NCBI RefSeq assembly: GCF_002854065.1
Contig: NZ_CP024147.1
Reading direction: 5' to 3' (one strand)
Length of the DNA: 64,000 nt
Origin: Escherichia coli
GTDB taxonomy: Bacteria; Pseudomonadota; Gammaproteobacteria; Enterobacterales; Enterobacteriaceae
In this document: one piece after another, positions 1 to 64,000 of the stretch
Layout of the letters: each line of letters begins with the position of its first letter
Numbering within the stretch: position 1 is the first letter of the stretch
Position numbers and translations under genes: made by a program
The notes under the pieces: generated by a model
Told to the model about the DNA's origin: nothing
The model's database searches: none
Seen by the model: the letters and a program-made list of their open reading frames with translations, nothing else

Positions 1-1065
1 ACCCGTCGCCAGACGAATCAGTACGGTGATCAGCCATGCCATGATGTAGGGCGAGATATTGCCGTGGGACATCAGCATGCCGATGGTGTCGCCGATGCCG
101 GTGTCGATGATGGTCTGCTTCAGCACGCCACCTGCACCGATGATCAGAATCACCATTGCAATGCTTTTCACCGCGCTTTCAAAAGCGTTCATTACCCACT
201 GCATATCGTGCCCGCGCGCGGTGCCAAAGAGTACGAATGCAACCACCATCGCAATAAACATTGCAATCGGCGAGGAACCGATAAAGTTAACCACTTCCCA
301 CGCAGGGGTATCTTTTACCAGCCAGATATTGGCGATGGTGGTAGAGATCATAATGATCGCCGGGATCAACGGCACCAGAATCGAAACGCCGAAAGAGGGC
401 AGATTATTCATATCTACCGGTTGATCTGCTTTCAGGAATGATGGCGTTGGGCGCTCAAGATTGCCGAGGAACTTCGGCAGGATCAGACCTGCGCAGATGA
501 CACTTGGGATCGTCACCAGTACGCCATAGATATAAACCATCCCCATATCCGCGCCATAAGCATTCACCAGCGCCACCGGACCCGGCTGCGGTGGGAACAG
601 TGAATGTGCGGTAGTGGCAGCTGCTACTGCCGGGATCGCCAGTTTCAGGAACGGAATTTTAGCTTCGGCGGCAATAACAATAACCAGCGGTGCTAACATG
701 ATAAAGGCCACTTCATAGAACATCGCCAGACCGAAAATCAGGCCGATGATAATCACCGACAGCTGTACATAACGCAGACCGAGACGTGCCAGCAGCGTAT
801 GCGCTATCTGGTGAGCCGCGCCGGAGTCGACCATCAATTTACCGATGACCGCACCGAACACCACGATGATAGCCAGTTCCCCCAGCGTGTTGCCGAAGCC
901 CGCTTTCATGGTGTGCAGCAGCGACATCAAATCCATGCCCGCCAGCATCCCGACGGACAGCGCCGCCACCAACAAGGCCACCATTGAATTGATTTTGAAC
1001 TTCAAATTCAGTACCAGCATCAGACCAATGCCGAATACCACCCAGAGAATGTTAAGCACATGCAT
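1..1065 (-). CDS. gntP: Gluconate permease GntP, N-terminal part (C-terminus lies beyond the window start)
   Basis: Minus-strand translation from ATG at 1065..1063 reads [23 protein letters not shown]..., a polytopic GntP-family transporter; no stop before the window edge. The plus-strand track ORFs here are antisense shadows. Confidence 0.85.
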
Positions 1066-1221
1066 AACGTTTTACCTTACCTGGTTGAACCGTTGTTATT
1101 TTGGGCGACATGTTATGTAAATTGGTCAACCATTGTTGCGATGAATGTCACATCCTCTGATCAATAACCATCGATTACCTTTTGCTGCAATTTGCAGCAA
1201 CAACCAGGAGAGTGAAATTCT

Positions 1222-1290
1222 TGTGATGTGGTTAACCAATTTCAGAATTCGGGTTGACATGTCTTACCAAAAGGTAGAACTTATACGCCA
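1222..1290 (+). promoter_or_regulatory. uxuAB promoter/operator region: TGGTTAACCAATTT palindrome (UxuR/ExuR-type operator), adjacent TGTGA CRP-like half-site, TTGACA -35 hexamer
   Basis: Palindrome tggttaacca at about 1229..1238 and ttgaca at about 1254..1259, upstream of uxuA. Assignment to UxuR/ExuR is from established knowledge of the uxu regulon. Confidence 0.5.
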
Positions 1291-1404
1291 TCTCATCCGA
1301 TGCAACGCCACGGCTGCGGTCTGGTTGTTCATCCGGATACCTAAACAACTCCAGGGTTCCGCGTCTCTTTGCTGTGGAACCCACTATGTGAAAGAGGAAA
1401 AATC

Positions 1405-2589
1405 ATGGAACAGACCTGGCGCTGGTACGGCCCAAACGATCCGGTTTCTTTAGCTGATGTCCGTCAGGCGGGCGCGACTGGCGTGGTTACCGCTTTGCAC
1501 CATATCCCGAACGGTGAAGTATGGTCCGTAGAAGAGATCCTCAAACGCAAGGCTATCGTTGAAGATGCAGGCCTGGTGTGGTCTGTCGTAGAAAGCGTGC
1601 CAATTCACGAAGATATCAAAACCCACACTGGCAACTATGAGCAGTGGATCGCTAACTATCAGCAGACTCTGCGCAACCTGGCGCAGTGCGGTATTCGCAC
1701 CGTGTGCTACAACTTCATGCCGGTGCTCGACTGGACCCGTACTGACCTCGAATACGTGCTGCCAGACGGCTCCAAAGCTCTGCGCTTCGACCAGATCGAA
1801 TTCGCTGCATTCGAAATGCATATCCTGAAACGCCCAGGTGCGGAAGCGGATTACACCGAAGAAGAAATTGCTCAGGCAGCTGAACGCTTCGCCACTATGA
1901 GCGACGAAGACAAAGCGCGTCTGACCCGTAACATCATTGCCGGTCTGCCGGGCGCGGAAGAAGGGTACACCCTCGACCAGTTCCGTAAGCACCTGGAGCT
2001 GTACAAAGATATCGACAAAGCCAAACTGCGCGAAAACTTTGCCGTCTTCCTGAAGGCGATTATTCCGGTTGCCGAAGAAGTTGGCGTGCGTATGGCTGTT
2101 CACCCGGACGATCCGCCGCGCCCAATCCTCGGCCTGCCGCGCATTGTTTCTACCATTGAAGATATGCAGTGGATGGTTGATACCGTAAATAGCATGGCGA
2201 ACGGTTTCACCATGTGCACCGGTTCCTACGGCGTGCGTGCTGACAACGATCTGGTTGATATGATCAAGCAGTTCGGTCCGCGTATTTACTTCACCCATCT
2301 GCGCTCCACCATGCGTGAAGATAACCCGAAAACCTTCCACGAAGCGGCGCACCTGAACGGTGACGTTGATATGTACGAAGTGGTGAAAGCGATTGTTGAA
2401 GAAGAACACCGTCGTAAAGCGGAAGGCAAAGAAGACCTGATCCCGATGCGTCCGGACCACGGTCATCAGATGCTGGACGACCTGAAGAAGAAAACCAACC
2501 CAGGTTACTCCGCAATTGGTCGTCTGAAAGGCCTGGCCGAAGTTCGCGGTGTCGAACTGGCGATCCAGCGCGCTTTCTTTAGCCGTTAA
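1405..2589 (+). CDS. uxuA: Mannonate dehydratase
   Basis: Track ORF 1369..2589 trimmed to ATG 1405 ([23 protein letters not shown]...), 394 aa, AGAGGAAA Shine-Dalgarno upstream; the track start is a TTG extension. Confidence 0.95.
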
Positions 2590-2669
2590 TATCCACCGGC
2601 ATGGCTGCGCGCCGTGCCGGTTCCTTCTTCCTTGCCGTCACTCTCTGAAGACGGATTCTGGAGTTTACG

Positions 2670-4130
2670 ATGACTACTATTGTTGACAGCAATCTGCCGG
2701 TTGCCCGCCCGTCATGGGATCATTCTCGTCTGGAATCACGCATTGTGCATCTCGGTTGCGGGGCGTTTCACCGTGCGCACCAGGCGCTGTACACCCATCA
2801 TCTGCTGGAAAGCACCGACAGCGACTGGGGTATCTGCGAAGTTAACCTGATGCCAGGCAACGACCGCGTGCTGATCGAAAACCTGAAAAAACAGCAACTG
2901 CTGTACACCGTGGCGGAAAAAGGCGCGGAAAGCACCGAGCTGAAAATTATCGGTTCGATGAAAGAAGCGCTGCACCCGGAAATCGACGGCTGCGAAGGTA
3001 TTCTCAACGCGATGGCGCGTCCGCAAACGGCGATTGTCTCTCTGACGGTCACGGAAAAAGGCTACTGCGCTGATGCGGCAAGCGGTCAACTGGATCTCAA
3101 TAACCCGCTGATCAAGCACGATCTGGAAAACCCGACTGCGCCGAAGTCCGCGATTGGTTACATCGTCGAAGCCTTGCGTCTGCGTCGTGAAAAAGGGCTG
3201 AAAGCATTTACGGTGATGTCCTGCGATAACGTGCGTGAAAACGGTCATGTGGCGAAGGTCGCGGTACTGGGGCTGGCTCAGGCGCGTGACCCGCAGCTAG
3301 CGGCATGGATTGAAGAGAACGTCACCTTCCCGTGCACCATGGTTGACCGCATCGTTCCGGCGGCGACGCCAGAAACCTTACAGGAAATTGCTGACCAGCT
3401 GGGCGTTTACGACCCGTGCGCCATTGCCTGCGAACCGTTCCGTCAGTGGGTGATTGAAGATAATTTCGTTAATGGTCGCCCGGACTGGGATAAAGTGGGC
3501 GCACAGTTCGTTGCAGACGTTGTGCCGTTCGAAATGATGAAGCTGCGTATGCTGAACGGTAGCCACTCTTTCCTGGCGTACCTCGGTTACCTCGGCGGCT
3601 ATGAAACTATTGCCGACACCATGACTAACCCGGATTATCGCAAAGCGGCCTTTGCCCTGATGATGCAGGAACAAGCGCCAACGCTGTCGATGCCGGAAGG
3701 TACGGACCTGAACGCCTATGCGACGCTGCTGATCGAGCGTTTCAGCAACCCGTCTCTGCGTCACCGTACCTGGCAGATTGCGATGGACGGCAGCCAGAAG
3801 TTACCGCAGCGTCTGCTGGACCCGGTGCGTCTGCACCTGCAAAACGGCGGCAGCTGGCGTCACCTGGCGCTGGGCGTGGCTGGCTGGATGCGTTACACCC
3901 AGGGCGTGGATGAGCAGGGTAATGCCATTGACGTGGTCGACCCGATGCTGGCCGAGTTCCAGAAGATTAACGCGCAGTATCAGGGCGCAGACCGCGTGAA
4001 AGCGCTGCTAGGCCTGAGCGGTATTTTTGCCGATGATCTGCCGCAGAATGCCGACTTTGTTGGCGCGGTGACGGCGGCATATCAGCAGCTGTGCGAACGC
4101 GGTGCGCGCGAGTGTGTGGCTGCGCTGTAA
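2670..4130 (+). CDS. uxuB: D-mannonate oxidoreductase (fructuronate reductase)
   Basis: Track ORF, 486 aa, MTTIVDSNLPVARPSWDHSRL...; ATG verified at 2670. Confidence 0.95.
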   Translation: MTTIVDSNLPVARPSWDHSRLESRIVHLGCGAFHRAHQALYTHHLLESTDSDWGICEVNLMPGNDRVLIENLKKQQLLYTVAEKGAESTELKIIGSMKEALHPEIDGCEGILNAMARPQTAIVSLTVTEKGYCADAASGQLDLNNPLIKHDLENPTAPKSAIGYIVEALRLRREKGLKAFTVMSCDNVRENGHVAKVAVLGLAQARDPQLAAWIEENVTFPCTMVDRIVPAATPETLQEIADQLGVYDPCAIACEPFRQWVIEDNFVNGRPDWDKVGAQFVADVVPFEMMKLRMLNGSHSFLAYLGYLGGYETIADTMTNPDYRKAAFALMMQEQAPTLSMPEGTDLNAYATLLIERFSNPSLRHRTWQIAMDGSQKLPQRLLDPVRLHLQNGGSWRHLALGVAGWMRYTQGVDEQGNAIDVVDPMLAEFQKINAQYQGADRVKALLGLSGIFADDLPQNADFVGAVTAAYQQLCERGARECVAAL

Positions 4131-4265
4131 CTAACTGATTACCCTACAGACTTACTGGTCAATCAAACTGATATTTGGTTGACCAGTTTTCGTTTTTTTG
4201 CCCACCTGTACGTGCCAACTTCCAGTGCTAATGGTATAGTTTGAGATTAACAGGGGCCGTAAAAT

Positions 4266-4308
4266 TGCCCGTTGTAGGCCGGATAAGGCGTTCACGCCGC
4301 ATCCGGCA
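4266..4308. repeat. REP (repetitive extragenic palindrome) element
   Basis: gcccgttgtaggccggataaggcgttcacgccgcatccggcaaaa between uxuB and uxuR; canonical REP core GCCGGATAAGGCG...CGCATCCGGC. Confidence 0.6.
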
Positions 4309-4344
4309 AAAATTTGATTAACCGCACCTAACGGACACAACACC

Positions 4345-5118
4345 ATGAAATCTGCCACCTCTGCGCAAAGACCTTACCAGGAAGTCGGGGCGATGATCCG
4401 CGATCTGATCATAAAGACGCCGTACAATCCTGGCGAACGGCTGCCGCCGGAGCGTGAAATTGCAGAAATGCTTGATGTCACGCGGACGGTGGTACGTGAA
4501 GCGCTGATCATGCTGGAGATCAAAGGGCTGGTGGAAGTGCGCCGGGGTGCCGGTATCTATGTTCTTGATAGCTCAGGCAGCCACAACACAGACAGTTCGG
4601 ATGCCAACGTCTGTAATGATGCGGGTCCTTTTGAGCTGTTACAGGCGCGTCAGTTACTGGAAAGTAACATCGCGGAATTTGCCGCTTTGCAGGCTACCCG
4701 CGAAGATATCGTCAAAATGCGTCAGGCATTGCAACTGGAAGAGCGTGAACTGGCTTCCAGCGCGCCGGGTAGCAGCGAAAGCGGTGATATGCAGTTCCAT
4801 CTCGCCATTGCCGAAGCAACGCATAACAGCATGCTGGTGGAGTTATTCCGTCAGTCCTGGCAGTGGCGGGAAAACAATCCAATGTGGATCCAGTTGCACA
4901 GCCATCTGGATGACAGCCTGTATCGCAAAGAGTGGTTGGGCGATCACAAACAGATCCTCGCCGCGTTAATCAAAAAAGATGCCCGAGCGGCGAAGCTGGC
5001 AATGTGGCAGCATCTGGAAAACGTTAAGCAACGTCTGCTGGAATTCTCGAACGTTGACGATATTTATTTTGACGGCTATCTGTTTGATTCATGGCCGCTG
5101 GATAAAGTCGACGTCTGA
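4345..5118 (+). CDS. uxuR: GntR-family repressor of the uxu regulon
   Basis: Track ORF, 257 aa, N-terminal GntR-type HTH (ERLPPEREIAEMLDVTRTVVREAL). Confidence 0.95.
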   Translation: MKSATSAQRPYQEVGAMIRDLIIKTPYNPGERLPPEREIAEMLDVTRTVVREALIMLEIKGLVEVRRGAGIYVLDSSGSHNTDSSDANVCNDAGPFELLQARQLLESNIAEFAALQATREDIVKMRQALQLEERELASSAPGSSESGDMQFHLAIAEATHNSMLVELFRQSWQWRENNPMWIQLHSHLDDSLYRKEWLGDHKQILAALIKKDARAAKLAMWQHLENVKQRLLEFSNVDDIYFDGYLFDSWPLDKVDV

Positions 5119-5130
5119 CTTATTATAATA

Positions 5131-5162
5131 AGCGCAAGGGTAAACGTTCCTTGCGCTTTCTT
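5131..5162. terminator. Hairpin plus T-run between convergent uxuR and yjiC (likely bidirectional terminator)
   Basis: gcgcaagg-gtaaacgtt-ccttgcgc stem-loop followed by tttctt. Confidence 0.5.
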
Positions 5163-5258
5163 AAATTAAGAAGTCGCAATGAGTATTGCTTTGTAAATTG
5201 CAGGGTATTGTTTAAATATCTGTATAACCTGAATATTAGTACTCATTCTTCTCAGTTG

Positions 5259-5978
5259 CTATTTACCAATATAATTCCATTCACCATTTTTTAATTCAAA
5301 CAGTTCTGGAAGAGATGACGGTTGCAGAGTCATGCGTTTGAGTGGCGCATCTTCATCACCGGGGATAACTTTATATCCCATTTTTACATGGATCTCCGCG
5401 GTACCAGGATAGGCTTCTATACCAATGATTGGGTCATTTCCCATCTCAATATTAGCATTAAGTAATGCGGCAAGGGCGAATCCGGAAGAATTTGCTACCC
5501 CTGAGACAGTTATTATCTGATCAATATAGATATCAATTCTTGGCTGCTCATTGGTCCATCTTTTTGCCTGAGAAACTGGAAGGGTTGAAATATATCCTAT
5601 CGTGGTTCCGGCGTAACCTGGAACATTGCAACCAGGGCCTAATGTTATTTCATGAACTGTATAGTCCTCAACAGGATCGAAAGGGCTCTTCATAAATAAA
5701 TTTAGCCGTAAACCTTCTGCTAATTCTGTAGCAGCATGCGCCTTTTTACATATGCCACCATATATTTCGTCTAAAGCTGAGGTGATTTTCAAGTTTCGAT
5801 AGAGCATACGTCCTGTTGTTGTAATACCATTGAATTCTCTGCATGTTTCTGTCACATAATTAAATGGCCAGGACTCTTTACTAATATCAAGTTTTCTAAT
5901 TTCGACAACGCTTTTTCCATCGTAATTATGGTTATTGCCACGAGCAAGAGGCGGAAGATAGATATTTTCCGTATCCAT
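5259..5978 (-). CDS. yjiC: Uncharacterised protein YjiC
   Basis: Track ORF, 239 aa, ATG verified (MDTENIYLPP...). An in-frame stop lies 25 codons upstream, so no long extension is possible in this strain. Confidence 0.7.
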   Translation of the reverse strand: MDTENIYLPPLARGNNHNYDGKSVVEIRKLDISKESWPFNYVTETCREFNGITTTGRMLYRNLKITSALDEIYGGICKKAHAATELAEGLRLNLFMKSPFDPVEDYTVHEITLGPGCNVPGYAGTTIGYISTLPVSQAKRWTNEQPRIDIYIDQIITVSGVANSSGFALAALLNANIEMGNDPIIGIEAYPGTAEIHVKMGYKVIPGDEDAPLKRMTLQPSSLPELFELKNGEWNYIGK

Positions 5979-6760
5979 GCGTGCACGTTCATGTTTACGT
6001 GTTAACTCACTGTCGACTTTTGGATGATGAAGGAAGTGATTATATGTAATAATTTAACTCTGAAGGGCATTGCTTAATGGCATAGACATAATAGTTACCT
6101 TTATGAGTATTTCACTGATGCTTAGAAAAATAGATAAATTTTTCTGTGGTAAAAAGAGAAGTAAACAAATGACATGCATGTTTCTGTTGTAGTGATATCA
6201 ACTCTACACAGTGATATTAAATGGTGGGAAACACTCTAAAGTATCAAAAAACGCTCATTTAAAATTATTTGCATGCAATTTAAAAGCATATCTTATTACT
6301 AATTGGAATTTGATGTTGCTATATTGATGTCTATATTAATAATGCCTGTGAATGGTATTTTTGATGTATTTGATATGTTATCAATTTATATTATTTACAA
6401 ACTAATTGTTTTAAATAATACATAGCTGATTATGCGGAAATAAATAATTTCCCACCGGAATTAAGTAGCGGTGGTGACAAGTATTTTCATCTACGTAACT
6501 ATTCGGAATATTCAGAATATACTAGCGGTTTTTTTTTGAGTTTGATGATTTTTATCAAATCATGACTTTTTTCCTGAAAAGTCAGTAGATATTCATAGGC
6601 AAGTAAGGTTTTATACTTTGCTGACAGGATTCAGGCCTGTCTCAGACTGACATGGATGTAATGAACAAAAGGGAATGGCTATGGAAAATGAGCATCAATA
6701 CAGTGGTGCCCGGTGTTCAGGGCAAGCCGCATATGTTGCTAAACGTCAGGAGTGCGCAAA
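5979..6760. promoter_or_regulatory. 780 bp AT-rich divergent intergenic region upstream of iraD (multi-promoter leader), with several inverted repeats
   Basis: Long AT-rich non-coding stretch with no ORF of 60 aa or more; palindromes at about 6541..6584 and 6621..6645. Confidence 0.4.
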
Positions 6761-7153
6761 ATGATGCGCCAATCACTTCAGGCTGTTTTACCTGAAATTT
6801 CAGGCAATAAAACGTCACCGCTGCGTAAATCAGTATGCAGCGATCTCCTCACTCTTTTTAATTCTCCTCATTCGGCATTACCGTCATTACTTGTTTCAGG
6901 CATGCCCGAGTGGCAAGTGCATAACCCGAGCGACAAACATCTCCAGAGCTGGTATTGCCGTCAGCTGCGTTCTGCACTGTTATTTCATGAGCCACGGATT
7001 GCGGCGTTGCAGGTTAATTTGAAAGAAGCGTACTGCCACACTCTGGCGATCAGCCTTGAGATAATGCTGTATCACGACGATGAATCGCTAACGTTTGATC
7101 TGGTCTGGGATAATGGCGGTTGGCGCAGTGCGACGCTGGAGAATGTCAGCTAA
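6761..7153 (+). CDS. iraD: Anti-adaptor protein IraD (RssB inhibitor)
   Basis: Track ORF 6752 (GTG) trimmed to ATG 6761 ([17 protein letters not shown]...), 130 aa; CAGGAG Shine-Dalgarno 9 nt upstream. Confidence 0.85.
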
Positions 7154-8057
7154 GCACAATCTCCAGCTCGCGCAGTTCACGCCAGAAGCGTTCGGCAACT
7201 GGATTCATGCGGGTATTCATCCGGTATGCATAGGCCTGAATCGGGATCACCAGTTCGTCCCGATTCAGTACAACGAGCTGCCCGCTGCGAATTTCTTGTT
7301 GGATGGCGTATTCCGGTAGCCAGGCAATCCCACAGCCGTCGAGGGCAACCTGCTTTAAAAGCTCGCTCATCGAAGAGACAAAAAAGGTGCTGAAACTTAA
7401 CTCACTGTGGCGCGTCAGGGTGCGATTAATCAATCGCCCCATGTAGGAGTTGCGGCTGTAATTCAGTAACGGAAAGTGTGGCTGCGCGAGGTTAAAAAGT
7501 GCTTCTCCGTGTTCGTCACTGGCGCAAACGGGGAACAATTGAGATTCAAATAAGCGAATGTGGTCAAACGGCGCTTCCAGCAAATCTTCGTCGTGAAAGG
7601 AAAAAATACAGTCACTTTGCCCTTCACGCAGTTTATCGACCGCTTCATCGACATCAATAGCTTCAATTGCCCAGGTAAAGAGCGGCGGCATCTGGCTGAT
7701 AATGGACGGTAACAGCCCGAGGGAAAGAGAGTGTGCAGCGGCTATTTTAATTTTGCGTTGCGCGTAATCGCTGCCACCACGGAGTTCTGCAAGGTTGCTC
7801 TCTAACTGTTGCAACAGATGGCGGATCTGCGAATGGAATATTTTACCTTGTTCCGAGAGTTGCAGCGGCGTCACCTGGCGGTTAAACAATTCAACGCCAA
7901 TCGCCTGTTCCAGCGCACGGATGCGGCGGCTGAATGCCGGTTGCGAGACGTTGCGACTGACTGCTGCCTGGGAAAAATTGCGGCATTTTTCCAGGGTCAG
8001 AAAATCATAAAGCCATTTAGTTTCAATATTATGCAAAACCGCACCACAGTCATCCAT
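7146..8057 (-). CDS. hypT: LysR-family regulator HypT (YjiE)
   Basis: Track ORF, 303 aa, N-terminal LysR HTH ([29 protein letters not shown]). Confidence 0.9.
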
Positions 8058-8121
8058 TACGTTTTACTCTGTCAGCCGCCCTTGCGGGCATTCTACGTCC
8101 ATTCGGGCGGCTGACAACCGT

Positions 8122-9294
8122 TTATGCCGTTTCAAACGTTCCTTTCACGCAGGCTTTGCCGTCTTTGACCATCAGCTTGCCGCGAGCGTATACCTGCTCA
8201 ATGCGTAATTCTGGCGTCATGACCAGTAAGTCTGCGTCATTGCCTGGCAGAATTTCGCCTTTCCCGCTCAGGTTAAGGAAACCGGCTACGCTACTGGTGA
8301 GCGGGCGCAGGGCATCGCTGATACTGAAATCATAATCTTTGACCAGCACCTGCACGGTTTCCAGCAACGTTTCAAAACCGGCAACACCGATATGGGTTAA
8401 ATTCCCTTCGTCATCGAAGAACGGCTGGCTACCGTTGCCGTCGGAGCTGAGGGTGACGCGTGCCAGCGGAATACCTGCCTGAACGGCGCGGGCAATACCT
8501 TCGGCAGGGGCGACTGGTTCGTCAATGCTGCTGGTGATATCGATGGTGCCGCCTTTGCGCGCGAACTCCAGCGCCTGCTCAAACAACGGAACGTTGCGGT
8601 TAACGTGGGTCGGCAGCAACTTGCTAATCGGCACATCGCAGTTTTCCAGCAGGTCATAGACAGGCTGTAACGCCTTTTTGCTGTCGCCCATGTGGAACAC
8701 GGTGACGCCAGGTTTACCGCCGAGCAAACCGCCAACGCGGGATTCCGCCGCCATATTAGCCAGGTGATAAACGTCCGGTGCGGCAGAACGGTGATCAGAG
8801 ATGGCGCATTTCACGCCAATCACGCGATCGATAATCGCCACGTCTTTTTCCACGGAACCCGTAATAGTGCGGGAAGGGACATGATAAGCGCCGGTCAGCA
8901 TCCAGGCGCTGATGCCTTCTTCATTGAGCGCACGGGTCTTGGCGAGCAGGGATTCCGGGTGGCGAGAGATAGAGTCGGTGCCCAGCAGACCAACCACTGA
9001 CGTGACGCCTGCTTCCGTCAGACGACTTAACGCCACTTCCGGCGTGCGCGTCGTGGGACCTGCTTCGCCGCCACCGCCAATCAAATGGACGTGTTGATCA
9101 ATAAAACCTGGGCAGAGGATCTGCCCGCTGAGATCGACAACCGTGCAGTCCGGTACAATGTCAGAAGGGATATTACTGGCAACGGCGATAATTTTGCCGT
9201 TAGCGACGAGGACATCGCAAATTCCCCGATCTTCCGGCGCATACAAATGCGCTCCCTGCAGCAGGGTAAAACCGGCTGCGGTATAATCAATCAT
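8122..9294 (-). CDS. iadA: Isoaspartyl dipeptidase
   Basis: Track ORF, 390 aa, amidohydrolase-type metal-binding HxH motif (IDQHVHLIGGG). Confidence 0.9.
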   Translation of the reverse strand: MIDYTAAGFTLLQGAHLYAPEDRGICDVLVANGKIIAVASNIPSDIVPDCTVVDLSGQILCPGFIDQHVHLIGGGGEAGPTTRTPEVALSRLTEAGVTSVVGLLGTDSISRHPESLLAKTRALNEEGISAWMLTGAYHVPSRTITGSVEKDVAIIDRVIGVKCAISDHRSAAPDVYHLANMAAESRVGGLLGGKPGVTVFHMGDSKKALQPVYDLLENCDVPISKLLPTHVNRNVPLFEQALEFARKGGTIDITSSIDEPVAPAEGIARAVQAGIPLARVTLSSDGNGSQPFFDDEGNLTHIGVAGFETLLETVQVLVKDYDFSISDALRPLTSSVAGFLNLSGKGEILPGNDADLLVMTPELRIEQVYARGKLMVKDGKACVKGTFETA

Positions 9295-9306
9295 GGTAAC
9301 TCCTTG

Positions 9307-9768
9307 TTAAACAATAAGCTGCATAACCCAGATCGACAGCAATGCGTTAATCACGCAGACCGTAATGATATGCGGGTAATATTTGGCATTCACTTCGGCT
9401 GTCCCCAGGCAGCGACCGACATTTTGCACCGGGTTGCCCATTAAATACATCGCGGGCAGTAAAACGGTGACATCGTGACCGGTTAATGCGCCAGCGGTTG
9501 CCAGACTGGCGGCAACACCGACTGCGCCACCCATACTCATTAATGCGGCTAAAAGGACGGTTGCCGCTTCACCGGGTAATCCCCACAGCGCCATTACGGG
9601 TTCACAGATATGCCCCACCCAGTCGAGCAGGCCGGTAATTTTCAGCGCCTGAATGATGACAAACGCCATCACCACGTTTGGCAGCAGGTTGGTCGTGGCG
9701 ATAGTAAAGCCACGGCGCGCACCATCGATAAACATATCCATGATGTTTTTGCGGACCTGAGTTGTCAT
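9307..9768 (-). CDS. yjiG: Inner-membrane protein YjiG (SpmB/nucleoside-transporter-like half)
   Basis: Track ORF, 153 aa, hydrophobic. Confidence 0.85.
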   Translation of the reverse strand: MTTQVRKNIMDMFIDGARRGFTIATTNLLPNVVMAFVIIQALKITGLLDWVGHICEPVMALWGLPGEAATVLLAALMSMGGAVGVAASLATAGALTGHDVTVLLPAMYLMGNPVQNVGRCLGTAEVNAKYYPHIITVCVINALLSIWVMQLIV

Positions 9769-10448
9769 GCTTGCGCTCCTTGCGTTGGGTTGCGACGTTC
9801 TTCGAAGTTAAGCCAGACGCGCAAAATGTTGGCTCCGACAAATTTAAACACCAGGATGACTGCTAAAGGTACGATTACGGACGTGCCCAGAAAGGCAAAC
9901 ACCGCGACGCCGGAAGAGAAGTAGTTGGTGATAATGGCGCTACCGCTGGTTTGATATGCGGCGAAAATCACTTTATCGCGTTCGGTAATTTCACCTTCCT
10001 GCGCCAGCTCTTTGGTCATACCTGCGGCGGCATCGGTGTTTTGCAGGTTAGCGATCAGCGCCAGCGAGCAGATCCCTGGAATGCCCAACAACGGTTTTAG
10101 CACTGGCGTCATTAACTGCTGCGCGGCGCGTGATCCGCCAAGACCATCGGTAATTGAAATAATCCCCAGAGAGAGAATGACTGACGGTGCCAGCTCCAGC
10201 GCAAAGAGAAAGCCATCTTTAGCCCCCGCGCCACCCGCGCCGCGAAACGAGGTGGTGGCTCCGTTCGCACCAGGCAGTTGCCCAAACGATCCGTTCAGAA
10301 CGGAAAAATCAAAAACGCGCCACCAACTGTCTGTCCCGGAAAAAACACCGGAAAAAAAGATTATGGTGAGAAAAAAAGCCAGATACCCTTTAATGCCCAC
10401 TTTTTCTGTCGCCAGCTCCCCGGCTACAGCATCCCCTTGTTGTGTCAT
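9765..10448 (-). CDS. yjiH: Inner-membrane protein YjiH
   Basis: Track ORF 9765..10577 trimmed to ATG 10448 (MTQQGDAVAGE...), 227 aa; 4-nt overlap with the yjiG start. Confidence 0.8.
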   Translation of the reverse strand: MTQQGDAVAGELATEKVGIKGYLAFFLTIIFFSGVFSGTDSWWRVFDFSVLNGSFGQLPGANGATTSFRGAGGAGAKDGFLFALELAPSVILSLGIISITDGLGGSRAAQQLMTPVLKPLLGIPGICSLALIANLQNTDAAAGMTKELAQEGEITERDKVIFAAYQTSGSAIITNYFSSGVAVFAFLGTSVIVPLAVILVFKFVGANILRVWLNFEERRNPTQGAQA

Positions 10449-10696
10449 AACAATCCCCATTGTTTTTTGTGTTTGTGTGTTGCTTGAGCCAGGAAAATTC
10501 CTGGAGCTGAAAAACCTTATCAGCCATGTGGGTATGGGGAAAATGCAAGTATGTTTCTGACTATGCGTTTTTTGCATAGCGGTAAAATTACGCTGTGTGG
10601 AAAAGGTTCTACGCAGGATTGAGTTGCAGAAAATTCATAAACCCAGTGACAATGACATAGTAAATAAAAAACAGATAATCCAGGGACGAAAACGCG

Positions 10697-11251
10697 ATGG
10701 CAAAGTACAACGAAAAAGAGCTGGCGGATACGAGCAAGTTTTTAAGTTTTGTCCTCCGACACAAACCGGAGGCGATTGGTATCGTACTGGACCGTGAAGG
10801 ATGGGCGGATATCGATAAGCTCATACTTTGTGCCCAAAAAGCGGGCAAGCGGTTAACCCGTGCATTGCTGGATACCGTGGTTGCCACCAGCGATAAAAAG
10901 CGTTTTAGTTATTCCAGTGATGGTAGGTGCATCCGCGCGGTTCAGGGGCATTCGACTTCGCAGGTCGCTATTTCCTTTGCCGAAAAAACACCGCCACAGT
11001 TTCTCTACCACGGTACGGCAAGCCGTTTCCTTGACGAGATAAAAAAACAGGGGCTGATTGCAGGTGAGCGTCACTACGTACATCTCTCTGCTGATGAAGC
11101 AACGGCACGCAAAGTGGGAGCAAGACACGGATCGCCGGTTATTTTAACCGTCAAAGCACAGGAAATGGCGAAACGAGGCCTCCCTTTCTGGCAAGCGGAA
11201 AACGGGGTCTGGCTGACATCAACGGTTGCGGTCGAATTTCTTGAGTGGTAA
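10697..11251 (+). CDS. kptA: RNA 2'-phosphotransferase (Tpt1/KptA family)
   Basis: Track ORF, 184 aa, [25 protein letters not shown]... Confidence 0.9.
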
Positions 11252-11263
11252 GGGAAACACTCC

Positions 11264-12442
11264 TCATGAAGTGACCACTTGCAGCTTAAATAATTGTACT
11301 GTGCTGATAAGCGCAGCAATAAACAACGCCGCCGCGCCGCAGAGAGTGGCGCCGGCAAGCGCCGATGTTCCATTGCCGAGCATACTGGTCAGCGCCGGGC
11401 CGAGGATTTGTCCAATGCCGTAAATGAGCGTCACAAAGCCTAAAAGATTGAGATTTCCCGGTACGCTCAGTTGGCGGGCGATAGTCATCACCAGAGATGT
11501 CGTGCCCATAAAGGTACCGCCAAAACCAAGACTGCTGATGATAAGCAAGAGAGGCGAGTCGCTGGCGAGAGTAAGCAGCACACAGATAGCCTGCACCAGC
11601 AAATTCGCCGTCAGGCAGGGCAAAGCCCACCAACGTTTTGCTGCCCATAGCCAGCCAAAGCAACCAGGCACAATTGATAAGCCGACTAACGTCCAGAGAT
11701 GGGCGGTTAACAATGGTGAGCCTGCATCTTTCGCCATGAGCGGCAGGTAAGTCGCGACGATGATATAACCAAATCCCGCCAGGCCGTACAGAATAGCCAG
11801 TAACCACCAGCTCATTATCTGTTGCTCCGTTTTTGCCAATGGCATTGGTGTGATGGCGTGTTTTTTCGAGGGCATTAAAAGCGTAAGTGCAATCAGCATC
11901 ATGCCAGAAAGCGCCCCGGCGCCTTGCCATAACGTTTGCGAGGAGAGGTCAAAATGCAGGCCTGCCAGAACATATTCATTGCCCAGTGCGATGCCAATGC
12001 CAACGCCAGAAAACAAAGCTGCCAGCACAAAAGGATGGCGCGTGTGCTGCATAATCAGCGTCGAACCAAAAATCAGCATACCGGCGCTGGCGACACCTGC
12101 CAGGACGCGAATCAATAACACCAGAATAAATGGCAGCAACCATGCCATTGCGAGGATCAACAACCCGCTCGCCAGGGCAGAAGCCAACAGAAATGGGCGC
12201 AGGCGCGATGGCTGGTGAAATGCGCCAAACGAAAATAGCAGACTGCCAGCCAGATACCCCGCATAGTTGCCGCTGGCAATCCACGAGAGCTGGCTAAATG
12301 AAAACGATCCTTCCGCCATCATGACGGGCAACATAGGCGTATAAAGGAAGCGGCCTAAACCCATACCTAAGGTCAGAACCAGCATCCCGAAAAGCGCGGT
12401 GCTGAAAGAAAAGCGTTCTACGGGATGCGAGGGCGAAGGCAT
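11264..12442 (-). CDS. yjiJ: MFS transporter YjiJ
   Basis: Track ORF, 392 aa, 12-TM-like hydrophobic profile. Confidence 0.85.
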
Positions 12443-12509
12443 GTTTAACCTTGTTTGTCATTTTTGTTGTTAACAAGTTAATAACAAAAAGGTGAAACAT
12501 GCCAGCCTG

Positions 12510-15617
<3,108 letters not shown>

Positions 15618-15732
15618 GATTTTCCTTCCCCGTACCACGGGAGATAATGAAAAGAGGCCACATTATTACCATTCTTTTAGTGTGGTTTATTTGATCTCTC
15701 TCGCGGTTAGCCACTTAGTTTTTCATGGATTT

Positions 15733-17013
15733 CTATAAATTGCCGAGGGGGAACAAGGCCGGGAGCTGCGACAGCAAATACAAAATAAGTCCAATACAAC
15801 CGCCAACCAGCGTACCGTTGACACGGATAAACTGGAGATCTTTGCCGATATTTAACTCGATTTGCCGCGACATGTCCCGTGCGTCCCAGCTTTTTACCGT
15901 GTCGCTGATATGGCGAGTCAGGAATGCGGAAAACTCAGGCGCAATGCGGTGTGCGGCTTGTTCCAGATGACCATTTAACGACGCCCGCAAGGCATCATCG
16001 GCAATTAACGTTTCGCCAAACCATTGACCAGCCCGCGCGATACGTTCTTTCACACGAGAATCTTCACTGTTGATATCCGCTTTCAGCCATTCCCGTAAAT
16101 CCCCCCACAATTCACTGAGATAGCGGTTAAAAGCTTCATCTTCTTTCAGATAGCTTTTTACGGCATCGGCTCGCGCCGCCATTTCCGGATCGTTTTTCAG
16201 TTTCTCGATCAGGGCGAAGGTAGCGCGATCAAACGCATGGCGGATCTGATGCGCACGATCGCGGCTGATATCATCAAGCAAAGAATTCACCGCGTCAGAA
16301 ACCAACTCCGCGCTATGTTCGCCCAGCCATTCAGTGGGCAAAATTTTGGCTTTCAGTGGATGCTCGCTCTCCAGCCAGCGAACAATTTGCTGGGCAATAA
16401 ACTTGCGCGATTTATCGCGCTGGAGAAGGGCGATCAACTGTGCGATCAGCGTATCCAGCAGCACCTGATGACGATCGTTTTTAGTCATACTCTCCAGCAT
16501 CAACGCACTGGTGCCAGAAAGATCGACTTTATCAATCGCCCGGTGGACCGCGCGCTTAAGCAGGCGCTGAATACGCGCATCATCGGTTAGTTCAAGAAAA
16601 CCGCTCATGATCTGCAACAGATGCTGACCAACGCGGCGGGCGTTTTCTGGCTGACTAAACCAGTTGCCAATCAACAACGCCGGTTCGTGACGTCGAATCA
16701 ATGCCACCAGCGATTGGGTATCGAGAAATTTTTCCTGCACGAACTGGCCGAGATTTTCGCCAATCCGGTCTTTATTACGCGGAATAATCGCCGTATGACG
16801 AGAAATGATCGGAATCGGCACGCGGCGAAACAGCGCCACCACCGCAAACCAGTCCGCCAGCGCGCCGACCATCGCCGCTTCAGCAATCGCCTTCACGCCG
16901 CTCACCCAAAAATTGGGCGGCAAAAACAGCGTAACGACAAAGGTAGCAGCGGCGATAAGCAGTAAAGAGAGCGCCAACATTTTGGCGCGTCTGAGTTCAA
17001 TGAGTTTATTCAT
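15733..17013 (-). CDS. yjiN: Inner-membrane protein YjiN (DUF445 family)
   Basis: Track ORF 15733..17145 trimmed to ATG 17013 ([25 protein letters not shown]...), 426 aa. Confidence 0.8.
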
Positions 17014-17053
17014 AATGTTAAGAATAGAGCCTGACGGCAGGATCGCGCAAAAA

Positions 17054-18286
17054 TCACCGCTCCTCCGCCAGCTCGGCAGCCTGATGTTGGCGCACGCGAT
17101 TAAGCAATCCGGCCAGGGTGAAAACGACGATAACGCCTGCCACAACGGCTAACAGATGAAACGGCAAGCGACCGCTGTTAAACCACAGCCAGCGGCCGAT
17201 TTCGACCGAGACAGACATCACCATCAGGATCACCATATTCAGCGATGCGGAGACGGTCCCTTTCGGTAAGTTATTGGAAAACAGCGTAAAGCGGAATAAG
17301 GTCGGGAAAATCAAACCAATCCCGAAAGCATACAGACTGGTGCCCAGCACCGACCACAGCCAGACGTGCGGTGACAGCAGATTGCCGATAATCAACAGCG
17401 CGAGGCCAACCAGTTGAAGGGGTACGGCACGCCAGATAAAGCGCGGTTCGGTCGGATCTTTAACGAAACGCGCCACGATGGCATTCGCGACAATCACCGC
17501 GCCGAACACCGGAACCTGTGTCCAGGCGAACTGCGAAGTTGTTAAGCCGCCCGCGTCGATCAGGATCACCGGCGAGACAGCCACCCAACTCATCATGGGG
17601 ATATAGCTTAAAGAGATGGTTGCTGCGCCAAAGAGGAACAGCCGATTGCAAAAGACATTACGAAAATCGCGCAAGACGCTTTTGGCGCTAAATGGAACCG
17701 CGCCGCGCTTCACCGTCTCTGGCATCGCCAGCAGTAAGCCAACAAATGAGATAAAACCCATAACCGCAATGATGGCAAAAAGGACTTTCCAGTGCACAAA
17801 GTGCATCAGAGCTGCGCCGGAAAGCGGGCCAATAATCGGCGCAATCAGTACGATGGAGGTGATAATCGCCATCAACTTGATCCCTTTTGTCTGTCCGAAC
17901 GCCTCCTGCACCGTGACATAACCAACGGTGGCAATAAAACAGATACTGGTGCCCTGAATTGCACGCGCGATAAGAAACTGTGTCATAGACGTTGTGAACA
18001 TTGTCGCAGCGCAGGCAAGGGTAAATATTAGCGCCCCGGTAATCAGCACCGGCCTGCGGCCAACCCTGTCGGAAAGCGGCCCCAGCAGCCACTGCAATGC
18101 CATGCCTCCAGCGAGATAGAGACTGACGGCAGCCGGGGCCAGACTGACATCGGCATTAAAATCACGGACCACATTAATGATCCCTGGCTGGATCAGGTCC
18201 GTCGACAGATACGCAGCAAAGTCATACAAAATCAACGCCATCGGGAAAAACAGCGTGGCGGCATGGCGGGCAAAAAAACGTGGCAT
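17054..18286 (-). CDS. mdtM: MFS multidrug efflux transporter MdtM (YjiO)
   Basis: Track ORF trimmed to [23 protein letters not shown]..., 410 aa. Confidence 0.85.
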
Positions 18287-18600
18287 AACAAACAACTCCT
18301 TGTCCGGAGAACCCCAATGGGGAAAACGAAATTCAATACCGTCGGTAATGACGAAAGGCAGGCGAGAAGGACAAATGTACTGAATTTCATGTAATCAACC
18401 ACACTGCCTGCGAATACACAGACAGAGAAATACCTTCTGACTCCAGGTCAGAATGTATAACGATTACAAATAGTCATCAGCACATTACACCTCTTTAATT
18501 GATGGCTTGCATAGAAAATATACACCTTAAGTGTAATTAAAATTTGGTAATGCTGCCAACTTACTGATTTAGTGTATGATGGTGATTTTAAGGTGCTTGC

Positions 18601-18876
18601 GTGGCTTCCATTTCCATCAGATGTCCTTCCTGCTCCACTACTGAAGGCGTGGTGCGTAACGGCAAAAGCACTGCCGGACATCAGCGCTATCTCTGCTCTC
18701 ATTGCCGTAAAACATGGCAACTACAGTTCACTTACACCGCCTCTCAGCCCGGTACGCACCAGAAAATCATTGATATGGCCATGAATGGCGTCGGATGTCG
18801 CGCCAGTGCACGCATTATGGGCGTTGGCCTCAACACGGTTTTACGTCACTTAAAAAACTCAGGCCGCAGTCGGTAA
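18601..18876 (+). CDS. insA: IS1 InsA (DNA-binding regulator, zinc-finger CPSC...CSHC)
   Basis: Track ORF, 91 aa, GTG start, [37 protein letters not shown]... Confidence 0.85.
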
Positions 18877-19298
18877 CCTCGCGCATACAACCGGGCAGTG
18901 ATGTGATTGTCTGCGCTGAAATGGACGAACAGTGGGGCTACGTCGGTGCTAAATCACGTCAGCGCTGGCTGTTTTACGCGTATGACAGGATACGGAGGAC
19001 GGTTGTGGCGCACGTCTTCGGTGAACGCACTCTGGCCACACTGGAGCGTCTTCTGAGCCTGCTGTCGGCCTTTGAGGTCGTAGTATAGATGACGGATGGC
19101 TGGCCGCTGTATGAATCACGCCTGAAGGGAAAGCTGCACGTTATCAGCAAGCGTTACACTCAGCGCATTGAGCGACATAACCTGAATCTGAGACAACATC
19201 TGGCAAGGCTGGGACGGAAGTCACTGTCGTTCTCAAAATCGGTGGAGCTGCATGACAAGGTCATCGGGCATTATCTGAACATAAAACACTATCAGTAA
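18795..19298 (+). pseudogene. insB: IS1 insB' transposase frame interrupted by an in-frame TAG (expected Trp codon) at 19086..19088
   Basis: Track splits the frame into 18795..19088 (...LLSAFEVVV*) and 19089..19298 ([14 protein letters not shown]...). As I recall it, canonical IS1 reads ...DVVIWMTDGW... through this point. Confidence 0.7.
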
Positions 19299-19439
19299 GT
19301 TGGAGTCATTACCCGACAGCGAGGTGTTTAGTGTGCCATGTCAGGCGAGAAATTCTATTGGATGAATCAAGTCCAACTTACTCATTGTCAATTTCATGGT
19401 TGATTATTCGAAACGTGATGCTATTTCCAACATCAACGC

Positions 19440-19481
19440 TATAATTGCAGAATAATTGTAGATACATTTTTGTATATACAA
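19440..19481 (+). promoter_or_regulatory. Putative brnTA promoter (-10 TATAAT) and operator-like inverted repeat TTGTAGATACA-tttt-TGTATATACAA
   Basis: Perfect tataat at about 19440..19445; 11-bp inverted repeat (10 of 11 matching) at about 19456..19481, just upstream of the AGGGA Shine-Dalgarno of brnT. Confidence 0.4.
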
Positions 19482-19496
19482 TTAGGGATGGCAATT

Positions 19497-19784
19497 ATGC
19501 CAATGGAGTTTGAATGGGATGAAAACAAGGCCAAAAGTAATCGGGTGAAACATGGCATCCGCTTTGAAGATGCGGTGTTATTGTTTGATGATCCACAACA
19601 TTTGTCACAGCAAGAACGCATAGAAAACGGTGAGTATCGCTGGCAGACAATCGGCCTGGTTTACGGCATCGTGGTTATTCTGGTTGCGCATACCATCCGT
19701 TTCGAAAGCGGAAATGAAATTATTCGAATCATCAGTGCACGAAAAGCAGATCGTAAAGAGAGGAATCGCTATGAGCATGGTTAA
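19497..19784 (+). CDS. brnT: BrnT-like toxin (DUF497, RelE/ParE-superfamily ribonuclease fold), 95 aa
   Basis: Track ORF 19470..19784 trimmed to MPMEFEWDENKAKSNRVKHGIRFEDAVLLFDDP...IIRIISARKADRKERNRYEHG; N-terminal FEWDE.K...KHG and C-terminal RIISARKA are hallmarks of DUF497. Confidence 0.8.
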   Translation: MPMEFEWDENKAKSNRVKHGIRFEDAVLLFDDPQHLSQQERIENGEYRWQTIGLVYGIVVILVAHTIRFESGNEIIRIISARKADRKERNRYEHG

Positions 19785-20073
19785 ACATAAACGAGGGACC
19801 TCCTCTACACTCGATGTGCAGCATGAGGCCGAACTGAAGGCGCTGACGAATAAATCCGACGAAGATATTGATTACAGTGATATCCCACCTTCCAGCGATG
19901 AGCAATGGTCTAACGCCGAACGCGGTAAGTTTTATCGGCCATTGAAAACTCAGGCTTCGGTGCGTATTGATGCTGATGTGATGGAATGGTTGAAGCGACC
20001 AGGTAAAGGCTATCAAACTCGCCTGAACGCAATTTTACGTGAAGCGATGCTGCGCGATCAGAACAAAAAATAA
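19771..20073 (+). CDS. brnA: BrnA-like antitoxin (DUF4415, ribbon-helix-helix type), 100 aa
   Basis: In-frame ATG within track ORF 19630..20073: MSMVKHKRGTSS...VRIDADVMEWLKRPGKGYQTRLNAILREAML; start overlaps the brnT 3' end by 14 nt; GAGAGGAA Shine-Dalgarno. Confidence 0.8.
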   Translation: MSMVKHKRGTSSTLDVQHEAELKALTNKSDEDIDYSDIPPSSDEQWSNAERGKFYRPLKTQASVRIDADVMEWLKRPGKGYQTRLNAILREAMLRDQNKK

Positions 20074-20077
20074 TTCA

Positions 20078-20095
20078 GGCCGCCACATGGCGGCC
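20078..20095. terminator. GC hairpin between convergent brnA and yjiA
   Basis: ggccgcc-acat-ggcggcc perfect 7-bp stem; no T-run, so intrinsic terminator function is uncertain. Confidence 0.35.
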
Positions 20096-20106
20096 ATCAT
20101 CCAAAA

Positions 20107-21063
20107 TTACTTCCTCAACCCCGCAAACGCTGCCCGAATCTCTTCCTCCGGCAACTGAATCCCGATAAACACCATTGTGCTATGCGGTTTTTCATCGCCC
20201 CACGGGCGGTCCCAGTCGGCGCTGTAGAGGCGCTGGACGCCCTGGAACAGCAGGCGGTTAGGTTCGCCGTCAATCCACAGCATCCCTTTGTAACGCAGCA
20301 GTTTATCTGCCGATTCCAGAAGCAGGTTTTCCATCACCCGGGAAACTTCGCTGATATCTACCGGGTAATCCAGTTCCACCACAATCGACGAAATATCGTT
20401 TTGTTTATCCGCGATAAAGTGGAAACGCGGTTTGGTGCTGACGACGTTCTCTTCCAGCATAAAACCGTTGGTGTTGAACAGCAGGCCCAGGTCGATGTCG
20501 CCGTGGGTGACGGTGTAGACCGGTGCACGGGCGTTGATGCGCGCCAGGCGTTCACGCAGTTTTTCTGCTTCGCCTGCGACGTCGGTTTTGGTCAGCAGAA
20601 TACGGTCGGCGTAGCCAACCTGGGACTGGGCGATGGTGAACTGGTTCATCTGCTCGTCGGCATGTACCGCATCCACCAGCGCAATCACACCGTCCAGCAG
20701 GTAACGCTGGCATAAAATCTCATGGGAGAAAAAGGTCTGAATAATCGGGCCGGGATCGGCCATGCCGGTGCATTCAATGACCAGACGGTCAAACTGAATA
20801 TTGCCCTTGTCGAGATTATCCAGCAGGTCGAGTAGTGCGTCTTCCAGCTCGTTGGAGCGCGAACAGCAGATGCAGCCGTTGGTCAGCGTTTTGATCTGCG
20901 TGGCGCGGTCGCCAATTAGTTGATCATCAACGGAGACTTCGCCGAATTCGTTTTCAATCACGGCAATCTTGTAGCCGTGTTGTTCGTTAAGAATATGGCG
21001 CAGCAGGGTGGTTTTTCCCGCGCCTAAAAAACCGGTGAGTAGGGTAACTGCAATCGGGTTCAT
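20107..21063 (-). CDS. yjiA: CobW/P47K-family GTPase (zinc-chaperone-like) YjiA
   Basis: Track ORF 20107..21147 trimmed to MNPIAVTLLTGFLGAGKTTLLRHIL... (P-loop GAGKTT), 318 aa. Confidence 0.9.
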   Translation of the reverse strand: MNPIAVTLLTGFLGAGKTTLLRHILNEQHGYKIAVIENEFGEVSVDDQLIGDRATQIKTLTNGCICCSRSNELEDALLDLLDNLDKGNIQFDRLVIECTGMADPGPIIQTFFSHEILCQRYLLDGVIALVDAVHADEQMNQFTIAQSQVGYADRILLTKTDVAGEAEKLRERLARINARAPVYTVTHGDIDLGLLFNTNGFMLEENVVSTKPRFHFIADKQNDISSIVVELDYPVDISEVSRVMENLLLESADKLLRYKGMLWIDGEPNRLLFQGVQRLYSADWDRPWGDEKPHSTMVFIGIQLPEEEIRAAFAGLRK

Positions 21064-21073
21064 GCTCTCTCCA

Positions 21074-21277
21074 TTAACAACAGCGCATACCGCCTTTACC
21101 ATCGCCGCCGTAGCGCGCGTTCTGGCGTTCGCGGAAGAATTCTTCATAGCTCATGTACGGCTTGTCGGGATGGTTGGTCTTCATATGCTCGACGTAGTTG
21201 TCGTAGTCTGGAATGCCAATCAACATCTTTGCCGCCTGGCCGAGATATTTTTTTGCCTGTCCTAAGTTACCAAACAT
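21074..21277 (-). CDS. yjiX: Small protein YjiX (DUF466), co-transcribed with btsT
   Basis: Track ORF, 67 aa, C-terminal MRCC. Confidence 0.85.
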
Positions 21278-21326
21278 AGTTCACTCTGATAAGAACAAAG
21301 CCCCGCCGAAGCGGGGCTAAACACGG

Positions 21327-23477
21327 TTAGTGGTGCGAAGAGATCTTCACGCCGCCTTCCGGGATTGGAACGTACGGTGTTTCTTTGTCAGTACGTTTGT
21401 CGCTGTTACGCACCGCAAGCCAGGTTTTGAAACCGTAGAAGATGATGCTGTACACCACAATCAGGAACAGAATACTCAGGCCCGCGTTGGTGTAGTTGTT
21501 CACAACGATGTGGTTCATGTTGGCAATCTGCTGCGCCGTCAGGTCAGTACCGTTAGCAATCTTCTCTTTGTACTGGCTTGCCATGTAGAAGAAGCCTTCC
21601 ATCTGCGGGTTGGTGCTGAACAGTTTCAGACCCAGCGCCCAGGTGGTGCAGATAAGCAGCCATACAGCCGGAACAACAGTTACCCAGATGTATTGGGTGC
21701 GCTTCATCTTAATCAGCACAACGGTGCCCAGTACCAGCGCTACGGCTGCCAGCATCTGGTTGGAGATACCGAACAGCGGCCACAGGCTCTTAACGCCGCC
21801 CAGCGGATCGACCACGCCCTGATACAGCAGGTAGCCCCACAGACCCACACAGCCCGCAGTACCGATGATACCGGCAACCAGAGAGTCGGTTTTTTTCAGG
21901 AATGGGATGAAGTTACCCAGCAGGTCTTGCAGCATAAAGCGGCCAGAACGGGTACCCGCATCCAGCGCGGTCAGGATGAACAGGGCTTCGAACAGAATAC
22001 CGAAGTGATACCAGAAGCCCATGTCAGCCATCGGCAGCACTTTGTGGAACACATGAGCGATACCTACCGCCAGCGTCGGCGCACCACCTGCACGGTTCAG
22101 GACAGAAGGCTCACCAATGTCTTTCGCGGTTTGCAGGATCTGCTCTGGCGAAATCACGAAGCCCCAGGAGCTGACGGTCGCCGCCGCGTGTGCGGTAACG
22201 TCTTTCAGCTGCGCCATGATGATCGGCGCGTTCTCGCCACCCATTTCATGCAGGTTAGGCATGGTGATGCCAAGGCCCGCAGGCGGGGTATTCATCGCGA
22301 AGTAAAGACCCGGTTCGATGATGGACGCAGCAACCAGCGCCATAATCGCCACGAAGGACTCCATCAGCATTGCGCCGTAGCCAATGAAACGCGCGTCGGT
22401 TTCGTTAGCCAGCAGTTTCGGCGTCGTACCGGAAGAGATCAGCGCGTGGAAGCCAGATACCGCACCACAGGCGATGGTGATGAACAGGAACGGGAACAGA
22501 GCGCCTTTCCACAGCGGGCCAGTACCGTCAATGTACTGGGTCATCGCAGGCATTTTCAGTTCCGGGTTCAGCACCACGATACCCAGCGCCAGGCCGACGA
22601 TAACGCCGATTTTCAGGAAGGTTGCCAGATAGTCGCGCGGTGCGAGGATCAGCCACACCGGCAGCAGTGCGGAAACAAACGCATAGCCAATCAGCGCGAA
22701 GGTAATGGTGGTGTCTTTAAAGGTCAGTGCCGGACCCCAGTACGGATCGTGAGCAATCACGCCACCGAAGTAGATAGAGGCAACCAGCAGCACGATACCA
22801 ATGACAGAGACTTCACCCACACGCCCCGGACGGATAAAGCGCATGTAGATACCCATAAACAGCGCAATCGGTACGGTTGAGCAAACGGTGAAGACACCCC
22901 ACGGACTTTCGGCCAGGGCTTTAACCACAATCAGCGCCAGGACGGCGAGGATGATGATCATGATTAAGAAACAGCCAAACAGCGCGATAGTCCCCGGTAC
23001 TGGTCCCATCTCTTCTTTGATCATCTCACCAAGAGATGCGCCATTACGGCGAGAGGAGATAAACAGCACCATAAAGTCCTGAACCGCACCGGCCAGCACG
23101 ACCCCCGCCAGCAGCCACAGCGTGCCAGGCAGGTAGCCCATCTGCGCGGCGAGAACCGGACCCACCAGCGGACCAGCACCGGCGATAGCGGCGAAGTGGT
23201 GACCAAACAACACGTAACGGTTGGTCGGAACGTAGTTCAGACCGTCGTTGTTAATAACCGCAGGCGTCGCGCGCGTGGGGTCGAGTTTCATCACCTTCTG
23301 GGCGATGTACAGACTGTAGTAGCGATACGCCACCAGATACACCGACACAGAGGCGACCACGATCCACAGGGCGCTGACGTGCTCCCCCCGACGTAATGCA
23401 ACTACCGCGAGGCAGAATGCACCGATGATTCCGAGAATCACCCAGGGTATGTGCTTGAATATCTTTTTAGTATCCAT
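21327..23477 (-). CDS. btsT: CstA-family pyruvate/H+ symporter BtsT (YjiY)
   Basis: Track ORF 21327..23492 trimmed to MDTKKIFKHIPWVILGIIGAF..., 716 aa. Confidence 0.9.
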   Translation of the reverse strand: MDTKKIFKHIPWVILGIIGAFCLAVVALRRGEHVSALWIVVASVSVYLVAYRYYSLYIAQKVMKLDPTRATPAVINNDGLNYVPTNRYVLFGHHFAAIAGAGPLVGPVLAAQMGYLPGTLWLLAGVVLAGAVQDFMVLFISSRRNGASLGEMIKEEMGPVPGTIALFGCFLIMIIILAVLALIVVKALAESPWGVFTVCSTVPIALFMGIYMRFIRPGRVGEVSVIGIVLLVASIYFGGVIAHDPYWGPALTFKDTTITFALIGYAFVSALLPVWLILAPRDYLATFLKIGVIVGLALGIVVLNPELKMPAMTQYIDGTGPLWKGALFPFLFITIACGAVSGFHALISSGTTPKLLANETDARFIGYGAMLMESFVAIMALVAASIIEPGLYFAMNTPPAGLGITMPNLHEMGGENAPIIMAQLKDVTAHAAATVSSWGFVISPEQILQTAKDIGEPSVLNRAGGAPTLAVGIAHVFHKVLPMADMGFWYHFGILFEALFILTALDAGTRSGRFMLQDLLGNFIPFLKKTDSLVAGIIGTAGCVGLWGYLLYQGVVDPLGGVKSLWPLFGISNQMLAAVALVLGTVVLIKMKRTQYIWVTVVPAVWLLICTTWALGLKLFSTNPQMEGFFYMASQYKEKIANGTDLTAQQIANMNHIVVNNYTNAGLSILFLIVVYSIIFYGFKTWLAVRNSDKRTDKETPYVPIPEGGVKISSHH

Positions 23478-23683
23478 AGTAAAACCTGGCATGTATTGAT
23501 TAATAGTTGGCCGAAGCCGTTCTAGGTTTGCGTTGCGTTTGAGGAGGTAAATTGACCGCTATCCTGTAGTGATGTTGCCAGAGTTACGCGCGCGTAAAGT
23601 AAGGTAAATAACTGAGTGGTTATTTTAGGGATGTAAGCGGTCAGTTTTGCGGTTGAGCGGCAAAGGCGTCGTTTAAGTGACGA

Positions 23684-23711
23684 TAAATATGTGATTCATA
23701 TCACATATTTA
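23684..23711. promoter_or_regulatory. Near-consensus CRP site AAATATGTGATtcatATCACATATTT upstream of btsT
   Basis: Perfect 11-bp inverted repeat with TGTGA-N6-TCACA core; CRP assignment is by consensus match. Confidence 0.55.
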
Positions 23712-23796
23712 TATTGTGAGTAATTTATGTAAATAATGGCTTTTTAAATTCAGAGTGTGAATAAAATTACTCGGCGTAATCTCCGCGGGATATTCA

Positions 23797-23823
23797 TAAA
23801 GTTTTTCCTTTCCTGGCCGAAAA
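23797..23823 (+). promoter_or_regulatory. Sigma-28 (FliA) class-3 promoter of tsr: TAAAGTTT-N11-GCCGAAAA
   Basis: Matches the sigma-28 consensus TAAAGTTT-N11-GCCGATAA about 30 nt upstream of the tsr ATG. Confidence 0.6.
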
Positions 23824-23853
23824 TCTTGCATCGGTCCACAGGAAAGAGAAACC

Positions 23854-25518
23854 ATGTTAAAACGTATCAAAATTGTGACCAGCTTACTGCTGGTTTTGGC
23901 CGTTTTTGGCCTTTTACAACTGACATCAGGCGGTCTGTTCTTTAATGCCTTAAAGAATGACAAAGAAAATTTCACTGTTTTACAAACCATTCGCCAGCAG
24001 CAATCCACGCTGAATGGCAGCTGGGTCGCGTTGTTGCAGACGCGTAACACCCTCAACCGCGCGGGTATCCGCTACATGATGGATCAGAATAATATTGGTA
24101 GCGGTTCAACCGTTGCTGAGCTGATGGAGAGTGCCAGTATTTCGCTGAAACAGGCGGAAAAAAACTGGGCGGATTACGAAGCGTTGCCGCGTGACCCGCG
24201 TCAGAGCACCGCCGCAGCGGCAGAGATCAAACGTAATTACGATATTTATCACAATGCGCTGGCGGAGCTGATCCAACTGTTAGGTGCAGGCAAAATCAAC
24301 GAGTTCTTTGATCAGCCGACCCAGGGATATCAGGACGGTTTCGAGAAGCAGTATGTGGCTTACATGGAGCAAAACGATCGGCTCTATGATATCGCCGTCA
24401 GCGATAATAATGCCTCCTACAGCCAGGCGATGTGGATTCTGGTGGGCGTGATGATCGTCGTACTGGCAGTCATCTTCGCCGTCTGGTTCGGTATTAAAGC
24501 CTCGTTGGTAGCGCCAATGAATCGCCTGATTGACAGCATTCGTCATATTGCAGGCGGCGATCTGGTGAAACCGATTGAGGTGGATGGCTCTAATGAGATG
24601 GGGCAACTGGCAGAGAGTTTGCGCCATATGCAGGGAGAGCTGATGCGTACCGTCGGTGATGTGCGCAACGGGGCCAATGCCATCTATAGCGGTGCCAGCG
24701 AAATCGCTACCGGCAATAACGATCTCTCTTCGCGCACCGAGCAACAGGCCGCTTCGCTGGAAGAGACGGCAGCCAGCATGGAGCAACTGACCGCAACGGT
24801 GAAACAGAACGCCGAAAATGCGCGCCAGGCCAGCCACCTGGCGTTAAGTGCTTCTGAAACGGCGCAACGCGGCGGCAAAGTGGTAGATAACGTGGTGCAG
24901 ACTATGCGCGATATCTCCACCAGTTCGCAGAAAATCGCCGATATTATCAGCGTAATTGACGGCATTGCCTTCCAGACCAATATTCTGGCTTTGAACGCGG
25001 CGGTTGAAGCAGCGCGCGCGGGTGAGCAAGGGCGCGGTTTTGCGGTGGTCGCGGGTGAAGTGCGTAATCTGGCCCAGCGCAGCGCTCAGGCGGCTCGTGA
25101 AATTAAAAGCCTGATTGAAGACTCGGTGGGGAAAGTAGATGTTGGCTCTACGCTGGTCGAAAGCGCAGGGGAAACAATGGCGGAGATTGTCAGTGCCGTG
25201 ACCCGCGTGACGGACATTATGGGCGAAATTGCTTCTGCTTCTGATGAGCAGAGCCGTGGTATCGATCAGGTTGGCTTAGCGGTTGCTGAGATGGACCGGG
25301 TAACTCAACAGAACGCTGCGCTGGTGGAAGAATCTGCCGCTGCCGCCGCCGCGCTGGAAGAGCAGGCCAGTCGCCTGACCGAAGCTGTGGCAGTGTTCCG
25401 GATTCAGCAACAGCAGCAACAGCAGCGTGAAACATCGGCTGTGGTAAAAAACGTGACGCCAGCTACGCCGCGTAAAATGGCAGTGGCAGATAGCGGGGAG
25501 AACTGGGAAACGTTTTAA
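23854..25518 (+). CDS. tsr: Methyl-accepting chemotaxis protein I (serine chemoreceptor)
   Basis: Track ORF, 554 aa, ends with the NWETF pentapeptide; carries a 7-residue poly-Q tract just before the C-terminal tail. Confidence 0.95.
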
Positions 25519-25527
25519 TCGCCATAA

Positions 25528-25560
25528 AAATGCCCGATAAGCAAAATGTTATCGGGCATA
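25528..25560. terminator. Bidirectional intrinsic terminator between tsr and yjjL
   Basis: gcccgataa-gcaaaatg-ttatcgggc hairpin flanked by A/T runs. Confidence 0.6.
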
Positions 25561-25566
25561 GGGAGT

Positions 25567-26928
25567 TTAATCTTTACGCGGGTCGTTGATCGGCTGACGA
25601 ACCAGGAAGATGTACGCCAGTGCTCCCGCTGCGGTGACGCAACCGCAGATGATTAGTGCCAGACGGAATGAGTGGGTGGTATCAACAATAAAACCAGTAA
25701 TGATCGGCGCAAAAGAGGCGCAGATGAAGCTGGCAAAGTTCTGGATACTGCCCACCGACGCCGTCATGCGAGAAGCAACTGCGACGTGGATCAAGCCCCA
25801 GCAGGATGTTCCGGCAAAGTGAATACAGAACAGTGCCATGCCAATCAGCAGAACCGCCGTCATGGATGTTGTCGCTTGCGGTACGACCAGCGTAAAGGCG
25901 GCAGAACAGAACATCCCGGCAATAATGCAGATCTTACGGCTTTTAATCGGAGCCATTCCCCCTTTGACCAGCCAGTCAGTAACGTAACCGTTGACCAGCA
26001 TCCCGGCAGCCCCAAACAGGAAAGGGATAGCCGCCATCAACCCTGTGCTTTTTAAATCCAGGTTATAGGCTGTTTGCAGGTAACCAGGAAGCCAGGCCAG
26101 ATACAGCCACGCAGTGTAGTTGATGCCACTGAATCCGAGCATCATTCCCCACATTGTGCGGTTACGGAACAGGCTGCGCCATTCGGCAAAACTGAGCGGA
26201 TCTCGGCGGGCATTGACGCTACCTGCATTGAGATAAGCTTGTTCAACGGCAGTCAGTTCTACGTGCTCGCGGTTGCGATAGAGCATATACCAGCCAATGG
26301 CGAGAAAAATCCCCAGCACACCAATGGTAATAAACATCCCACGCCAGCCCATCACCAGCATCATCGCCGCCAGAATCGGTGGGCTTACGGCAACGCCAAT
26401 GGTAGAAGCTGCGTTGAAGAAGCCCATCGGGCGTCCGCGCTCTTTGATGTTGAACCAGTCGTTAATGACTTTTACGCCACATGGGTTCATCGGCGCTTCA
26501 CCAATCCCCATACCGATACGCACCAACACGAACTGCGTAAAGCTGTGCACCATGCCAGACATGGCCTGGAACAGTGACCAGAAGAACATCCCCAGTCCCA
26601 GCATCAGGCGTGGGCCTTTACGATCCAATAGTGGGCCGCAAGGAAGTTGCGCAATCCCGTAAGCGAGTGAAAACACGGAGAGCAAAGCGCCGATTTCGGT
26701 GGCACTTAATCCCAATTCTTCACGAATCGTTAAATTTGCTACCGACAGCGAACTGCGGTCGAGATAATTGATTACCGCCGCAAAAAATAATAACAACATG
26801 GCGGTGGTTTGAATGCGTTTAATTCGGGTACTGCGTTGAACTAATCCATCTGGTGGCACGGGAATATCTGCCGACGAAGATGGAGTAAATGAAGAACGCG
26901 GATCGAGGGTGATATTTTCTTTTTCCAC
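25567..26928 (-). CDS. lgoT: MFS transporter YjjL (L-galactonate transporter LgoT)
   Basis: Track ORF, 453 aa, MFS signature. Confidence 0.85.
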   Translation of the reverse strand: MEKENITLDPRSSFTPSSSADIPVPPDGLVQRSTRIKRIQTTAMLLLFFAAVINYLDRSSLSVANLTIREELGLSATEIGALLSVFSLAYGIAQLPCGPLLDRKGPRLMLGLGMFFWSLFQAMSGMVHSFTQFVLVRIGMGIGEAPMNPCGVKVINDWFNIKERGRPMGFFNAASTIGVAVSPPILAAMMLVMGWRGMFITIGVLGIFLAIGWYMLYRNREHVELTAVEQAYLNAGSVNARRDPLSFAEWRSLFRNRTMWGMMLGFSGINYTAWLYLAWLPGYLQTAYNLDLKSTGLMAAIPFLFGAAGMLVNGYVTDWLVKGGMAPIKSRKICIIAGMFCSAAFTLVVPQATTSMTAVLLIGMALFCIHFAGTSCWGLIHVAVASRMTASVGSIQNFASFICASFAPIITGFIVDTTHSFRLALIICGCVTAAGALAYIFLVRQPINDPRKD

Positions 26929-27141
26929 GCCGGACTCCTGTATTTATAATTTTAATTGTTTACGTAATTGTGCATTACGCAAGGTTGACATTAACGGCAG
27001 GTTAAAGTTTTAGGACTTTACTACCGCTCACAAAAACATTTTTAGTCGACTGATTGTGAGCATAGGTAAGCGGGAATTTCCCGGTATTTATCTTTTGATA
27101 AAACCGTGCACCGCTAATAGTTTGCTGTTTTTAATCCGTAC

Positions 27142-28056
27142 TTAATGAGCATAACGCGTGTTCTCATTAATGGATCGAATCATTGATTGTTTAGCTGAAT
27201 TCAAATGGTTACGGAGCGCAAGGGTGGCATCAAGGTCACTGCGGCAAATCAGAGCGCTGAGAATGGTCATATGCTCATCGACGGCAATGATATTGCGCTG
27301 TTTAAGATCGCTTTCGTCCCATTGATAGTGAAAATGAAAGATGACTGAGATGATCTCAAGAGATTGATCAAAAAAGATATTGTCGGCAGCTGAAAGCAGT
27401 AAGGAGTGAAAATCTCTGTCAAGTTGCGAGAACATGCGAAAGCTATTGCCGATGTTGTCACGCAGTAGCCGATGACGTTCGAGCATGGTTTTCGCCTGCA
27501 GCCAGCGGGGATCATGATCAGGCAGGTTGAGAAAGTGCTGAAGTGAATGTGTTTCGAGCATTTCGCGTAGTTCAAACAGCTGCTCGGCGTAGGATTGATC
27601 GAATTGCTTCATGCTCCACTGGCCGCGCTTTTCGCTTTGAATAAGATTATAACGGCCGAATTTTAAAAGATATTCTCTTACTACAACCGGGCTGACACCC
27701 GCGGGCCGAGCCAGTTGCAGTTCAGAAAAAGTTTCCCCAGGGCGTAACTGGCGCTGGTTTATCATCGTGAAAAAAGCCTGCTCAAACACTTTGTTTTGTT
27801 CACTCATTGAAGCGGTAGTACAGGCGAAACCGTCATCATGGTCAGGTTTACGCGCAATCACATAGTCGTTTCCAACCTGCGTTAAGACGCCGCATTCGCG
27901 TAAGTGGCTGAGAATATGACGCACTGTAGTGCGGCTGATGTTGTACATTTCCGCCAGCGCACTTTGCGATGGAAGTGGGGAAGGGATATGACCCCGCACC
28001 ATATCATCAATGACCTGGTTAATCACATTGTGGCGTAAATTTTGTGAACGACTCAT
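27142..28056 (-). CDS. lgoR: GntR-family regulator YjjM (LgoR)
   Basis: Track ORF, 304 aa, HTH near the N-terminus (LAEMYNISRTTVRHIL). Confidence 0.85.
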   Translation of the reverse strand: MSRSQNLRHNVINQVIDDMVRGHIPSPLPSQSALAEMYNISRTTVRHILSHLRECGVLTQVGNDYVIARKPDHDDGFACTTASMSEQNKVFEQAFFTMINQRQLRPGETFSELQLARPAGVSPVVVREYLLKFGRYNLIQSEKRGQWSMKQFDQSYAEQLFELREMLETHSLQHFLNLPDHDPRWLQAKTMLERHRLLRDNIGNSFRMFSQLDRDFHSLLLSAADNIFFDQSLEIISVIFHFHYQWDESDLKQRNIIAVDEHMTILSALICRSDLDATLALRNHLNSAKQSMIRSINENTRYAH

Positions 28057-28194
28057 ATTTTCCTCCTTGTGAGTCCATTAAAACCCGATTTAAAACATTT
28101 TTATGCGTGTGTTTTCACAAAACAGATTTTCCGTTCCGCTGCCATTTTTCATTTTTATTGATATCTAAGGCAACAAAAAATGGAGAGCCGAATC

Positions 28195-29217
28195 ATGTCT
28201 ACGATGAATGTTTTAATTTGCCAGCAGCCGAAAGAATTAGTCTGGAAACAACGCGAGATACCTATTCCGGGTGACAATGAAGCATTAATAAAAATTAAGT
28301 CTGTCGGGATTTGTGGTACCGATATTCATGCCTGGGGTGGAAATCAACCATTTTTTAGTTATCCACGTGTTTTAGGCCATGAAATATGTGGGGAGATTGT
28401 TGGGCTGGGTAAAAATATTGCTGATCTTAAAAATGGTCAGCAAGTTGCTGTGATCCCTTATGTTGCCTGTCAGCAATGCCCGGCGTGTAAAAGCGGGCGT
28501 ACCAATTGCTGTGAAAAAATTTCAGTCATTGGCGTGCATCAGGATGGCGGTTTTAGTGAGTATTTGAGCGTGCCGGTGGCGAACATTTTGCCCGCAGACG
28601 GTATTGACCCGCAGGCGGCAGCATTGATTGAACCTTTCGCTATTAGCGCTCATGCGGTGCGTCGCGCAGCCATTGCTCCCGGCGAGCAGGTGCTGGTGGT
28701 CGGGGCGGGGCCAATCGGTCTGGGCGCGGCGGCAATCGCTAAAGCCGATGGCGCACAGGTGGTGGTGGCGGATACCAGTCCGGCGCGCCGTGAACATGTG
28801 GCAACGCGTCTGGAATTACCTTTACTGGACCCGTCAGCCGAAGATTTTGACGCGCAGCTACGGGCGCAGTTTGGTGGTTCGCTGGCGCAGAAAGTGATCG
28901 ACGCGACAGGTAATCAACATGCGATGAATAACACCGTGAATTTGATTCGTCACGGCGGCACGGTGGTATTTGTCGGCCTGTTTAAAGGTGAGTTGCAGTT
29001 CTCCGATCCGGAATTCCATAAAAAAGAAACGACGATGATGGGCAGCCGCAACGCCACGCCGGAAGATTTTGCTAAAGTCGGTCGACTGATGGCGGAAGGA
29101 AAAATCACTGCCGACATGATGTTAACCCATCGCTATCCGTTCGCCACGCTGGCAGAAACCTACGAGCGCGATGTGATTAACAATCGTGAGTTGATTAAGG
29201 GTGTAATTACTTTCTGA
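28195..29217 (+). CDS. lgoD: Zn-dependent L-galactonate 5-dehydrogenase YjjN (LgoD)
   Basis: Track ORF 28180..29217 trimmed to MSTMNVLICQQPKEL..., 340 aa, MDR zinc motif GHEICGEIV and GAGPIG Rossmann motif. Confidence 0.85.
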   Translation: MSTMNVLICQQPKELVWKQREIPIPGDNEALIKIKSVGICGTDIHAWGGNQPFFSYPRVLGHEICGEIVGLGKNIADLKNGQQVAVIPYVACQQCPACKSGRTNCCEKISVIGVHQDGGFSEYLSVPVANILPADGIDPQAAALIEPFAISAHAVRRAAIAPGEQVLVVGAGPIGLGAAAIAKADGAQVVVADTSPARREHVATRLELPLLDPSAEDFDAQLRAQFGGSLAQKVIDATGNQHAMNNTVNLIRHGGTVVFVGLFKGELQFSDPEFHKKETTMMGSRNATPEDFAKVGRLMAEGKITADMMLTHRYPFATLAETYERDVINNRELIKGVITF

Positions 29218-29296
29218 TAAGGCGAGATTATTAAAGTTGCCATGCAGCGTCCGGGGAAGTGTTGGGCGCTGTTTTTTTTCTGTTTCTCAATGATGT

Positions 29297-29345
29297 TTTG
29301 TAGGCCGGAGAAGATGTGTAGGTCGCACCTTATGCGACCTACACA
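29297..29345. repeat. REP-like palindromic element downstream of lgoD
   Basis: tgtaggccgga... plus palindrome tgtaggtcgcaccttatgcgacctaca. Confidence 0.4.
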
Positions 29346-29356
29346 TCAGTCAGAAA

Positions 29357-31648
29357 TTACCCTTCACGTTCCACAACTTTAATTTCCACCATGCCGATCC
29401 CGAGCTTACGCGGAGAGTGTCCGAGGATATTCCCTTCGTTGGTTGAGACAGGTTCCGGCGGCACAATTACCAGTGTGTCGGCATCGGTTGGGTTATCGAA
29501 ATGCAGTGTGGTGGTGGTCACTTCATTGCCCAGCACAAGAGTTTGTTCTTCATTGCCTACGCGTACCGGAATAGGACGGCTGGCGTTATTGCCGTATGCT
29601 TTGGCGGTAATCACCAGGTCAAATTTCTTCGGCAGCGGATGCTTGTACTCGATTTTTACTTCATCGCCCAGCTGCGCGTTGGACCAGCGGCCCCACGACT
29701 CTGGACGGGAAATCCCACTAAACTGTTTCACCTCTTCTGGCGCACCGGCGACGTTGAAGATGAAACTGTCGGCTTTGTAGCGAATATCGTTATCAACAAT
29801 TTTCAGCGTATCGACATTGCCTTTATAACGCGCCATGTCGATGACCGTATCTTTAAATGCCGTTTTGCCCTGCCATGTTGTTTTGTCAACATGCTGAACA
29901 ATTTGCTGACCGCCAAGCTGCCCTTGCGAGACACACCAGTCGGTGGAGAGTGCCAGTTCCGGAGCCCAGAGTTGTGCCATCTTATAGCAACGGTCAACCC
30001 AGACGAAATTGTCGCGTGGAGCGAAATCGGCCAGCTGGAAACGCAGCGGTGCTGAGTATTCGCTTTCCGGCAGCGGTTCCACGCGTTTGTCTGAAACCCG
30101 CAACAGCAGTGGCAAACGGAAATGGCTACCCGAGAAGGCAATCATGTTTTTCTGCTGGTCGATGGTGAACTCTTTCATCTCTTTAGGGAATTTCCACAGG
30201 CGGATGATATCCGGCTTCCACGCCAATGTTTTCTCTTTGATATTGAGGAAGATTTCCGACATTGACTGCCCGGATAAACTGCTACGACCAAGTCCGAGAT
30301 AGTTATCGCCACCGAGAATGTCCAGCACCGTCGCGCCGTTATCCATCGTGTTACGCTTCACTGCCAGCGTCTCTTGCTGCGGCTTGTCGCCACGAATGAC
30401 AAAAAACAGGTTATTGCGATCCTGCTTATTAAGGTATTTCCACGCCGTGTTGTTCATCGCTAAATGGTCAGAAGAGACGACGATGACGGTATCTTTAAAC
30501 CACGGTGACGCTTTGATTTTGTTGATAAACGCCGCGATATTCTCCTGGCTGCAACTTACCGCGCTGAATGACTGGTTCGGCTTACCGTCAAAATCATATT
30601 TTTTGCGGTTACAGGTACGCGAGATAAAACCATCCGGGTGATGGGTATCGACTGTCAGGGTAAACAGTGAGAATCGCTGACCTGAGCGGGAAAGCTCTTC
30701 AAACTTTTTCCACGCTTCATCGAGAACGGTATCGTCGTAGAATCCCCAGTCGTTGCGATAGTGCGGGTCGGCCACCACGCTTTTCAGCTCTTCTGAGCCG
30801 TATAAGTGGTCGAAGCCATGCGACTTCAGGAACACATCTTTACCGGCAAAACGCAGATTCGCGCCCTGCACGAAATAGTTCTGATAACCCGAGTTTTTCA
30901 GGATATCGCCCAGACAGATGTTCTGCGGGAAGAAGCTGGAGACAGAGGCGGAGGCGTTGCCTTCAAAGGGGGCAAACAGCGGTATGCCGCACTGAGAAGC
31001 CACCATGCCCGCAATCGTGTAATCCGTTCCTGGCAGCTGCTGCGTGTGGCTGAAATCCAGGCCTTCATTTTTCAACGCGCCCAGTTCAGGCGTGAGATCC
31101 GGGAAAGCTTCGTTATCAAAATAGGTCCGCTCGAGACTTTCGCCGTAGATATAAACCAGGTTGAGTTTCGGGTCAGGGATAGTTTTCGACGGCTCTTTAT
31201 AATAAGCCGCAAAGTCCGGGTCGCCATCGCGTGACTGGGATTTCACCAGTTCCGTTATCTGACGAAATGCCGGGCTGGCATCCACTGAACCCAGCGCCAG
31301 TAAGAGTGCCAGCAGGCTGTAACCAAAATGGTGCGGATGATGGCGACGACGGCGCAGGATCCAGCCCAGCGCACCGAACACCGCCGTCAGCCCCAGCACA
31401 ATGCCGATACCCGGAAGAATGTATTTGCTGACACCAGCACCGGTCAGGCTGTTGGTTAAGGTATAGAGAACCGCGTCGTTAATACCATCGCCAGTAAAAT
31501 AGTCGCTGGCAAACAGGGTGATATTTAAAACGACAAATAGCCCCAGCACCGTTAACGTGGCTGCAAACCACCAGGTGTTACGTCCCGCTTTCCATGCGTA
31601 AATCAGCACAGAGGCGAGAAAAAGGGCGAAAGAGAGTAGTTCTGACAA
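29357..31648 (-). CDS. opgB: Phosphoglycerol transferase I (osmoregulated periplasmic glucan biosynthesis)
   Basis: Track ORF, 763 aa, N-terminal TM segments plus sulfatase-like domain. Confidence 0.9.
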
Positions 31649-31901
31649 CGGGCGATCCTCACTAAACCGGGCCGTTTAGCCAACGTTTAAGCTTTTTGAG
31701 AAGCACAATGTAATGGCGTCGCCATATTGCTGCAATTCTAGTGTCAAAAAAATGCGATGTTGTTAGGAATTAGTTTATAAACAGACTTTTTTGATTACGG
31801 TCGCTTCCCGTGTAACAGGGGGAAAACCGTCCAGGAGCAGGGAAAAGGGCAGGAGAGAGCCGCGTCAGCCGGGTAACAGCTAAAACGCGGCGTTTCGCGG
31901 T

Positions 31902-32399
31902 TCAGGAAATGAAGTTCAGCCCCTGCTTTAACACCAGATCGCAGGCTTTGGTTTTCACCTTTTCTGCCAGCGGAGTCGTTCCGATATTATCCAGATTGAG
32001 TTGCTGACCATCTTTAGTTTTCAGCAAACCCTGAATGCCATCCAGATAGTTGGTGTCTTCTTTTTGCTCTTCACTGTTCAGGCCCAGTTTTTCCAGTACC
32101 TGATTCTTGATGTTTTCGGCATCGGTTACCGACGCCAGCTTTTGCTTCGCGCAGTATTGCAGAATGCCTGCGGCATTGTTCATGTTATCTGCGCTTAAGG
32201 CCTGGTTTCCGCTGCTAAGCAAGTTAGTTAATGACGCGAGCGACCAACCGCCTTCCTGTGTCGTGCTGTTTTGGTTGCCAAGTTCGCTGGCGGCGCTGGA
32301 GAGCGCATCTTTCCAGGACGCAGCATGCACCCCGGTGGAAATTAATGCGCTGGCGGCAATGGCACAGCACAGAAGATGTTTAACAGTTTTCATCATCAT
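31902..32399 (-). CDS. yjjA: Secreted protein YjjA (DUF2501)
   Basis: Track ORF, 165 aa, signal peptide MMMKTVKHLLCCAIAASALISTGVHA; the true start may be the 2nd or 3rd ATG. Confidence 0.75.
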   Translation of the reverse strand: MMMKTVKHLLCCAIAASALISTGVHAASWKDALSSAASELGNQNSTTQEGGWSLASLTNLLSSGNQALSADNMNNAAGILQYCAKQKLASVTDAENIKNQVLEKLGLNSEEQKEDTNYLDGIQGLLKTKDGQQLNLDNIGTTPLAEKVKTKACDLVLKQGLNFIS

Positions 32400-32444
32400 T
32401 ACTCAAGGTGGAATTGTGTCGCAGTATACCGCCAGAAACGGGGA

Positions 32445-33182
32445 TTAATACTCTTTACCTGTTACCCGGCTACGGTAGCTATCCCAGTTGAAGATCACCC
32501 ACAAACTGTTACCCAGGCGCATACGGTCCATCACGCGTTCGCCCAGCAACTTGGTCATCTCTTCCATATTACTGTTGGTCAGCATCCCGGTTGGGCGTTT
32601 GGAAGAAGAGCGGCGATCGACGATCTGGTTGATGATCACTTTTTCGTATTTCGATTCGGTCTGCACGCCGATCTCATCGATCACCAGCAGATCAACGTTG
32701 CTCAGATCGTTAAGCAGTTGTTCTTCACTGGTACCGCTATTCCTGAAGGTATCTTTCATCGCCGACATAATATCGGCCACGGTGATGATCAATACGGATT
32801 TACCGCGTAGCAGCAGCTCGTTGCAGATTGCCGCCGCCAGATGGTTTTTGCCGGTTCCTGGCTTACCAGAAAAGATGAAGCTGGCGATGTTGCCGTCAAA
32901 CTCTTCGACATACTGGCGCGCTTTGCTTAACGCATTCATCTGCCCTTCACACTCAACGCGATAGTTCTCAAAGGAGCAGTTCTGATGCAGTGGACGAATA
33001 CCGGAGCGGTTAAAGGTGCGCTGCATTTTCATCGCCCGATTTTCACGTTCGAGAGCGGCGGAGCGGATCGCCCCTTGTTCTTTCTGCCAGGCCAGTAACT
33101 CTTCACCCGTTTTGAATGCAGGTTTGATATGGGCAGGCATCATTTTTTGCAGGCGTTGCATCAGGTCGCCAACGTTTTTCAT
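32445..33182 (-). CDS. dnaC: DNA replication protein DnaC (helicase loader)
   Basis: Track ORF, 245 aa, Walker A GKPGTGKNHLAAAI. Confidence 0.95.
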   Translation of the reverse strand: MKNVGDLMQRLQKMMPAHIKPAFKTGEELLAWQKEQGAIRSAALERENRAMKMQRTFNRSGIRPLHQNCSFENYRVECEGQMNALSKARQYVEEFDGNIASFIFSGKPGTGKNHLAAAICNELLLRGKSVLIITVADIMSAMKDTFRNSGTSEEQLLNDLSNVDLLVIDEIGVQTESKYEKVIINQIVDRRSSSKRPTGMLTNSNMEEMTKLLGERVMDRMRLGNSLWVIFNWDSYRSRVTGKEY

Positions 33183-33184
33183 CG

Positions 33185-33724
33185 TTACCCTCTGAATCCT
33201 GGTGGAATTTGGCTGTCAGGTTCGCTGACCGTATTCACATCTCGTTTCGGCAGTCCGCCGTTGCTGGCACGACCGATTTGCAGGCTGCGCGCCAGTTTTT
33301 GTTGCCACTGCACATGGTGAAAGACTTTACCTTCCGCCTGCCAGTAGGCAATGAATGAGGCCAGTTCTTCGGTGGTCACCGGCTCTCTTAGCGCCACGCC
33401 CCATAGCGCCGCCAGGCGGATAAAGTCGGCATCGGGTTGCCAGTCCGGATACATGGCGAATTTCCCCATGGGGACAGCAACGGGAGCGGCTTGCGGTTCC
33501 TGATAGAGTTGATCGTCCAGAGCGACATCGCTTCCCGGACGCGCCAGCTTTTCTTCCAGCGCCAGCAGTTCAGCCAGGCGTGCAGGCGTGACGGCATAAA
33601 ACGCCGGGGCATTGTTAGCAAATACGGCAACCACACCGCCTTCAGCTTTTGCCAGAACGGTTTGGTGATCGTGTACCAGGGCGTCAATACCAACGACGTC
33701 CGGGGTCAAAACTCTGGAAGACAT
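33185..33724 (-). CDS. dnaT: Primosomal protein DnaT
   Basis: Track ORF 33185..33736 trimmed to [17 protein letters not shown]..., 179 aa. Confidence 0.9.
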
Positions 33725-33830
33725 ACTGTTTCTCAAATATGGAACGATGAACGAGAAGGGAGATAACTTTTATAGTAACACACGGAGGAGAGGAGGCTGT
33801 CTCTCATCCGTGTGCTTAAGCGAGGCAATT

Positions 33831-35065
<1,235 letters not shown>

Positions 35066-35683
35066 AACTCGCCCTTTGTCATAGACGTGCTGCGTATTGT
35101 TCAGATAATGAGAATCCATTTGTATCATGAAGCACGGTTGTTTTGCGGTAGGTTAAGATCAAAATTGCGCTGATTAATCCTGGTTATCGGGACAAGCTCG
35201 GTGATAAAAAGCGAATTATCTCTCGTCGCAAACAAACTATCACATGAATATTATCACCATAATGAATTTATTGTTTGTCCTTTACGAACCAGAATAATAG
35301 ATAACCGGGCACGTTTTTTAATGTTAACAAGTTAAAATCATCAGATTTCATTGAATAAATATTGGTTGTGTGATTTTTCATTCTGCGGGAAGGGATATCA
35401 TTTAATTATAAATTAAATGAATGTGATTTCTGTTTTTCATTAAGTATTCCTAACAACTTAATGTAGATATTTTAAATGTCTCCAGGCTATTTCACCAGGT
35501 TATCATTTGATGCTAACCTTCTGACACATGCAGTGGAGTTGTTGTGCAGCAGGAGTATGCTGATATGAAAGTGAATGCTAAGGATAATTTATTCGCTTAA
35601 TCTATTAATTTGCTGGAAACATTTAAGGAATGAATATCCTGAATAAACCATCATAATTTTTAGGCAGTGGATGTGGAGGAAAT
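35066..35683. promoter_or_regulatory. 618 bp AT-rich divergent yjjP / yjjQ-bglJ control region (H-NS-type silenced locus)
   Basis: Very AT-rich with no ORF of 60 aa or more; silencing by H-NS is from established knowledge, not seen in sequence. Confidence 0.4.
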
Positions 35684-36409
35684 ATGTTGCCAGGATGCTG
35701 CAAAAATGGAATTGTTATCAGTAAAATACCTGTTATGCAAGCAGGGTTAAAAGAGGCCATGAGGACTCACTTCCCTGAATATGAAATAATATCCAGCGCC
35801 TCTGCGGAGGACCTTACCTTATTACAATTACGTCGTTCCGGATTAGTCATTGCTGATTTAGCCGGTGAAAGTGAAGATCCACGTTCTGTTTGTGAACATT
35901 ATTATTCTTTAATCTCACAATATCGGGAAATTCACTGGGTTTTCATGGTGTCACGCTCCTGGTATTCCCAGGCAGTAGAACTGCTCATGTGCCCTACGGC
36001 GACGTTATTGTCTGATGTTGAACCCATTGAGAATCTGGTCAAGACCGTACGTTCCGGCAATACGCACGCAGAGCGTATCAGCGCCATGCTGACCTCCCCG
36101 GCAATGACTGAAACTCATGATTTTAGCTATCGCTCCGTCATTCTCACTCTTTCAGAGCGCAAGGTACTGCGGCTATTAGGTAAAGGATGGGGCATCAACC
36201 AGATAGCTTCATTGCTTAAGAAAAGTAATAAAACTATCAGCGCCCAAAAAAACAGTGCGATGCGTCGACTGGCAATTCACAGCAACGCTGAAATGTATGC
36301 ATGGATAAATAGCGCGCAGGGTGCAAGAGAACTTAACTTGCCTTCTGTTTATGGAGATGCCGCAGAATGGAACACAGCCGAATTAAGAAGAGAAATGTCG
36401 CACTCATAG
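35684..36409 (+). CDS. yjjQ: LuxR/FixJ-family regulator YjjQ
   Basis: Track ORF, 241 aa, GGAGGA Shine-Dalgarno, C-terminal LuxR HTH ([23 protein letters not shown]). Confidence 0.85.
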
Positions 36410-37044
36410 AAAAATGCGTCATGAGTAGTATCGGTATTGAGAGTTTATTCAGAAAGTTTGCGGGCACCCCTTATAAGCTCCATACCTATACCAGTCAGGA
36501 GTCATTTCAGGATGCCATGTCGCGGATCTCGTTTGCGGCGGTCATTTTTTCTTTTTCTGCCATGAGAAGTGAGCGCAGAGAGGGATTATCTTGCCTGACT
36601 GAACTGGCGATTAAGTTTCCGCGTACCCGGCGTTTAGTTATTGCGGATGATGATATTGAAGCTCGGCTGATTGGTTCATTGTCGCCATCACCGCTGGACG
36701 GTGTATTAAGTAAAGCGTCAACGCTGGAGATTTTTCATCAGGAACTCTTTTTGTCATTAAATGGTGTACGTCAGGCGACCGACCGACTGAACAATCAGTG
36801 GTACATTAACCAAAGCCGGACGCTAAGCCCGACGGAGAGAGAAATATTGCGCTTTATGTCGCGTGGCTACTCAATGACACAAATTGCCGAGCAGCTTAAA
36901 CGCAATATCAAAACGATCCGCGCGCATAAATTTAATGTGATGTCGAAACTGGGCGTCAGTTCTGATGCAGGATTGTTGGAGGCCGCAGATATTCTGTTAT
37001 GTATGCGGCATTGCGAAGCAAGTAATGTGTTGCATCCCTATTAA
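36367..37044 (+). CDS. bglJ: LuxR/FixJ-family regulator BglJ
   Basis: Track ORF, 225 aa, overlaps the yjjQ 3' end by 43 nt; C-terminal LuxR HTH ([25 protein letters not shown]). Confidence 0.85.
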
Positions 37045-37081
37045 TCCGCATGATGCCGGGTTTACTTCCCCGGCAGTGCTT

Positions 37082-37870
37082 TCATTTCAGCGTACAATCG
37101 CCACATTGCTGCACATCCGGTAAGCGATAACGCTGGCAGCAAGTGCGGCGCACCAGCAGGCCGTCGCGCAGTACCACGGTACGCCAGAGTGGATTATCTT
37201 CACCGTTCGTGAGCGTTTTCTCAAAAAAGATGGCATGGCGCAGCGATTCAACCGTCGCCTCGCCGAGCAGTTGCTTCATCTCAGTGAGATACCAGTTGAT
37301 CAAATAACCGGTATTACTCCAGATAAGTTTGCCGTTGATCTCTCCGGTCGCTTCTAGTGCCTGCACAACCGGAACCAGCGCCTGGCTGATTAACGTTTCC
37401 ATTCGCTGCTGCGGCGAATGTGGTGTTGCGTTTTTATCTTCACACACATCGACCCAGAAACAGGCGGCACGGCCGGTTTCGTGAAACTCAGCATGGAAAT
37501 GTTCCGGCGACACATCTAATGCTTTTTCCTGCGTCAGTAGCGCCAGCATTAATGGTGGCACCATCAGGCCGATATACCATTGTGCCCATAGTGAGATCAG
37601 CGGTTTGTTCTCGCGGATCATCGTTGGTTGGTTGCGATAGATATGATCGGAATAGACCGCGAGTAGAGAACTTAGCGCATTCGGTGATGACCATTGCGCC
37701 AGCGTCATGGCGTTAAGCGGAGCGGGTTCATCCAGGCGGATAAACTCCAGCAAATGTTCACGATGTTCGGCGATCGTCGCACGTACGGCTTGTGCAAGCC
37801 CAGCATCCTGTGGCTGGAGATGCGTTCGCCAGATGATATCTTCATAGAGCGGTGCGGAACGATAGGCCAT
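37082..37870 (-). CDS. fhuF: Ferric-siderophore reductase FhuF (2Fe-2S, C-C-x10-C-x2-C)
   Basis: Track ORF, 262 aa, C-terminal RRTCCQRYRLPDVQQCGDCTL. Confidence 0.9.
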   Translation of the reverse strand: MAYRSAPLYEDIIWRTHLQPQDAGLAQAVRATIAEHREHLLEFIRLDEPAPLNAMTLAQWSSPNALSSLLAVYSDHIYRNQPTMIRENKPLISLWAQWYIGLMVPPLMLALLTQEKALDVSPEHFHAEFHETGRAACFWVDVCEDKNATPHSPQQRMETLISQALVPVVQALEATGEINGKLIWSNTGYLINWYLTEMKQLLGEATVESLRHAIFFEKTLTNGEDNPLWRTVVLRDGLLVRRTCCQRYRLPDVQQCGDCTLK

Positions 37871-37884
37871 AATCGTGATAGTAA

Positions 37885-37997
37885 TCTAAATGATAATGAT
37901 TGCTAATCCTAGCGATAGGTTTACCCGATAGCAAGGGATTTCTCTGGCTTGCAAATGATAAAAATTATCATATGATATCGGTTATCATTATCAATGA
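37885..37997. promoter_or_regulatory. Fur-box cluster in the fhuF / yjjZ divergent promoter region
   Basis: aatgataatgattgctaat, aaatgataaaaattatcat and gttatcattatcaatg resemble the Fur consensus GATAATGATAATCATTATC. Confidence 0.5.
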
Positions 37998-38010
37998 AAG
38001 AGATGAAACC

Positions 38011-38247
38011 ATGTTGCAACGTACGCTGGGCAGTGGCTGGGGAGTGTTGCTGCCGGGATTGCTGATTGCAGGGCTGATGTATGCGGATTTATCGCCGGAT
38101 CAGTGGCGGATTGTCATTCTGATGGGATTGATATTGACGCCGGTGATGCTGTATCACAAACAGTTACGGCATTACATTTTGCTACCATCGTGCCTGGCGC
38201 TTAGTGCTGGCATCATGCTGATGCTAATGAATTTGAATCAGGGATGA
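38011..38247 (+). CDS. yjjZ: Small membrane protein YjjZ
   Basis: Internal ATG of track ORF 37900..38247: MLQRTLGSGWGVLLPGLLIAGLMY..., 78 aa. Confidence 0.65.
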   Translation: MLQRTLGSGWGVLLPGLLIAGLMYADLSPDQWRIVILMGLILTPVMLYHKQLRHYILLPSCLALSAGIMLMLMNLNQG

Positions 38248-38285
38248 AAAATCAAGGAAGAAACAAGAAAGGAAGTAAAGATAAT

Positions 38286-38372
38286 TGGTGCGAGGGGGGG
38301 GACTTGAACCCCCACGTCCGTAAGGACACTAACACCTGAAGCTAGCGCGTCTACCAATTCCGCCACCTTCGC
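38286..38372 (-). tRNA. leuQ: tRNA-Leu (anticodon CAG)
   Basis: Reverse complement gives GCGAAGGTGGCGGAATTGGTAGACGCGCTAGCTTCAGGTGTTAGTGTCCTTACGGACGTGGGGGTTCAAGTCCCCCCCCTCGCACCA, 87 nt, cloverleaf with long variable arm. Confidence 0.9.
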
Positions 38373-38405
38373 ACAGTCATCTTACTTTTTTGATATCGCC
38401 TCGTT

Positions 38406-38492
38406 TGGTGCGAGGGGGGGGACTTGAACCCCCACGTCCGTAAGAACACTAACACCTGAAGCTAGCGCGTCTACCAATTCCGCCACCTTCGC
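38406..38492 (-). tRNA. leuP: tRNA-Leu (anticodon CAG), variant copy
   Basis: Same as the flanking copies except one substitution in the variable arm (plus strand taagaacact vs taaggacact). Confidence 0.85.
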
Positions 38493-38520
38493 CCAGTGCG
38501 AGCAATATCAACGTGGTTTT

Positions 38521-38607
38521 TGGTGCGAGGGGGGGGACTTGAACCCCCACGTCCGTAAGGACACTAACACCTGAAGCTAGCGCGTCTACCAATTCCGCCA
38601 CCTTCGC
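38521..38607 (-). tRNA. leuV: tRNA-Leu (anticodon CAG)
   Basis: Identical to the first copy; first gene of the leuV-leuP-leuQ operon on the minus strand. Confidence 0.9.
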
Positions 38608-38743
38608 ATACCATCAATTCTTAAAAAGAATTGCTACCACGGAGGCGCATTCTAGTGGTTTTCAGCTTTTCGTCAATAGTTAATTATCGCCGGAGGTGTA
38701 ATTGCTGGAAAAATGGCCATCAGCGGATTGTGGATAATTCGTT

Positions 38744-38892
<149 letters not shown>

Positions 38893-38907
38893 CTTGCGGC
38901 GGGATAC

Positions 38908-39939
38908 TTAACCTTTCTTCGCCTGGCGGGTCATAATGGCGCGATACACCTTGAAGCGCCCGGTTTGCGCGATAACTTCATGGAAGCCAAATGTCTCATC
39001 CAGCACGTCCGGATAAGGCAGGAAGGCGTTCGCTACAATTCGCAGCTCGCCGCCGCTATTAAGATGACGCACAGCACCGCGAATCAGCGTTTGCGCCGCA
39101 TCCAGGCTGGTTTGCATCCCATCGTGGAACGGCGGGTTGGAGATGATCATATCAAAACGACCTTTCACCTCGGAAAAGACGTTGCTGGCAAAGACTTCAC
39201 CTTCAACACCGTTGGCTGCAAGCGTCGCGCGGCTGGCTTCTACCGCCGGGGCAGAGACATCGCACAAGGTGAGACGGATTTTCGGCGAATGGCGCGCAAA
39301 GGCAACTGAAAGCACACCCGCGCCACAGCCGACATCCAGCACTTTACCTTTCGTGTGCGGAGTTAACGTCGAGAGCAGCAACTGGCTACCGACATCCAGA
39401 CCGTCGCGGCTAAACACGCCAGGCAGCGTTTTGACCGTCAGGCCATCGACGCTGTATTCGCCCCAGAATTTATCGGCATCAAATACCGGCTGTTTTTCCA
39501 GACGACCAAAATAGAGGCCACAGCGACGAGCGCTGTCGACTTTATTCAACGGCGCATAATCTGCCAGCATCTGCTCGGCGCTGCGCACGCCGCTGCGGTT
39601 CTCGCCAACGACAAAAATATCTGTCCCCACTGGCAGCAGAGAAAGTAAATTCATCAACTGGAACTGGGCTTCCGGTTTGTTCTTCGGCCAGTAGTAAATC
39701 AGCGTATCGCAATCTGCGACGTCATCCGCCGTGGCGACCAGACTAAAACGGGCGTTATCCCCCATCTGGCGGCTTAACACCTGCCAGTGGTGGAATTGCT
39801 GGGTATGAGCACGGCTGGCCGCGGTATCTAAACGCGCGGGCAGGTCATCCTGTAAGTCTCCGGCAAACAGAATACGGCTTTGTTCGAAATCATCACTGTG
39901 ACGCAGCAAGACTTCACTTGCCGGGGTAAATGCAGACAT
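38908..39939 (-). CDS. rsmC: 16S rRNA m2G1207 methyltransferase
   Basis: Track ORF, 343 aa, SAM-binding motif [11 protein letters not shown]. Confidence 0.9.
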
Positions 39940-40041
39940 GGAATGCTCCTCAATTGATACTGGCGGCGATTATAGCCATATGTTGGCGCGGTATCGACGA
40001 ATTTGCTATATTTGCGCCCCTGACAACAGGAGCGATTCGCT

Positions 40042-40455
40042 ATGACATCCCGACGAGACTGGCAGTTACAGCAACTGGGCATTACCCAGTGGTCGCTGCG
40101 TCGCCCTGGCGCGTTGCAGGGGGAGATTGCCATTGCGATCCCGGCACACGTCCGTCTGGTGATGGTGGCAAACGATCTTCCCGCCCTGACTGATCCTTTA
40201 GTGAGCGATGTTCTGCGCGCATTAACCGTCAGCCCCGACCAGGTGCTGCAACTGACGCCAGAAAAAATCGCGATGCTGCCGCAAGGCAGTCGCTGCAACA
40301 GCTGGCGGTTGGGTACTGACGAACCGCTATCACTGGAAGGCGCTCAGGTGGCATCACCGGCGCTCACCGAATTACGGGCAAACCCAACGGCACGCGCCGC
40401 GTTATGGCAACAGATTTGCACATATGAACACGATTTCTTCCCTCGAAACGACTGA
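40042..40455 (+). CDS. holD: DNA polymerase III psi subunit
   Basis: Track ORF, 137 aa, MTSRRDWQLQQLGITQWSLRRP... Confidence 0.9.
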   Translation: MTSRRDWQLQQLGITQWSLRRPGALQGEIAIAIPAHVRLVMVANDLPALTDPLVSDVLRALTVSPDQVLQLTPEKIAMLPQGSRCNSWRLGTDEPLSLEGAQVASPALTELRANPTARAALWQQICTYEHDFFPRND

Positions 40456-40870
40456 TTTACCGGCGGCTTACCACATTGAACAACGCGCCCACGCCTTTCC
40501 GTGGAGTGAAAAAACCTTTGCCAGCAACCAGGGCGAGCGTTATCTCAACTTTCAGTTAACGCAAAACGGCAAAATGGCGGCGTTTGCGATTACGCAAGTG
40601 GTGCTGGATGAAGCTACATTGTTCAATATTGCGGTCGATCCCGACTATCAGCGTCAGGGATTGGGAAGGGCGCTGCTGGAACATCTGATCGACGAACTGG
40701 AAAAACGCGGTGTGGCGACGCTATGGCTGGAAGTCCGTGCCTCAAACGCTGCCGCCATTGCCCTGTACGAAAGTTTAGGCTTTAACGAGGCGACGATTCG
40801 CCGCAATTACTACCCCACCACGGACGGTCGCGAAGACGCCATCATCATGGCGTTGCCAATCAGTATGTAA
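40424..40870 (+). CDS. rimI: Ribosomal protein S18 alanine N-acetyltransferase
   Basis: Track ORF, 148 aa, GNAT motif [13 protein letters not shown]; overlaps the holD 3' end by 32 nt. Confidence 0.9.
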
Positions 40871-40884
40871 TACAAGGTGGAATA

Positions 40885-41562
40885 ATGAAGTGGGACTGGA
40901 TTTTCTTTGATGCCGATGAAACGCTGTTTACCTTTGACTCATTCACCGGCCTGCAGCGGATGTTTCTTGATTACAGCGTCACCTTTACCGCTGAAGATTT
41001 TCAGGACTATCAGGCCGTTAACAAGCCACTGTGGGTGGATTATCAAAACGGCGCGATCACTTCATTACAGCTTCAGCACGGGCGGTTTGAGAGCTGGGCC
41101 GAACGGCTGAACGTCGAGCCGGGTAAACTCAACGAAGCCTTTATTAATGCGATGGCGGAAATCTGTACGCCGCTGCCGGGCGCGGTTTCTCTGCTTAACG
41201 CCATTCGTGGCAACGCCAAAATCGGCATCATCACCAACGGCTTTAGCGCCTTGCAGCAAGTGCGTCTGGAACGTACGGGCCTGCGTGATTACTTCGATTT
41301 GCTGGTGATTTCCGAAGAAGTTGGCGTTGCTAAACCGAATAAGAAAATTTTCGATTATGCGCTGGAACAGGCGGGCAATCCTGACCGTTCACGCGTGCTG
41401 ATGGTTGGCGACACTGCTGAGTCCGATATTCTCGGTGGCATCAACGCCGGGCTTGCGACCTGCTGGCTGAATGCGCACCATCGCGAGCAACCAGAAGGCA
41501 TCGCGCCCACCTGGACCGTTTCATCGTTGCACGAACTGGAGCAGCTCCTGTGTAAACACTGA
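40885..41562 (+). CDS. yjjG: HAD-family pyrimidine 5'-nucleotidase YjjG
   Basis: Track ORF, 225 aa, HAD motif [10 protein letters not shown]. Confidence 0.85.
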
Positions 41563-41652
41563 TTGCCTCCCCCCCGTTGATGGGTAAAATAGCCGCAATT
41601 TTTCGTTTTCAACAAGCGCGGCGCGATGCCGCTTACTCAAGAAGAAAGAATT

Positions 41653-43242
41653 ATGACGTTGTCTCCTTATTTGCAAGAGGTGGCGAAGCGCCGCACTTTT
41701 GCCATTATTTCTCACCCGGACGCCGGTAAGACTACCATCACCGAGAAGGTGCTGCTGTTCGGACAGGCCATTCAGACCGCCGGTACAGTAAAAGGCCGTG
41801 GTTCCAACCAGCACGCTAAGTCGGACTGGATGGAGATGGAAAAGCAGCGTGGGATCTCCATTACTACGTCTGTGATGCAGTTTCCGTATCACGATTGCCT
41901 GGTTAACCTGCTCGACACCCCGGGGCACGAAGACTTCTCGGAAGATACCTATCGTACCCTGACGGCGGTGGACTGCTGCCTGATGGTTATCGACGCCGCA
42001 AAAGGTGTTGAAGATCGTACCCGTAAGCTGATGGAAGTTACCCGTCTGCGCGACACGCCGATCCTCACCTTTATGAACAAACTTGACCGTGATATCCGCG
42101 ACCCGATGGAACTGCTCGATGAAGTTGAGAACGAGCTGAAAATCGGCTGCGCACCGATCACCTGGCCGATTGGCTGCGGCAAGCTGTTTAAAGGCGTTTA
42201 CCACCTTTATAAAGACGAAACCTATCTCTATCAGAGCGGTAAAGGCCACACGATTCAGGAAGTCCGTATTGTTAAAGGGCTGAATAACCCGGATCTCGAC
42301 GCTGCGGTTGGTGAAGATCTGGCACAGCAGCTACGTGACGAACTGGAACTGGTGAAAGGCGCGTCTAACGAGTTCGACAAAGAATTGTTCCTTGCGGGCG
42401 AAATCACTCCGGTATTCTTCGGTACTGCGCTGGGTAACTTCGGCGTTGATCATATGCTGGATGGCCTGGTGGAGTGGGCCCCTGCGCCGATGCCGCGTCA
42501 GACTGATACCCGTACCGTAGAGGCGAGCGAAGACAAATTTACCGGCTTCGTATTTAAAATTCAGGCCAACATGGACCCGAAACACCGCGACCGCGTGGCG
42601 TTTATGCGCGTAGTATCCGGTAAATATGAAAAAGGCATGAAGCTGCGCCAGGTGCGTACTGCGAAAGATGTGGTTATCTCCGACGCGCTGACCTTTATGG
42701 CGGGCGACCGTTCGCACGTTGAAGAAGCGTATCCGGGCGATATCCTCGGCCTGCACAACCACGGCACTATTCAGATCGGCGACACCTTTACCCAGGGTGA
42801 GATGATGAAGTTCACCGGTATTCCGAACTTCGCACCAGAACTGTTCCGTCGTATCCGCCTGAAAGATCCGCTGAAGCAAAAACAGCTGCTCAAAGGGCTG
42901 GTACAGCTTTCCGAAGAGGGCGCGGTGCAGGTGTTCCGTCCGATCTCCAACAACGATTTGATCGTTGGTGCTGTTGGTGTGCTGCAGTTTGATGTGGTGG
43001 TATCGCGCCTGAAGAGCGAATACAACGTTGAAGCAGTATATGAATCAGTCAACGTTGCCACTGCCCGCTGGGTAGAATGTGCGGACGCGAAGAAATTCGA
43101 AGAGTTCAAGCGTAAGAACGAAAGCCAACTGGCGCTTGATGGCGGCGATAACCTCGCTTACATCGCTACCAGCATGGTCAACCTGCGCCTGGCGCAGGAA
43201 CGTTATCCCGACGTTCAGTTCCACCAGACCCGCGAGCATTAA
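41653..43242 (+). CDS. prfC: Peptide chain release factor 3 (GTPase)
   Basis: Track ORF 41626..43242 trimmed to [28 protein letters not shown]..., 529 aa. Confidence 0.95.
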
Positions 43243-43252
43243 TTCTTGCCTC

Positions 43253-43285
43253 CAGGGCGCGGTAGCCGCTGCGCCCTGTCAATTT
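43253..43285 (+). terminator. Hairpin downstream of prfC
   Basis: cagggcgc...gcgccctg stem immediately after the stop codon; weak T-run. Confidence 0.4.
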
Positions 43286-43634
43286 CCCTTCCTTATTAGC
43301 CGCTTACGGAATGTTCTTAAAACATTCACTTTTGCTTATGTTTTCGCTGATATCCCGAGCGGTTTCAAAATTGTGATCTATATTTAACAAAGTAATGACA
43401 TTTCTGACGGCGTTAAATACCGTTCAATGCGTAGATATCAGTATCTAAAGCCGTCGATTGTCATTCTACCGATATTAATAACTGATTCAGAGGCTGTAAT
43501 GGTCGTTATTCATCACCCATCGCTTTTGTGATGGCGACCATTGACTTCTGTAGAGGGTGAAGTCTCTCCCTATTCAGCAATGCAACCTCGTGTTGCCAGG
43601 CTCAAATTACGAGCAAACATACAGGAATAAATCG

Positions 43635-44240
43635 ATGACTATGACAAGACTGAAGATTTCGAAAACTCTGCTGGCTGTAATGTTGACCTCTGCCGTCGCG
43701 ACCGGCTCTGCCTACGCGGAAAACAACGCACAGACTACCAATGAAAGCGCAGGGCAAAAAGTCGATAGCTCTATGAATAAAGTCGGTAATTTCATGGATG
43801 ACAGCGCCATCACCGCGAAAGTGAAGGCGGCCCTGGTGGATCATGACAACATCAAGAGCACCGATATCTCTGTAAAAACCGATCAAAAAGTCGTGACCCT
43901 GAGCGGTTTCGTTGAAAGCCAGGCTCAGGCCGAAGAGGCAGTGAAAGTGGCGAAAGGCGTTGAAGGGGTGACCTCTGTCAGCGACAAACTGCACGTTCGC
44001 GACGCTAAAGAAGGCTCGGTGAAGGGCTACGCGGGTGACACCGCCACCACCAGTGAAATCAAAGCCAAACTGCTGGCGGACGATATCGTCCCTTCCCGTC
44101 ATGTGAAAGTTGAAACCACCGATGGCGTGGTTCAGCTCTCCGGTACCGTAGATTCTCAGGCACAAAGTGACCGTGCTGAAAGTATCGCCAAAGCGGTAGA
44201 TGGTGTGAAAAGCGTTAAAAATGATCTGAAAACTAAGTAA
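43635..44240 (+). CDS. osmY: Osmotically inducible periplasmic protein OsmY (two BON domains)
   Basis: Track ORF 43557..44240 trimmed to [28 protein letters not shown] (signal peptide), 201 aa. Confidence 0.9.
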
Positions 44241-44255
44241 TTCGTCGTAATTCGT

Positions 44256-44277
44256 CCTCCCGAACTTTGTCGGGAGG
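44256..44277 (+). terminator. Hairpin downstream of osmY
   Basis: cctcccga-actttg-tcgggagg perfect 8-bp stem. Confidence 0.4.
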
Positions 44278-44366
44278 CGCGATGTGCACCACACTAAAAA
44301 TATCGCATTGAGTGATTTTCACGCTCATATCAAGCGGTGACATTAACTATGGTAAAGGAGACGCTT

Positions 44367-44528
44367 ATGTTTCGTTGGGGCATCATATTTCTGGTTATCG
44401 CGTTAATCGCCGCCGCACTTGGGTTTGGTGGTCTGGCCGGTACCGCTGCAGGCGCAGCTAAAATTGTCTTTGTCGTCGGGATTATTCTGTTCCTGGTGAG
44501 TTTGTTCATGGGCCGAAAACGACCCTAG
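44367..44528 (+). CDS. ytjA: Small membrane protein YtjA (DUF1328), 53 aa
   Basis: Internal ATG of track ORF 44337..44528 with AAGGAG Shine-Dalgarno: [53 protein letters not shown]. Confidence 0.7.
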
Positions 44529-44559
44529 ATTTCAGACCATTAAGAAAATTTTATCCAAA

Positions 44560-44590
44560 GCCAGTCCAGCGGACTGGCTTTTGCGGTTTT
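44560..44590 (+). terminator. Intrinsic terminator downstream of ytjA
   Basis: gccagtcc-agc-ggactggc hairpin followed by ttttgcggtttt. Confidence 0.6.
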
Positions 44591-44649
44591 AGCGAATAAT
44601 AAATTGCGTTACTTTGTCATTCTTTCACAACAAAAACAGGAAGGCAGAG

Positions 44650-45723
44650 GTGGGGCAGCGAATACCTGTAACGCTTGGTAATATTGCGCCGTTGTCGCTA
44701 AGGCCGTTCCAGCCTGGACGAATAGCTCTGGTGTGCGAAGGCGGCGGACAGCGTGGAATTTTCACGGCTGGCGTGCTGGATGAGTTTATGCGCGCGCAGT
44801 TTAATCCTTTCGATCTTTATCTCGGCACATCTGCCGGGGCGCAGAACCTCTCGGCGTTTATCTGCAATCAGCCCGGTTACGCGCGCAAAGTCATCATGCG
44901 CTATACCACAAAACGCGAATTTTTCGATCCATTGCGCTTTGTCCGTGGAGGAAATCTTATCGATCTCGACTGGCTGGTGGAGGCCACCGCAAGCCAGATG
45001 CCGTTGCAAATGGATACCGCCGCGCGGTTGTTTGACAGCGGCAAATCGTTTTATATGTGCGCCTGTCGTCAGGATGACTACGCGCCGAATTACTTTTTAC
45101 CAACCAAACAAAACTGGCTGGATGTGATTCGCGCCTCCAGTGCGATACCTGGCTTTTATCGTAGCGGAGTGTCGCTGGAAGGCATTAACTACCTGGATGG
45201 CGGGATCAGTGATGCGATTCCGGTTAAAGAGGCGGCAAGGCAGGGCGCTAAAACGTTGGTCGTCATCCGCACTGTGCCGTCACAAATGTACTACACGCCG
45301 CAGTGGTTCAAACGCATGGAACGCTGGCTGGGTGACAGTAGCCTGCAGCCGCTGGTCAATCTGGTGCAGCATCATGAAACCAGCTATCGTGACATTCAGC
45401 AATTTATTGAGAAACCACCGGGCAAGCTGCGGATATTCGAAATTTATCCGCCGAAGCCATTACATAGTATCGCGCTTGGCAGTCGGGTTCCGGCGCTGCG
45501 TGAAGACTATAAACTTGGGCGTTTATGCGGTCGTTATTTCCTCGCCACGGTTGGCAAGCTATTAACTGAAAAAGCGCCGCTTACCCGCCATCTGGTGCCA
45601 GTGGTGACGCCGGAATCGATCGTTATTCCGCCTGCGCCAGTCGCCAACGATACGCTGGTTGCCGAAGTGAGCGATGCTCCGCAGGCGAACGACCCGACAT
45701 TTAACAATGAGGATCTGGCTTGA
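44650..45723 (+). CDS. yjjU: Patatin-like phospholipase YjjU
   Basis: Track ORF 44614..45723 trimmed to GTG start (MGQRIPVTLGN...), 357 aa, GGGxRG and GTSAG patatin motifs. Confidence 0.8.
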   Translation: MGQRIPVTLGNIAPLSLRPFQPGRIALVCEGGGQRGIFTAGVLDEFMRAQFNPFDLYLGTSAGAQNLSAFICNQPGYARKVIMRYTTKREFFDPLRFVRGGNLIDLDWLVEATASQMPLQMDTAARLFDSGKSFYMCACRQDDYAPNYFLPTKQNWLDVIRASSAIPGFYRSGVSLEGINYLDGGISDAIPVKEAARQGAKTLVVIRTVPSQMYYTPQWFKRMERWLGDSSLQPLVNLVQHHETSYRDIQQFIEKPPGKLRIFEIYPPKPLHSIALGSRVPALREDYKLGRLCGRYFLATVGKLLTEKAPLTRHLVPVVTPESIVIPPAPVANDTLVAEVSDAPQANDPTFNNEDLA

Positions 45724-46502
45724 TTTGCCGTTTTATCGATACCCACTGCCATTTTGATTTCCCGCCGTTTAGTGGCGATGAAGAGGCCAGCCTGCAACGC
45801 GCGGCACAAGCGGGCGTAGGCAAGATCATTGTTCCGGCGACAGAGGCGGAAAATTTTGCCCGCGTGCAGGCGTTAGCGGAAAAATATCAACCGCTGTATG
45901 CCGCATTGGGGTTGCATCCGGGGATGTTGGAAAAACATAGCGATGTGTCTCTTGATCAGCTACAGCAGGCGCTGGAAAGGCGTCCGGCGAAGGTGGTGGC
46001 GGTGGGGGAGATCGGTCTGGATCTCTTCGGCGACGATCCGCAATTTGAGAGGCAGCAGTGGTTACTCGACGAACAACTGAAACTGGCGAAACGCTACGAT
46101 CTGCCGGTGATCCTGCATTCACGGCGCACACACGACAAACTGGCGATGCATCTTAAACGCCACGATTTGCCGCGTGCTGGTGTTGTCCACGGATTTTCTG
46201 GCAGCCAGCAACAGGCTGAACGGTTTGTACAGCTGGGCTACAAAATCGGCGTAGGCGGTACTATCACCTATCCACGCGCCAGTAAAACCCGCGATGTCAT
46301 CGCAAAATTACCGCTGGCATCGTTGTTGCTGGAAACCGACGCGCCGGATATGCCGCTCAACGGCTTTCAGGGGCAGCCTAACCGACCGGAACAGGCTGTG
46401 CGGGTGTTTGATGTGCTTTGCGAGTTGCGCCCGGAACCAGAAGATGAGATTGCCGAAGTGTTGCTTAATAATACGTATGCGTTGTTTAGCGTTAGTGGGT
46501 AG
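45720..46502 (+). CDS. yjjV: TatD-family metal-dependent hydrolase YjjV
   Basis: Track ORF, 260 aa, TTG start overlapping the yjjU stop, FIDTHCHFDF metal-binding motif; start codon choice uncertain. Confidence 0.8.
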   Translation: MICRFIDTHCHFDFPPFSGDEEASLQRAAQAGVGKIIVPATEAENFARVQALAEKYQPLYAALGLHPGMLEKHSDVSLDQLQQALERRPAKVVAVGEIGLDLFGDDPQFERQQWLLDEQLKLAKRYDLPVILHSRRTHDKLAMHLKRHDLPRAGVVHGFSGSQQQAERFVQLGYKIGVGGTITYPRASKTRDVIAKLPLASLLLETDAPDMPLNGFQGQPNRPEQAVRVFDVLCELRPEPEDEIAEVLLNNTYALFSVSG

Positions 46503-46505
46503 TTT

Positions 46506-46912
<407 letters not shown>

Positions 46913-46917
46913 GCATG

Positions 46918-47781
46918 TCACAAATACAGCGCCGGAAATATCAACCGGCCCACCCCGCGCACCTTTAATGCATCAGCCAACGGCTCAACGTCTTCCGGCG
47001 TGGCGCTCGCCCAGCTTTGCGCCTCGCCATACACGCCGTGGGCATGAAACGCGTTCAGGCGTACCGGAACATCGCCAAGTCCCTTGATAAACGCCGCCAG
47101 TTCTTCGATGTGTTGCAAATAATCCACCTGGCCAGGGATTACCAGCAAACGCAGTTCCGCCAGCTTGCCGCGCTCTGCCAGCAAACAGATGCTGCGCTTA
47201 ATCTGCTGATTATCGCGTCCGGTTAATTGTTGATGACATTCGCTACCCCATGCTTTGAGATCGAGCATTGCGCCGTCACACACCGGGAGTAATTTTTCCC
47301 AGCCGGTTTCGCTCAACATGCCGTTACTGTCCACCAGACAGGTGAGATGGCGCAGTTGCGGATCGTTTTTGATAGCAGTAAACAGCGCCACTACAAACGG
47401 CAGTTGGGTCGTGGCTTCGCCGCCGCTTACCGTTATCCCTTCAATAAACAGCACCGCTTTGCGGACATGGCTAAGCACTTCGTCCACGCTCATGGATTGC
47501 GCCATCGGCGTGGCATGTTGCGGACACCTCTTCAGGCAGGTATCACACTGCTCGCAGACCGCAGCGTTCCACACCACTTTGCCGTCAACAATCTGCAACG
47601 CCTGATGCGGACACTGTGGCACGCACTCTCCGCAATGATTACAGCGCCCCATCGTCCACGGATTGTGACAGTTTTTGCAGCGCAGATTGCAGCCCTGCAA
47701 AAACAGAGCCAGACGACTGCCTGGCCCGTCAACGCAGGAGAAGGGGATAATCTTACTGACTAAAGCGCATCTGCTGTTCAT
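46918..47781 (-). CDS. yjjW: Radical-SAM glycyl-radical-enzyme activating protein YjjW
   Basis: Track ORF, 287 aa, CxxxCxxC motif ([13 protein letters not shown]) plus additional Cys clusters. Confidence 0.85.
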
Positions 47782-49303
47782 GGCTTATCACGCGCGGCTG
47801 GCGTTCCAGAATACGAGTGTTGCGTGCGGCTTCTTCGCCCAGCCAGGTGGTGTTGGTGCGTGAACCTTCGGCGCGATATTTTTCTAAATCCGACAAACGC
47901 ACCATATAACCGGTAACGCGAACCAGATCGTTACCGCTGACATTGGCGGTAAATTCACGCATTCCGGCTTTAAAGGCACCGAGGCAAAGCTGTACCAGCG
48001 CCTGCGGATTACGTTTGATGGTTTCGTCGAGCGTCAGAATGTCGCTGATGCCGGAATAATAATAAGCATGATGCGGGGCGACAGTTTGCAGATGGGTGAT
48101 CGGATCTGGCTCATCGCCATAGGGTAAACGCGCGCCCGGCGTGGTGCCGATATCGGAACTGATCCCCGACTGTGCGTGTAACATGGCGCGTTTTTGCCAT
48201 CCATATTTCACGGGGGTATTGGCGACAAACTCCGCCAGTTGCGCGCTGATGCGATAACCCACTTCATTTGCGGCGGCTTCTTTACCGTAACGTGCGGCAA
48301 TCCCTTCTTTCTCACACAGCAAGTTAACCGCTTCCGCCAGCCCATACATGCCAAACATTGGCACAAAACGTTCAGGGTTAATCAGCCCTTCTTTCACCAG
48401 GAAGCTATTCTCAAAGAAGTGTGATTGTTGATAGAGGAATTCACACCGCGCATCGATGATGGCGATCTGCTGCTGGCAATAGTGCGGTAGAGTGCGCGTA
48501 AAGAAGTCATCCAGCGATTCGCTGCGCTCGGCAATGGCTTTCAGGTTAAGGCGTACCAGCGTGCTGCCACCACCCGCCAGCGGCAGTGAGTTGTAACAGC
48601 TCACAATCCCGTAGCCCCCTTTTGTGAAAATTTTATCATGCACCGGACCGTTGGCGATGTGCGGTTTGCTACATTCACAGATGTTCTTCGCCACTTCCAG
48701 CAGCAGGTCATCAGGGGTGATTTCAGGATCGTAGATAAAGGTCAGGTTCGGTGAAACCTGCTTCAACTCTGCGTCTGCACGTAAGATCGCGCGGGTAATG
48801 GGCGAATCAGACGGGCCGATATTGGCGTGCATAAAGGCGTCTGGCAGGGTTCTGTCGAGGTAACGCCAGAAACGTTTTATTCGAACATCGATCTCGTCTT
48901 GTGTTAGAATTCTAACATACGGTTGCAACAACGCATCCAGTTGCCCCAGGTAGACCGGCATCGATGTGACCGACGGTACGTGGTGGTAAAGAATGGTCAG
49001 CAGAGAGAGTGCGTCATCAAGATCTTTCGCGCCTTCCAGCTCCAGCCATTCGGAACCGTTCGCCAGAAAACGGGCGTAATCGGGTAAGACATAGCGCGGT
49101 TTGTACGGCGCATGACCTTCAAACATATCGCAGATTACACCCTCATCCAGCGCGCGGCGGGCTTCGGCAGGAAGCTGCGGATAAGGCAGATTGTTTTCTG
49201 CTTCCAGAGCCAGAAAATGGCGCTTCTGCTCCGGGCTAAGCACTGGGCTGGTGACAATTTGCTGGCAACGTTGTTGCAGTGCATTTTCATGAGAAGTGGG
49301 CAT
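47753..49303 (-). CDS. yjjI: YjjI-family glycine-radical-enzyme-like protein
   Basis: Track ORF, 516 aa; overlaps the yjjW start by 29 nt. Confidence 0.85.
48623..48638. promoter_or_regulatory. DeoR operator-like site (candidate deoOE), inside the yjjI coding sequence
   Basis: TGTGAAAATTTTATCA, 12 of 16 matches to the DeoR palindrome, 280 bp upstream of the next operator. Confidence 0.45.
48903..48918. promoter_or_regulatory. DeoR operator (deoP1-type), perfect palindrome TGTTAGAATTCTAACA, inside the yjjI coding sequence
   Basis: Exact 16-bp palindrome; 598 bp upstream of the second operator. Confidence 0.65.
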
Positions 49304-49500
49304 CTTCTTTTCCTTTTATGCCGAAGGTGATGCGCCATTGTAAGAAGTTTCGTGATGTTCACTTTGATCCTGATGCGTTTGCCACCACTGACGCATTCAT
49401 TTGAAAGTGAATTATTTGAACCAGATCGCATTACAGTGATGCAAACTTGTAAGTAGATTTCCTTAATTGTGATGTATATCGAAGTGTGTTGCGGAGTAGA

Positions 49501-49516
49501 TGTTAGAATACTAACA
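49501..49516. promoter_or_regulatory. DeoR operator (deoP2-type) TGTTAGAATACTAACA with adjacent CytR/CRP region
   Basis: Palindrome about 45 nt upstream of the deoC ATG, preceded by ttgtgatgtatatcgaagtgtgtt. Confidence 0.65.
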
Positions 49517-49560
49517 AACTCGCAAGGTGAATTTTATTGGCAACAAGCCAGGAGAATGAA

Positions 49561-50340
49561 ATGACTGATCTGAAAGCAAGCAGCCTGCGTGCACTGAAAT
49601 TGATGGACCTGACCACCCTGAATGACGACGACACCGACGAGAAAGTAATTGCTCTGTGTCATCAGGCCAAAACTCCGGTCGGCAATACCGCCGCTATCTG
49701 TATCTATCCTCGCTTTATCCCGATTGCTCGCAAAACGCTGAAAGAGCAGGGCACCCCGGAAATCCGAATCGCTACGGTAACCAACTTCCCACACGGTAAC
49801 GATGACATCGAAATCGCGCTGGCAGAAACCCGTGCGGCAATCGCCTACGGTGCTGATGAAGTTGACGTTGTGTTCCCGTACCGCGCGCTGATGGCGGGTA
49901 ACGAGCAGGTTGGTTTTGACCTGGTGAAAGCCTGTAAAGAGGCTTGCGCGGCAGCGAATGTACTGCTGAAAGTGATCATCGAAACCGGCGAACTGAAAGA
50001 CGAAGCGCTGATCCGTAAAGCGTCTGAAATCTCCATCAAAGCGGGTGCGGACTTCATCAAAACCTCTACCGGTAAAGTGGCTGTGAACGCGACGCCGGAA
50101 AGCGCGCGCATCATGATGGAAGTGATCCGTGATATGGGCGTAGAAAAAACCGTTGGTTTCAAACCAGCGGGCGGCGTGCGTACTGCGGAAGATGCGCAGA
50201 AATATCTCGCCATCGCAGATGAACTGTTCGGTGCTGACTGGGCAGATGCGCGTCACTACCGCTTTGGTGCTTCCAGCCTGCTGGCAAGCCTGTTGAAAGC
50301 GCTGGGCCACGGTGACGGTAAGAGCGCCAGCAGCTACTAA
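49561..50340 (+). CDS. deoC: Deoxyribose-phosphate aldolase
   Basis: Track ORF 49537..50340 trimmed to ATG with AGGAGAA Shine-Dalgarno ([28 protein letters not shown]...), 259 aa. Confidence 0.95.
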
Positions 50341-50352
50341 GTAAGATGCTTT

Positions 50353-50432
50353 ACGCCTGATGCGCTGCGCTTATCAGGCCTACGAAACGTATCTACCCGT
50401 AGGCCGGATAAGGCGTAGACGCATCCGGCAAA
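50353..50432. repeat. REP elements between deoC and deoA
   Basis: gcctgatgcgctgcgcttatcaggcctac and gtaggccggataaggcgtagacgcatccggca. Confidence 0.6.
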
Positions 50433-50466
50433 AGCCGCCTCATACTCTTTTCCTCGGGAGGTTACC

Positions 50467-51789
50467 TTGTTTCTCGCACAAGAAATTATTCGTAAAAAAC
50501 GTGATGGTCATGCGCTGAGCGATGAAGAAATTCGTTTCTTTATCAACGGTATTCGCGACAACACTATCTCCGAAGGGCAGATTGCCGCCCTCGCGATGAC
50601 CATTTTCTTCCACGATATGACAATGCCTGAGCGTGTCTCGCTGACCATGGCGATGCGAGATTCAGGAACCGTTCTCGACTGGAAAAGCCTGCATCTGAAT
50701 GGCCCGATTGTTGATAAACACTCCACCGGCGGCGTCGGCGATGTGACTTCGCTGATGTTGGGGCCGATGGTCGCAGCCTGCGGCGGCTATATTCCGATGA
50801 TCTCCGGTCGCGGCCTCGGTCATACTGGCGGTACGCTCGACAAACTGGAATCCATCCCTGGCTTCGACATTTTCCCGGATGACAACCGTTTCCGCGAAAT
50901 TATTAAAGACGTCGGCGTAGCGATTATCGGCCAGACCAGCTCACTGGCTCCGGCGGATAAACGTTTCTACGCGACCCGTGATATTACCGCAACCGTGGAC
51001 TCCATCCCGCTGATCACTGCCTCGATCCTGGCGAAGAAACTGGCGGAAGGTCTGGATGCGCTGGTGATGGACGTGAAAGTGGGTAGCGGCGCGTTTATGC
51101 CGACCTACGAACTCTCTGAAGCCCTTGCCGAAGCGATTGTTGGCGTGGCTAACGGCGCTGGCGTGCGCACCACCGCGCTGCTCACCGATATGAATCAGGT
51201 ACTGGCCTCCAGTGCAGGTAACGCGGTTGAAGTTCGTGAAGCGGTGCAGTTCCTGACGGGTGAATATCGTAACCCGCGTCTGTTTGATGTCACGATGGCG
51301 CTGTGCGTGGAGATGCTGATCTCCGGCAAACTGGCGAAAGATGACGCCGAAGCGCGCGCGAAATTGCAGGCGGTGCTGGACAACGGTAAAGCGGCAGAAG
51401 TCTTTGGTCGTATGGTAGCGGCACAAAAAGGCCCAACCGACTTCGTTGAGAACTACGCGAAGTATCTGCCGACAGCGATGCTGACGAAAGCAGTCTATGC
51501 TGATACCGAAGGTTTTGTCAGTGAAATGGATACCCGCGCGCTGGGGATGGCAGTGGTTGCAATGGGCGGCGGACGCCGTCAGGCATCTGACACCATCGAT
51601 TACAGCGTCGGCTTTACTGATATGGCACGTCTGGGCGACCAGGTAGACGGTCAGCGTCCGCTGGCGGTTATCCACGCGAAAGACGAAAACAGCTGGCAGG
51701 AAGCGGCGAAAGCGGTGAAAGCGGCAATTAAACTTGCCGATAAAGCACCGGAAAGCACACCAACTGTCTATCGCCGTATCAGCGAATAA
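50467..51789 (+). CDS. deoA: Thymidine phosphorylase
   Basis: Track ORF, 440 aa, TTG start (ttg ttt ctc gca caa gaa), [25 protein letters not shown]... Confidence 0.95.
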
Positions 51790-51819
51790 CGGTATACTGA
51801 TCTGATCATTTAAATTTGA

Positions 51820-53064
<1,245 letters not shown>

Positions 53065-53079
53065 TAATGGGTGCGGCTT

Positions 53080-53120
53080 GATGCCCTCACCCCGGCCCTC
53101 TCCCTCAGGGAGAGGGTGAA
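53080..53120. repeat. GC-rich inverted repeat (ccctctccc-tca-gggagaggg) between deoB and deoD
   Basis: Perfect 9-bp stem at about 53096..53116 within gccctcaccccggccctctccctcagggagagggtgaa. Confidence 0.4.
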
Positions 53121-53143
53121 AACATGTTGATAAGGATAAAACA

Positions 53144-53863
53144 ATGGCTACCCCACACATTAATGCAGAAATGGGCGATTTCGCTGACGTAGTTTTGATG
53201 CCAGGCGACCCGCTGCGTGCGAAGTATATTGCTGAAACTTTCCTTGAAGATGCCCGTGAAGTGAACAACGTTCGCGGTATGCTGGGCTTCACCGGTACTT
53301 ACAAAGGCCGCAAAATTTCCGTAATGGGTCACGGTATGGGTATCCCGTCCTGCTCCATCTACACCAAAGAACTGATCACCGATTTCGGCGTGAAGAAAAT
53401 TATCCGCGTGGGTTCCTGTGGCGCAGTTCTGCCGCACGTAAAACTGCGCGACGTCGTTATCGGTATGGGTGCCTGCACCGATTCCAAAGTTAACCGCATC
53501 CGTTTTAAAGATCATGACTTTGCCGCTATCGCTGACTTTGACATGGTGCGTAACGCGGTAGACGCGGCTAAAGCACTGGGCATTGATGCTCGCGTTGGTA
53601 ACCTGTTCTCCGCTGACCTGTTCTACTCTCCGGACGGCGAAATGTTCGACGTGATGGAAAAATACGGCATCCTCGGCGTGGAAATGGAAGCGGCTGGTAT
53701 CTACGGCGTCGCTGCAGAATTTGGCGCGAAAGCCCTGACCATCTGTACCGTGTCTGACCACATCCGCACTCACGAGCAGACCACTGCCGCTGAGCGTCAG
53801 ACCACCTTCAACGACATGATCAAAATCGCACTGGAATCCGTTCTGCTGGGCGATAAAGAGTAA
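53144..53863 (+). CDS. deoD: Purine nucleoside phosphorylase
   Basis: Track ORF, 239 aa, [33 protein letters not shown]... Confidence 0.95.
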
Positions 53864-53893
53864 TTGTGTTTCGCTGAAAGGCGATTGTCGTGT

Positions 53894-53926
53894 GAAGCCG
53901 GAGTGGGAGACTGCTCCGGCTTTTTA
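53894..53926 (+). terminator. Intrinsic terminator of the deo operon
   Basis: agccggag-tgggagact-gctccggct hairpin followed by ttttt. Confidence 0.7.
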
Positions 53927-53928
53927 GT

Positions 53929-54026
53929 ATCTATTCATCAATAGCAACTGATTTATAGATTTACTATTATTTTTCATATGGATAGAAAATAAAATCTATT
54001 CAAGTATCTATTCACGAATCTATTCA
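53929..54026. repeat. Four copies of ATCTATTCA, three phased at exactly 12 bp, in an AT-rich block
   Basis: Copies at about 53929, 53994, 54006 and 54018 (atctattcaagt / atctattcacga / atctattcattt). Confidence 0.6.
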
Positions 54027-54287
54027 TTTATGTTCAGCCGTCATCCAGGAAGGGCATATCAGCAACTCTGGTGGACAACCATAAATTTCTGCCATTTTGC
54101 TTTTGATGTTTGAGCTAAACCGTTCCGTCTTTTCGATCTATTTTAGAGAATTAATCGAGATACCTAACATTTTACTTACTTCAGCAAGCGATAATTTATG
54201 CCTGATACGCACGGCGGCTAGCCAGGAAATACGCTGGCTTAACATTAAATTGATAATCTCCCGCTCCTGGTTTTCCAGATCGATCAT
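54024..54287 (-). pseudogene. Relic XRE-family HTH reading frame interrupted by an in-frame amber codon, downstream of lplA
   Basis: ATG at 54287 with AAGGAAGGG Shine-Dalgarno: MIDLENQEREIINLMLSQRISWLAAVRIRHKLSLAEVSKMLGISINSLK-TAG(54138..54140)-IEKTERFSSNIKSKMAEIYGCPPELLICPSWMTAEHK*; reading through the TAG gives a complete XRE-type HTH plus helix, with no kinase or other domain following. Confidence 0.5.
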
Positions 54288-54318
54288 ATTCCCTTCCTTT
54301 GGTATTTTAATCAGCGAG

Positions 54319-55335
54319 TTACCTTACCGCCCCCGCTATCCACGTCGACAACTCCCGTAGCTCTTTTTCCTGGTCCGGGAAGTCAACCAACAGCGCTTCG
54401 CACTCTTGTTGCAGCATATCCGCGCGGTACAGGCAGCCTTGCAGTCGCCCGGCGAGGGCTTCCAGCGGCGCGGGGTTGAGGCTGTCGGTAAACACCTGGG
54501 CGCGGGTGATATGGCCTTTTTCAACGTCGAAATGCAGTTCCACGCCGCCCCAGGTAAAGCGTTCATCCAGCAGATGCGAGAATGCCGGAGCCTGACCGAA
54601 GTTCCATTCCCAGCTACTCTGGCGGGCAAAGGTTTCGGCGAAGTTCGGCAAGTCTGGCGTTTTGTCCGGGGAGATGATTTCCGCTTCTACACGCTCGCCA
54701 TAATGAGCGAAAAAGGCCTCGGTTATGGCCTCGCAAACCTGCTCATGGGTGATCCCCGGCAACAGCTCGGTGAGGTTGGTCACGCGGGAACGTACCGACG
54801 TAATGCCTTTCGCCGCCAGTTTCTTTTTATCCGGATTGAGATAGTTTGCCAGGCGACTAAGGTCGGCATTGAGCAGCAAGGTGCCGTGGTGGAAGCCACG
54901 ATCTTTGGTTTCGCGATAGGCCGATCCTGAGACTTTGCGGTCGCCTTCGGCGGTTTTCACCACCAGATCGTTACGCCCGGACGCTTCGGCGCTGACGCCA
55001 AGCGCGTTCAGCGCATTGAGCACAATCGACGTGGAGATGGTTTTATCGTACTCCGGCTTGCCAGCCATAAAGGTAAAGCAGGTATTGCCGAGATCGTGGA
55101 ACACCGCGCCGCCACCGCTACTGCGCCGTGCCAGGCGGACGTTATCTTCTTCCATCCGCCGGGTATTACACTCTTTCCACGGGTTCTGCGCGCGACCAAT
55201 CACTACCGTGTCGGCATTGCGCCAGAGAAACAGAACGCGCTGCGTGGCGGGCATCTGGCGAAAAATACACTCCTCCACCGCCAGGTTAAACCACGGGTCG
55301 TAAGAGTCAGAGATGAGCAGGCGTAATGTGGACAT
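54319..55335 (-). CDS. lplA: Lipoate-protein ligase A
   Basis: Track ORF, 338 aa, [28 protein letters not shown]... Confidence 0.95.
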
Positions 55336-55362
55336 AACGATTTCCTTTCTTGTAGTAATGGG

Positions 55363-56007
55363 TCACTCTTTTTTCTCGCTTTCTTCCTCTTCCGGCACCG
55401 GTTTGCTGGCGGTTAACAGGAAGGGCGATTGCTGCCAGCGGGTACGTTTACCCTGTAGCAGCGTGCGGGTCAGCACTACGCCGATTGCCAGTGAAAGCAG
55501 CAACATCAGGCGTAAAATGTTAGTGGTGTTATCCACCTGTTGGGCTTCGGTGGCGAGCGTATGGGTGTCGAGCGTCAGGCGCAGATAGCCGAGCGGTCCG
55601 TTTTTCCCGGCAATTGGTTCGACAATCTGCTGGTTAAAATAGCCGCCCGCTTTTTTACCGTCGAGCGCCAGCCGGTCGCGCACTTCGACGCTTTCGCCAG
55701 AACGTGCGATAAGATCGCCTTGTTCGTCATACACGCCCGCGTCGAGGATACGGCTTTCATCCGTTAACTGATCAAGGATCGCCTGAATGCGTTTTTCATC
55801 CGGTGAGTCGGTACGCATCAGCGGTGCAACGTTCAGCGTTACCTGACGCGCCAGGGTGCGGGCCAGTTCTTCCAGCTGTGGATTACGTTGTCGCTGGTGG
55901 TTTTGACTAAACCATGACGCTCCCTGCATCAGCGCCACTAACAAGGCAAGACAGAACAGGACAATCACTGCCCGATGCAGCCGGAATTTCAGTTTTGTGC
56001 GAGCCAT
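55363..56007 (-). CDS. ytjB: Membrane protein YtjB (Smp)
   Basis: Track ORF, 214 aa, N-terminal TM segment, acidic C-terminus. Confidence 0.85.
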   Translation of the reverse strand: MARTKLKFRLHRAVIVLFCLALLVALMQGASWFSQNHQRQRNPQLEELARTLARQVTLNVAPLMRTDSPDEKRIQAILDQLTDESRILDAGVYDEQGDLIARSGESVEVRDRLALDGKKAGGYFNQQIVEPIAGKNGPLGYLRLTLDTHTLATEAQQVDNTTNILRLMLLLSLAIGVVLTRTLLQGKRTRWQQSPFLLTASKPVPEEEESEKKE

Positions 56008-56112
56008 CTTCCACCCTTTGAAAATTTGAGACTTAATGTTGCCAGAAGCAATGGATACAAGGTAGCCTCATGCGTTATTTTCCCTGCTTCGAACGATTTT
56101 ACAGGAGCCTTA

Positions 56113-57081
56113 ATGCCTAACATTACCTGGTGCGACCTGCCTGAAGATGTCTCTTTATGGCCGGGTCTGCCTCTTTCATTAAGTGGTGATGAAGTGATGC
56201 CACTGGATTACCACGCAGGTCGTAGCGGCTGGCTGCTGTATGGTCGTGGGCTGGATAAACAACGCCTGACCCAATACCAGAGCAAACTGGGCGCGGCGAT
56301 GGTGATTGTTGCCGCCTGGTGCGTGGAAGATTATCAGGTGATTCGTCTGGCAGGTTCACTCACCGCGCGCGCTACGCGCCTGGCCCATGAAGCGCAACTG
56401 GATGTCGCGCCGCTGGGGAAAATCCCGCACCTGCGCACGCCGGGTTTGCTGGTGATGGACATGGATTCCACCGCCATCCAGATTGAATGTATTGATGAAA
56501 TTGCCAAACTGGCCGGAACGGGCGAGATGGTGGCGGAGGTAACCGAACGGGCGATGCGCGGCGAACTCGATTTTACCGCCAGCCTGCGCAGCCGCGTGGC
56601 GACGCTGAAAGGCGCTGATGCCAATATTCTGCAACAGGTGCGTGAAAATCTGCCGCTGATGCCAGGCTTAACGCAGCTGGTGCTCAAGCTGGAAACGCTG
56701 GGCTGGAAAGTGGCGATTGCCTCCGGCGGCTTTACTTTCTTTGCTGAATACCTGCGCGACAAGCTGCGCCTGACCGCCGTGGTAGCCAATGAACTGGAGA
56801 TCATGGACGGTAAATTTACCGGCAATGTGATCGGCGACATCGTTGACGCGCAGTACAAAGCGAAAACTCTGACCCGCCTCGCGCAGGAGTATGAAATCCC
56901 GCTGGCGCAGACCGTGGCGATTGGCGATGGAGCCAATGACCTGCCGATGATCAAAGCGGCAGGGCTGGGGATTGCCTACCATGCCAAGCCAAAAGTGAAT
57001 GAAAAGACGGAAGTCACCATCCGTCACGCTGACCTGATGGGGGTATTCTGCATCCTCTCTGGCAGCCTGAATCAGAAGTAA
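56113..57081 (+). CDS. serB: Phosphoserine phosphatase
   Basis: Track ORF 55975..57081 trimmed to MPNITWCDLPEDVSLWPG..., 322 aa, HAD motif DMDSTAI. Confidence 0.9.
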   Translation: MPNITWCDLPEDVSLWPGLPLSLSGDEVMPLDYHAGRSGWLLYGRGLDKQRLTQYQSKLGAAMVIVAAWCVEDYQVIRLAGSLTARATRLAHEAQLDVAPLGKIPHLRTPGLLVMDMDSTAIQIECIDEIAKLAGTGEMVAEVTERAMRGELDFTASLRSRVATLKGADANILQQVRENLPLMPGLTQLVLKLETLGWKVAIASGGFTFFAEYLRDKLRLTAVVANELEIMDGKFTGNVIGDIVDAQYKAKTLTRLAQEYEIPLAQTVAIGDGANDLPMIKAAGLGIAYHAKPKVNEKTEVTIRHADLMGVFCILSGSLNQK

Positions 57082-57129
57082 TTGCCTGCCCGTCATCCTG
57101 CGGGCGGCACAGCATTAACGAGGTACACC

Positions 57130-58512
57130 GTGGCAAAAGCTCCAAAACGCGCCTTTGTTTGTAATGAATGCGGGGCCGATTATCCGCGCTGGCAGGGGCA
57201 GTGCAGTGCCTGTCATGCCTGGAACACCATCACCGAGGTGCGTCTTGCTGCGTCGCCAACGGTGGCGCGTAACGAGCGTCTCAGTGGCTATGCCGGTAGC
57301 GCCGGGGTGGCAAAAGTCCAGAAACTCTCCGACATCAGCCTTGAAGAGCTGCCGCGTTTTTCCACCGGATTTAAAGAGTTCGACCGCGTATTAGGCGGCG
57401 GCGTGGTACCGGGAAGTGCCATTCTGATTGGCGGTAACCCAGGCGCGGGGAAATCCACGCTGTTGCTGCAAACGCTGTGCAAACTGGCCCAGCAGATGAA
57501 AACGCTGTATGTCACCGGCGAAGAGTCGCTGCAACAGGTGGCAATGCGCGCTCATCGCCTTGGCCTGCCGACTGACAATCTCAATATGTTGTCGGAAACC
57601 AGCATCGAGCAGATCTGCCTGATTGCCGAAGAAGAGCAACCGAAGCTGATGGTAATTGACTCCATCCAGGTGATGCATATGGCGGATGTACAGTCATCGC
57701 CTGGTAGCGTGGCGCAGGTGCGTGAAACGGCGGCTTATTTGACACGCTTCGCCAAAACGCGCGGTGTGGCGATTGTCATGGTGGGGCACGTAACCAAAGA
57801 TGGCTCGCTGGCTGGCCCGAAAGTGCTGGAACACTGTATCGACTGTTCGGTGCTTCTGGATGGCGATGCCGACTCCCGTTTTCGCACCTTACGCAGCCAT
57901 AAAAACCGCTTCGGCGCGGTGAATGAGCTGGGCGTCTTCGCGATGACCGAACAGGGGCTGCGTGAAGTCAGCAACCCTTCCGCCATCTTTTTAAGCCGTG
58001 GCGATGAAGTGACCTCTGGTAGTTCAGTGATGGTGGTATGGGAAGGAACACGTCCGTTGCTGGTGGAGATCCAGGCGCTGGTCGATCACTCGATGATGGC
58101 GAATCCGCGCCGCGTGGCGGTAGGTCTGGAGCAAAACCGTCTGGCGATCCTGCTGGCTGTCTTGCACCGTCACGGTGGTCTGCAAATGGCCGATCAGGAT
58201 GTGTTTGTGAACGTGGTCGGCGGCGTGAAGGTAACGGAAACCAGCGCCGACTTAGCGTTACTGCTGGCGATGGTTTCCAGCCTGCGTGACAGACCGCTGC
58301 CACAGGATCTGGTGGTGTTTGGTGAAGTCGGGCTGGCAGGGGAGATCCGCCCGGTGCCCAGCGGTCAGGAACGAATCTCTGAAGCGGCGAAACACGGTTT
58401 TCGCCGGGCGATTGTTCCGGCGGCTAACGTACCGAAAAAAGCGCCGGAAGGGATGCAGATTTTTGGCGTTAAAAAACTCTCCGACGCGCTTAGCGTGTTC
58501 GACGACTTATAA
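57130..58512 (+). CDS. radA: DNA repair protein RadA (Sms)
   Basis: Track ORF 57082..58512 trimmed to the GTG start (MAKAPKRAFVCNECGADYPRWQGQCSAC zinc finger), 460 aa, Walker A GNPGAGKST. Confidence 0.9.
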   Translation: MAKAPKRAFVCNECGADYPRWQGQCSACHAWNTITEVRLAASPTVARNERLSGYAGSAGVAKVQKLSDISLEELPRFSTGFKEFDRVLGGGVVPGSAILIGGNPGAGKSTLLLQTLCKLAQQMKTLYVTGEESLQQVAMRAHRLGLPTDNLNMLSETSIEQICLIAEEEQPKLMVIDSIQVMHMADVQSSPGSVAQVRETAAYLTRFAKTRGVAIVMVGHVTKDGSLAGPKVLEHCIDCSVLLDGDADSRFRTLRSHKNRFGAVNELGVFAMTEQGLREVSNPSAIFLSRGDEVTSGSSVMVVWEGTRPLLVEIQALVDHSMMANPRRVAVGLEQNRLAILLAVLHRHGGLQMADQDVFVNVVGGVKVTETSADLALLLAMVSSLRDRPLPQDLVVFGEVGLAGEIRPVPSGQERISEAAKHGFRRAIVPAANVPKKAPEGMQIFGVKKLSDALSVFDDL

Positions 58513-58532
58513 TGAGAGATACGGAGGGAGAT

Positions 58533-59765
58533 ATGTCGTCATTTGATTACCTGAAAACTGCCATCAAGCAACAGGGCTGCACGCTACAGCAGGTAGCTGA
58601 TGCCAGCGGTATGACCAAAGGGTATTTAAGCCAGTTACTGAATGCCAAAATTAAAAGCCCCAGCGCGCAAAAGCTGGAGGCGTTGCACCGTTTTTTGGGG
58701 CTTGAATTTCCCCGACAGAAGAAAACCATTGGTGTCGTATTCGGTAAGTTCTACCCGCTGCATACCGGACATATCTACCTTATCCAGCGCGCCTGTAGCC
58801 AGGTTGACGAGCTGCATATCATTATGGGTTTTGACGATACCCGCGACCGCGCGTTGTTTGAAGACAGCGCCATGTCGCAGCAGCCCACGGTGCCGGATCG
58901 TCTGCGCTGGTTATTACAAACTTTTAAATATCAGAAAAATATTCGCATTCATGCTTTCAACGAAGAGGGCATGGAGCCGTATCCGCACGGCTGGGATGTG
59001 TGGAGCAACGGCATCAAAAAGTTTATGGCTGAAAAGGGGATTCAGCCGGACCTGATCTACACCTCGGAAGAAGCCGATGCGCCACAGTATATGGAACATC
59101 TGGGGATCGATACGGTGCTGGTCGATCCGAAACGTACCTTTATGAGTATCAGCGGTGCGCAGATCCGCGAAAACCCGTTCCGCTACTGGGAATATATTCC
59201 TACGGAAGTGAAGCCGTTCTTTGTACGTACCGTGGCGATCCTTGGTGGCGAGTCGAGCGGTAAATCCACCCTGGTAAACAAACTTGCCAATATCTTCAAT
59301 ACCACCAGTGCGTGGGAATATGGTCGCGATTATGTCTTTTCACACCTCGGCGGTGATGAGATCGCATTGCAGTATTCCGATTACGATAAAATCGCGCTGG
59401 GCCACGCACAATACATTGATTTTGCAGTGAAATATGCCAATAAAGTGGCGTTTATTGACACTGATTTTGTCACTACCCAGGCGTTCTGCAAAAAGTACGA
59501 AGGGCGTGAGCATCCGTTCGTACAGGCGTTGATTGATGAATACCGTTTCGATCTGGTGATCCTGCTGGAGAACAACACGCCGTGGGTGGCGGATGGTTTA
59601 CGCAGCCTCGGCAGTTCGGTGGATCGCAAAGAGTTCCAGAACTTGCTGGTGGAGATGCTGGAAGAGAACAATATCGAATTCGTGCGGGTTGAAGAGGACG
59701 ATTATGACAGCCGTTTCCTTCGCTGCGTGGAGCTGGTGCGGGAGATGATGGGGGAGCAGGGATAA
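58533..59765 (+). CDS. nadR: Bifunctional NMN adenylyltransferase / ribosylnicotinamide kinase and NAD regulon repressor
   Basis: Track ORF 58512..59765 trimmed to MSSFDYLKTAIKQQGCTLQQVADASGMTKGYLSQL (HTH), 410 aa. Confidence 0.9.
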   Translation: MSSFDYLKTAIKQQGCTLQQVADASGMTKGYLSQLLNAKIKSPSAQKLEALHRFLGLEFPRQKKTIGVVFGKFYPLHTGHIYLIQRACSQVDELHIIMGFDDTRDRALFEDSAMSQQPTVPDRLRWLLQTFKYQKNIRIHAFNEEGMEPYPHGWDVWSNGIKKFMAEKGIQPDLIYTSEEADAPQYMEHLGIDTVLVDPKRTFMSISGAQIRENPFRYWEYIPTEVKPFFVRTVAILGGESSGKSTLVNKLANIFNTTSAWEYGRDYVFSHLGGDEIALQYSDYDKIALGHAQYIDFAVKYANKVAFIDTDFVTTQAFCKKYEGREHPFVQALIDEYRFDLVILLENNTPWVADGLRSLGSSVDRKEFQNLLVEMLEENNIEFVRVEEDDYDSRFLRCVELVREMMGEQG

Positions 59766-59798
59766 CCGCGATGAAACGGCTCAAAGGCGAGGTATAAA

Positions 59799-59966
59799 AT
59801 GAGTTTTTTTGATGAGTTGAAAACCTCTCTGGAAGAGGCTGTCGAGATTAAACAAGGTTTGAAAGAACCAGCACGGATGACCCGCTACGAAATTGCGGAT
59901 GCTAAGGCTGTTGTAGACCGGAAAAGGTGTTCACGCCGCATCCGGCATTCGGTGCTCAATGCCTGA
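59799..59966 (+). other. Short ORF (55 codons) with an antitoxin-like N-terminus whose 3' end runs into a REP element; possible truncated gene remnant
   Basis: GAGGT Shine-Dalgarno then ATG: MSFFDELKTSLEEAVEIKQGLKEPARMTRYEIADAKAVVDRKRCSRRIRHSVLNA*; residues from about 40 onward are encoded by REP sequence. Confidence 0.3.
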
Positions 59967-60072
59967 TGCGACGCTTACCGCGTCTTATCAGGCCTGGAGA
60001 TTCACAACGTATTGAAATTTCTTGGTTTGTAGGCCGGATAAGGCGTTCACGCCGCATCCGGCATTTTACGCA
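59915..60072. repeat. REP/BIME elements between nadR and ettA
   Basis: Two or more ggataaggcgttcacgccgcatccggca cores. Confidence 0.6.
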
Positions 60073-61740
60073 TTACTTCGCAATACGCTTGTACTTGATA
60101 CGCTTCGGCTCCAGTGCGTCTGCGCCCAGCGTGCGTTTCTTGTACTCTTCGTACTCAGTAAAGTTACCTTCGAAGAACTCAACTTTACCTTCATCCTGGT
60201 AGTCCAGGATGTGCGTGGCGATACGGTCGAGGAACCAACGGTCGTGCGAGATAACCATCGCACAGCCCGGGAACTCCAGCAGGGCGTTTTCCAGCGCGCG
60301 CAGGGTTTCGATATCCAGGTCGTTGGTTGGTTCGTCGAGCAGCAGCATGTTGCCGCCAACCTGCAGCAGCTTCGCCAGATGCAGACGACCGCGCTCACCA
60401 CCGGAAAGTTCACCAACGCGTTTACCCTGATCAACCCCTTTAAAGTTAAAGCGGCCAACGTAGGCGCGGCTTGGCATCTCGGTGTTGCCGATCTTCATAA
60501 TATCCAGCCCGCCGGAAACTTCTTCCCAAACGGTTTTGCTGTTATCCATTGAGTCACGGAACTGATCAACCGATGCCAGTTTCACCGTTTCACCTAAAGT
60601 GATGGTGCCGCTGTCCGGCTGTTCCTGACCAGAGATCATACGGAACAGGGTCGATTTACCCGCGCCGTTCGGACCGATGATCCCGACGATTGCCCCTTTT
60701 GGGATCGAGAAGCTCAGGTCATCAATCAGCAGGCGATCACCGTAGGATTTACGCAGGTTGCTGACTTCCAGCACTTTATCGCCCAGACGCGGTCCAGGTG
60801 GAATAAACAGTTCGTTGGTTTCGTTACGTTTCTGATATTCGGTGCTGTTCAGCTCTTCAAAGCGTGCCAGACGTGCTTTACCTTTCGACTGGCGGCCTTT
60901 AGTTCCCTGACGTACCCACTCCAGCTCTTTCTCGATCGACTTACGACGCGCCGCTTCTTGTGAAGCTTCCTGCGCCAGGCGCTGATCTTTCTGCTCCAGC
61001 CAGGAGGAGTAGTTGCCTTCCCACGGAATACCTTCACCGCGGTCAAGTTCGAGGATCCAGCCTGCAACGTTATCGAGGAAGTAACGGTCGTGAGTAATCG
61101 CCACAACGGTGCCTTCGAAGTCGTGCAGGAAGCGTTCCAGCCAGGCCACGGATTCGGCATCCAGGTGGTTGGTCGGTTCGTCGAGCAGCAGCATGTCTGG
61201 TTTTTCCAGAAGCAGGCGGCACAACGCCACGCGACGACGCTCACCACCGGAGAGGTTAGCGATTTTCGCGTCCCAGTCCGGCAGACGCAGCGCATCCGCC
61301 GCACGCTCCAGCTGTACGTTCAGGTTATGACCGTCGTGAGCCTGAATGATCTCTTCCAGACGGCCTTGTTCAGCGGCCAGCTTGTCAAAATCGGCATCCG
61401 GATCGGCGTACAGCGCATACACTTCATCCAGGCGTTTCAGGGCGTTAACCACTTCAGAAACCGCTTCTTCAATGGACTCACGCACGGTGTGTTCCGGGTT
61501 CAGCTGCGGTTCCTGCGGCAGATAACCAATCTTGATGTCTGGCTGCGGACGTGCTTCACCTTCGATGTCTTTATCAATGCCCGCCATAATGCGCAGCAGG
61601 GTAGACTTACCCGCGCCGTTCAGACCCAGGACACCAATTTTTGCCCCAGGGAAGAAACTCAGAGAGATGTTTTTCAAAATATGACGTTTCGGCGGAACAA
61701 CTTTGCCGACACGATGCATGGTATAAACGAATTGAGCCAC
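60073..61740 (-). CDS. ettA: Energy-dependent translational throttle ABC-F ATPase EttA (YjjK)
   Basis: Track ORF, 555 aa, two ABC cassettes (GLNGAGKST / LSGGERRRVAL and GPNGAGKSTL / LSGGERGRL). Confidence 0.95.
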   Translation of the reverse strand: MAQFVYTMHRVGKVVPPKRHILKNISLSFFPGAKIGVLGLNGAGKSTLLRIMAGIDKDIEGEARPQPDIKIGYLPQEPQLNPEHTVRESIEEAVSEVVNALKRLDEVYALYADPDADFDKLAAEQGRLEEIIQAHDGHNLNVQLERAADALRLPDWDAKIANLSGGERRRVALCRLLLEKPDMLLLDEPTNHLDAESVAWLERFLHDFEGTVVAITHDRYFLDNVAGWILELDRGEGIPWEGNYSSWLEQKDQRLAQEASQEAARRKSIEKELEWVRQGTKGRQSKGKARLARFEELNSTEYQKRNETNELFIPPGPRLGDKVLEVSNLRKSYGDRLLIDDLSFSIPKGAIVGIIGPNGAGKSTLFRMISGQEQPDSGTITLGETVKLASVDQFRDSMDNSKTVWEEVSGGLDIMKIGNTEMPSRAYVGRFNFKGVDQGKRVGELSGGERGRLHLAKLLQVGGNMLLLDEPTNDLDIETLRALENALLEFPGCAMVISHDRWFLDRIATHILDYQDEGKVEFFEGNFTEYEEYKKRTLGADALEPKRIKYKRIAK

Positions 61741-61950
61741 GTTGGACTTCGCCTCTATGTTTATCGTGATGATGAGTTTTCAAAGGCGAAGTGTAGCCTT
61801 TTTCCCCGCCTAATCCCAGTTGGTCGATCACCTTCGCAGTAAAAGTAAAAAAGTGTCCGTAACGTGGCGTAAACGGCAATGACTGGTTAGCATAAATCTA
61901 TTACGCGGCATGACGCTGCATTGATGTATTTACACTTAGAGGATGCGCTT

Positions 61951-63888
61951 GTGGAAAAAGCCAAACAAGTTACCTGGCGGCTGTTGGCTGCCGGTGTCTG
62001 TCTGCTGACGGTCAGCAGCGTGGCGCGAGCCGACTCACTGGATGAGCAGCGTAGCCGTTACGCGCAAATCAAGCAGGCCTGGGATAATCGACAGATGGAT
62101 GTGGTCGAACAAATGATGCCTGGACTGAAGGATTATCCGCTTTATCCCTACCTGGAATACCGCCAGATCACCGATGATCTGATGAATCAACCGGCGGTGA
62201 CGGTCACTAACTTTGTTCGCGCTAACCCCACGCTTCCTCCCGCTCGCACGCTGCAATCTCGTTTCGTCAATGAACTGGCGCGGCGTGAAGACTGGCGTGG
62301 CTTGTTAGCCTTTAGCCCGGAAAAGCCCGGAACTACCGAAGCGCAATGTAATTACTACTATGCGAAATGGAACACCGGGCAGAGTGAAGAAGCCTGGCAA
62401 GGGGCGAAAGAGCTGTGGCTAACCGGCAAGAGCCAGCCTAATGCCTGTGACAAGTTATTTAGCGTCTGGCGTGCGTCAGGTAAACAAGATCCGCTGGCGT
62501 ATTTAGAGCGTATCCGTCTGGCGATGAAAGCGGGTAACACTGGCCTGGTAACAGTGCTGGCAGGGCAGATGCCTGCCGATTACCAGACTATCGCCTCGGC
62601 AATCATTTCACTGGCGAATAACCCTAATACGGTACTGACCTTCGCGCGTACAACCGGAGCGACCGATTTTACCCGTCAAATGGCAGCGGTGGCGTTTGCC
62701 AGTGTGGCGCGGCAGGATGCTGAAAATGCACGGCTGATGATCCCGTCGCTTGCCCAGGCGCAGCAGCTTAATGAAGATCAGATTCAGGAGCTGCGCGATA
62801 TCGTCGCCTGGCGTTTGATGGGCAACGATGTCACCGACGAGCAGGCGAAATGGCGCGATGACGCCATTATGCGCTCGCAATCCACGTCGTTGATTGAACG
62901 CCGTGTGCGAATGGCACTTGGCACCGGCGATCGTCGCGGCCTGAATACCTGGCTGGCGCGTCTGCCGATGGAAGCAAAAGAGAAAGATGAATGGCGTTAC
63001 TGGCAGGCGGATTTATTGCTGGAACGCGGACGTGAAGCTGAAGCGAAAGAGATTTTGCATCAACTCATGCAACAGCGTGGTTTCTACCCGATGGTTGCAG
63101 CACAACGCATCGGAGAAGAGTATGAGCTGAAGATTGATAAAGCGCCGCAGAATGTTGACAGCGCCCTGACTCAGGGGCCGGAGATGGCGCGCGTGCGCGA
63201 GTTGATGTACTGGAATCTCGATAACACCGCGCGTAGCGAGTGGGCCAATCTGGTGAAGAGCAAGTCAAAAACAGAGCAGGCTCAACTGGCTCGGTATGCT
63301 TTCAATAACCAATGGTGGGATCTTAGCGTTCAGGCAACGATCGCCGGGAAGCTTTGGGATCATCTGGAAGAGCGATTCCCGCTGGCTTACAACGATCTTT
63401 TCAAACGTTACACCAGTGGGAAAGAGATCCCGCAAAGCTATGCGATGGCGATTGCCCGTCAGGAGAGCGCCTGGAATCCGAAAGTGAAATCACCGGTAGG
63501 GGCCAGCGGCCTGATGCAGATTATGCCTGGTACAGCGACCCATACGGTGAAGATGTTCTCTATTCCTGGTTATAGCAGCCCTGGGCAATTGCTGGATCCG
63601 GAAACGAATATCAACATTGGCACCAGTTACCTGCAATATGTTTATCAGCAGTTTGGCAATAACCGTATTTTCTCCTCAGCAGCTTATAACGCCGGACCTG
63701 GACGGGTGCGAACCTGGCTTGGCAACAGCGCCGGGCGTATCGACGCTGTGGCATTTGTCGAGAGTATTCCGTTCTCCGAGACGCGCGGTTATGTGAAGAA
63801 CGTGCTGGCTTATGACGCTTACTACCGTTATTTCATGGGGGATAAACCGACGTTGATGAGCGCCACGGAATGGGGACGTCGTTACTGA
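61951..63888 (+). CDS. slt: Soluble lytic murein transglycosylase Slt70
   Basis: Track ORF 61921..63888 trimmed to the GTG start (MEKAKQVTWRLLAAGVCLLTVSSVARA signal peptide), 645 aa, catalytic ESAWNP motif. Confidence 0.9.
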   Translation: MEKAKQVTWRLLAAGVCLLTVSSVARADSLDEQRSRYAQIKQAWDNRQMDVVEQMMPGLKDYPLYPYLEYRQITDDLMNQPAVTVTNFVRANPTLPPARTLQSRFVNELARREDWRGLLAFSPEKPGTTEAQCNYYYAKWNTGQSEEAWQGAKELWLTGKSQPNACDKLFSVWRASGKQDPLAYLERIRLAMKAGNTGLVTVLAGQMPADYQTIASAIISLANNPNTVLTFARTTGATDFTRQMAAVAFASVARQDAENARLMIPSLAQAQQLNEDQIQELRDIVAWRLMGNDVTDEQAKWRDDAIMRSQSTSLIERRVRMALGTGDRRGLNTWLARLPMEAKEKDEWRYWQADLLLERGREAEAKEILHQLMQQRGFYPMVAAQRIGEEYELKIDKAPQNVDSALTQGPEMARVRELMYWNLDNTARSEWANLVKSKSKTEQAQLARYAFNNQWWDLSVQATIAGKLWDHLEERFPLAYNDLFKRYTSGKEIPQSYAMAIARQESAWNPKVKSPVGASGLMQIMPGTATHTVKMFSIPGYSSPGQLLDPETNINIGTSYLQYVYQQFGNNRIFSSAAYNAGPGRVRTWLGNSAGRIDAVAFVESIPFSETRGYVKNVLAYDAYYRYFMGDKPTLMSATEWGRRY

Positions 63889-63912
63889 TCCGCACGTTTA
63901 TGATATGCTATC

Positions 63913-63930
63913 GTACTCTTTAGCGAGTAC
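63913..63930 (+). promoter_or_regulatory. TrpR operator-like palindrome in the trpR promoter (autoregulation)
   Basis: gtactctttagcgagtac, an imperfect GTACT...AGTAC palindrome about 50 nt upstream of the trpR ATG. Confidence 0.5.
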
Positions 63931-63977
63931 AACCGGGGGAGGCATTTTGCTTCCCCCGCTAACAATGGCGACATATT

Positions 63978-64000
63978 ATGGCCCAACAATCACCCTATTC
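63978..64000 (+). CDS. trpR: Trp repressor, first 7 codons only (continues beyond the window end)
   Basis: ATG GCC CAA CAA TCA CCC TAT reads MAQQSPY, matching the TrpR N-terminus. Confidence 0.7.

Follow-up and report, generated by a model that had tools for sequence, protein, structure and literature searches.

The palindromes clustered at positions 6541 to 6645 of a 64,000-nucleotide stretch of Escherichia coli DNA (the whole of which we call the window) lie in the known P2 promoter region of iraD, a stress gene through which DNA damage, starvation, and CsrA bear on the stability of RpoS. The promoter, transcription starts, small open reading frames (ORFs), and CsrA sites of this segment have been published, and little about it is new. 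We consider it probable that the segment represents the upstream, core, and initial transcribed part of P2 within an H-NS-bound island and that its palindromes are three unrelated things. Palindrome 1 would be a CRP/FNR-family operator (aTGAT-N4-ATCAa) at −72.5 from the P2 start. Palindrome 2 would be a lineage-specific dyad that arises where TGAC and GTCA flank a T-tract and an A-tract. Palindrome 3 may form a 6-bp hairpin in P1-derived RNA that competes with CsrA for its site BS1, and a 5-bp hairpin at the extreme 5′ end of P2 RNA. A predicted FNR site at −72.5 of P2 that persists in Escherichia offers a handle on whether oxygen status also reaches RpoS via IraD.

This region of the window is the E. 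coli uxuR-yjiC-iraD-hypT locus. The ORF list places uxuR at 4345 to 5118 and, together with the annotation, the iraD coding sequence at 6761 to 7153 on the plus strand; a truncated yjiC (5259 to 5978) and hypT (7146 to 8057) are on the minus strand, and iadA is also among the surrounding ORFs. RefSeq annotates ytiC, ytiD, idlP, and iraD here, and 851 bp around the palindromes were matched in 5,396 of 5,426 complete E. coli genomes. Because an alignment showed positions 6541 to 6645 to be 100% identical to K-12 MG1655, published K-12 maps transfer directly to the window. For this conversion, position 6761 was taken as the A of the iraD start codon, which overlaps the idlP stop codon within ATGA, so that a published position −n equals window position 6761−n. 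The segment then lies 116 to 220 bp upstream of the iraD ATG, refining an earlier estimate of about 120 to 200 bp.

The spacer between yjiC and iraD measures 782 bp here (5979 to 6760), compared to 672 bp in K-12. The first-pass annotation had described a 780-bp control region. The DNA is indeed iraD control DNA, but its apparent length of ∼780 bp is due solely to a truncated or frameshifted yjiC in strains of this type: the 5′ end of yjiC is missing, leaving 239 amino acids rather than the 276 of K-12 (side region 5259 to 6090), and near-identical strains have yjiC annotated as a frameshifted pseudogene. The spacer has a GC content of 33% and belongs to an AT-rich island at ∼5100 to 6700 (27 to 40% GC versus 50 to 55% in the flanks), which fits the reported H-NS coverage.

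Two promoters have been mapped upstream of iraD, with P1 starting at −417 (window position 6344) and P2 at −137 (A6624) (Sass et al.). The P2 start, on the plus strand, is 3 nucleotides ahead of the GGA of BS1 in P2 transcripts. Mutagenic primers define the P2 −10 hexamer as TATACT (6612 to 6617, plus strand), 7 nucleotides upstream of the mapped start, and replacing exactly this hexamer inactivated P2 (Sass et al.). The P1 −10 hexamer is TATATT (6332 to 6337, plus strand), as given by mutagenic primers (Sass et al.) and in agreement with our consensus scan. P2 is a σ70/σS promoter, and no −35 hexamer was recognizable 16 to 18 bp upstream of its −10 element; the consensus scan returned P1-like sites and nothing for P2, and the best −35-like hexamers found by eye would require spacers of 14 or 20 bp. 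The palindromes had been assigned to the iraD leader, and for P1 transcripts, which run from 6344 through the whole segment, that description is correct. Positions 6541 to 6623, however, belong to the P2 promoter and count as leader only in RNA started at P1.

Nor does the control region lack coding capacity, as had been proposed. The leader holds three translated ORFs, ORF23, ORF47, and ORF27 (Park 2017, PMC5574718), which are ytiC, ytiD, and idlP, respectively. On the plus strand, ytiD/ORF47 occupies 6422 to 6565 by annotation and alignment, its translation having been shown in the same study, and the idlP/ORF27 leader peptide occupies 6681 to 6764 and is translationally coupled to iraD (Park 2017, PMC5574718). 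The ytiD start codon (6422 to 6424) is ATA in the window, in strain 1435, and in ATCC 25922 and is ATG in K-12 and O157. RefSeq annotates ytiD even in strains with the ATA start, and the small protein may be absent from that lineage.

RNase T1 footprinting located four CsrA sites, BS1 to BS4, in the iraD leader (Park 2017, PMC5574718), all on the plus strand here. The BS1 GGA falls at 6627 to 6629, only 3 nucleotides from the P2 5′ end; CsrA protection of BS1 is weak, and the site matters only in P1 transcripts (Park 2017, PMC5574718). Conversion of the footprint coordinates through the ATG at 6761 places BS2 at 6649 to 6658, BS3 at 6671 to 6677 (the idlP Shine-Dalgarno sequence), and BS4 at 6683 to 6684, so that these three sites adjoin the segment on its downstream side. 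Along the P1 transcript, induction by AZT declines from 260-fold at ytiC to 33-fold at ytiD, 18-fold at idlP, and 14-fold at iraD (PMC11228462), a gradient that may reflect either a P2 baseline or attenuation inside the leader. E. albertii is without the GGA of BS1 (6627 to 6629) and that of BS4 (6683 to 6685; ATGAGA instead of ATGGAA), and its ATTCGGAAT block has lost 9 bp in frame. In strain GmF052, a 29-bp tandem duplication over the idlP Shine-Dalgarno sequence and start codon doubles the equivalents of BS3 and BS4.

The iraD P1/P2 promoters and the leader with CsrA-idlP coupling described in the literature (Merrikh 2009; Park 2017, PMC5574718; Sass 2021/2022) thus have the same sequence and the same coordinates here. 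The comparison with published promoter maps that had been suggested for the palindromes explains most of the segment, which takes in ORF47 codons, the P2 −10 hexamer and start site, and BS1. In the portions of the published iraD promoter and leader papers available to us, palindromic dyads as such are not discussed.

IraD is confined to Escherichia. More distant orthologues were considered for phylogenetic footprinting and set aside, because the matches at 50% identity are genes that sit in a different, operon-like context. Within Escherichia we distinguished four sequence types upstream of iraD: the K-12 type, to which the window belongs, that of E. albertii, that of strain E69, and a yjiC-less type. 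In the last, idlP-iraD comes ∼370 bp after uxuR and its terminator, without yjiC, P1, ytiC, or ytiD. This arrangement was found in ∼490 complete E. coli genomes, in E. whittamii, in Escherichia sp. E1V33, and in others, and its iraD is only ∼76% identical. Across the types the P2 −10 hexamer reads TATACT, TATATT, or TATCTT, and conservation also extends to the GGA of each of BS2 and BS3 and to the junction of idlP with iraD. Because a TAA codon interrupts ytiD in the yjiC-less type, ytiD coding cannot explain the conserved upstream DNA.

Among genomes that carry the allele of the window, 4,896 of 4,901 were at least 99% identical over the 105 bp. Positions 6473 to 6713 had no variable site in eight diverse E. 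coli strains, compared to 39 variable sites in positions 5950 to 6250. Since the segment is nearly invariant within E. coli of this allele, some of it must be under constraint, and that constraint is already accounted for by the promoter and the CsrA sites. Conservation in close relatives, which the first-pass annotation had regarded as decisive for the palindromes, differed among the three: the FNR core of palindrome 1 was retained, whereas dyads 2 and 3 are lost in E. albertii, E69, and the yjiC-less type.

Each of the three inverted repeats was confirmed at its described position. In the register first reported, palindrome 1 pairs TTTGAT (6541 to 6546) with ATCAAA (6554 to 6559) across a 7-nucleotide spacer within the last ytiD codons, and it overlaps a second dyad, ATGATTT/AAATCAT (6545 to 6563). 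Palindrome 2 consists of TGACTTTT (6563 to 6570) and AAAAGTCA (6577 to 6584), which form eight perfect pairs around a 6-nucleotide spacer. It is the best dyad in the yjiC-iraD spacer and spans −61 to −40 of P2 (center, −50.5), and its left arm opens with the ytiD stop codon TGA (6563 to 6565). Palindrome 3 (6621 to 6645, plus strand) straddles the P2 +1 and has arms GACAGG (6623 to 6628) and CCTGTC (6636 to 6641) separated by 7 nucleotides. It is a perfect 6-bp stem, and the 2-bp CT...AG extension that reaches 6621 and 6645 costs a 2-nucleotide bulge (TC) rather than the 1-nucleotide bulge originally written.

We compared the number of inverted repeats (perfect arms of at least 6 bp, loops of 3 to 10) in positions 5979 to 6760 with that in 2,000 dinucleotide shuffles of the same DNA. 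There were 7 loci, versus 2.3 ± 1.5 in the shuffles (P = 0.012), and the probability of finding at least four inverted repeats in some 105-bp stretch was 0.008. The clustering is therefore real and moderately above expectation for DNA of 33% GC. These values, together with the near invariance of the segment, count against the idea that the palindromes other than the FNR-like site are chance products of low-complexity AT-rich DNA with no function of their own, although the constraint behind that invariance is the one that the promoter and CsrA sites explain. Chance nonetheless remains a possible, if rather unlikely, source of the two dyads, as the spacer is AT rich, the arms of palindrome 2 are mostly runs of T and A, and palindromes 2 and 3 are lineage specific. 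In addition, at least three inverted repeats occurred in some 105-bp stretch in 5.5% of shuffles (P = 0.055), and an 8-bp arm somewhere in the spacer had a P value of 0.17.

The proposal that the palindromes are candidate regulator sites fared best for palindrome 1, once its register was changed. The meaningful register is not the one with the 7-nucleotide spacer but ATGAT-TTTT-ATCAA, with a TGAT-N4-ATCA core, at 6545 to 6558 (no strand assigned). This dyad, ATGATTTTTATCAA, has one mismatch to the consensus TTGAT-N4-ATCAA. It is among 187 genome-wide predicted FNR sites, centered at 4554800 and assigned to yjiC/iraD (Myers 2013, Table S6, PMC3688515), and the yjiC/iraD site is also entered in Table S7 of that study. 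Its PatSer score of 12.49 exceeds the study threshold (Myers 2013, PMC3688515). A second listed site lies 1,099 bp away both in the coordinates of Myers and in the window (7644 to 7657), which confirms the mapping of coordinates between the two. This second predicted FNR site, TTCATCGACATCAA, is inside hypT (qseD) and is listed as silent with Fis enrichment (Myers 2013, Table S6, PMC3688515).

To score candidate sites independently, we rebuilt an FNR position weight matrix (PWM) from the 63 ChIP-positive sites in the Myers table, whose own scores range from 11.8 to 21.3. ATGATTTTTATCAA scored 14.9 bits, the highest value at any of the ∼64,000 positions along the 64-kb window; against the 63 bound sites it ranks 38th. 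The originally described N7 register scored −26 and was ruled out as an FNR site, as was a TTGAT-N5-ATCAA sequence at 6370 to 6384, which scored −7. Each of the four Escherichia sequence types retains the core TGAy-N4-rTCAA, and despite one to four substitutions the orthologous 14-mers score 12.3 in E. albertii, 13.3 in E69, and 11.0 in the yjiC-less type, the last falling just under the weakest bound site (11.8). We also considered whether the change from TGAT/ATCA to TGAC/GTCA represented covariation in an RNA stem, and rejected this reading, as E69 and E. albertii have intermediates with C/A mismatches. Because the variants keep to the score range of bound FNR sites, or in the yjiC-less type fall marginally under it, a protein site explains the variants of palindrome 1 better than an RNA stem does.

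The center of ATGATTTTTATCAA, at 6551.5, is −72.5 from the P2 start at 6624. FNR activates or represses promoters from centers such as −41.5, −61.5, and −71.5; the last is a canonical class I position, and the site is 1 bp off it. In the wild type there is no FNR ChIP-seq peak at ATGATTTTTATCAA, and an H-NS ChIP-chip peak covers it; FNR binds this silent site only in a Δhns ΔstpA strain (Myers 2013, PMC3688515). A σ70 ChIP-seq peak 80 bp downstream of the FNR site is ∼4-fold higher anaerobically (Myers 2013, PMC3688515), and its distance from the site assigns it to P2. The mRNA of yjiD (iraD) rises 3.7-fold anaerobically, with an aerobic/anaerobic ratio of 0.27 (Myers 2013, PMC3688515), the direction of which we checked against dmsA, narG, cyoA, and sdhC. 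The gene appears only in Tables S2, S6, S7, and S12 of Myers 2013 (PMC3688515) and is absent from the tables comparing the wild type with Δfnr; the study cites earlier evidence of FNR regulation. FNR plausibly acts on P2 from this site, at which it is not detected in wild-type cells: it would occupy palindrome 1 once H-NS and StpA are removed, and could then contribute a plausible share of the anaerobic rise in P2 activity. With respect to the silent FNR sites of Myers 2013 (PMC3688515), ATGATTTTTATCAA is literally one of them, with no difference in sequence. What our analysis adds is its placement at −72.5 from P2, its overlap with ytiD codons, and its FNR-likeness in three other Escherichia lineages.

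RNA structure had been offered as the other explanation for the palindromes, and it finds a partial foothold at palindrome 3, which overlaps CsrA site BS1 at the P2 start. The predicted fold has both G residues of BS1 base-paired within the 5′ arm of palindrome 3, and the GGA is not exposed in the hairpin loop. Since the Gs are paired in the stem rather than presented in the loop, the hairpin should antagonize CsrA. Like CsrA sites that carry GGA in a hairpin loop, BS1 is an authenticated, albeit weak, site whose GGA stands beside a stem-loop; unlike them, it has its two Gs paired, and the motif is not presented. Its weak protection by CsrA would fit such pairing, and judging from the fold, the GGA-to-GCA change published for BS1 would also cost palindrome 3 one of its stem pairs.

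Extending this idea to the whole segment, three consecutive stem-loops in the P1 leader might influence iraD expression by way of ytiD termination, the stability of the mRNA, or the access of CsrA to BS1. We regard this as unlikely, even though positions 6530 to 6660 as P1 RNA do fold into exactly three hairpins (z = −2.44; 3 of 200 shuffles folded as well), with individual energies of −5.4, −8.4, and −8.9 kcal/mol for palindromes 1, 2, and 3, and even though the third stem includes the GGA of a site relevant only in P1 transcripts. This better-than-shuffled fold is something that a purely DNA-level reading does not need. Hairpins 2 and 3, however, are lost in other lineages, where energies are near those of shuffles: the palindrome 2 hairpin, at −8.4 kcal/mol in the lineage of the window, drops to −3.8 in E. 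albertii and matches shuffles in the other types, while the palindrome 3 stem occurs only in the K-12 type, with a different stem in E69 and nothing better than shuffles in the yjiC-less type. Given seven sequences, RNAalifold preferred a long-range pairing of TGAyUUUU in the palindrome 1 region with AAAAGUCA over the three local hairpins, with a covariation term of −0.89 and changes on both sides in 2 of 20 pairs. Fold z-scores for individual lineages ranged from −2.1 to +0.5, and neither these folds nor RNAalifold revealed a conserved RNA structure with compensatory changes across the Escherichia relatives. A translated ORF also covers palindrome 1 and, with its stop codon, the opening bases of palindrome 2, and abolishing the translation of ORF47 leaves iraD expression unchanged (Park 2017, PMC5574718). 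A scan with Rfam covariance models returned no family and only a chance snoRNA match elsewhere in the spacer (E = 0.14). A terminator or attenuator was ruled out, as positions 5979 to 6800 contain no terminator-like site and no run of T follows any of the three stems.

A hairpin at the 5′ end of the P2 transcript fares no better. 5′-terminal stem-loops stabilize bacterial mRNAs, such as that of ompA. The P2 transcript resembles these in that it can start with a 5-bp stem at +1, ACAGG/CCUGU (−4.6 kcal/mol). In contrast to ompA-type stabilizers, this stem is no stronger than those of shuffles (shuffle fraction, 0.22), is skipped by the minimum-energy fold of the full P2 leader (z = −0.13), and is not conserved. 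By eye, each lineage seemed to carry a stem at this place, but these stems are nonsignificant against shuffles and their register shifts, and we rejected a conserved 5′ stabilizer of P2 mRNA.

Returning to the promoter reading, in which the three palindromes are separate things, the most conserved feature near palindrome 2 is an 18-bp block, AAAAGTCAGTrGATATTC, that alignments show to be almost invariant across all Escherichia sequence types. In the window it reads AAAAGTCAGTAGATATTC (6577 to 6594, plus strand), corresponds to −47 to −30 of P2, and includes the right, promoter-proximal arm of palindrome 2. The left, distal arm is not conserved, with its TGAC replaced by TACC, TATC, or TGC. The selected element of palindrome 2 would then be its promoter-proximal half only, as part of this block, which we suspect serves RNA polymerase (alpha or sigma) or an activator at this −35-less promoter. 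The block matched none of the motifs tested: an UP element and sites for IHF, Fis, NarL, and Cra were each tried for palindrome 2 and the block, and none fitted well enough.

It is doubtful that palindrome 2 as a whole is the operator of a dimeric P2 regulator, which could underlie the effects of DNA damage, ppGpp/SspA, or HusR on iraD. Its eight perfect pairs, its position upstream of a promoter without a −35 hexamer, as expected of an activator, and the invariance of its proximal arm all speak for such an operator. So does the 8-mer TGACTTTT, the complement of the invariant AAAAGTCA, which lies 6 nucleotides upstream of it in the K-12 type and recurs perfectly in the yjiC-less type and in E69, there 23 nucleotides upstream of AAAAGTCA and within the FNR-like site. 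Against it, variation of the distal arm leaves only the K-12 type with the geometry of a dimer site, an 8-bp arm is not rare by chance, as noted above, and no site has been published at 6563 to 6584. As for HusR (YnfL), its in vitro binding somewhere in the yjiC-iraD spacer, given by a gSELEX peak (HusR paper), would favor such an operator; the published box, CAGAATATACTAGCGG, is at 6513 to 6528 (no strand assigned), 13 bp upstream of the segment. The pattern CnGnnnAnnTnnnCnG carries little information, occurring 25 times in the window versus 16 expected, and the published iraD box misses one position of the strict pattern. We found no match to it in 6541 to 6645 and rejected a HusR box in the segment; furthermore, the list of HusR-activated genes in the HusR paper does not include iraD.

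The invariant −47 to −30 block and the TGACTTTT complement at a variable distance from it are what is left beyond the published maps, and there is only a slim chance that together they form the operator of a further DNA-binding factor, which could be, for example, a partner from which SspA or the LexA-independent DNA damage signal gains its promoter specificity at iraD. A DnaA box within the segment was also rejected, as the published box at −81 corresponds to 6680 to 6688, downstream of the segment, and DnaA ChIP-seq does not include iraD.

Tandem dyads, tATTCgGAATATTCaGAATAt, at 6500 to 6519 are kept in all Escherichia types, including those in which ytiD does not form an ORF, and their core, GAATATTC, recalls what we take to be an RcsAB box. 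These dyads overlap the published HusR box at 6513 to 6528. In strain BKQ37E (NZ_CP170328.1), an IS1A element is inserted in the yjiC-iraD spacer, and the match to the window falls into two pieces over 1,628 bp. Finally, IraD is encoded at 98% identity on a 605-bp contig labeled Bacillus coahuilensis m4-4, and one partial IraD carries the label Acinetobacter baumannii; both entries would seem to be E. coli contamination of public assemblies.

Follow-up and report, generated by a model that had tools for sequence, protein, structure and literature searches.

A probable degenerate allele of the Escherichia coli immigration control region that retains brnTA beside a single defective IS1 copy

The window analysed here is a stretch of 64,000 nucleotides of Escherichia coli contig NZ_CP024147.1 (assembly GCF_002854065.1) in which the interval between mdtM and yjiA measures 1,820 bp, against 19,389 bp in K-12 MG1655 (4568520-4587908). 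From left to right it presents mdtM on the minus strand, a spacer of 259 bp, a 768-bp IS1F-like element, brnT, brnA and, on the minus strand again, yjiA (Table 1), and the RefSeq annotation of the genome of ESY002 gives mdtM, IS1, brnT, brnA and yjiA in the same arrangement. An earlier note made on this DNA had read the interval as one of 1.8 kb in which mdtM is followed after about 260 bp by an IS1 copy, then by a BrnT/BrnA-like pair and then by yjiA, a description that is exact. The K-12 gene order that it gave likewise agrees with the MG1655 annotation, in which ytiE, rpnD (yjiPQ), yjiR, yjiS, yjiT, yjiV, mcrCB, symE/symR, hsdSMR and mrr occupy the interval. Nor had it seen a restriction-modification gene anywhere in the window, and none is annotated in the stretch of ESY002, from gntP to sltY, that is collinear with it. 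An Rfam scan of positions 18000-20200 found neither symR, the absence of which was expected, nor any other RNA family.

Table 1. Position, strand and basis of assignment of the features at the mdtM-yjiA locus (window coordinates).
Feature	Position	Strand	Basis
mdtM, left anchor, intact, 5' end K-12-like	17054-18286	-	NCBIfam NF011932 MdtM equivalog, 855 bits; RefSeq annotation of collinear ESY002
mdtM upstream region, retained, K-12-like	18287-18545	.	K-12 alignment, BLAST breakpoints, K-12 annotation
ytiE, small ORF in retained mdtM upstream region	18448-18483	-	
IS1F-like insertion sequence, 768 bp	18546-19313	+	Inverted-repeat search; identity to IS1 copies
insA of IS1, intact, 91 aa	18601-18876	+	NCBIfam IS1 zinc-binding domain and IS1 transposase N-terminus; translation
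insB frame of IS1, broken by TAG at 19086-19088	18795-19298	+	Translation; RefSeq note 'programmed frameshift; internal stop'
brnTA upstream region, remnant of divergent Mrr_cat–brnT intergenic region	19314-19496	+	Alignment to C 691-04A
brnT, toxin, 95 aa from RefSeq start (alternative ATG at 19488)	19497-19784	+	PF04365
brnA, antitoxin, 100 aa	19771-20073	+	PF14384; 7VD7 chain B
GC-rich hairpin GGCCGCC-ACAT-GGCGGCC between convergent brnA and yjiA	20078-20095	.	Terminator scan; fold -16.5 kcal/mol, z = -4.4
yjiA, COG0523 GTPase, right anchor	20107-21063	-	NCBIfam NF008578 equivalog, 683 bits; K-12 alignment

Sibley and Raleigh are said to have described the E. coli immigration control region (ICR) in 2004. 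The locus studied here shares with the ICR, listed as hotspot 36 in a 2025 EcoSal review (PMC12707154), its chromosomal position, its anchors (yjiN/mdtM and yjiA) and its cassette-like variability, and the earlier description of the site as a known variable hotspot is borne out by that review, which also counts brnAT among three toxin-antitoxin systems of the ICR. Alignment to MG1655 and other strains places the left breakpoint at 18545/18546 (K-12 position 4568790), where homology to K-12, to B2 strains and to E. coli C ends; within the retained region upstream of mdtM, K-12 differs by an 11-bp indel between 18370 and 18371. The right breakpoint lies at 20106/20107, so that the yjiA stop codon is the exact end of the variable region and K-12 homology restarts at 20107. 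The hairpin just inside this boundary is followed by a T-run on the minus strand and is, therefore, likely the terminator of yjiA; it is part of the cassette and not of the K-12-like framework.

The IS1 element is bounded by terminal inverted repeats of 23 bp each (18546-18568 and 19291-19313) without a single mismatch, where no chance matches are expected, and the inverted-repeat search returned it as the only IS1 copy within the window. It is 98.8% identical to IS1F of K-12 and up to 99.4% identical to other IS1 copies. The A-run frameshift motif TTAAAAAACTC is present at ~18850, after insA, and RefSeq treats the transposase gene as a pseudogene. Because of the TAG codon in the insB frame, the transposase is truncated and the copy defective. 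No target-site duplication of 8-11 bp accompanies the element: its left flank, TAAAATTT, and its right flank, CGACAGCGA, are unlike each other, which indicates that the site was probably rearranged after IS1 had inserted. Transport of brnTA on an IS1 composite transposon was rejected, since there is only one IS1 here and brnTA is found without IS1 in 881 genomes.

The identification of the neighbouring genes as a BrnT/BrnA-like pair proved to be genuine. BrnT matches PF04365 over the complete model (positions 1-77 of 77, E=5.3e-24) and is ~80% identical to the toxin chain, chain A, of PDB 7VD7 (E=4.8e-52), with a further, distant match to BrnT of Brucella, 3U97 (E=1e-4). BrnA matches all of PF14384 (model 1-68 of 68, E=3.1e-17) with its residues 37-93, which take in the C-terminal ribbon-helix-helix part, and its residues 14-57 match the toxin-binding segment of the antitoxin, chain B, in 7VD7 (E=4.9e-16). 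By these matches both proteins are clear members of their Pfam families. The genes are bicistronic with the toxin first and an overlap of 14 nt, in line with the toxin-then-antitoxin order reported for PF_BrnT (PMC11980606). Pfam families, toxin-first overlapping operon and five RNase residues are what they have in common with the BrnT/BrnA system of Brucella abortus (3U97) and with the enterobacterial complex 7VD7. These residues in the Brucella toxin are Asp6, Glu7, Lys9, Arg41 and Glu78 (PMC5086665), with which D8, E9, K11, R48 and E88 of the window's BrnT align; the Glu at the position equivalent to Glu7 is an Ala in the B2 alleles and in 7VD7. The brnT product is, therefore, predicted to be a ribonuclease toxin of the RelE/BECR fold. 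PADLOC returned no match to BrnT or BrnA, even at E<=1, NCBIfam holds no model that matches either protein, and a literature search found neither a study of brnTA specific to E. coli nor the source publication of 7VD7.

Upstream of brnT lies a perfect -10 hexamer, TATAAT (19440-19445), and between it and the brnT start codon a palindrome of 14+14 nt (19453-19484) that is 93% complementary. We regard the hexamer as a putative brnTA promoter and the palindrome as a candidate operator for BrnA; a consensus promoter scan called no plus-strand promoter at this hexamer and palindrome. What survives in the emptied locus would be a canonical type II toxin-antitoxin operon, in which BrnT is predicted to act as a ribonuclease of the RelE superfamily that blocks translation, and BrnA to neutralise BrnT with its N-terminal segment. 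If the BrnTA system of Brucella is a guide, the ribbon-helix-helix domain at the C-terminus of BrnA may repress brnTA, probably at the palindrome 5' of brnT.

The origin of this module becomes clearer from alleles of the ICR that are not collapsed. In the B2 strain C 691-04A the order is symE-hsdR-hsdS-hsdM-Mrr_cat-brnT-brnA-yjiA, in which the Mrr_cat gene, transcribed divergently from brnT, encodes a restriction endonuclease (Mrr_cat domain, E=4e-29), and in MMC-J-0091 the genes stand in the same order but hsd is decayed; these two were the genomes with Mrr_cat next to brnT that were opened for their upstream content. Homology of the window to both begins at position 19314, a point that in C 691-04A precedes the start codon of Mrr_cat by 15 bp. 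The window and this type IB-style cassette have brnTA and the 183 bp upstream of it in common (97.2-98.7% identical) as well as the boundary at the yjiA stop codon, but in the window IS1 stands in place of everything to the left of the point 15 bp before the Mrr_cat start and ~11.3 kb is missing. The term 'collapsed', which the earlier note had chosen, is justified, as a target-site duplication is missing at the IS1 and the right flank starts abruptly inside the Mrr_cat–brnT intergenic region. Type I and type IV restriction genes are absent from the window allele, as are rpnD, yjiR, yjiS and symE, the last four of which other alleles keep. Because only the IS1 pseudogene, brnT and brnA occur at the site, it is 'empty' according to a survey of E. 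coli defence islands that applies this word to sites with three genes or fewer (PMC10121019).

Another 'empty' ICR is that of E. coli C, and the two resemble each other in being natural restriction-poor alleles of one locus. However, E. coli C keeps rpn, yjiR, yjiS, a truncated hsdR and a DUF262 (GmrSD-like) gene adjoining yjiA, and, unlike the window, it has neither IS1 nor brnTA. An identity of the two alleles was rejected on account of these different structures, and the window allele is a reduction independent of, and more extreme than, that of E. coli C.

The frequency of the arrangement was determined in 5426 complete E. coli genomes. The brnTA module occurs in 2112 of them; it is a chromosomal single-copy module in 2111 of the 2112 occurrences. 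In 881 genomes Mrr_cat lies next to brnT, with brnTA adjoining yjiA, and in 1112 (about 20%) the junction between IS1 and brnT (GGAGTCATTACC|CGACAGCGAGG) is present. The left junction of the window occurs in 450 genomes, and 664 others carry an alternative one, in which an ectopic yghX'-yghW' patch, a 265-bp fragment of a distant locus, is fused in frame to mdtM; the two together make 1114, against 1112 right junctions, and cover every IS1 form. To find a donor of this patch, yghX in its native place was searched for an IS1, but it is uninterrupted in 5414 of the 5426 genomes. The census also bears on the chance that hsd, mcr and mrr are really present and were collapsed across an IS1 repeat during assembly. 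IS1 is multicopy in E. coli (matches at a median of about 10-11 places per genome) and a common cause of misassembly. However, the same left and right junctions recur in 450 and 1112 independent complete genomes, respectively, mostly long-read and of unrelated sources, and the flanks of the locus, 18 kb on its left and 44 kb on its right, are collinear and free of R-M genes. We can give an assembly artefact practically no weight.

Between the two forms the IS1-brnTA core differs at only 5 of 1561 nt (0.3%), whereas the flanking mdtM and yjiA diverge by 2.3-3%. From this contrast it follows that the right junction has a single origin, and the presence of so uniform a core inside more divergent flanks would suggest its horizontal spread. 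We consider the locus to be a degenerate, 'emptied' ICR allele that arose by an IS1-associated deletion and retained brnTA, with a probability of roughly 0.85. The opposite polarity, in which an empty, compact locus came first and the R-M cassettes now seen in K-12, B2 and other strains entered it afterwards, has in its favour that the ICR behaves as a replaceable cassette between conserved anchors (PMC12707154, PMC2481252) and that the compact form is the commonest context of brnTA (1112 versus 881 genomes). It does not explain well, however, why IS1 is without a target-site duplication, why an orphaned piece of the Mrr_cat–brnT intergenic region remains that stops 15 bp short of the start codon of a gene kept in 881 genomes, or why the left flank breaks off midway through an mdtM-rpnD spacer that is unbroken in K-12, B2 strains and E. 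coli C. Since the core is, moreover, much younger than its flanks, this polarity seems highly unlikely.

Highly unlikely, too, is delivery by IS1, according to which brnTA would be a mobile anti-phage module and not a resident of the ICR. The locus is a defence hotspot, toxin-antitoxin pairs can act in abortive infection and modules of the RelE superfamily occur in defence contexts (PMC11980606). Yet brnTA adjoins yjiA without any IS1 in the 881 genomes with Mrr_cat, it is a single chromosomal gene pair in nearly every occurrence, and neither protein is matched by PADLOC.

If the locus is a deletion derivative, its history may be pictured as follows. The ancestral cassette, as in B2 and other strains, would have been mdtM-rpnD-yjiR-yjiS-symE-type I hsdR/S/M-Mrr_cat-brnT-brnA-yjiA. 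An IS1F-like element would have arrived 15 bp ahead of the start codon of Mrr_cat, after which an IS1-associated deletion would have taken ~11.3 kb leftwards, to 260 bp upstream of mdtM, either as a transposase-mediated adjacent deletion or through recombination of two IS1 copies. The product would be one IS1 without a target-site duplication, now itself defective because of the nonsense codon in insB. None of the 5426 complete genomes has an intermediate with IS1 5' of brnT, a 9-bp duplication and Mrr_cat still in place, and a search of JGI metagenome contigs for the simple insertion (TTAACGACAGCG followed by 0-3 nt and the left end of IS1) gave 0 matches; the order of events and their mechanism are, therefore, put forward as a proposal.

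Deletions promoted by IS1 in adjacent DNA are classical behaviour of this element. The locus resembles their products in its single IS1 with intact ends, in the lack of a flanking duplication and in having a fixed end on the one side and, in the population, two different endpoints on the other. It differs from them in the nonsense codon in insB and in the captured 265-bp fragment of a distant locus at the second endpoint, and this yghX'-yghW' patch of the sister form counts against a plain adjacent deletion. The insB stop is common to both population forms, so that IS1 may already have been defective when one or both of the left junctions arose; a defective IS1 would have depended on transposase provided in trans, unless the event was independent of transposase. 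RecA-dependent recombination between two direct IS1 repeats, one upstream of mdtM and the other upstream of brnT, would leave, as either route does, a single IS1 without matching duplications at its flanks, and the shared stop, which makes transposase activity in cis questionable, speaks for it. Furthermore, IS1 copies of the locus contain gene-conversion tracts, e.g., in E24377A, where 11 substitutions and a 1-bp deletion are clustered at 18909-19010, and such tracts argue that IS1-IS1 recombination is active. On the other hand, no genome has IS1 at one site and not at the other (450 + 664 versus 1112), and a fixed right junction combined with two different left ones is the classical picture of nested adjacent deletions from an IS end. 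Recombination between two IS1 copies is, therefore, quite conceivable as the route of the deletion, although we lean against it.

The arrangement is real but ordinary and already known. It occupies a restriction region of E. coli whose hypervariability is textbook knowledge, its cargo belongs to a Pfam-defined family with a close homologue of solved structure, and more than 1100 complete genomes already show exactly this arrangement in their annotation. Since the toxin-antitoxin family was already listed for the ICR and the arrangement is found in ~20% of genomes, the earlier note overrated the locus. What the census adds is that ~20% of complete E. coli genomes lack any restriction system encoded in the ICR, owing to a single ancient rearrangement that is linked to IS1 and occurs in two left-end variants. 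The corresponding loss of ICR-encoded restriction, which we would expect as a phenotype, is relevant to the choice of strains for transformation, conjugation and phage work and to the interpretation of such work.

The population data are also a clean natural case of a toxin-antitoxin pair that has outlasted its linked defence cassette. This may be taken further by regarding brnTA as an addictive 'anchor' of the ICR cassette, such that deletions and swaps stop at or inside brnT and brnA is never lost; loss of the antitoxin would be lethal and events at the locus would thus be forced to spare brnA. We consider such a role rather improbable, and likewise the related idea that, in strains deprived of their ICR restriction enzymes, the retained pair, now possibly read through from IS1, gives a residual abortive-infection defence. 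The anchor role, if true, would explain why the IS1 deletion ends just 5' of the putative brnTA promoter, why the variable region always ends at the yjiA stop codon, and why some other alleles carry an orphan brnA together with a truncated brnT.

The interval 18287-20106 runs from the start codon of mdtM to the stop codon of yjiA and consists of three parts (see table), i.e., the sequence upstream of mdtM, the only IS1 copy of the window, and a brnTA module. The earlier note had described an IS1 about 260 bp from mdtM (259 bp by measurement), followed by a BrnT/BrnA-like pair and then yjiA, and coordinates, Pfam matches, and RefSeq labels agree with this description. For the closest complete genome, that of strain ESY002 (99.9% identity), RefSeq annotates an identical gene set, with the labels [quoted passage not shown] "BrnT family toxin," and "BrnA antitoxin family protein." From gntP to sltY the window and ESY002 are collinear, and no restriction or modification genes are annotated across this stretch, as expected from the note's claim that the window lacks them.

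Features of the mdtM-yjiA interval and its two flanking genes
Feature	Position	Length	Strand	Remarks
mdtM	17054-18286		minus	NCBIfam MdtM equivalog, 855 bits
mdtM upstream sequence	18287-18545	259 bp		tiny ORF ytiE retained
IS1	18546-19313	768 bp		both 23-bp terminal inverted repeats, 0 mismatches (inverted-repeat search)
brnTA module	19314-20106	793 bp		brnT, brnA, and GC-rich hairpin
brnT	19497-19784			toxin gene
brnA	19771-20073			overlaps brnT by 14 nt
GC-rich hairpin	20078-20095			terminator scan and fold
yjiA	20107-21063		minus	NCBIfam equivalog, 683 bits

In MG1655 the distance between mdtM and yjiA is 19,389 bp, and the annotated order (mdtM - ytiE - rpnD(yjiPQ) - yjiR - yjiS - yjiT - yjiV - mcrC - mcrB - symE/symR - hsdS - hsdM - hsdR - mrr - yjiA) agrees with the gene order given in the earlier note. 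Alignment against MG1655 and other strains placed the edges at 18545/18546, where homology with K-12 ends (K-12 4568790, ~270 bp upstream of the mdtM ATG), and at 20107, where it restarts precisely at the yjiA stop codon. At 18370/18371, ~85 bp before the mdtM start codon, 11 bp present in K-12 (GCAACGAGACT) are missing from the window. The "empty" immigration control region (ICR) of E. coli C has a different layout (yjiA - DUF262 gene - truncated hsdR - yjiS - yjiR - rpn - mdtM). There, an apparently intact 550-aa DUF262 (GmrSD-like) gene adjoins yjiA (L009, the E. coli C allele, 21502-23995) and the truncated hsdR is of type I; with these two genes present, the ICR of this "restrictionless" strain is not literally empty.

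The brnTA module occurs as a single, chromosomal copy in 2112 of the 5426 complete E. coli genomes that form our census set. In the B2 strain C 691-04A the order is mdtM - rpn - yjiR - yjiS - symE - hsdR - hsdS - hsdM - "restriction endonuclease" - brnT - brnA - yjiA, the endonuclease containing an Mrr_cat domain (E=4e-29); strain MMC-J-0091 shares this layout, its hsd cluster carrying an internal deletion. Homology of the window with both strains begins at 19314, 15 bp upstream of the start codon of their divergently transcribed Mrr_cat gene. The Mrr_cat-brnT adjacency is uninterrupted in 881 genomes of the set, and in ~1100 others the match breaks off right at the IS1 junction. Relative to the B2 layout, ~11.3 kb is gone from the window, with IS1 in its place.

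The ends of this IS1 are intact and a target-site duplication is absent (flanks TAAAATTT and CGACAGCGA). Its left flank breaks off within a spacer that is unbroken in K-12, B2 strains, and E. coli C, while its right flank starts midway in the intergenic region of the Mrr_cat gene, which the window does not possess. These observations speak against an ancestral empty site; the missing duplication and both flanks indicate that the locus is a deletion product, and they bear out the earlier reading of a collapsed interval. Two routes, transposase-mediated adjacent deletion or recombination between two IS1 copies, could each have produced the locus, since either predicts an intact-ended IS1 without target-site duplication, as found. 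Neither the 5426 complete genomes nor the metagenomes scanned yielded an intermediate allele. The IS1 is now defective, because the insB frame contains a TAG stop (19086-19088). Three of its substitutions (18637, 19082, and 19181) occur in none of four compared copies at the locus and may stem from gene conversion by another IS1 copy; the brnTA module next to it shares 100% identity with that of the closest relatives. The IS1 of E24377A at the same site carries 10-11 substitutions and a 1-bp deletion within ~100 bp (equivalent to window 18909-19010), a clustering that resembles gene conversion by a different IS1 variant.

Of the census genomes, 1112 have the IS1|brnT right junction, and every IS1 form has one of two left junctions, that of the window (450 genomes) or that of a sister form (664 genomes). 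In the sister form, IS1 abuts a 265-bp ectopic patch, comprising the yghX 3' end, the yghX-yghW spacer, and yghW codons 1-16, which lies between the defective IS1 and mdtM (19738-20000 in L005, strain THO-008) and is not found in the window. A 7-nt microhomology (CATGCCG) links the patch in frame to mdtM codon 8, so that the yghW promoter is predicted to drive a YghW(1-16)-MdtM(8-410) chimera. The native yghX-yghW locus is retained, yghX being intact in 5414 of the 5426 genomes. Both forms share the TAG stop, and their IS1-brnTA cores (18546-20106) differ at 5 of 1561 positions (0.3%), whereas mdtM and yjiA are 2.3-3% divergent; for yjiM, yjiN, mdtM, and yjiA (14000-18265 and 20107-21063) divergence from sister-form genomes is 2.3-4%, shifting abruptly at the cassette edges. 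The shared stop and the contrast between core and flanks indicate that the right junction arose once and is younger than its surroundings, and suggest that the core spread horizontally or that the flanks were turned over by recombination. A young junction of single origin fits the high polymorphism and cassette exchange long known at the ICR (PMC12707154). This junction with its two left ends, and the yghW'-'mdtM chimera outside the window, are mildly interesting. In strain 720632 (NZ_CP025842.1, 2397632-2404920) the left and right IS1 junctions, which usually share one strand at a distance of ~770 bp, are on opposite strands and ~7 kb from each other; IS1 may have mediated a further inversion or insertion here.

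BrnT fits the PF04365 profile over its full length (E=5e-24), shares ~80% identity with the toxin chain of PDB 7VD7, and also aligns with Brucella abortus BrnT (3U97). Of the latter, Asp6, Glu7, Lys9, Arg41, and Glu78 were reported to be important for RNase activity (PMC5086665); all five are kept (D8, E9, K11, R48, and E88). Codon 9 (19521-19523), equivalent to Brucella Glu7, encodes Glu in the window and Ala in the B2-type alleles L004 and L013 and in 7VD7, so that activity may vary between the toxin alleles. BrnA matches PF14384 (E=3e-17) and, over residues 14-57, the 7VD7 antitoxin chain. The toxin-first order with overlap is usual for the family (PMC11980606). A 14+14-nt palindrome (19453-19484) lies downstream of a TATAAT box (19440-19445) and ahead of the brnT start codon. 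Judging from Brucella BrnTA, a repressor of its own promoter (PMC5086665; PMC11980606), this palindrome is a likely candidate for the operator. Neither protein matched the PADLOC defense models.

In some E. coli genomes brnT is truncated and brnA intact, and in ~330 genomes <80% of the module is covered. Two other ICR alleles are of this kind (L014 2671-3089 and L015 4001-4352): one has an internal deletion beside an intact Mrr_cat gene and hsdM, and in the other a different cassette (DNA methyltransferase, DUF262/DUF1524, Fic) ends within brnT. Loss of the toxin with retention of the antitoxin is the usual decay of toxin-antitoxin pairs. A mildly interesting though improbable idea is that the brnTA pair sets the limit of deletions at this locus.

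Variability of the ICR has been studied since the 1990s. [quoted passage not shown] With three genes or fewer, the site qualifies as an empty hotspot as defined in a survey of E. coli defense islands (PMC10121019), and it holds only remnants, a dead IS1 and a canonical brnTA pair. This arrangement is widespread (~20% of complete genomes), has been annotated before, and will not surprise specialists.

Elsewhere in the window, a 101-bp REP-type unit is repeated 3.8 times in tandem in the yjjW-yjjV spacer (46520-46906), with three Rfam naRNA4 matches; the array is approximately one unit longer than in ESY002.

Follow-up and report, generated by a model that had tools for sequence, protein, structure and literature searches.

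An IS1F insertion sequence with an amber codon in its transposase frame and the probable deletion of a restriction cassette at its left end in Escherichia coli

Within the window – the whole 64,000-nucleotide stretch of E. coli core chromosome analysed here, running from gntP/uxuAB to sltY – lies a 768-bp insertion sequence (18546..19313, + strand) that is an IS1F isoform and belongs to an amber sub-lineage, with a TAG codon in the transposase frame. The best joint explanation, and one that we consider probable, is that this amber IS1F is non-autonomous, that it inserted on the brnT side of the locus, and that a transpositional deletion from its left end followed. An IS1-bounded deletion of this kind would account for the loss of the restriction cassette from the locus, a reading supported by comparison with genomes that retain the missing genes.

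The architecture of the element is that of the IS1 family. Its 768 bp are bounded by imperfect 23-bp terminal inverted repeats starting GGT(A/G)ATG, with IRL at 18546..18568 and IRR at 19291..19313 (+) complementary at 20 of 23 positions, and no IS1 ends other than this pair were found in the 64-kb window. An intact insA (18601..18876, +; GTG start, 91 aa) encodes a Zn-ribbon and an HTH (Pfam PF03811 and PF12759), and is followed in the -1 frame by insB', the two being joined at an A6C programmed frameshift motif (18852..18858, +, within TTAAAAAAC). The insB' frame is open from 18857 to 19085 (+) and with InsA gives a 162-aa truncated InsAB', ending at the TAG at 19086..19088 (+). The C-terminal 69 codons of insB' (19089..19298, +) are orphaned, their first codon being the native Met ATG at 19089, directly 3' of the stop. 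When aligned to IS1A, in which codon 163 is TGG for Trp, the amber codon appears as a G-to-A transition at 19087. Every part of the first-pass annotation's description – an IS1 with 23-bp ends, insA, A6C and TAG at these positions – was confirmed, as was its statement that the stop replaces a Trp codon of IS1. The interruption of the transposase frame can also be measured: the conceptual InsAB' has 232 aa, with the Pfam domain DDE_Tnp_IS1 at residues 102-232, and a stop at codon 163 leaves profile positions 1-61 of 131, whilst the Zn-ribbon and HTH stay intact. Having no complete DDE_Tnp_IS1 in its InsAB', the window element is a member of the family by descent, and a defective one. In near-identical genomes RefSeq/PGAP labels it as a pseudogene ('IS1 family transposase; programmed frameshift; internal stop'). 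An Rfam search around the element returned no match.

Alignment shows 761 of the 768 bases to be the same as in K-12 IS1F (99.1%, 7 differences), against 90.9% identity to IS1A; these values lie within the thresholds used for the isoform (at least 98-99% to K-12 IS1F and about 90% to IS1A), and TAG at codon 163, the other mark of the isoform, is also present. The K-12 copy (insA7 b4294 / insB7 b4576) is like the window copy in its 768 bp, inverted repeats, intact insA, A6C and TAG at the same codon, and it too has no target-site duplication (TSD) at its own locus. It differs by the 7 substitutions and in its chromosomal position, which is next to fecI, about 50 kb off on the K-12 map. In K-12, insB7 is an annotated pseudogene, and the passages of PMC12428005 and PMC12903888 that concern K-12 IS1F name it a 'type 4' IS1, after an earlier classification.

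The first-pass annotation had taken the TAG as decay of the window copy, which is not upheld. Since TAG occurs in sampled IS1F copies at five loci, that of K-12 next to fecI included, the isoform naturally carries the stop, a case that the first-pass annotation had itself named as a refutation, and the TAG is no sign of decay of the window copy; a stop codon that comes with the isoform is no evidence on the age or decay of any one copy. A sequencing or assembly error at 19087, foreseen as a possible refutation, has in its favour only that the amber is a single base; given that the same 31-mer with TAG stands in 3,100 independent complete assemblies, K-12 MG1655 among them, sequencing error is excluded and we give this reading practically no credence. 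Relative to ESY002, the nearest RefSeq copy at the locus, the window copy has changes at 18637, 19082 and 19181 (element positions 92, 537 and 636), three of its 7 differences from K-12 IS1F, which we regard as unremarkable against a background of about 1 difference per kb. The change A537 had been tried as a marker of every copy at this locus, which proved wrong: it marks a sub-clade of 335 genomes only, and the window copy joins A537 with two further private changes.

How far has the amber codon spread? TAG copies were counted by a 31-mer positioned to deny TGG copies any 28-bp seed word. It has 4,266 places, spread over 3,100 of the 5,426 complete E. coli genomes (median 1 and maximum 6 per genome), and 37 of these places are on plasmids. 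The TGG version of the same local context, a marker that is not exclusive to IS1F and is common to related isoforms such as IS1X3, has 17,659 places, as many as 45 in a single genome, and 2,179 of them are on plasmids. Intact IS1F-like copies, for instance in the O157-like strain 133 and in O104:H4 2011C-3493, have TGG and are annotated as functional, and the sampled intact copies stand 3-10 nt apart from the amber ones. Given this short distance and the low copy number, the amber marks a low-copy sub-lineage derived from an active isoform.

Sampled amber copies fall at five loci: next to fecI (K-12, ST131, a BL21 derivative and E2865); at the window locus, between mdtM and brnT; next to a basic-amino-acid/polyamine antiporter in an island near tRNA-Phe (SLDY13 and 1303); inside ybhM (DC71 and N1024); and next to a psu gene (isolate AF10). 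By their left junctions the fecI, antiporter-island and ybhM copies are present in 2,598, 448 and 223 genomes respectively, with about 1,100 genomes for the window locus; these junction counts do not verify TAG genome by genome, the codon having been read in sampled copies only, all of which carry it. Together they amount to about 4,370, not far from the 4,266 TAG places, so that almost all of the amber sub-lineage seems to sit at four fixed loci, which fits a view of the amber copies as old and nearly static. The amber copies of E2865, DC71 and N1024 also have A7 in place of A6C (C to A at element position 313), a change that might alter frameshifting.

When species-representative genomes were scanned with an amber 32-mer, one match only was returned, on a myxobacterial contig, and the E. 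coli representative was without a match. This suggests that the amber lineage is specific to E. coli, because the one contig found is a probable contaminant: it is NZ_JPMI01000182.1, a 547-bp contig in the draft genome of Archangium violaceum Cb vi76, for which contamination with E. coli is most likely.

Is an element of this kind dead? The first-pass annotation had called it probably immobile, and whilst the missing transposase speaks for this, the products that amber copies have left behind speak against it. Inside ybhM, amber copies are flanked by a perfect 9-bp TSD, GTCGCCATA, and are the same as the fecI copy of E2865 over all 768 nt, TAG included. The AF10 copy at the fifth locus equals the window-locus copy of strain STEC367 at every variable site, including TAG and a 1-bp deletion. 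An 8-9 bp TSD is absent from the window copy and present at the ybhM amber copy; in strain 720632 there is an inverted duplication instead. At the locus in this strain (NZ_CP025842.1; 1347-9150 of the extracted stretch), two identical inverted 767-bp copies, each with TAG, A537 and the 1-bp deletion, stand around an inverted mdtM-yjiK segment; the inversion measures about 6.3 kb and takes in part of yjiJ, which is split between the two copies. The 9 bp by one IRR, GCAATCCAC, are the reverse complement of the 9 bp by the other IRL, GTGGATTGC, both old junctions (TTAAAATTT with IRL, and IRR with CGACAGCGA) are kept, and the target stands uninterrupted, once, in the yjiJ of the window at 12261-12295.

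An inversion accompanied by a second, inverted IS copy and an inverted target duplication is the textbook inversion outcome of intramolecular replicative transposition, familiar from classical IS1 genetics. The 720632 structure is just such an inversion, carried out by the copy of the window locus. Because the amber element encodes no complete transposase, the enzyme must have been supplied by another IS1, and the 720632 genome holds many IS1 copies. The marks of a non-autonomous element are all present: intact ends, a broken transposase, and transposition products of amber copies. Since its own transposase is without more than half of the DDE domain, amber IS1F would move only when another IS1 gives InsAB' in trans, and the sequences point to a window IS1F that is not dead but non-autonomous. 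Trans-acting InsAB' is likely to come from the 'consensus', autonomous IS1A/IS1E, which shares the inverted repeats, insA, A6C and insB' of the window copy and is found with 8-9 bp TSDs; IS1A diverges from the window copy by about 9% (70/768), and has TGG at codon 163 and a complete transposase. According to PMC12428005, IS1A/IS1E transposes on its own. In the passages on mobility in PMC12428005 and PMC12903888, K-12 IS1F is natively immobile and makes up 44% of non-consensus-IS1 insertions under over-supply of InsAB'; those mobility passages do not mention the stop codon. Of the proposed immobility, then, the lack of a complete transposase stands, and what does not stand is a general inability to move, in view of the ybhM TSD, the 720632 inversion and the trans-mobilised IS1F of K-12 (PMC12903888).

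Could the TAG instead have travelled between copies already in place? Site 542 (TAG/TGG) is found in all four combinations with each of sites 156 and 210, which simple descent does not allow, and the amber copy of SLDY13 is a mosaic, with an IS1A-like tract at element positions 345-414; hence gene conversion between IS1 copies occurs, and it could in principle have moved TAG into copies already inserted. We think transposition of amber copies the better general explanation, on the grounds of the ybhM TSD and the 768/768 identity, and we infer that the TAG is older than the insertion at the window locus.

Turning to what surrounds the element, homology to K-12 ends at 18545/18546 in the mdtM-rpnD spacer, where K-12 reads TTAAAATTT directly followed by GCGGTTAATC, and restarts at 20107, at the end of yjiA. 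On the left, mdtM (17053..18285, - strand; coordinates transferred from a RefSeq relative) lies 260 bp from IRL; on the right, the toxin gene brnT (19497..19784, +; Pfam PF04365) begins 183 bp downstream of IRR and is followed by the antitoxin gene brnA (19771..20073, +; Pfam PF14384), the pair (19497-20073) being absent from K-12. E. coli O78 strain 3 has the order mdtM-rpn-yjiR-yjiS-symE-hsdR-hsdS-hsdM-restriction endonuclease-brnT-brnA-yjiA. When the window junctions are placed on this locus they fall at 8735/8736 and 20000/20001, so that the IS1 stands in place of exactly 11,265 bp; the right end-point precedes the start codon of the brnT-adjacent endonuclease gene by 13 bp. An IS at the end-point, native collinear flanks and missing DNA that relatives retain, the features expected of an adjacent deletion, are all found here, and the first-pass proposal of an insertion followed by an adjacent deletion that removed the restriction cassette is thereby supported.

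The ends of the element agree with this. On re-inspection there is no 8- or 9-bp direct repeat at the two ends of the window IS1, the left flanking 9-mer TTAAAATTT (18537..18545), in the mdtM-rpnD spacer, being unrelated to the right one, CGACAGCGA (19314..19322), as had been noticed before. A decayed TSD was considered and ruled out, because IS-free genomes have a sequence identical to each flank right up to the end of the IS. Adjacent deletions and inversions produced by IS1 through intramolecular replicative transposition belong to classical IS1 genetics. Like the classical adjacent deletion, the window locus keeps the IS at the end-point, has no flanking TSD and has one junction unchanged; unlike it, the substrate here cannot encode its own transposase.

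The locus falls in the immigration control region (ICR), whose cassette-like variation and 'empty site' are described by Sibley & Raleigh (2004), as summarised in PMC12707154. Like the 'empty site' as it appears there, the window locus lies in the hypervariable yjiN/mdtM-yjiA interval and is without hsd, mcr and mrr; brnTA is among the genes known from there. It differs in that rpn, yjiR and yjiS have gone as well, yjiPRS being conserved 'framework' genes of the region (PMC4498929), and in that it is bounded by an IS end. On account of these two differences, the loss at the window locus has the look of a deletion by an IS, not of an exchange of cassettes.

Which of the two flanks has moved? 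The right junction, IRR with CGACAGCGA, is constant in 1,113 of the 5,426 genomes, about 20% of complete E. coli, and a copy so widely shared agrees with the earlier description of this IS1 as old. The left junction of the window type is found in 447 genomes, about 8%; for strain typing, the two junctions mark these respective shares of complete genomes. A second left junction, present by subtraction in roughly 650 genomes, was seen in strains AVS0542 and 300033: with an identical right junction, their IRL abuts an unrelated 263-bp segment (3120-3382 of their extracted stretches) that ends in a fragment of a dienelactone-hydrolase gene, and their homology to the window ends at 18265, in the 5' end of mdtM, of which they have a different version. 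Each left allele has sequence that the other lacks, so a deletion alone could not turn either into the other. As the right junction is constant across two left junctions, the left (mdtM/IRL) flank is probably the displaced one; this bears on the question, posed in the first-pass annotation, of which flank is displaced. A deletion on the right (IRR) side had been entertained by analogy with the fecI and antiporter loci, and was dropped on the junction counts and the second left allele. At those two loci it is the left flank that is constant and the right (IRR) flank that differs between strains, so the left end cannot be taken as the active one in general. Next to fecI, the right flank of the K-12 copy (directly yjhU) differs from that of ST131, BL21 and E2865, with no TSD in either arrangement; this difference suggests another IS1F-associated rearrangement.

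The same evidence bears on a version of events built on the first-pass annotation, in which the IS1 inserted on the mdtM side, acquired a private nonsense mutation, became immobile, and deleted the cassette from its right end. The left target TTAAAATTT is AT-rich, IS1 prefers AT-rich targets, and the right flank varies at two other IS1F loci, all of which would suit it. Against it, the TAG also occurs in copies at four other loci; it is the right junction that stays constant (1,113 genomes, compared with 447 for the left one of the window) and there is a second left allele, so that an identical right junction would have to arise twice; and the copy has been mobile in strain 720632. We consider this version already largely refuted, and it would surprise us if it were correct.

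The simplest history starts from the other side. IS1F would have inserted upstream of brnT, at the target CGACAGCGA, in an ancestor that carried rpn-yjiR-yjiS-symE-hsdRSM and a further restriction endonuclease in the ICR. Its left end would next have transposed within the chromosome into TTAAAATTT, in the mdtM-rpnD spacer, an intramolecular event that deleted the intervening 11.3 kb or so; the IS would thus have come to stand between unrelated flanks, and the strain would have lost its restriction cassette. Both left alleles would be explained by a single insertion upstream of brnT and a minimum of two left-end events, independent of each other and in different backgrounds.

Could homologous recombination have given the same result? 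IS1F copies in direct orientation at the brnT and the mdtM-rpnD sites would recombine into one hybrid with half of each TSD, and the end product would be the same, an IS with unrelated flanks and exact junctions. Moreover, IS1 insertions recur at the locus, for example in Ec-91 and A287, and there are visible traces of recombination or gene conversion among IS1 copies. However, a low-copy, non-autonomous element would have had to make extra insertions, and to do so twice, given the two different left junctions; the two-copy intermediate was not found in 5,426 genomes; and the same copy performs intramolecular transposition in strain 720632. We therefore hold two-copy recombination to be a rather unlikely route, if the most serious competitor, and favour transposition as the deletion route for its parsimony and for the 720632 inversion. 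Searches of the 5,426 genomes for intermediates – IS1F with a TSD at the brnT or the mdtM site and the cassette kept, using synthetic simple-insertion junctions – found none, and with no surviving intermediate we infer both the order of events and transposition over two-copy recombination. Two lone matches in the junction search were set aside as unrelated IS1 events: in Ec-91 an intact IS1 lies between the endonuclease gene and brnT, about 200 bp away, with hsd retained, and in A287 an IS1A has taken the place of mdtM.

Further features were noticed elsewhere in the window. At 46520-46906, in the spacer between the genes that ESY002 annotates as yjjW and yjjV, a 101-bp unit is repeated in tandem 3.8 times; by its consensus the array looks like REP/BIME-type intergenic repeats, and here the ESY002 alignment is offset by about 100 bp, which may reflect a difference in copy number. 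Over gntP-uxuA-uxuB, at window positions 1-5800, divergence from ESY002 is about 2.4%, against about 0.1% elsewhere in the window, suggesting a recombination tract boundary near 5.4-5.8 kb. Within yjiJ, the window has one extra base at 11538 relative to ESY002, where yjiJ is annotated as frameshifted, so the yjiJ of the window may be intact.

What, if anything, keeps amber IS1F in about 57% of E. coli genomes? A putative benefit or self-interest, by which the element would be more than a mere relic, strikes us as highly improbable. Were it so, amber IS1F might possibly serve as a fixed source of InsA and of a truncated, DNA-binding InsAB' that damps IS1 activity; or perhaps a putative split transposase could arise, with the 69 C-terminal residues made by re-initiation at the native ATG after the TAG.

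To conclude, the feature is real and already annotated, and as ordinary mobile-element biology it matters little beyond book-keeping. As we read it, the locus would offer a clean natural example of a transposase-less IS1 remodelling a defence island, here with the removal of a type I restriction system together with another endonuclease. Amber IS1F has also inverted 6 kb in one lineage, with a borrowed transposase.

Follow-up and report, generated by a model that had tools for sequence, protein, structure and literature searches.

A probable BrnT/BrnA-family toxin–antitoxin operon with a conserved candidate operator at the yjiA edge of an Escherichia coli restriction hotspot

Two small overlapping genes next to yjiA in a 64,000-nt stretch of Escherichia coli DNA (the window, by which we mean the whole stretch analysed) very probably form a BrnT/BrnA-family type II toxin–antitoxin operon that is intact and fixed in the chromosome, a reading to which we assign a probability of about 85%. 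The pair, its family and its mechanism are already known, as an earlier sequence-only reading of this DNA rightly said of the family: RefSeq names these exact proteins, listing identical sequences as ‘BrnT family toxin’ and ‘BrnA antitoxin family protein’, and a complex of the Salmonella counterparts is available as a structure deposited under the title ‘Toxin - Antitoxin complex from Salmonella enterica serovar Typhimurium’ (PDB 7VD7). In the proposed mechanism, brnT and brnA would be co-transcribed from a promoter with its −10 element TATAAT at 19440 and would be translationally coupled through a 14-nt overlap. Free BrnT would act as a small RelE-like ribonuclease that arrests translation, and the N-terminal and central segment of BrnA would wrap around the toxin and thereby block it. 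The C-terminal ribbon-helix-helix of BrnA would dimerise and bind two TGTATATACA-type boxes located just downstream of the −10, where the BrnTA complex would repress its own operon; loss or degradation of BrnA would free BrnT. The RNase activity, neutralisation and DNA binding that this scheme ascribes to the E. coli pair are extrapolated from work on Brucella abortus and from the 7VD7 complex, and our literature search found no experiment on this E. coli brnTA pair.

The first gene, brnT (19497–19784 including the TAA stop, + strand; defined by its ORF and translation), codes for a BrnT-family (DUF497) toxin and predicted ribonuclease. Its 95-aa product, MPMEFEWDENKAKSNRVKHGIRFEDA...RIISARKADRKERNRYEHG, matched the Pfam BrnT_toxin model (PF04365, DUF497) at E 4.7e-24 over model positions 1–77 of 77 and contained all the DUF497/BrnT hallmarks that had been picked out by eye, FEWDENKA, KHGIRFEDA and RIISARKA. 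A phmmer comparison with PDB sequences matched it to chain A of 7VD7 (E 4e-52, ~85% identity) and to B. abortus BrnT (3U97; E 1.6e-4). PMC5086665 reports that RNase activity of the B. abortus toxin needs D6, E7, K9, R41 and E78, and PMC13284704 describes K16, H17 and R72 as contributing to its toxicity. D8, E9, K11, R48 and E88 of the window BrnT align with the first set and K18, H19 and R82 with the second, all eight residues being present. Seven of the eight were invariant in a 10-sequence alignment that included B. abortus; the remaining one, E9, varies between alleles and cannot be essential to the clade because Salmonella and other E. coli alleles have alanine there. An NCBIfam scan matched neither BrnT nor BrnA.

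The second gene, brnA (19771–20073, + strand; defined by its ORF and Pfam match), codes for a 100-aa BrnA-family (DUF4415) antitoxin, MSMVKHKRG...SVRIDADVMEWLKRPGKGYQTRLNAILREAMLRDQNKK, in which both of the DUF4415/BrnA hallmarks noted previously, RIDADVMEWLK and GKGYQTRLNAILR, were found. Its match to Pfam BrnA_antitoxin (PF14384, DUF4415; E 3.1e-17) ran over model positions 1–68 of 68, so that the profile-HMM search suggested with the sequence-only reading, once run, placed both proteins in PF04365 and PF14384 over the full models. Residues 14–57 matched chain B of 7VD7, labelled ‘antitoxin’, with 73% identity (E 5e-16). The C-terminal residues 59–94 were near-invariant among nine homologues, with the consensus ...SVRIDADV..WLK..GKGYQTR.N.ILR.AML, and the toxin-binding part was variable. 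An AF2 model of the monomer, of modest confidence (pLDDT 66), placed an extended segment at residues 61–67 followed by helices at 68–74 and 81–99, a ribbon-helix-helix-like order in which the strand would need a dimer in order to pair; neither Foldseek nor a PDB profile search matched a solved ribbon-helix-helix structure to the C-terminal domain. The C-terminal part of BrnA is a predicted ribbon-helix-helix DNA-binding domain, an assignment that draws on this model and on the Pfam family and is no more than weakly confirmed; by analogy the N-terminal and central part presumably binds the toxin.

The sequence confirmed the reported arrangement of two small genes with the toxin gene first and an overlap of exactly 14 nt (19771–19784), which suggests translational coupling of brnT and brnA. 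The brnA start used here is the same as that in the PGAP annotation of strain M217. A ribosome-binding site, TAGGGA (19483–19488, + strand), lies 8 nt before the brnT ATG and is kept in Salmonella, and the Shine-Dalgarno sequence of brnA, GAGGA (19760–19764, + strand), lies inside brnT, 6 nt before the brnA ATG. The toxin-first layout, with overlapping or abutting genes, was found in all nine relatives examined. Between the convergent brnA and yjiA genes, a G+C-rich hairpin, GGCCGCC-ACAT-GGCGGCC (20078–20095), is followed by a T-run on the − strand only, and a terminator scan likewise called the − strand only; by these features the hairpin is a clear predicted terminator of yjiA, and for brnTA it would be weak at best. 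An Rfam scan of 17000–21500 returned only sub-threshold chance matches (E ≥ 0.4).

Upstream of brnT, the promoter claimed from the letters held up in part: the candidate −10 hexamer TATAAT (19440–19445, + strand) is perfect and the same hexamer occurs in Salmonella, but a recognisable −35 element is absent, and a consensus promoter scan called no + strand promoter at this position because no acceptable −35 precedes the TATAAT. Downstream of the hexamer lies an inverted repeat (19453–19484) with 14-nt arms (19453–19466 and 19471–19484) that are complementary at 13 of 14 positions and are separated by a 4-nt TTTT spacer. The 11-bp inverted repeat originally described corresponds to its inner arms (19456–19466 and 19471–19481), which do pair, at 10 of 11 positions; the element is, however, better described as two tandem self-palindromic 10-bp boxes than as one hairpin. 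About six sites of the 64-kb window carry repeats of this strength (14-nt arms, 13 or more matches, loop ≤10), and ten random sequences generated with a first-order Markov model had none, so that such repeats exceed chance in the window. Candidate operator box 1, TGTAGATACA (19457–19466), departs from the self-palindrome TGTATATACA at a single position, and candidate operator box 2 (19471–19480) is TGTATATACA itself, the core of a 12-bp palindrome, TTGTATATACAA. Both boxes are 10 bp long and self-palindromic, box 1 nearly so, they are spaced 14 bp centre to centre, and both fall inside the inverted repeat, after the −10 and before the ribosome-binding site. A third, isolated match with one mismatch at 61925 is at chance level for 64 kb.

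The proposal that this palindrome is an operator was strengthened by its conservation across distant relatives. TTGTATATACAA precedes the start of brnT by 22–27 nt in E. coli, on the Salmonella chromosome and on Klebsiella, Xenorhabdus and Acinetobacter plasmids, and recognisable variants of the box occurred on S. diarizonae, Xylella, Moraxella and Iodobacter plasmids, the flanking DNA being unrelated. E. coli and Salmonella differ at one base in the 37-nt operator stretch ATAATTGTA(G/T)ATACATTTTTGTATATACAATTAGGGA. Such conservation is a clear phylogenetic footprint and fits two ribbon-helix-helix dimers sitting side by side downstream of the −10. Binding of the putative boxes by BrnA or BrnTA would parallel the situation in B. 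abortus, in which both BrnA and BrnTA are reported to bind their own promoter (PMC11980606, PMC5086665 and PMC10714953). The RNA of 19450–19520 was predicted to fold at −16.4 kcal/mol (z = −3.5); if transcribed, the repeat would give a stable 5′ UTR hairpin, which we treat as a side effect of the palindrome. Two other elements were considered and rejected. An outer inverted repeat, ATAATTGC...GCAATTAT (19441–19448 and 19491–19498), was discarded as an operator, being broken in strain ATCC 25922 and absent in Salmonella, and an alternative promoter inside the repeat, TTGTAG-15 nt-TACAAT, would leave the ribosome-binding site no room.

At the level of the locus, brnTA is preceded by mdtM (17054–18286, − strand) and a degenerate IS1 with an internal stop in insB (18546–19313, + strand; defined by translation and ends), and is followed by yjiA (20107–21063, − strand), yjiX and btsT. 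PGAP annotates the element as ‘IS1 family transposase, frameshifted; internal stop’, its ends carry no target-site duplication, and positions 17000–21200 of the window are 99.8% identical to strain M217. In ATCC 25922, mdtM and brnT are separated by an rpn gene, yjiR, yjiS and symE, together with a type I restriction system and one more restriction endonuclease, and BLAST breakpoints showed that IS1 replaces 11,269 bp of this layout. The exact IS1|brnTA junction was found in 1112 genomes. IS1 thus marks the deletion that emptied the hotspot, giving a common old haplotype, and the arrangement is not strain-specific because so many genomes have it in common. The description of brnTA as the ‘sole cargo’ of the hotspot is therefore literally correct, apart from the degenerate IS1, but reflects the IS1-associated loss of ~11.3 kb of restriction genes of which it is a by-product, and says nothing special about the module itself. 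IS1 ends at 19313, 183 bp upstream of brnT, and the halt of the deletion short of brnTA is a suggestive hint at locus stabilisation, although it represents a single event. K-12 lacks the brnTA locus: mrr abuts yjiA there, and similarity to the window starts precisely with the yjiA stop codon (20107), so that brnTA belongs to the variable DNA of the hotspot.

Of 5426 complete E. coli genomes, 2112 carry the 811-bp locus, as a single copy each time, and yjiA lay under the match in all matches listed bar one weak partial match; the other 61% of genomes, K-12 among them, are without it. A sole ‘phage’ match to the locus was dismissed, the sequence in question being a 501-kb Salmonella chromosomal contig. 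Among the 2112 carriers, brnA was at least 80% covered in 2110 and brnT in 1780, where brnA coverage was counted on the part not overlapping brnT and the counts are blind to point mutations and frameshifts. About 330 carrier genomes (~16%) have brnT truncated or deleted with brnA kept, as exemplified by an internal 167-bp brnT deletion next to an intact brnA and by a recombination breakpoint at 19722 that left only brnA, behind a Fic-family gene. The reverse pattern, brnT kept and brnA lost, was not seen. Loss of the toxin with retention of the antitoxin is the pattern that would be expected if the toxin is active. Selection to keep the toxin is nevertheless not universal, as the ~16% of carriers without brnT demonstrate.

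The same losses, together with the absence of the locus from most E. coli genomes, could be read as signs that brnTA is a decaying relic without present function, whose open but inert genes are simply carried beside yjiA. We consider this very improbable. A within-E. coli dN/dS of 0.26–0.43 for brnT might seem to favour a relic, but the substitutions are too few for the ratio to be informative, and between E. coli and Salmonella dN/dS was 0.02 for brnT and 0.07 for brnA, in the range of the 0.08 for yjiA. The corresponding dS values were >3 (saturated) for brnT, 1.3–1.6 for brnA and 0.65 for yjiA, and the operator has been kept while synonymous sites became saturated. Both reading frames are intact in the window, the residues aligned with the important ones are all present, and a one-sided loss in which the toxin goes first is not what an inert pair would give under neutral decay. 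Taken together, the one-sided decay and the low dN/dS argue for a working pair.

As to what a working pair does, the most likely role is that of a selfish module, for addiction or for stabilising the locus, at the edge of the restriction hotspot next to yjiA, favoured because relatives are abundant on plasmids, where the examples inspected lie beside replication or mobilisation genes in a classical addiction context. BrnTA relatives were found in 766 records of a plasmid collection, 563 of them from Acinetobacter, and many of these plasmids are small and non-conjugative. A dedicated role in phage defence is less likely. The pair had been put forward as an abortive-infection or defence candidate, and if it acted mainly against phages, shut-off of transcription by the phage would deplete BrnA and the freed BrnT would degrade RNA, aborting the infection. 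The setting is compatible with such a function, since restriction systems of types I and IV occupy the hotspot in Salmonella and other E. coli, some RelE-superfamily type II toxin–antitoxin pairs do act in this way (PMC11980606), and PHROGs includes BrnT-like and BrnA-like families, so phages carry such modules too. We regard it as unlikely all the same, and the candidacy was left unsupported: no PADLOC-DB v2 family matched BrnT or BrnA at E up to 0.1, the literature searched describes no anti-phage activity for BrnTA, and in a survey of the RelE/ParE superfamily BrnT figures solely as an RNase whose dependence on the ribosome is not known (PMC11980606). In addition, the relatives on small plasmids fit addiction, and the module persists in the 1112 genomes in which the neighbouring restriction genes have all been deleted.

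A stress-response or persistence switch, in which stress would induce brnTA and BrnT would slow growth as reported for Brucella, appears comparably doubtful. As summarised in PMC10714953, chloramphenicol, peroxide and low pH all induce transcription of B. abortus brnTA; the sequence of the E. coli locus, however, offers nothing that bears on such a role, deletion of chromosomal toxin–antitoxin pairs usually gives no stress phenotype (PMC7280312), and the patchy presence of the locus in E. coli speaks against a core physiological function. More speculatively, and with a small likelihood, the chromosomal copy could serve as an anti-addiction device that cross-represses, and perhaps cross-neutralises, plasmid brnTA, or could shield the yjiA side of the hotspot by acting as a deletion stop. 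Cross-repression is conceivable because the DNA-binding domain of BrnA and the TGTATATACA operator are near-identical in the chromosomal and plasmid copies, and if the anti-addiction proposal were true, the ~330 brnA-only E. coli genomes would be especially suited to such a function. Neither role has been reported for BrnTA in the literature searched. The selfish addiction or locus-stabilising module thus stays our preferred role for the operon.

The discovery weight of these results is small, as the family and its mechanism are public, and so is a crystal structure of the Salmonella pair. The gain is descriptive and consists of a candidate operator, made of two TGTATATACA-type boxes, that is common to the chromosomal and plasmid BrnTA modules of the clade, of population evidence that points to an active toxin, lost first with the antitoxin kept, and of the finding that one fifth of complete E. 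coli genomes have lost the whole restriction cluster of the hotspot by an IS1-associated deletion that ends shortly before brnTA.

The closest known system is STM4528/STM4529 of Salmonella Typhimurium, which occupies the same chromosomal position, between mrr and yjiA, and has the same toxin-first overlapping layout. Its toxin is ~85% identical to that of E. coli and the crystallised fragment of its antitoxin 73% identical, and the synonymous divergence between the two pairs is far above that of the neighbouring yjiA. Our literature search returned nothing useful on 7VD7 or STM4528/4529. The annotated start of the Salmonella brnA is two codons later, which gives an overlap of 8 nt compared with 14 nt in E. 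coli. In the control region, the distance from TATAAT to box 1 is again 11 nt, with different bases in between, and the same two boxes follow at the same spacing; both are perfect TGTATATACA sequences in Salmonella, whereas box 1 of E. coli has one mismatch.

In B. abortus, BrnA neutralises BrnT by direct binding in a 2:2 complex. This founding member of the family (Heaton et al. 2012; PDB 3U97) belongs to the same two Pfam families and also has the toxin gene first. Its toxin is ~34% identical to that of E. coli, and the residues required for RNase activity and toxicity align and are kept, the E. coli protein differing by a ~10-residue insertion at ~31–41 and a longer C-terminal tail. According to PMC11980606 and PMC5086665, B. 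abortus BrnA has a C-terminal DNA-binding domain and autoregulates its operon.

A further set of close relatives consists of the BrnTA modules carried by small plasmids of Klebsiella/Citrobacter, Xenorhabdus, Salmonella diarizonae and Acinetobacter, the toxins of which are 59–72% identical to that of E. coli. Their BrnA proteins have a DNA-binding domain near-identical to that of the E. coli antitoxin and a much more diverged toxin-binding part. The Klebsiella (K. aerogenes), Xenorhabdus and Acinetobacter plasmids carry the same TTGTATATACAA box and the S. diarizonae plasmid carries the variant ATGTATATACGG, and the number and arrangement of sites vary: a single full box with a downstream half-site, TGTATTT, occurs on the Klebsiella, Xenorhabdus and S. 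diarizonae plasmids, and the Acinetobacter plasmid combines one full box with two upstream TGTGATACA sites, in contrast to the two boxes of E. coli. The plasmid modules inspected lie beside replication or mobilisation genes, whereas the E. coli pair is chromosomal.

The restriction-gene hotspot between mdtM and yjiA was found to be largely emptied, with a degenerate IS1 (18546-19313), its insB interrupted by an internal stop, standing in place of 11,269 bp that in strain ATCC 25922 comprise an rpn gene, yjiR, yjiS, symE, a type I restriction system and a restriction endonuclease. Comparison of the flanks (18520-18546 and 19314-19345) revealed no target-site duplication at the IS1 ends. The exact junction between IS1 and brnTA was shared by 1112 of the 5426 complete E. 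coli genomes.

In the brnT promoter, two tandem copies of an 11-nt direct repeat, ATAATTGCAGA / ATAATTGTAGA (19441-19462), overlap the candidate −10 hexamer. One repeat copy was absent from the toxin-truncated allele of strain WP5-S18-ESBL-07, and its loss re-formed a TATAAT sequence immediately against the putative operator box 1 (19457-19466). Disruption of the toxin gene was observed in about 330 E. coli genomes that retain a full-length brnA, either by an internal 167-bp deletion (allele L005, 6001-6627, equivalent to window 19600-19766) or by replacement of brnT up to a breakpoint within the gene (allele L006, 6001-6389, in which the replaced part corresponds to the sequence upstream of window 19722); in one disrupted case, Fic-family and GmrSD genes were the upstream neighbours. 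The brnA copies in these genomes are orphan antitoxins.

At the other end of the module, a hairpin located between the convergent brnA and yjiA genes (20078-20095) carried a T-run on the yjiA side only. Because the final brnA codons (…CAGAACAAAAAATAA) encode this T-run, the yjiA terminator overlaps the brnA end in this haplotype; the K-12 sequence at the hairpin position differs. The five other strong short inverted repeats of the window, with 14-nt arms and 13-14 matches (29312-29348, 23682-23713, 12461-12490, 4154-4187 and 33779-33814), are probably terminators or REP-type elements. Just downstream of lplA, the minus strand contained a short 49-aa helix-turn-helix ORF remnant (~54100-54360); the M217 annotation classes it as a pseudogene interrupted by an internal stop. 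K-12 carries the HipA-like kinase gene yjjJ/hipH at the same place, so this ORF may be what is left of a further toxin-type gene.

Finally, we compared the E. coli module (19497-20073) with its Salmonella copy (L008, 8001-8577). Synonymous divergence, estimated from small counts, exceeded 3 for brnT and reached 1.3-1.6 for brnA, while dS of the adjacent yjiA (~0.65) was well below both values. The brnTA alleles of E. coli and Salmonella may either predate the species split or represent separate acquisitions at the same site.

Follow-up and report, generated by a model that had tools for sequence, protein, structure and literature searches.

The palindromic CRP box between btsT and tsr is probably an upstream co-activator site of the btsT promoter, with a geometry kept across Enterobacterales

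At class III CRP promoters, CRP acts together with a signal-specific activator, as with AraC at araBAD, MalT at malK/malE and MelR at melAB. The promoter of btsT (yjiY) is like these in needing both CRP and a specific activator (BtsR), in placing CRP upstream of the activator sites and in keeping the spacing fixed; it is unlike the textbook cases in that CRP is paired with a response regulator of the LytTR type, which has three direct-repeat boxes, and in that its CRP site would lie farther upstream, at about -132.5 from the inferred start. The cstA promoter offers a second likeness: it also drives a gene for a CstA-family transporter, it is activated by cAMP-CRP and CsrA represses translation (PMC7730263). 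Its CRP site, in contrast, lies some 80 nt upstream of the start and it needs no two-component activator, whereas btsT is strictly dependent on BtsS/BtsR (PMC7730263). A third comparison, the CRP sites of deoP2, comes from within the window itself (by which we mean the whole 64-kb stretch of Escherichia coli DNA analysed here): these sites were recovered by the same scan as the btsT site and stand in the same SELEX table (PMC3105977), but they lie in tandem, are imperfect (15/22) and act with CytR, while btsT has a single box with a perfect core.

The nearest precedent is the K-12 site itself. Shimada et al. (2011; PMC3105977) obtained a peak for the spacer yjiY<>tsr by genomic SELEX-chip with purified cAMP-CRP, and supplementary file 4 of that study names under this peak the box TGTGATTCATATCACA at 4.58952 Mb, which in older MG1655 coordinates is exactly the present site; sequence and locus are those of the K-12 yjiY(btsT)<>tsr box, from which the site itself does not differ. 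The spacer was given there as a divergent target and neither gene was chosen. Transcription of btsT/yjiY needs CRP-cAMP and is catabolite-repressed, according to papers that cite Kraxenberger et al. (2012), and deletion of crp abolishes the activity of a PbtsT-lux reporter (PMC7730263); the PbtsT reporter fragment spans -212/+88 and, if numbered from the start inferred below, includes the CRP box. The gene is further controlled by BtsS/BtsR, LeuO, CsrA and YpdAB. The CRP site of the btsT promoter is already known and the general logic is already in the literature; what the present analysis adds is modest, namely a cross-genus footprint with invariant geometry and an hpa-linked dimorphism that parts the box from tsr.

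The palindrome and its CRP core

The spacer between btsT and tsr carries a perfect inverted repeat at 23683-23712 (arms of 13+13 nt, 100% complementary, 30 bp spanned) around a 4-nt TCAT centre, its asymmetry being confined to those four central bases. The features of the locus are as follows:

21074-21277, minus strand: yjiX, downstream of btsT on the same strand
21327-23477, minus strand: btsT (yjiY) coding sequence, 716 aa, pyruvate:H+ symporter, ATG at 23477
23683-23695: left arm of the inverted repeat, ATAAATATGTGAT
23687-23708, no strand assigned: 22-bp CRP site ATATGTGATTCATATCACATAT, centre 23697.5 (MG1655 4,591,499.5)
23690-23705: CRP core TGTGA-N6-TCACA, TGTGATTCATATCACA, the sole exact match in the window
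23700-23712: right arm of the inverted repeat, ATCACATATTTAT
23797-23823, plus strand: predicted tsr sigma-28 promoter, TAAAGTTT-N11-GCCGAAAA, perfect spacing, outside the CRP module
23854-25518, plus strand: tsr coding sequence, serine chemoreceptor, ATG at 23854

A first-pass annotation of this DNA had described a near-perfect 22-bp palindrome at 23684-23711: the inverted repeat is real and its arms are perfect, but the size was inexact, the symmetry spanning 30 bp and exceeding the earlier limits by one base on each side. No inverted repeat with arms of at least 13 nt and a spacer of at most 8 nt appeared in any of 60 Markov-simulated windows, where the longest arm was 12 nt. The exact core occurs once in the window against 0.04 expected, and was seen in 4 of 100 shuffles; scored by consensus matching only, without a true CRP weight matrix, the 22-mer ATATGTGATTCATATCACATAT agrees with the CRP consensus AAATGTGATCTAGATCACATTT at 17 of 22 positions, the top score in the window. 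The runner-up score of 15/22 is shared by two sites, the published deoC-region boxes at 49412-49433 and 49465-49486, whose recovery by the same scan serves as an internal positive control. With the exact core unique, the consensus score highest and the box named in the CRP SELEX table, the annotation was right to place a CRP-type site upstream of btsT, and the question of binding in vitro, on which it made this claim hang, had in effect been answered already by the purified-CRP SELEX peak with the exact box (PMC3105977).

The whole btsT-tsr spacer is 100% identical to that of many E. coli chromosomes. The palindrome is also identical in K-12 MG1655, where the box lies at 4,591,492-4,591,507, and the spacer differs from that of MG1655 at three places: 23721 (G for A), about 23769 (a 1-bp deletion) and 23814 (T for A). 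The last falls in the N11 spacer of the tsr sigma-28 promoter, and no recognised element is touched by any of the three.

Several other repeats and partial sites were met in the window. One of the deoC-region boxes (yjjI<>deoCABD) is a single base off the sequence listed for K-12, and 43369-43390 (AATTGTGATCTATATTTAACAA) has a good left CRP half-site, with 14/22 matches to the consensus. The longest inverted repeat of the window, at 29313-29347, has 15-nt arms (GATGTGTAGGTCGCA-CCTTA-TGCGACCTACACATC) and, judged by K-12 coordinates, falls between the convergent genes lgoD and opgB; a terminator is probable here, or else a REP-like element. Another, at 25530-25559, with 11-nt arms (ATGCCCGATAA...TTATCGGGCAT), is located in the gap where tsr and lgoT converge and is probably a terminator common to both.

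Geometry of the btsT promoter across Enterobacterales

Loci of btsT were collected from 80 Enterobacterales species representatives, and 82 loci were scanned. TGTGA-N6-TCACA with at most one mismatch is found upstream of btsT in 76 of the 82, and three further loci with enough upstream sequence have a box with two mismatches at the same place; of the remaining three, two lack enough upstream sequence and one (L070) was left out. The anchored alignment (A3, 79 sequences) has 30 perfect boxes, 46 with a single mismatch and three with two, which brings all 79 within two mismatches, and the box reaches as far as Erwinia, Rahnella and Leminorella. It stands 190-230 nt upstream of the btsT ATG in nearly all loci, and about 123 nt farther where the leader carries an insertion. 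In A3, information content is 1.24 bit per column over the CRP 22-mer and 1.58 and 1.96 bit per column over its half-sites, 1.63-1.80 over three ACCGCTYA boxes and 1.49 over a TCTGGCAAGATC-type element; on the tsr-side flank it is 0.09 bit per column.

The insertion of some 123 bp in the btsT leader is present in some Escherichia and Citrobacter (about 1375-1497 of locus L082, and also loci L002, L004 and L014). It resembles an ERIC/IRU repeat (GTGAATCCCCGGGAGCTTATAA, other strand), is absent from the window and from K-12, and would make the CsrA-regulated leader of btsT longer.

Between the CRP box and btsT, the conserved columns resolve into four elements:

23654-23661, minus strand: distal BtsR (YehT)-type box GCCGCTCA, 1.63 bit per column in A3, offset 44 from the CRP core
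23634-23641, minus strand: middle BtsR box ACCGCTTA, conserved, offset 64 from the CRP core
23613-23620, minus strand: proximal BtsR box ACCACTCA, conserved, offset 84-85 from the CRP core
23572-23580, minus strand: predicted extended -10 element TGGCAACAT (consensus TGGCAAGAT), 1.49 bit per column in A3

The distal box reads ACCGCTCA in the hpa-type allele of E. coli (see below) and in most other genera. Two ACCGCTYA-type boxes have been described for YehT/BtsR, and the distal box sits 20 bp upstream of them. It is conserved as well as the two others, and it lies inside the YehT-binding oligonucleotide of the Jung laboratory ('yjiY YehT bs'; PMC4847170), which corresponds to window positions 23666-23609 on the minus strand, contains all three boxes and stops 17 bp short of the palindrome.

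The TCTGGCAAGATC-type element can be read, from its letters, as an extended -10 (TGn followed by CAAGAT). A sigma-54 reading of its conserved TGGCA was tried and set aside: by eye, the GC element is missing at the -12 spacing, and the extended -10 fits. This element would put the btsT start near 23565, and so, exactly, would the reporter name -212/+88, provided that +88 immediately precedes the ATG. From such a start the centre of the CRP site would fall at about -132.5, give or take a few bases, and the centres of the BtsR-type boxes at about -92.5, -72.5 and -51.5. The TG of the extended -10 stands at offset 124-125 from the start of the CRP core, and this offset, like the 44, 64 and 84-85 of the BtsR boxes, is kept in nearly all 79 species, while the sequences of the spacers vary freely. 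Frozen lengths with free sequences suggest a constraint on the face of the helix or on bending, and the distances from site to site are 20-21 bp or 40 bp, which would put the CRP and BtsR sites roughly on one helix face. Sole-activator CRP sites are found at -61.5 to -92.5 (class I) or -41.5 (class II); here the site would be at about -132.5, counted from the inferred start, and BtsR is also required. The arrangement is instead class III-like, with candidate sites for a second activator at fixed spacing between the CRP site and the core promoter.

The extended symmetry of the palindrome does not belong to this conserved footprint. Arms of 13 nt are found only in the K-12-type allele of E. coli, one of the two spacer forms described below, while most species have arms of 5-6 nt (TGTGAT/ATCACA); in a third E. 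coli variant the arms are intact and the centre alone differs (TTAT), and Citrobacter sp. MGH106 has arms of 16 nt. A search of 5,426 complete genomes found the 50-bp segment here at 95% identity or more in at least 2,040. The promoter-proximal flank ATCACATATTT is moderately conserved, and in the K-12-type allele the distal flank mirrors it. The short arms elsewhere, together with what would be a chance mirroring of the distal flank, point to an extended symmetry that is derived and allele-specific, with no conserved requirement behind it. The site is thus unusually symmetric in this DNA, as the first-pass annotation put it, with perfect 13-nt arms, but this is a trait of one allele that is not conserved across species.

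One box between two divergent genes

A class 3 flagellar gene, tsr owes its CRP dependence to indirect effects via flhDC and fliA. Its predicted sigma-28 promoter agrees with the RpoF-holoenzyme SELEX peak reported at yjiY<>tsr. The annotation had nevertheless held the box to be shared with the divergent tsr promoter, and in one respect it was correct, as the site does lie physically in the common spacer here. Where the spacer has its short (K-12-type) form, a single CRP dimer could in principle also control the tsr promoter directly: about 133 bp separate the box from the predicted tsr sigma-28 start in the window, much the same distance as to the btsT start, the distance from box to tsr promoter is constant at about 125.5 bp in Salmonella and several Citrobacter species, and the SELEX study lists the pair yjiY<>tsr with no gene chosen (PMC3105977).

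What tells the two genes apart is how the spacer varies. Across genera the distance to tsr changes while the box stays fixed to btsT: box and tsr sigma-28 promoter are about 78 to 140 bp apart where tsr is adjacent and about 0.7-1.5 kb apart in others, and in 43 loci, Klebsiella and Raoultella among them, no match to this promoter was found within 2.5 kb of the box. The spacer is moreover dimorphic within E. coli. Its K-12-type form of 376 bp is present in about 2,750 of 5,389 genomes, and the remaining genomes match only both ends of it; in about half of E. coli genomes a cluster of about 11 kb for 4-hydroxyphenylacetate (hpa) stands between btsT and tsr. The dimorphic segment covers 23648-23792 of the window, 1640-1760 of locus L082 and 4610-16401 of locus L083. 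Upstream of the middle BtsR box, from the distal box to the CRP box, the hpa-type allele is strongly diverged in sequence and unchanged in the positions of its sites: it has a perfect TGTGATTGAGATCACA directly after the hpaC terminator, 56 nt from the middle BtsR box just as in the K-12-type allele. On the far side of the cluster, hpa-positive E. coli have 118 bp between hpaR and tsr, with a sigma-28 promoter, and no CRP box was found in this 118-bp gap.

The box thus has neither a fixed position relative to the tsr promoter nor a regular co-occurrence with tsr; it travels with btsT. Given also the 0.09 bit per column of the tsr-side flank and the separation of box and tsr by the hpa cluster, we consider direct control of tsr from this site improbable. 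The CRP site belongs to btsT, and the annotation's shared control of tsr is not supported: the distance to tsr is variable, the hpa cluster parts the two, and tsr has no CRP box where it is so parted. A sigma-70 scan of the spacer found two consensus matches beside the CRP box where 1.2 are expected, neither conserved, and a class II promoter toward tsr drawn from them was rejected, their number being at chance level and their conservation nil.

A probable role of CRP as co-activator of btsT

In all likelihood the palindrome is the cAMP-CRP site of the btsT promoter and serves an upstream co-activator that works with BtsR. In the absence of glucose, cAMP-CRP would bind TGTGATTCATATCACA, the pyruvate-activated LytTR response regulator BtsR would occupy the ACCGCTYA boxes just downstream, and the two together would let RNA polymerase start at a weak extended -10 promoter. 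The promoter would then behave as an AND gate, in which external pyruvate combined with catabolite derepression leads to synthesis of BtsT and probably of the products of yjiX-yjiA behind it. At about -132.5 the site is too distant for a simple class I or class II contact, so that CRP would act as an upstream co-activator, most likely one whose DNA bend and helical face must suit the BtsR array. The conserved spacing suggests that bending and phasing may be at work at this promoter, and the effect of crp presumably acts through the box at 23690-23705. The carbon-starvation control of the pyruvate transporter proposed in the first-pass annotation agrees with the published CRP and catabolite control of btsT. 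So does its mention of yjiX with the facts at the locus, this gene lying downstream of btsT and being co-regulated with cstA1/yjiY in Salmonella yehUT mutants.

A bolder version can be built on the same geometry: the CRP site and three BtsR boxes would form a rigid four-site module with the extended -10, frozen across Enterobacterales, in which CRP acts from about -132.5 purely through helical phasing and DNA bending with a LytTR regulator, and the derived 13-nt arms of the K-12-type allele could strengthen binding or add a direct input to tsr. To our knowledge such a mode has not been described for CRP. Taken as a whole, we hold this version to be speculative and rather unlikely.

It could also be that CRP binds the box and that the box is dispensable, the crp phenotype arising indirectly, by way of cAMP-dependent physiology, of relief from LeuO/H-NS silencing or of the expression of btsSR. 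The CRP SELEX targets also include the yehU<>mlrA spacer (Shimada et al., 2011; PMC3105977), and part of the crp effect on btsT could for this reason be indirect; LeuO is a repressor of btsT, and the site is unusually far upstream. In a CRP ChIP-seq table for ETEC H10407 (a short list of 111 peaks) the interval from gntP/uxuA to yjjI/deoC is empty, which also speaks for an indirect effect; in the part of the supplements of a Crp ChIP-exo paper that was examined the locus is absent both by gene name and by coordinate; and the RegulonDB 'gold standard' supplements, consulted for a start site, gave no match. A dispensable box is, however, hard to reconcile with its conservation and with spacing to the BtsR boxes and the -10 that is invariant in 79 species, some of them with GC-rich flanks where AT-driven silencing is unlikely, and a plasmid reporter that contains the box is fully inactive in a crp mutant (PMC7730263). 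We therefore regard a wholly indirect crp effect as very improbable.

That the palindrome is no CRP site at all but a site for FNR-type or other regulators, an RNA hairpin or terminator, or a scar of hpa insertion or deletion can scarcely be credited: as RNA it does fold at -15 kcal/mol (z = -3.9), by eye it matches 8 of 10 FNR consensus positions and it lies where the two E. coli alleles differ, but the spacer was selected by purified CRP (PMC3105977), both halves carry the CRP-specific G/C (GTGA/TCAC) and not the T/A of FNR, the long arms of a hairpin are missing in most species, 23400-23900 holds no terminator-like site and the AT-rich stem has no T-run, and the box, present in Erwinia, Rahnella and Leminorella, is older than the E. 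coli alleles. Among the candidates rejected in detail, an FNR site would read TTGAT-N4-ATCAA where the sequence is GTGAT-TCAT-ATCAC, with G/C replacing T/A in both halves; an intrinsic terminator would call for a GC-rich hairpin followed by a T-run, and the fold at -15 kcal/mol merely reflects the palindrome.

The comparative result has a modest value of its own, in that it assigns the box firmly to btsT over tsr. With its unusually rigid geometry, this CRP-BtsR promoter could also serve in studies of the cooperation between CRP and LytTR regulators. For the cell, the site accounts for the restriction of a high-affinity pyruvate importer to conditions in which pyruvate is at hand and better carbon sources have run out.

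Follow-up and report, generated by a model that had tools for sequence, protein, structure and literature searches.

The glutamine tract near the C-terminus of the serine chemoreceptor Tsr in Escherichia coli is a variable-number tandem repeat in coding sequence, with at least two head-to-tail copies, differences between strains in whole units that keep the reading frame, and recurrent change. The variable unit is the 9-bp block CAGCAACAG, not a trinucleotide. We hold with good confidence that the seven-glutamine tract (Q7) in the window, i.e., the whole 64,000-nucleotide stretch of E. coli DNA analyzed here, is a two-copy, in-frame repeat of this kind at the start of the tether, that it is gained and lost as whole units, and that the resulting length polymorphism is probably nearly neutral.

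The tract resides in an open reading frame on the plus strand (23854–25518) that encodes 554 residues followed by a stop codon, and ends in GENWETF. Its codons, CAG CAA CAG CAG CAA CAG CAG, lie in frame at 25405–25425 and correspond to residues 518–524. Profile scores, domain content, identity and gene neighborhood identify the protein as Tsr (methyl-accepting chemotaxis protein I), the orthologue of K-12 b4355. The Tsr equivalog model NF011615 of NCBIfam aligns over residues 1–554 of its 554-position profile with 1222.7 bits (cut-off 947), and the Tar model NF011622 scores 752.7, which is under its cut-off of 900. The Pfam domains follow in the order TarH (PF02203, residues 1–176), HAMP (PF00672, residues 217–263), and MCPsignal (PF00015, residues 327–484), and the protein is 99% identical to K-12 Tsr. 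The neighbors of tsr are the same as in MG1655, with an open reading frame for a 721-aa BtsT-like protein upstream and one for a 453-aa LgoT-like protein downstream. The exact full-length protein of the window is found on at least 1000 contigs. Q7 is the longest homopolymer in all of the window's stop-free stretches that reach 150 aa. Assuming independent residues, glutamine runs of seven or more are expected about 7e-6 times per protein of Tsr composition and about 4e-4 times per E. coli proteome, and the Q7 run is far beyond chance.

Tandem Repeats Finder (TRF) describes the array at 25405–25426 as 2.4 copies of a 9-bp period with 100% matches, and lists an alternative period of 3 with 78% matches only. 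The first repeat unit, CAGCAACAG, occupies 25405–25413 (Q518–Q520), as seen in the sequence, the TRF output and the allele alignment. The second, identical unit at 25414–25422 (Q521–Q523) is delimited by alignment with K-12, CAR, 23AR0806, and RM14723; it is missing in K-12, and Q10 and Q13 alleles carry one and two extra copies, respectively. A terminal partial unit, CAG (25423–25425, Q524), is present in all aligned alleles; all three elements are on the plus strand. The tsr 3′ ends of the window, K-12 MG1655, CAR, 19-5, and 23AR0806 were aligned, and their length differences amount to whole CAGCAACAG blocks. The same holds for all 26 sequenced tsr alleles, where the tracts can be written as (CAGCAACAG)n+CAG with n = 1–4, giving Q4, Q7, Q10, and Q13. 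K-12 MG1655 has one block (Q4, Tsr of 551 aa), the window two (Q7, 554 aa), 23AR0806 three (Q10, 557 aa), and RM14723, A13, and Z1323HEC0355 four (Q13, 560 aa). The only other indel site in tsr across the 26-allele panel is a poly-Ala run.

The Q tract starts exactly where conservation in Tsr ends, at the junction between the receptor body and the tether. When window Tsr is aligned with its 80 orthologues, F515 never varies, R516 and I517 reach at least 90% conservation, and conservation collapses after residue 517. The codons for F515-R516-I517 (25396–25404, plus strand) thus encode the last conserved body residues and the tether anchor, in agreement with work on the K-12 protein. The Parkinson laboratory has conservation ending at residue 517, with a non-conserved C-terminus of 34 residues behind it (PMC4692393), and the Yuan laboratory takes R516/I517 as the tethering point and counts a flexible chain from I517 of 30 residues in K-12 Tsr versus 34 in Tar (PMC10561060). 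In the window, the non-conserved C-terminal tether comprises the 32 residues 518–549 (25405–25500, plus strand) as judged from the conservation profile, tether lengths and the literature, in which an unstructured linker of approximately 30–35 aa precedes the pentapeptide (PMC7390727, PMC10561060, PMC4692393). Within the otherwise variable tether, the pair R540-K541 (25471–25476, plus strand) is near-invariant, with at least 90% conservation in the 81-sequence alignment, and appears as ..PRK.. or ..ARK.. in orthologue tails. The protein terminates in the aromatic pentapeptide NWETF (25501–25515, plus strand), placed at the extreme C-terminus behind the non-conserved I517–N550 linker and conforming to the xZxxZ motif by which pentapeptide-bearing chemoreceptors are defined (PMC7390727). 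In the 81 sequences, W551, E552, and F554 are invariant, and N550 and T553 are kept in at least 90%. The pentapeptide of K-12 Tsr and Tar docks CheR and CheB, and in these two receptors the length of the tether is known to influence methylation (PMC7390727, PMC10561060).

The orthologues were collected with the Tsr-specific N-terminal 260 residues and one genome per species, which gave 80 Enterobacteriaceae sequences from approximately 25 genera. No glutamine run longer than three was found among these 80 other species. At the position of the tract, Citrobacter, Salmonella, Enterobacter, and Leclercia have QQEQQR/K, and QQ(T/A)QQRQHE is present in two divergent Escherichia genomes, entered as Escherichia sp. 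E1V33 and E. coli SCPM-O-B-8794. Counted from F-R-x to the pentapeptide, 47 of the 80 species have a tether of 32 residues, and 72 have one of 31–33 residues. Likewise, the Tsr protein has 554 residues in 47 of the 80, the same number as the positions of the NCBIfam Tsr model. The Q7 allele of E. coli, with its 32-residue tether and 554 aa, aligns with the orthologues without gaps. The tether has 29 residues in the Q4 allele of K-12, 35 in Q10, and 38 in Q13.

To place the window allele within the species, a 64-nt query across the tract was compared with 5,426 complete E. coli genomes, 5,342 of which gave matches. Q7 is carried by approximately 4,060 of the 5,342 (76%), a count that is biased, as are those below, by the choice of which genomes get completed; it was obtained by subtracting 1,137 Q4 matches and 28 joined expansions from the 5,225 matches with at least 80% coverage. 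Q4 was counted by means of a 36-nt Q4-specific query that has no 28-mer in common with other alleles, and is present in 1,208 of the 5,342 genomes (22.6%), 1,137 with the K-12-type flank and 71 with an REA flank as in BEN2908. The expanded alleles Q10 and Q13 account for at most 69 complete genomes (at most 1.3%). On the plus strand, 25 Q10 and 3 Q13 were confirmed; expanded alleles on the minus strand, being reported as two separate places, are bounded at no more than 41, and the two that were examined are both Q10. Of the 117 matching genomes in which coverage stays below 80%, about 5 are left without an allele call. An evenly spaced sample of 60 rows, with 45 Q7, 12 Q4, 1 Q13, and 2 partial matches, agrees with the full counts. 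Laboratory strains (K-12 derivatives, BL21, and MC4100) make up about one quarter of the sampled Q4 rows, and Q4 is therefore somewhat over-represented. The Q7 allele of the window is the species-majority allele, and the Q4 allele of K-12 is a short, deviant minority allele.

A preliminary description of this DNA had reported a Q7 tract of CAG and CAA codons at 25405–25425 in a 554-aa Tsr that ends in NWETF, and had attributed a shorter run to K-12. Both statements are borne out, by the window sequence and by the alignment with MG1655 (Q4, 551 aa), respectively. It had further placed the tract ahead of the NWETF end in the C-terminal linker, where a change in length would alter the tether, and the tract does lie within the non-conserved C-terminal tether, so that differences between strains change tether length. 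K-12 and most strains do not share an identical Q7 tract, since K-12 has Q4, although Q7 is the majority allele at approximately 76%. The use of K-12 as the reference state, on the other hand, has to be reversed: the window Q7 is typical of the species and 554 aa is the family-wide length, and K-12 Q4 is the allele that deviates.

The size of the steps by which the tract changes was addressed at the protein level. Rare tract alleles cannot be enumerated by DNA search, and the low-complexity filter of BLAST masks longer tracts (Q10, Q13, and Q16). Three natural Tsr proteins served as backgrounds for synthetic Qn variants, which were looked up as exact sequences among approximately 15 billion proteins; such look-ups were preferred to DNA queries in 3-bp steps since they are independent of which codon was duplicated. 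On the O157:H7-type background, Q4 was found on 154 contigs, Q7 on at least 1000, Q9 on 17, and Q10 on 129, and there was no Q3, Q5, Q6, Q8, Q11, or Q12. On the background of the window protein, the corresponding numbers are 127 contigs for Q4, at least 1000 for Q7, 6 for Q9, and 7 for Q10, with no Q5, Q6, Q8, Q11, Q12, or Q13. The K-12 background, for which the native Q4 was not queried, gave Q7 on 8 contigs and Q10 on 1, and none of Q1, Q2, Q3, Q5, Q6, Q8, Q9, and Q13. The rare Q9 is the sole off-series allele in the look-ups and corresponds to Q7 with a 6-bp CAACAG duplication; the duplication affects unit 1 on the O157 background and unit 2 where the background is that of the window protein. 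Because the duplications occupy different units, Q9 arose at least twice. At the DNA level, samples of 60 and 29 rows from complete genomes contained no 3-bp span differences. The CAA interruptions cap pure CAG runs at two codons, and the predicted hairpin energy of the Q13 tract is −3.2 kcal/mol versus −6.0 kcal/mol for pure (CAG)13. A plausible reason that the composite unit slips instead of the triplet is the combination of these interruptions and the weaker hairpin.

All alleles seen keep the reading frame and the NWETF end, because the unit is 9 bp, or rarely 6 bp. An on/off switch by phase variation was considered and rejected, as every allele is in frame. Among the best 120 full-length Tsr homologues, only E. 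coli and Shigella variants are found, and the unusual lengths that occur there stem from unrelated duplications.

The relation between tract length and descent was analyzed with a neighbor-joining tree of the 26 tsr alleles, from which indel columns had been removed (1,656 columns, 106 variable sites). At least 10 changes of state in tract length fall on this tree, for a panel that is deliberately enriched in variants and with recombination not modelled. The Fitch root state is Q4, which is meaningless as an ancestral state since variants are over-represented in the panel. Several alleles that are otherwise closely similar differ in the tract. BEN2908 (Q4) and FDAARGOS_1289 (Q7) are 2 SNPs apart and have in common a REASAVV flank that does not occur in K-12. 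The window (Q7) and 94-3024 (Q10) share a stretch of 24 residues, HS (Q10) and K-12 (Q4) have identical 30-residue tails, and KMAMADS is common to the Q10 strains DEF2, LF82, and SC434 and the Q13 strains. Overall, five of the eight 30-aa tail haplotypes occur with two tract lengths. Because several lengths occur with one and the same flank or on an identical protein background, the comparison points to recurrent gain and loss of units in situ, as opposed to single events moved by recombination. Some of the changes that appear as recurrent on the tree could stem from intragenic recombination. Within lineages, the tract alleles look stable: all sampled K-12 derivatives are Q4, and one and the same Tsr protein occurs in three isolates with Q13, which were taken from a dog, a sheep, and a human.

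Three other accounts of how the different lengths came about have to be weighed against the gain and loss of 9-bp units. The preliminary description had proposed a classical slipped-strand polymorphism of a CAG trinucleotide, by which the tract would change by one glutamine codon per step. The length polymorphism itself stands, as do the observations that the tract consists entirely of CAG and CAA codons, that TRF lists a period of 3 as well, and that lengths change by multiples of three. The trinucleotide unit does not stand, since all alleles except Q9 are of the form (CAGCAACAG)n+CAG. The poor fit of the period-3 reading, the CAA codons that break the CAG stretches into runs of at most two and weaken the hairpin, the lack of 3-bp span differences in the samples, and the absence of Q3, Q5, Q6, Q8, Q11, and Q12 wherever they were tested make single-codon slippage highly improbable. 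Indel errors are known to occur at repeats, and the polymorphism might in principle be an artefact of assembly or sequencing over low-complexity sequence. However, a tract of 21 bp is much shorter than a read, errors would not be expected to come in clean 9-bp units, and identical alleles recur in thousands of independently assembled complete genomes (about 4,060 for Q7) and are stable within lineages; we consider the chance of an artefact to be negligible. The third account is a single origin of each length, whose present scatter would have come about as lineages exchanged tsr 3′ ends by homologous recombination. Recombination is frequent in E. coli, and the tsr tree may differ from the genome tree. 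Furthermore, the Tsr protein of ATCC 11775 and MS7163 is that of strain CAR (WP_000919536.1), and the tsr DNA of these two strains is that of K-12 outside the indel columns. Against this account, flanks no more than 7–60 bp from the tract differ among alleles of the same length and match across lengths: the REA flank is shared by Q4 and Q7, VKN...SGE by Q7 and Q10, KMAMADS by Q10 and Q13, and the K-12-type tail by Q4 and Q10. Together with the coexistence of several lengths on three identical full-length protein backgrounds, and of Q9 alleles from two different duplications, this renders a single origin of each length improbable.

As for the mechanism, the pattern of alleles suggests that slippage in replication, or unequal exchange between the perfect copies, would add or remove whole 9-bp units. 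Such events would generate the series Q4, Q7, Q10, and Q13 with tethers of 29, 32, 35, and 38 residues, and Q9 would result when, more rarely, slippage involves the internal CAACAG sub-repeat. Each unit gained would set the CheR/CheB docking site three residues further away from the receptor body. The consequences of such a change can be estimated from published values for the tether, which has a contour of 0.36 nm per residue. For Tar tethers of 22–46 residues, which are still measurable in FRET adaptation assays, the CheR peak shifts by 0.128 ± 0.048 nm per residue, and the tethering site is separated from the methylation sites of Tsr by 4.95, 6.0, and 7.05 nm, with steps of approximately 1.05 nm (PMC10561060). 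One unit would accordingly correspond to about 1.1 nm of contour and a shift of the CheR peak by about 0.4 nm, which would be a small effect, as extrapolated from deletions and insertions in Tar at the opposite end of the tether. K-12 strains, which carry Q4, are the standard for robust serine chemotaxis. Since the predicted effect per unit is small and K-12 with Q4 is chemotactically proficient, the polymorphism is probably nearly neutral. The conserved length of 32 residues and the majority of Q7 despite an expected bias toward loss leave room for weak stabilizing selection, perhaps in favor of the family-typical 32-residue tether.

A stronger role for selection would make the repeat a mutational knob that sets the reach of CheR and CheB and the kinetics of serine adaptation, with tether length as the selected property and Q7 as the allele that restores an optimal 32-residue tether. 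Tether length is indeed tightly conserved across approximately 25 genera despite drift in sequence, and the majority allele of E. coli coincides with the mode. Q7 predominates despite the expectation that a unit is more easily lost than gained, as the homology available for slippage is 12 bp in Q7 and 3 bp in Q4. In line with such a bias, Q4 is found on 127–154 contigs of Q7-native backgrounds versus 8 contigs for Q7 on the K-12 background, but these contig counts reflect clonal sampling and not events. The distribution of CheR has also been found to shift linearly with the length of engineered Tar tethers (PMC10561060). Against adaptive tuning, Q4 persists in about 22% of genomes, including the chemotactically robust K-12 strains, and one unit is predicted to move CheR by only about 0.4 nm. 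Adaptive tuning in this sense therefore seems rather unlikely to us, and we think it decidedly unlikely that selection holds the tether near 32 residues, with the repeat as a natural tuning knob and alleles that differ in the speed or precision of serine adaptation. If that were true, the K-12 tether would be atypically short, and the natural alleles would be measurably different in serine adaptation. The tract may also act differently from a spacer, as a helical extension of the receptor body, in which case each unit would move the anchor by approximately 0.45 nm along the helix axis and leave the flexible chain unchanged. Polyglutamine beside coiled coils can adopt a helix, and in two AF2 models of low confidence, the C-terminal helix spans the whole tract and ends 2–3 residues past it (residues 394–527 for Q7 and 394–532 for Q13). 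These models represent single chains of an obligate dimer and have a mean pLDDT of about 64 and a pTM of about 0.35, and the pLDDT drops across the tract, to 46–61 in the block 521–530. Moreover, the unstructured tether is considered to begin at I517 (PMC10561060, PMC4692393), and the corresponding segment of the orthologues lacks sequence conservation. A helical tract is a tentative possibility that we regard as doubtful, and the preferred reading is still a nearly neutral change in the length of a flexible tether.

The allele distribution bears on how Tsr is used as a model receptor. K-12, the reference strain for chemotaxis, has an atypically short Tsr allele, and roughly three in four complete E. 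coli genomes encode a tether that is three residues longer than that of K-12 and equal to the family-conserved length. K-12 Tsr ranks among the receptors that have been modelled most intensively in biology. Quantitative models of adaptation use its tether length explicitly, with values of 30 residues for Tsr and 34 for Tar (PMC10561060). The literature search brought up no account of a Q-tract polymorphism in Tsr, which is weak evidence for novelty as most subscription journals were outside the scope of the search, and the same search gave no record of the repeat in use as a typing marker.

Compared with known systems, the closest is the tether and NWETF element of E. coli Tsr and Tar itself, known from work of the Hazelbauer, Parkinson, and Yuan laboratories: it is the same gene and the same element, approximately 30–35 non-conserved residues after residue 517, and its role is to raise the local concentration of CheR and CheB (PMC7390727, PMC10561060, PMC4692393). 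The literature on the Tsr tether deals with the K-12 allele only, with its 30-aa chain from I517 (PMC10561060), whereas the alleles described here form a natural length series. An engineered series of Tar tethers with 22, 29, 34, and 46 residues likewise varies the number of residues between body and pentapeptide, but its changes are artificial, comprise 5–12 residues and are located beside the pentapeptide, in contrast to the natural three-residue steps beside the body in Tsr (PMC10561060). The natural series Q4/Q7/Q10/Q13 thus provides ready-made, isogenic-style variants for testing the tethered-enzyme model.

In eukaryotic polyglutamine tracts of mixed CAG and CAA codons, the CAA interruptions stabilize the repeat. 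The Tsr tract resembles these as a glutamine homopolymer of CAG codons with CAA interruptions that suppress single-codon slippage and weaken the hairpin. It differs in being bacterial, very short and built from a composite 9-bp unit, and there is no hint of aggregation or toxicity. As such, it illustrates cleanly, on a small scale, how glutamine tracts with CAA interruptions change in composite units instead of single codons. Bacterial coding repeats with units in multiples of 3 bp, of the sort that serve in MLVA typing, share with the Tsr repeat the perfect units, differences in copy number between strains, recurrent gain and loss, and a preserved reading frame; the Tsr repeat is distinguished by its low copy number (1–4), apparently slow change, and alleles that are stable within lineages. 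The Tsr tract is a familiar phenomenon, an in-frame coding repeat polymorphism in a disordered linker, and involves no new mechanism.

The poly-Ala run in methylation helix 2 of Tsr constitutes a second repeat-length polymorphism of the protein. In the window it comprises six residues, Ala495–Ala500 (A6; positions 25336–25353), located between the methylation sites Glu493 and Glu502. An A8 allele is present in four complete genomes (19-5, 600029, PEC422 and JNEC-KY176), and was also found on another protein background, P0007. The A7 allele occurs in a single genome, ETEC1703, and an A5 allele is represented by the protein variant P0082. Elsewhere, the A6 run is invariant or almost so across the 80 species compared. 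Because of this near-invariance, insertion or deletion of one to two residues within this coiled-coil helix appears likely to disturb its heptad register.

Differences in length are also seen in other parts of the receptor. The E. coli variant P0101 (568 residues; five contigs) carries a 14-residue tandem duplication in methylation helix 1, which corresponds to exactly two heptads and includes methylation sites, which are thus present twice. A tandem duplication of 16 residues is located in the HAMP domain of P0024 (570 residues), and the HAMP domain of P0077 contains a single additional histidine. In strain PCN061 (NZ_CP006636.1), tsr is split by an IS1A element; taken together, the two matched pieces are full length and 100% identical to tsr of the window. 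In strain a7 (NZ_CP122496.1), only the first 212 bp of the gene are left.

As judged from the tsr loci of other strains (L005–L025), the flanking gene content differs among strains. Two arrangements occur downstream: tsr is followed by lgoT, the state shared by the window and K-12, or by a gene for a TRAP transporter permease. On the upstream side, some strains have hpaR at a distance of about 120 bp, whereas K-12 has btsT. In the window, a perfect inverted repeat, ATGCCCGATAA...TTATCGGGCAT (25530–25559), with 11-bp arms and an 8-nt loop, lies 12 bp past the tsr stop codon, in the interval that separates tsr from lgoT; the two genes are convergent. As read from the sequence, this element is probably a transcription terminator common to the two genes.

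The 80 loci of the species scan do not include the species-representative E. coli genome, E. albertii or E. fergusonii, and the nearest Escherichia matches are two divergent genomes with 93–95% identity. One locus, on a contig labelled Chryseobacterium sp. 18061 (CACSKA010000015.1), holds a typical Enterobacteriaceae tsr with a sensing domain that is 80% identical, and probably reflects assembly contamination or mislabelling.

Among the orthologues, which represent about 25 genera, the Arg540–Lys541 pair in the middle of the tether (25471–25476), some 8–10 residues N-terminal of the pentapeptide, is near-invariant, and is surrounded by tether sequence that is unconserved. To our knowledge, no function has been described for this pair. 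Both Trabulsiella orthologues (L083 and L087) feature a Q3 run and the pentapeptide variant SWESF; at 29 residues, their tethers are the shortest of the set, and equal in length to that of K-12 Tsr.

Follow-up and report, generated by a model that had tools for sequence, protein, structure and literature searches.

Does bglJ begin inside yjjQ and, if it does, must yjjQ be translated for bglJ to be translated? These questions are raised by a 64,000-nt stretch of Escherichia coli DNA (hereafter the window), in which two regulator genes overlap on the same strand. The yjjQ coding sequence (35684..36409, + strand), present in the open reading frame listing and in RefSeq, encodes a 241-aa regulator with a LuxR/GerE-type helix-turn-helix (HTH; Pfam GerE, E = 6.7e-8). 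The bglJ coding sequence (36367..37044, + strand; open reading frame listing) encodes a 225-aa protein composed of a putative RcsB-like pseudo-receiver and a GerE HTH. The two share the 43 nt from 36367 to 36409 (+ strand), which hold bglJ codons 1-14 plus base 1 of codon 15 in one frame and yjjQ codons 228-241 and the stop codon in the other. The bglJ start codon ATG (M1; 36367..36369, + strand) takes its A from the end of the yjjQ Glu228 codon (GAA) and its TG from the start of the Trp229 codon (TGG), and the yjjQ stop codon TAG lies at 36407..36409 (+ strand; open reading frame listing). The frames differ since 43 mod 3 = 1, and yjjQ codon position 3 coincides with bglJ codon position 1 in the open reading frame listing. 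Long gene overlaps are a classic sign of mis-called starts.

The first-pass annotation of this DNA had described a 43-nt out-of-frame overlap between the two genes, and the open reading frame listing and RefSeq both bear it out. Both coding sequences and their overlap are recorded identically by RefSeq/PGAP for K-12 BW25113 and for strain STN0717-20, whose genome is the closest. The window is 99.9% identical to STN0717-20 over 1.8 kb and 99.3% identical to BW25113, and the yjjQ-bglJ segment was found in 5,424 of 5,426 complete genomes. Gene order at the locus is yjjP<->yjjQ-bglJ-fhuF; this is the published E. coli operon itself, with identical gene order, coding sequence coordinates and 43-nt overlap. 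The overlap is already known and belongs to the standard annotation of that operon in E. coli, which is described as H-NS-repressed and LeuO-activated in PMC5025477 and PMC3950696, both citing Stratmann 2008. From the yjjP-yjjQ intergenic region into the 5' end of yjjQ (35150-35750) the DNA is AT-rich, with 31-39% G+C vs. about 50% in the flanks, which fits the H-NS silencing of the divergent promoters described in PMC5025477. The BW25113 record NZ_CP122319.1 (L001, 496-1266) labels yjjP a pseudogene with an internal stop, which may reflect either a strain mutation or an assembly error; in contrast, yjjP is intact (771 nt) in the window and in STN0717-20.

The choice of bglJ start lies between M1 and an alternative in-frame ATG at 36421..36423 (+ strand; M19), which lies 11 nt past the yjjQ stop codon, was the start of older 207-aa annotations and was judged here not to be the start. 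In E. coli, the ATG at 36367 is the sole ATG, GTG or TTG between the in-frame stop codon TAA at 36334-36336 and bglJ codon 10. Some Citrobacter species have an extra in-frame ATG 66 nt further upstream, which is not conserved. The 28 codons upstream of M19 that are free of stops have a chance probability of about 0.26, so the open frame alone is not significant. The junction was compared in 25 species of Escherichia, Citrobacter, Salmonella and Intestinirhabdus, and the M1 ATG was invariant in all of them and in 8 further orthologous loci.

The pattern of substitution near the end of yjjQ distinguishes the two frames. Within the last 15 nt (five codons) of yjjQ, the sites that vary among the 25 species are all third positions of bglJ codons and second positions of yjjQ codons. 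Over these five codons, the entropy at the three codon positions was 0/0/0.92 in the bglJ frame and 0/0.77/0.24 in the yjjQ frame, compared to 0.52/0.26/1.20 for yjjQ gene-wide in the same species. BglJ residues N10-V11-A12-L13 are invariant in the 25 species while the overlying YjjQ tail varies (M/T, S/L, H/R/L, and S/W/L), and bglJ codons 10-13, all upstream of M19, have a purely coding pattern in the bglJ frame. Because of this codon-position pattern, the frame under selection near the yjjQ stop codon, upstream of M19, is that of bglJ, and the conservation shows that the part of bglJ ahead of M19 is translated. Two coding sequences on the same strand share nucleotides here and both frames appear to be translated, because the bglJ frame is coding-patterned within the overlap and yjjQ stays open to the TAG at 36407 with its Glu-Trp pair kept.

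Signals for initiation also point to M1. An SD-like sequence, UAUGGAG (36350..36356, + strand), lies within yjjQ codons Tyr223-Gly224-Asp225, its GGAG (36353-36356) being separated from the ATG by a 10-nt spacer. All seven bases are invariant in the 25 species. The predicted anti-SD duplex at M1 was -6.4 kcal/mol in 25 of 25 species; M19 has no SD, and the predicted duplex there averaged -1.4 kcal/mol across species. For yjjQ's own start, the predicted duplex was -9.3 kcal/mol and conserved in 24 of the 25 species, and a GGAGG Shine-Dalgarno sequence can be read 4 nt before the yjjQ ATG (35675..35679, + strand). The synonymous third positions of yjjQ TAT223, GGA224 and GAA228 were all invariant (3/3 vs. 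2/86 elsewhere; Fisher p = 8.8e-5), the 86 comparison sites being the other synonymous yjjQ sites at residues invariant in the 25 species; the invariant GAA-TGG at the bglJ start may partly reflect YjjQ's own need for Glu-Trp. The only other invariant synonymous sites at invariant residues in the 25 species were yjjQ codons 2 (TTG) and 4 (GGA), at 35687-35695, which suggests a possible constraint on the yjjQ initiation region.

More distant orthologues (35-48% identity) keep the N-terminus that begins with Met-Glu (ME...) at the same distance from strand beta1. At six distant loci bglJ lies behind a yjjQ-like gene with overlaps of 55, 19, 10, 40, 52 and 40 nt, and the overlap is 40 nt in Salmonella bongori and S. 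enterica. Measured from the bglJ ATG, the yjjQ stop of the orthologues falls at +10 to +55 nt and always at 1 mod 3, and the bglJ ATG is made from the last base of a Glu or Gln codon (GAA or CAA) plus the first two bases of Trp229 at 33 of 33 loci. The YjjQ tail past Trp229 is short, and both its sequence and its length vary, which explains the spread of the overlap between 10 and 55 nt; since all overlaps are 1 mod 3 and their lengths variable, the start and the frame relation are fixed and the yjjQ stop drifts. What is conserved is the position of the bglJ start within the yjjQ Glu/Gln-Trp codons and not the length of the overlap. Both frames vary in the middle of the overlap, where bglJ codons 3-8 lie on yjjQ codons 230-236. 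The overlap looks like an apparently unconstrained YjjQ tail laid over a flexible BglJ N-terminus and beta1, and not like a tight co-constraint of two proteins.

The yjjQ stop has moved at two loci. In S. enterica subsp. arizonae (L021, 3225-3276) and at locus L037 (2501-2552), the usual yjjQ stop codon is lost and the frame continues four codons further to a TGA, which overlaps the second Met codon of bglJ as TGATG; the overlap with M1 is then 52 nt. The 40-nt form is kept in S. bongori and S. enterica subsp. enterica, unlike in subsp. arizonae. A different change is found in E. coli SCPM-O-B-8794 (L005, 2974-2976), in which a premature TAG interrupts yjjQ some 250 nt upstream of the bglJ start. 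Its bglJ frame is intact (225 aa), a natural case of bglJ retention without full-length yjjQ.

The predicted structure of BglJ bears on the start as well. An AlphaFold2 model, predicted from a 32-sequence alignment (pLDDT 89.7, pTM 0.83), places strands (E) and helices (H) in the order E9-14, H18-30, E36-41, H44-51, E58-62, H67-83, E88-93, H96-105, E112-115 and H120-132, that is, the N-terminal (beta-alpha)5 receiver fold of the NarL/FixJ type. The best Foldseek match of the model in the PDB was full-length RcsB (E = 4.5e-11, TM up to 0.69/0.77), and VraR, FixJ and NarL were also matched. A search of the PDB with the BglJ sequence only matched the HTH (residues 140-207, which align with RcsB) and returned nothing on the N-terminus. 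The C-terminal LuxR/GerE HTH was recognized by PF00196 at residues 152-203 (E = 1.3e-12). In the model, beta1 is formed by residues 9-14 (R-N-V-A-L-I), whose codons (36391..36408, + strand) lie inside the yjjQ tail. The family alignment, which extends down to about 21% identity, places the BglJ segment NVALIEKC against the beta1/DD motif of canonical response regulators. According to the model, the first 14 bglJ codons cannot be dispensed with, as they would include beta1 of the receiver.

BglJ resembles RcsB and its auxiliary partners in its GerE HTH and predicted receiver-like fold. It differs from canonical NarL/FixJ regulators in lacking the Asp-Asp pocket and the acceptor Asp: E15-K16 occupy the Asp-Asp position and Ser62 that of the acceptor Asp (alignment A1). 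The BglJ receiver is a predicted pseudo-receiver because the acidic pocket and the acceptor Asp are missing, which agrees with the published finding that the activity of BglJ-RcsB is independent of phosphorylation. BglJ-RcsB heterodimers are documented in PMC3950696.

The downstream start, which the first-pass annotation had named as the outcome that would remove the overlap, called for a check of its own. If the true start were M19, BglJ would have 207 aa and only an 11-nt gap past the yjjQ stop would separate the genes. Several observations are compatible with such a start: the NCBIfam equivalog NF008548 (PRK11475), which BglJ matches with 382.6 bits (E = 3.8e-115; cutoff 176), has 207 positions and covers residues 19-225 only; older S. 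bongori and Citrobacter records carry 207- and 193-aa proteins; M19 is invariant in 23 close species; and the yjjQ stop overlaps M19 in the TGATG of S. arizonae and L037. However, M19 sits at the start of helix alpha1 (H18-30) in the model, and initiation there would remove beta1, the central strand of the receiver sheet; orthologues L036 and L038 have Leu at that position; YjjQ has an equivalent internal Met (PVMQAG) at which it does not start; and every current PGAP annotation uses M1. The ATG at 36421 falls short on four counts, and we rejected it because of the codon pattern upstream of it, the conserved SD and ATG at M1, the placement of beta1 at residues 9-14 and the distant orthologues; we regard it as extremely unlikely to be the true start. 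We are highly confident that bglJ starts at the ATG at 36367, 43 nt before the yjjQ stop codon, within one H-NS-silenced operon.

A literature search found no experiment that directly maps the N-terminus or the start codon of BglJ, the primary operon papers being outside its scope, and nothing useful came from looking for bglJ in ribosome-profiling data. The yjjQ-bglJ operon is silent under standard ribosome-profiling conditions. What this analysis adds is comparative and structural evidence for the long (225-aa) form of BglJ; beyond annotation hygiene it changes little. NF008548/PRK11475 was evidently built on the downstream-start version and omits 18 N-terminal residues that include the predicted beta1 (its match in the window is 36421-37041). 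Since the long start is very probably right, this model and the older 207- and 193-aa records would lack the first 18 residues of the protein. The position of the bglJ ribosome binding site (RBS) inside yjjQ would have a practical consequence for studies of H-NS, LeuO and BglJ-RcsB, as deletions or insertions at the 3' end of yjjQ would alter bglJ too; likewise, edits in the first 14 bglJ codons would also alter the YjjQ tail.

The second question is whether bglJ translation depends on yjjQ translation. The first-pass annotation had proposed that it probably does, by coupling, on the ground that the last 43 nt of yjjQ begin with the bglJ ATG. The geometry stands, but dependence in its strong form is not favored by the SD, the RNA structure, the stop-start spacing or the plasmid data. 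According to the 2025 review PMC12548453, coupling works best if the start lies from -4 to +3 nt relative to the stop, an increase in overlap is more harmful than an increase in separation, and more than 80% of overlapping pairs share less than 30 bp. The bglJ start, at -43 nt here and between -10 and -55 nt in orthologues, falls outside the range of best coupling and away from the -4/-1 arrangement. The pair resembles short-overlap coupled pairs in that the genes are co-directional operon neighbors with the downstream start at or before the upstream stop, but differs from them in lying far outside that range. Such pairs are exemplified by trpE/trpD, with ATGA at -4 and TGATG at -1 being the usual forms, and within the window by yjjU/yjjV (TTGA, 4 nt).

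Experiments described for bglJ without yjjQ bear on the same point. According to PMC5025477, when a strain lacking yjjP-yjjQ-bglJ receives a fragment with only bglJ in pBAD30, the target is fully activated. Plasmids of the pBAD30 or pSC101 type that carry bglJ by itself are active in this background, 2 uM arabinose being already sufficient. Because neither the RBS nor the 5' end of the cloned fragment is described in the available text, this activity does not prove that the native RBS works alone. A miniTn10 insertion upstream of bglJ leads to constitutive BglJ, the RBS of this construct being undescribed in the available text of PMC3950696. When LeuO activates the native operon, BglJ is too low to activate its targets (PMC5025477); this could be the result of poor translation of bglJ from the native bicistronic mRNA.

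Comparison with the phage coat/lysis pairs sets the terms for two mechanisms by which bglJ could be strictly coupled. The lysis starts of fr (-38 nt) and MS2 (-50 nt) are like that of bglJ (-43 nt) in lying inside the upstream gene and out of frame with it. They are intrinsically closed or weak and need coat termination, whereas bglJ has a conserved SD and no predicted inhibitory structure. One mechanism is obligatory termination-reinitiation, in which a ribosome that ends yjjQ at 36407-36409 would scan about 40 nt back and restart at the ATG at 36367 with help from the SD. An overlap is kept with a constant relative frame in every orthologue examined, as this mechanism would lead one to expect, and an SD, which aided 70S scanning in vitro, is present; the fr pair was still coupled when moved from -38 to -50 nt (PMC12548453). 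However, the stop-to-start distance of 10-55 nt is not conserved, which argues that no particular geometry has been selected, and lengthening an overlap cuts coupling more than lengthening a separation does (PMC12548453). Moreover, in the phage fr experiments as described in PMC12548453, scanning ribosomes took the start codon nearest the stop. Under a scanning model the expected restart here is M19 (+12), and not M1, because M19 is nearest the yjjQ stop. The activity of plasmid-borne bglJ in the absence of yjjQ (PMC5025477) and the intact bglJ frame downstream of the yjjQ nonsense codon in L005 also count against the mechanism, which we consider improbable in its obligatory form; BglJ is unlikely to be made chiefly by termination-reinitiation from the yjjQ stop.

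In the other mechanism, which is proposed for MS2, the bglJ RBS would be locked in RNA structure and opened by ribosomes arriving at the end of yjjQ. With the start at -43 nt, a ribosome at the yjjQ stop would leave the bglJ RBS free, a geometry for which PMC12548453 considers the model plausible, and RNAalifold predicts a 4-bp CCUUC/GGAG mini-hairpin over the SD (columns 26-29/37-40). The mini-hairpin has no covariation, however, and is broken in one sequence. Over 36310-36450 the RNA folds no better than shuffled sequences (minimum free energy -27.2 vs. a mean of -29.9 kcal/mol, z = +0.89), and the 18-species RNAalifold search for conserved structure over the junction gave a consensus of just -2.85 kcal/mol. 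No Rfam match was found in 35000-37500. Sequestration of the RBS of the MS2 coat/lysis type was not found at bglJ, and coupling by unfolding has, in our judgment, a similarly low probability to obligatory reinitiation. At 36399-36418 a small stem (CGCA...UGCG, 4 consensus bp) flanks the yjjQ stop codon on both sides; it is weak and contributes little energy, and among the 18 species it shows one compensatory change and several one-sided changes. Consensus scans, which are weak evidence, found no sigma-70-like promoter on the + strand and no terminator-like site in the interior of yjjQ.

The evidence leans against a strict dependence of bglJ on yjjQ translation. In the account that we prefer, ribosomes would initiate bglJ de novo at its own moderate SD (UAUGGAG, 10-nt spacer) within yjjQ and would read bglJ codons 1-14 across the final 14 yjjQ codons in a second frame. 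Translation of yjjQ would not be a strict requirement. It may assist in an indirect way: the mRNA would stay covered and unfolded, and Rho would find no untranslated gap in which to load. It is this indirect help that we infer for an H-NS-silenced, AT-rich operon. A 10-nt spacer between SD and ATG is at the long end of the efficient range. Given this spacer, de novo initiation at bglJ may be weak and aided by coupling. Ribosome traffic or protection from Rho polarity could make bglJ partly and indirectly dependent on yjjQ translation. That bglJ is initiated independently inside yjjQ, with yjjQ translation not strictly required and of indirect help at most, is in our estimate only slightly on the probable side of even. 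The account as a whole, with M1 as the start and de novo initiation inside yjjQ, we take to be moderately probable.

Initiation at both ATGs would give two BglJ products, a full-length form from the ATG at 36367 and a form without beta1 from the ATG at 36421, the latter made only by ribosomes that have just terminated at the yjjQ stop. This reading is raised because the ATG at 36421 is the one nearest the yjjQ stop and because stop and start are joined as TGATG in S. arizonae and L037; we consider it very unlikely. Were it true, the proportion of active BglJ to a possibly interfering form with only the HTH would be set by yjjQ translation.

Within bglJ, at 36518-36550 (+ strand) and about 150 nt into the gene, a hairpin resembling a terminator, with 10 pairs of which 4 are G-C, precedes GTCATTTTTT. 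It may be a chance occurrence, since there are 3 such sites in the region vs. 1.6 +/- 1.5 in shuffled sequence.

The other compact overlaps in the window were checked by transferring the STN0717-20 annotation to window coordinates by exact matching. The lengths given for them in the first-pass annotation all agree with the transferred coordinates: brnT/brnA share 14 nt (19771-19784), yjjB/yjjP 10 nt (34295-34304), holD/rimI 32 nt (40424-40455), and yjjU/yjjV 4 nt (45720-45723). An overlap absent from that list is the 29 nt (47753-47781, - strand) shared by yjjW and yjjI, an activase and glycyl-radical enzyme pair. At 18600-20073, a frameshifted remnant of an IS1 transposase adjoins the brnT/brnA toxin-antitoxin pair, and the annotation of the closest genome indicates that the remnant and the pair form a strain-variable insertion between mdtM and yjiA.
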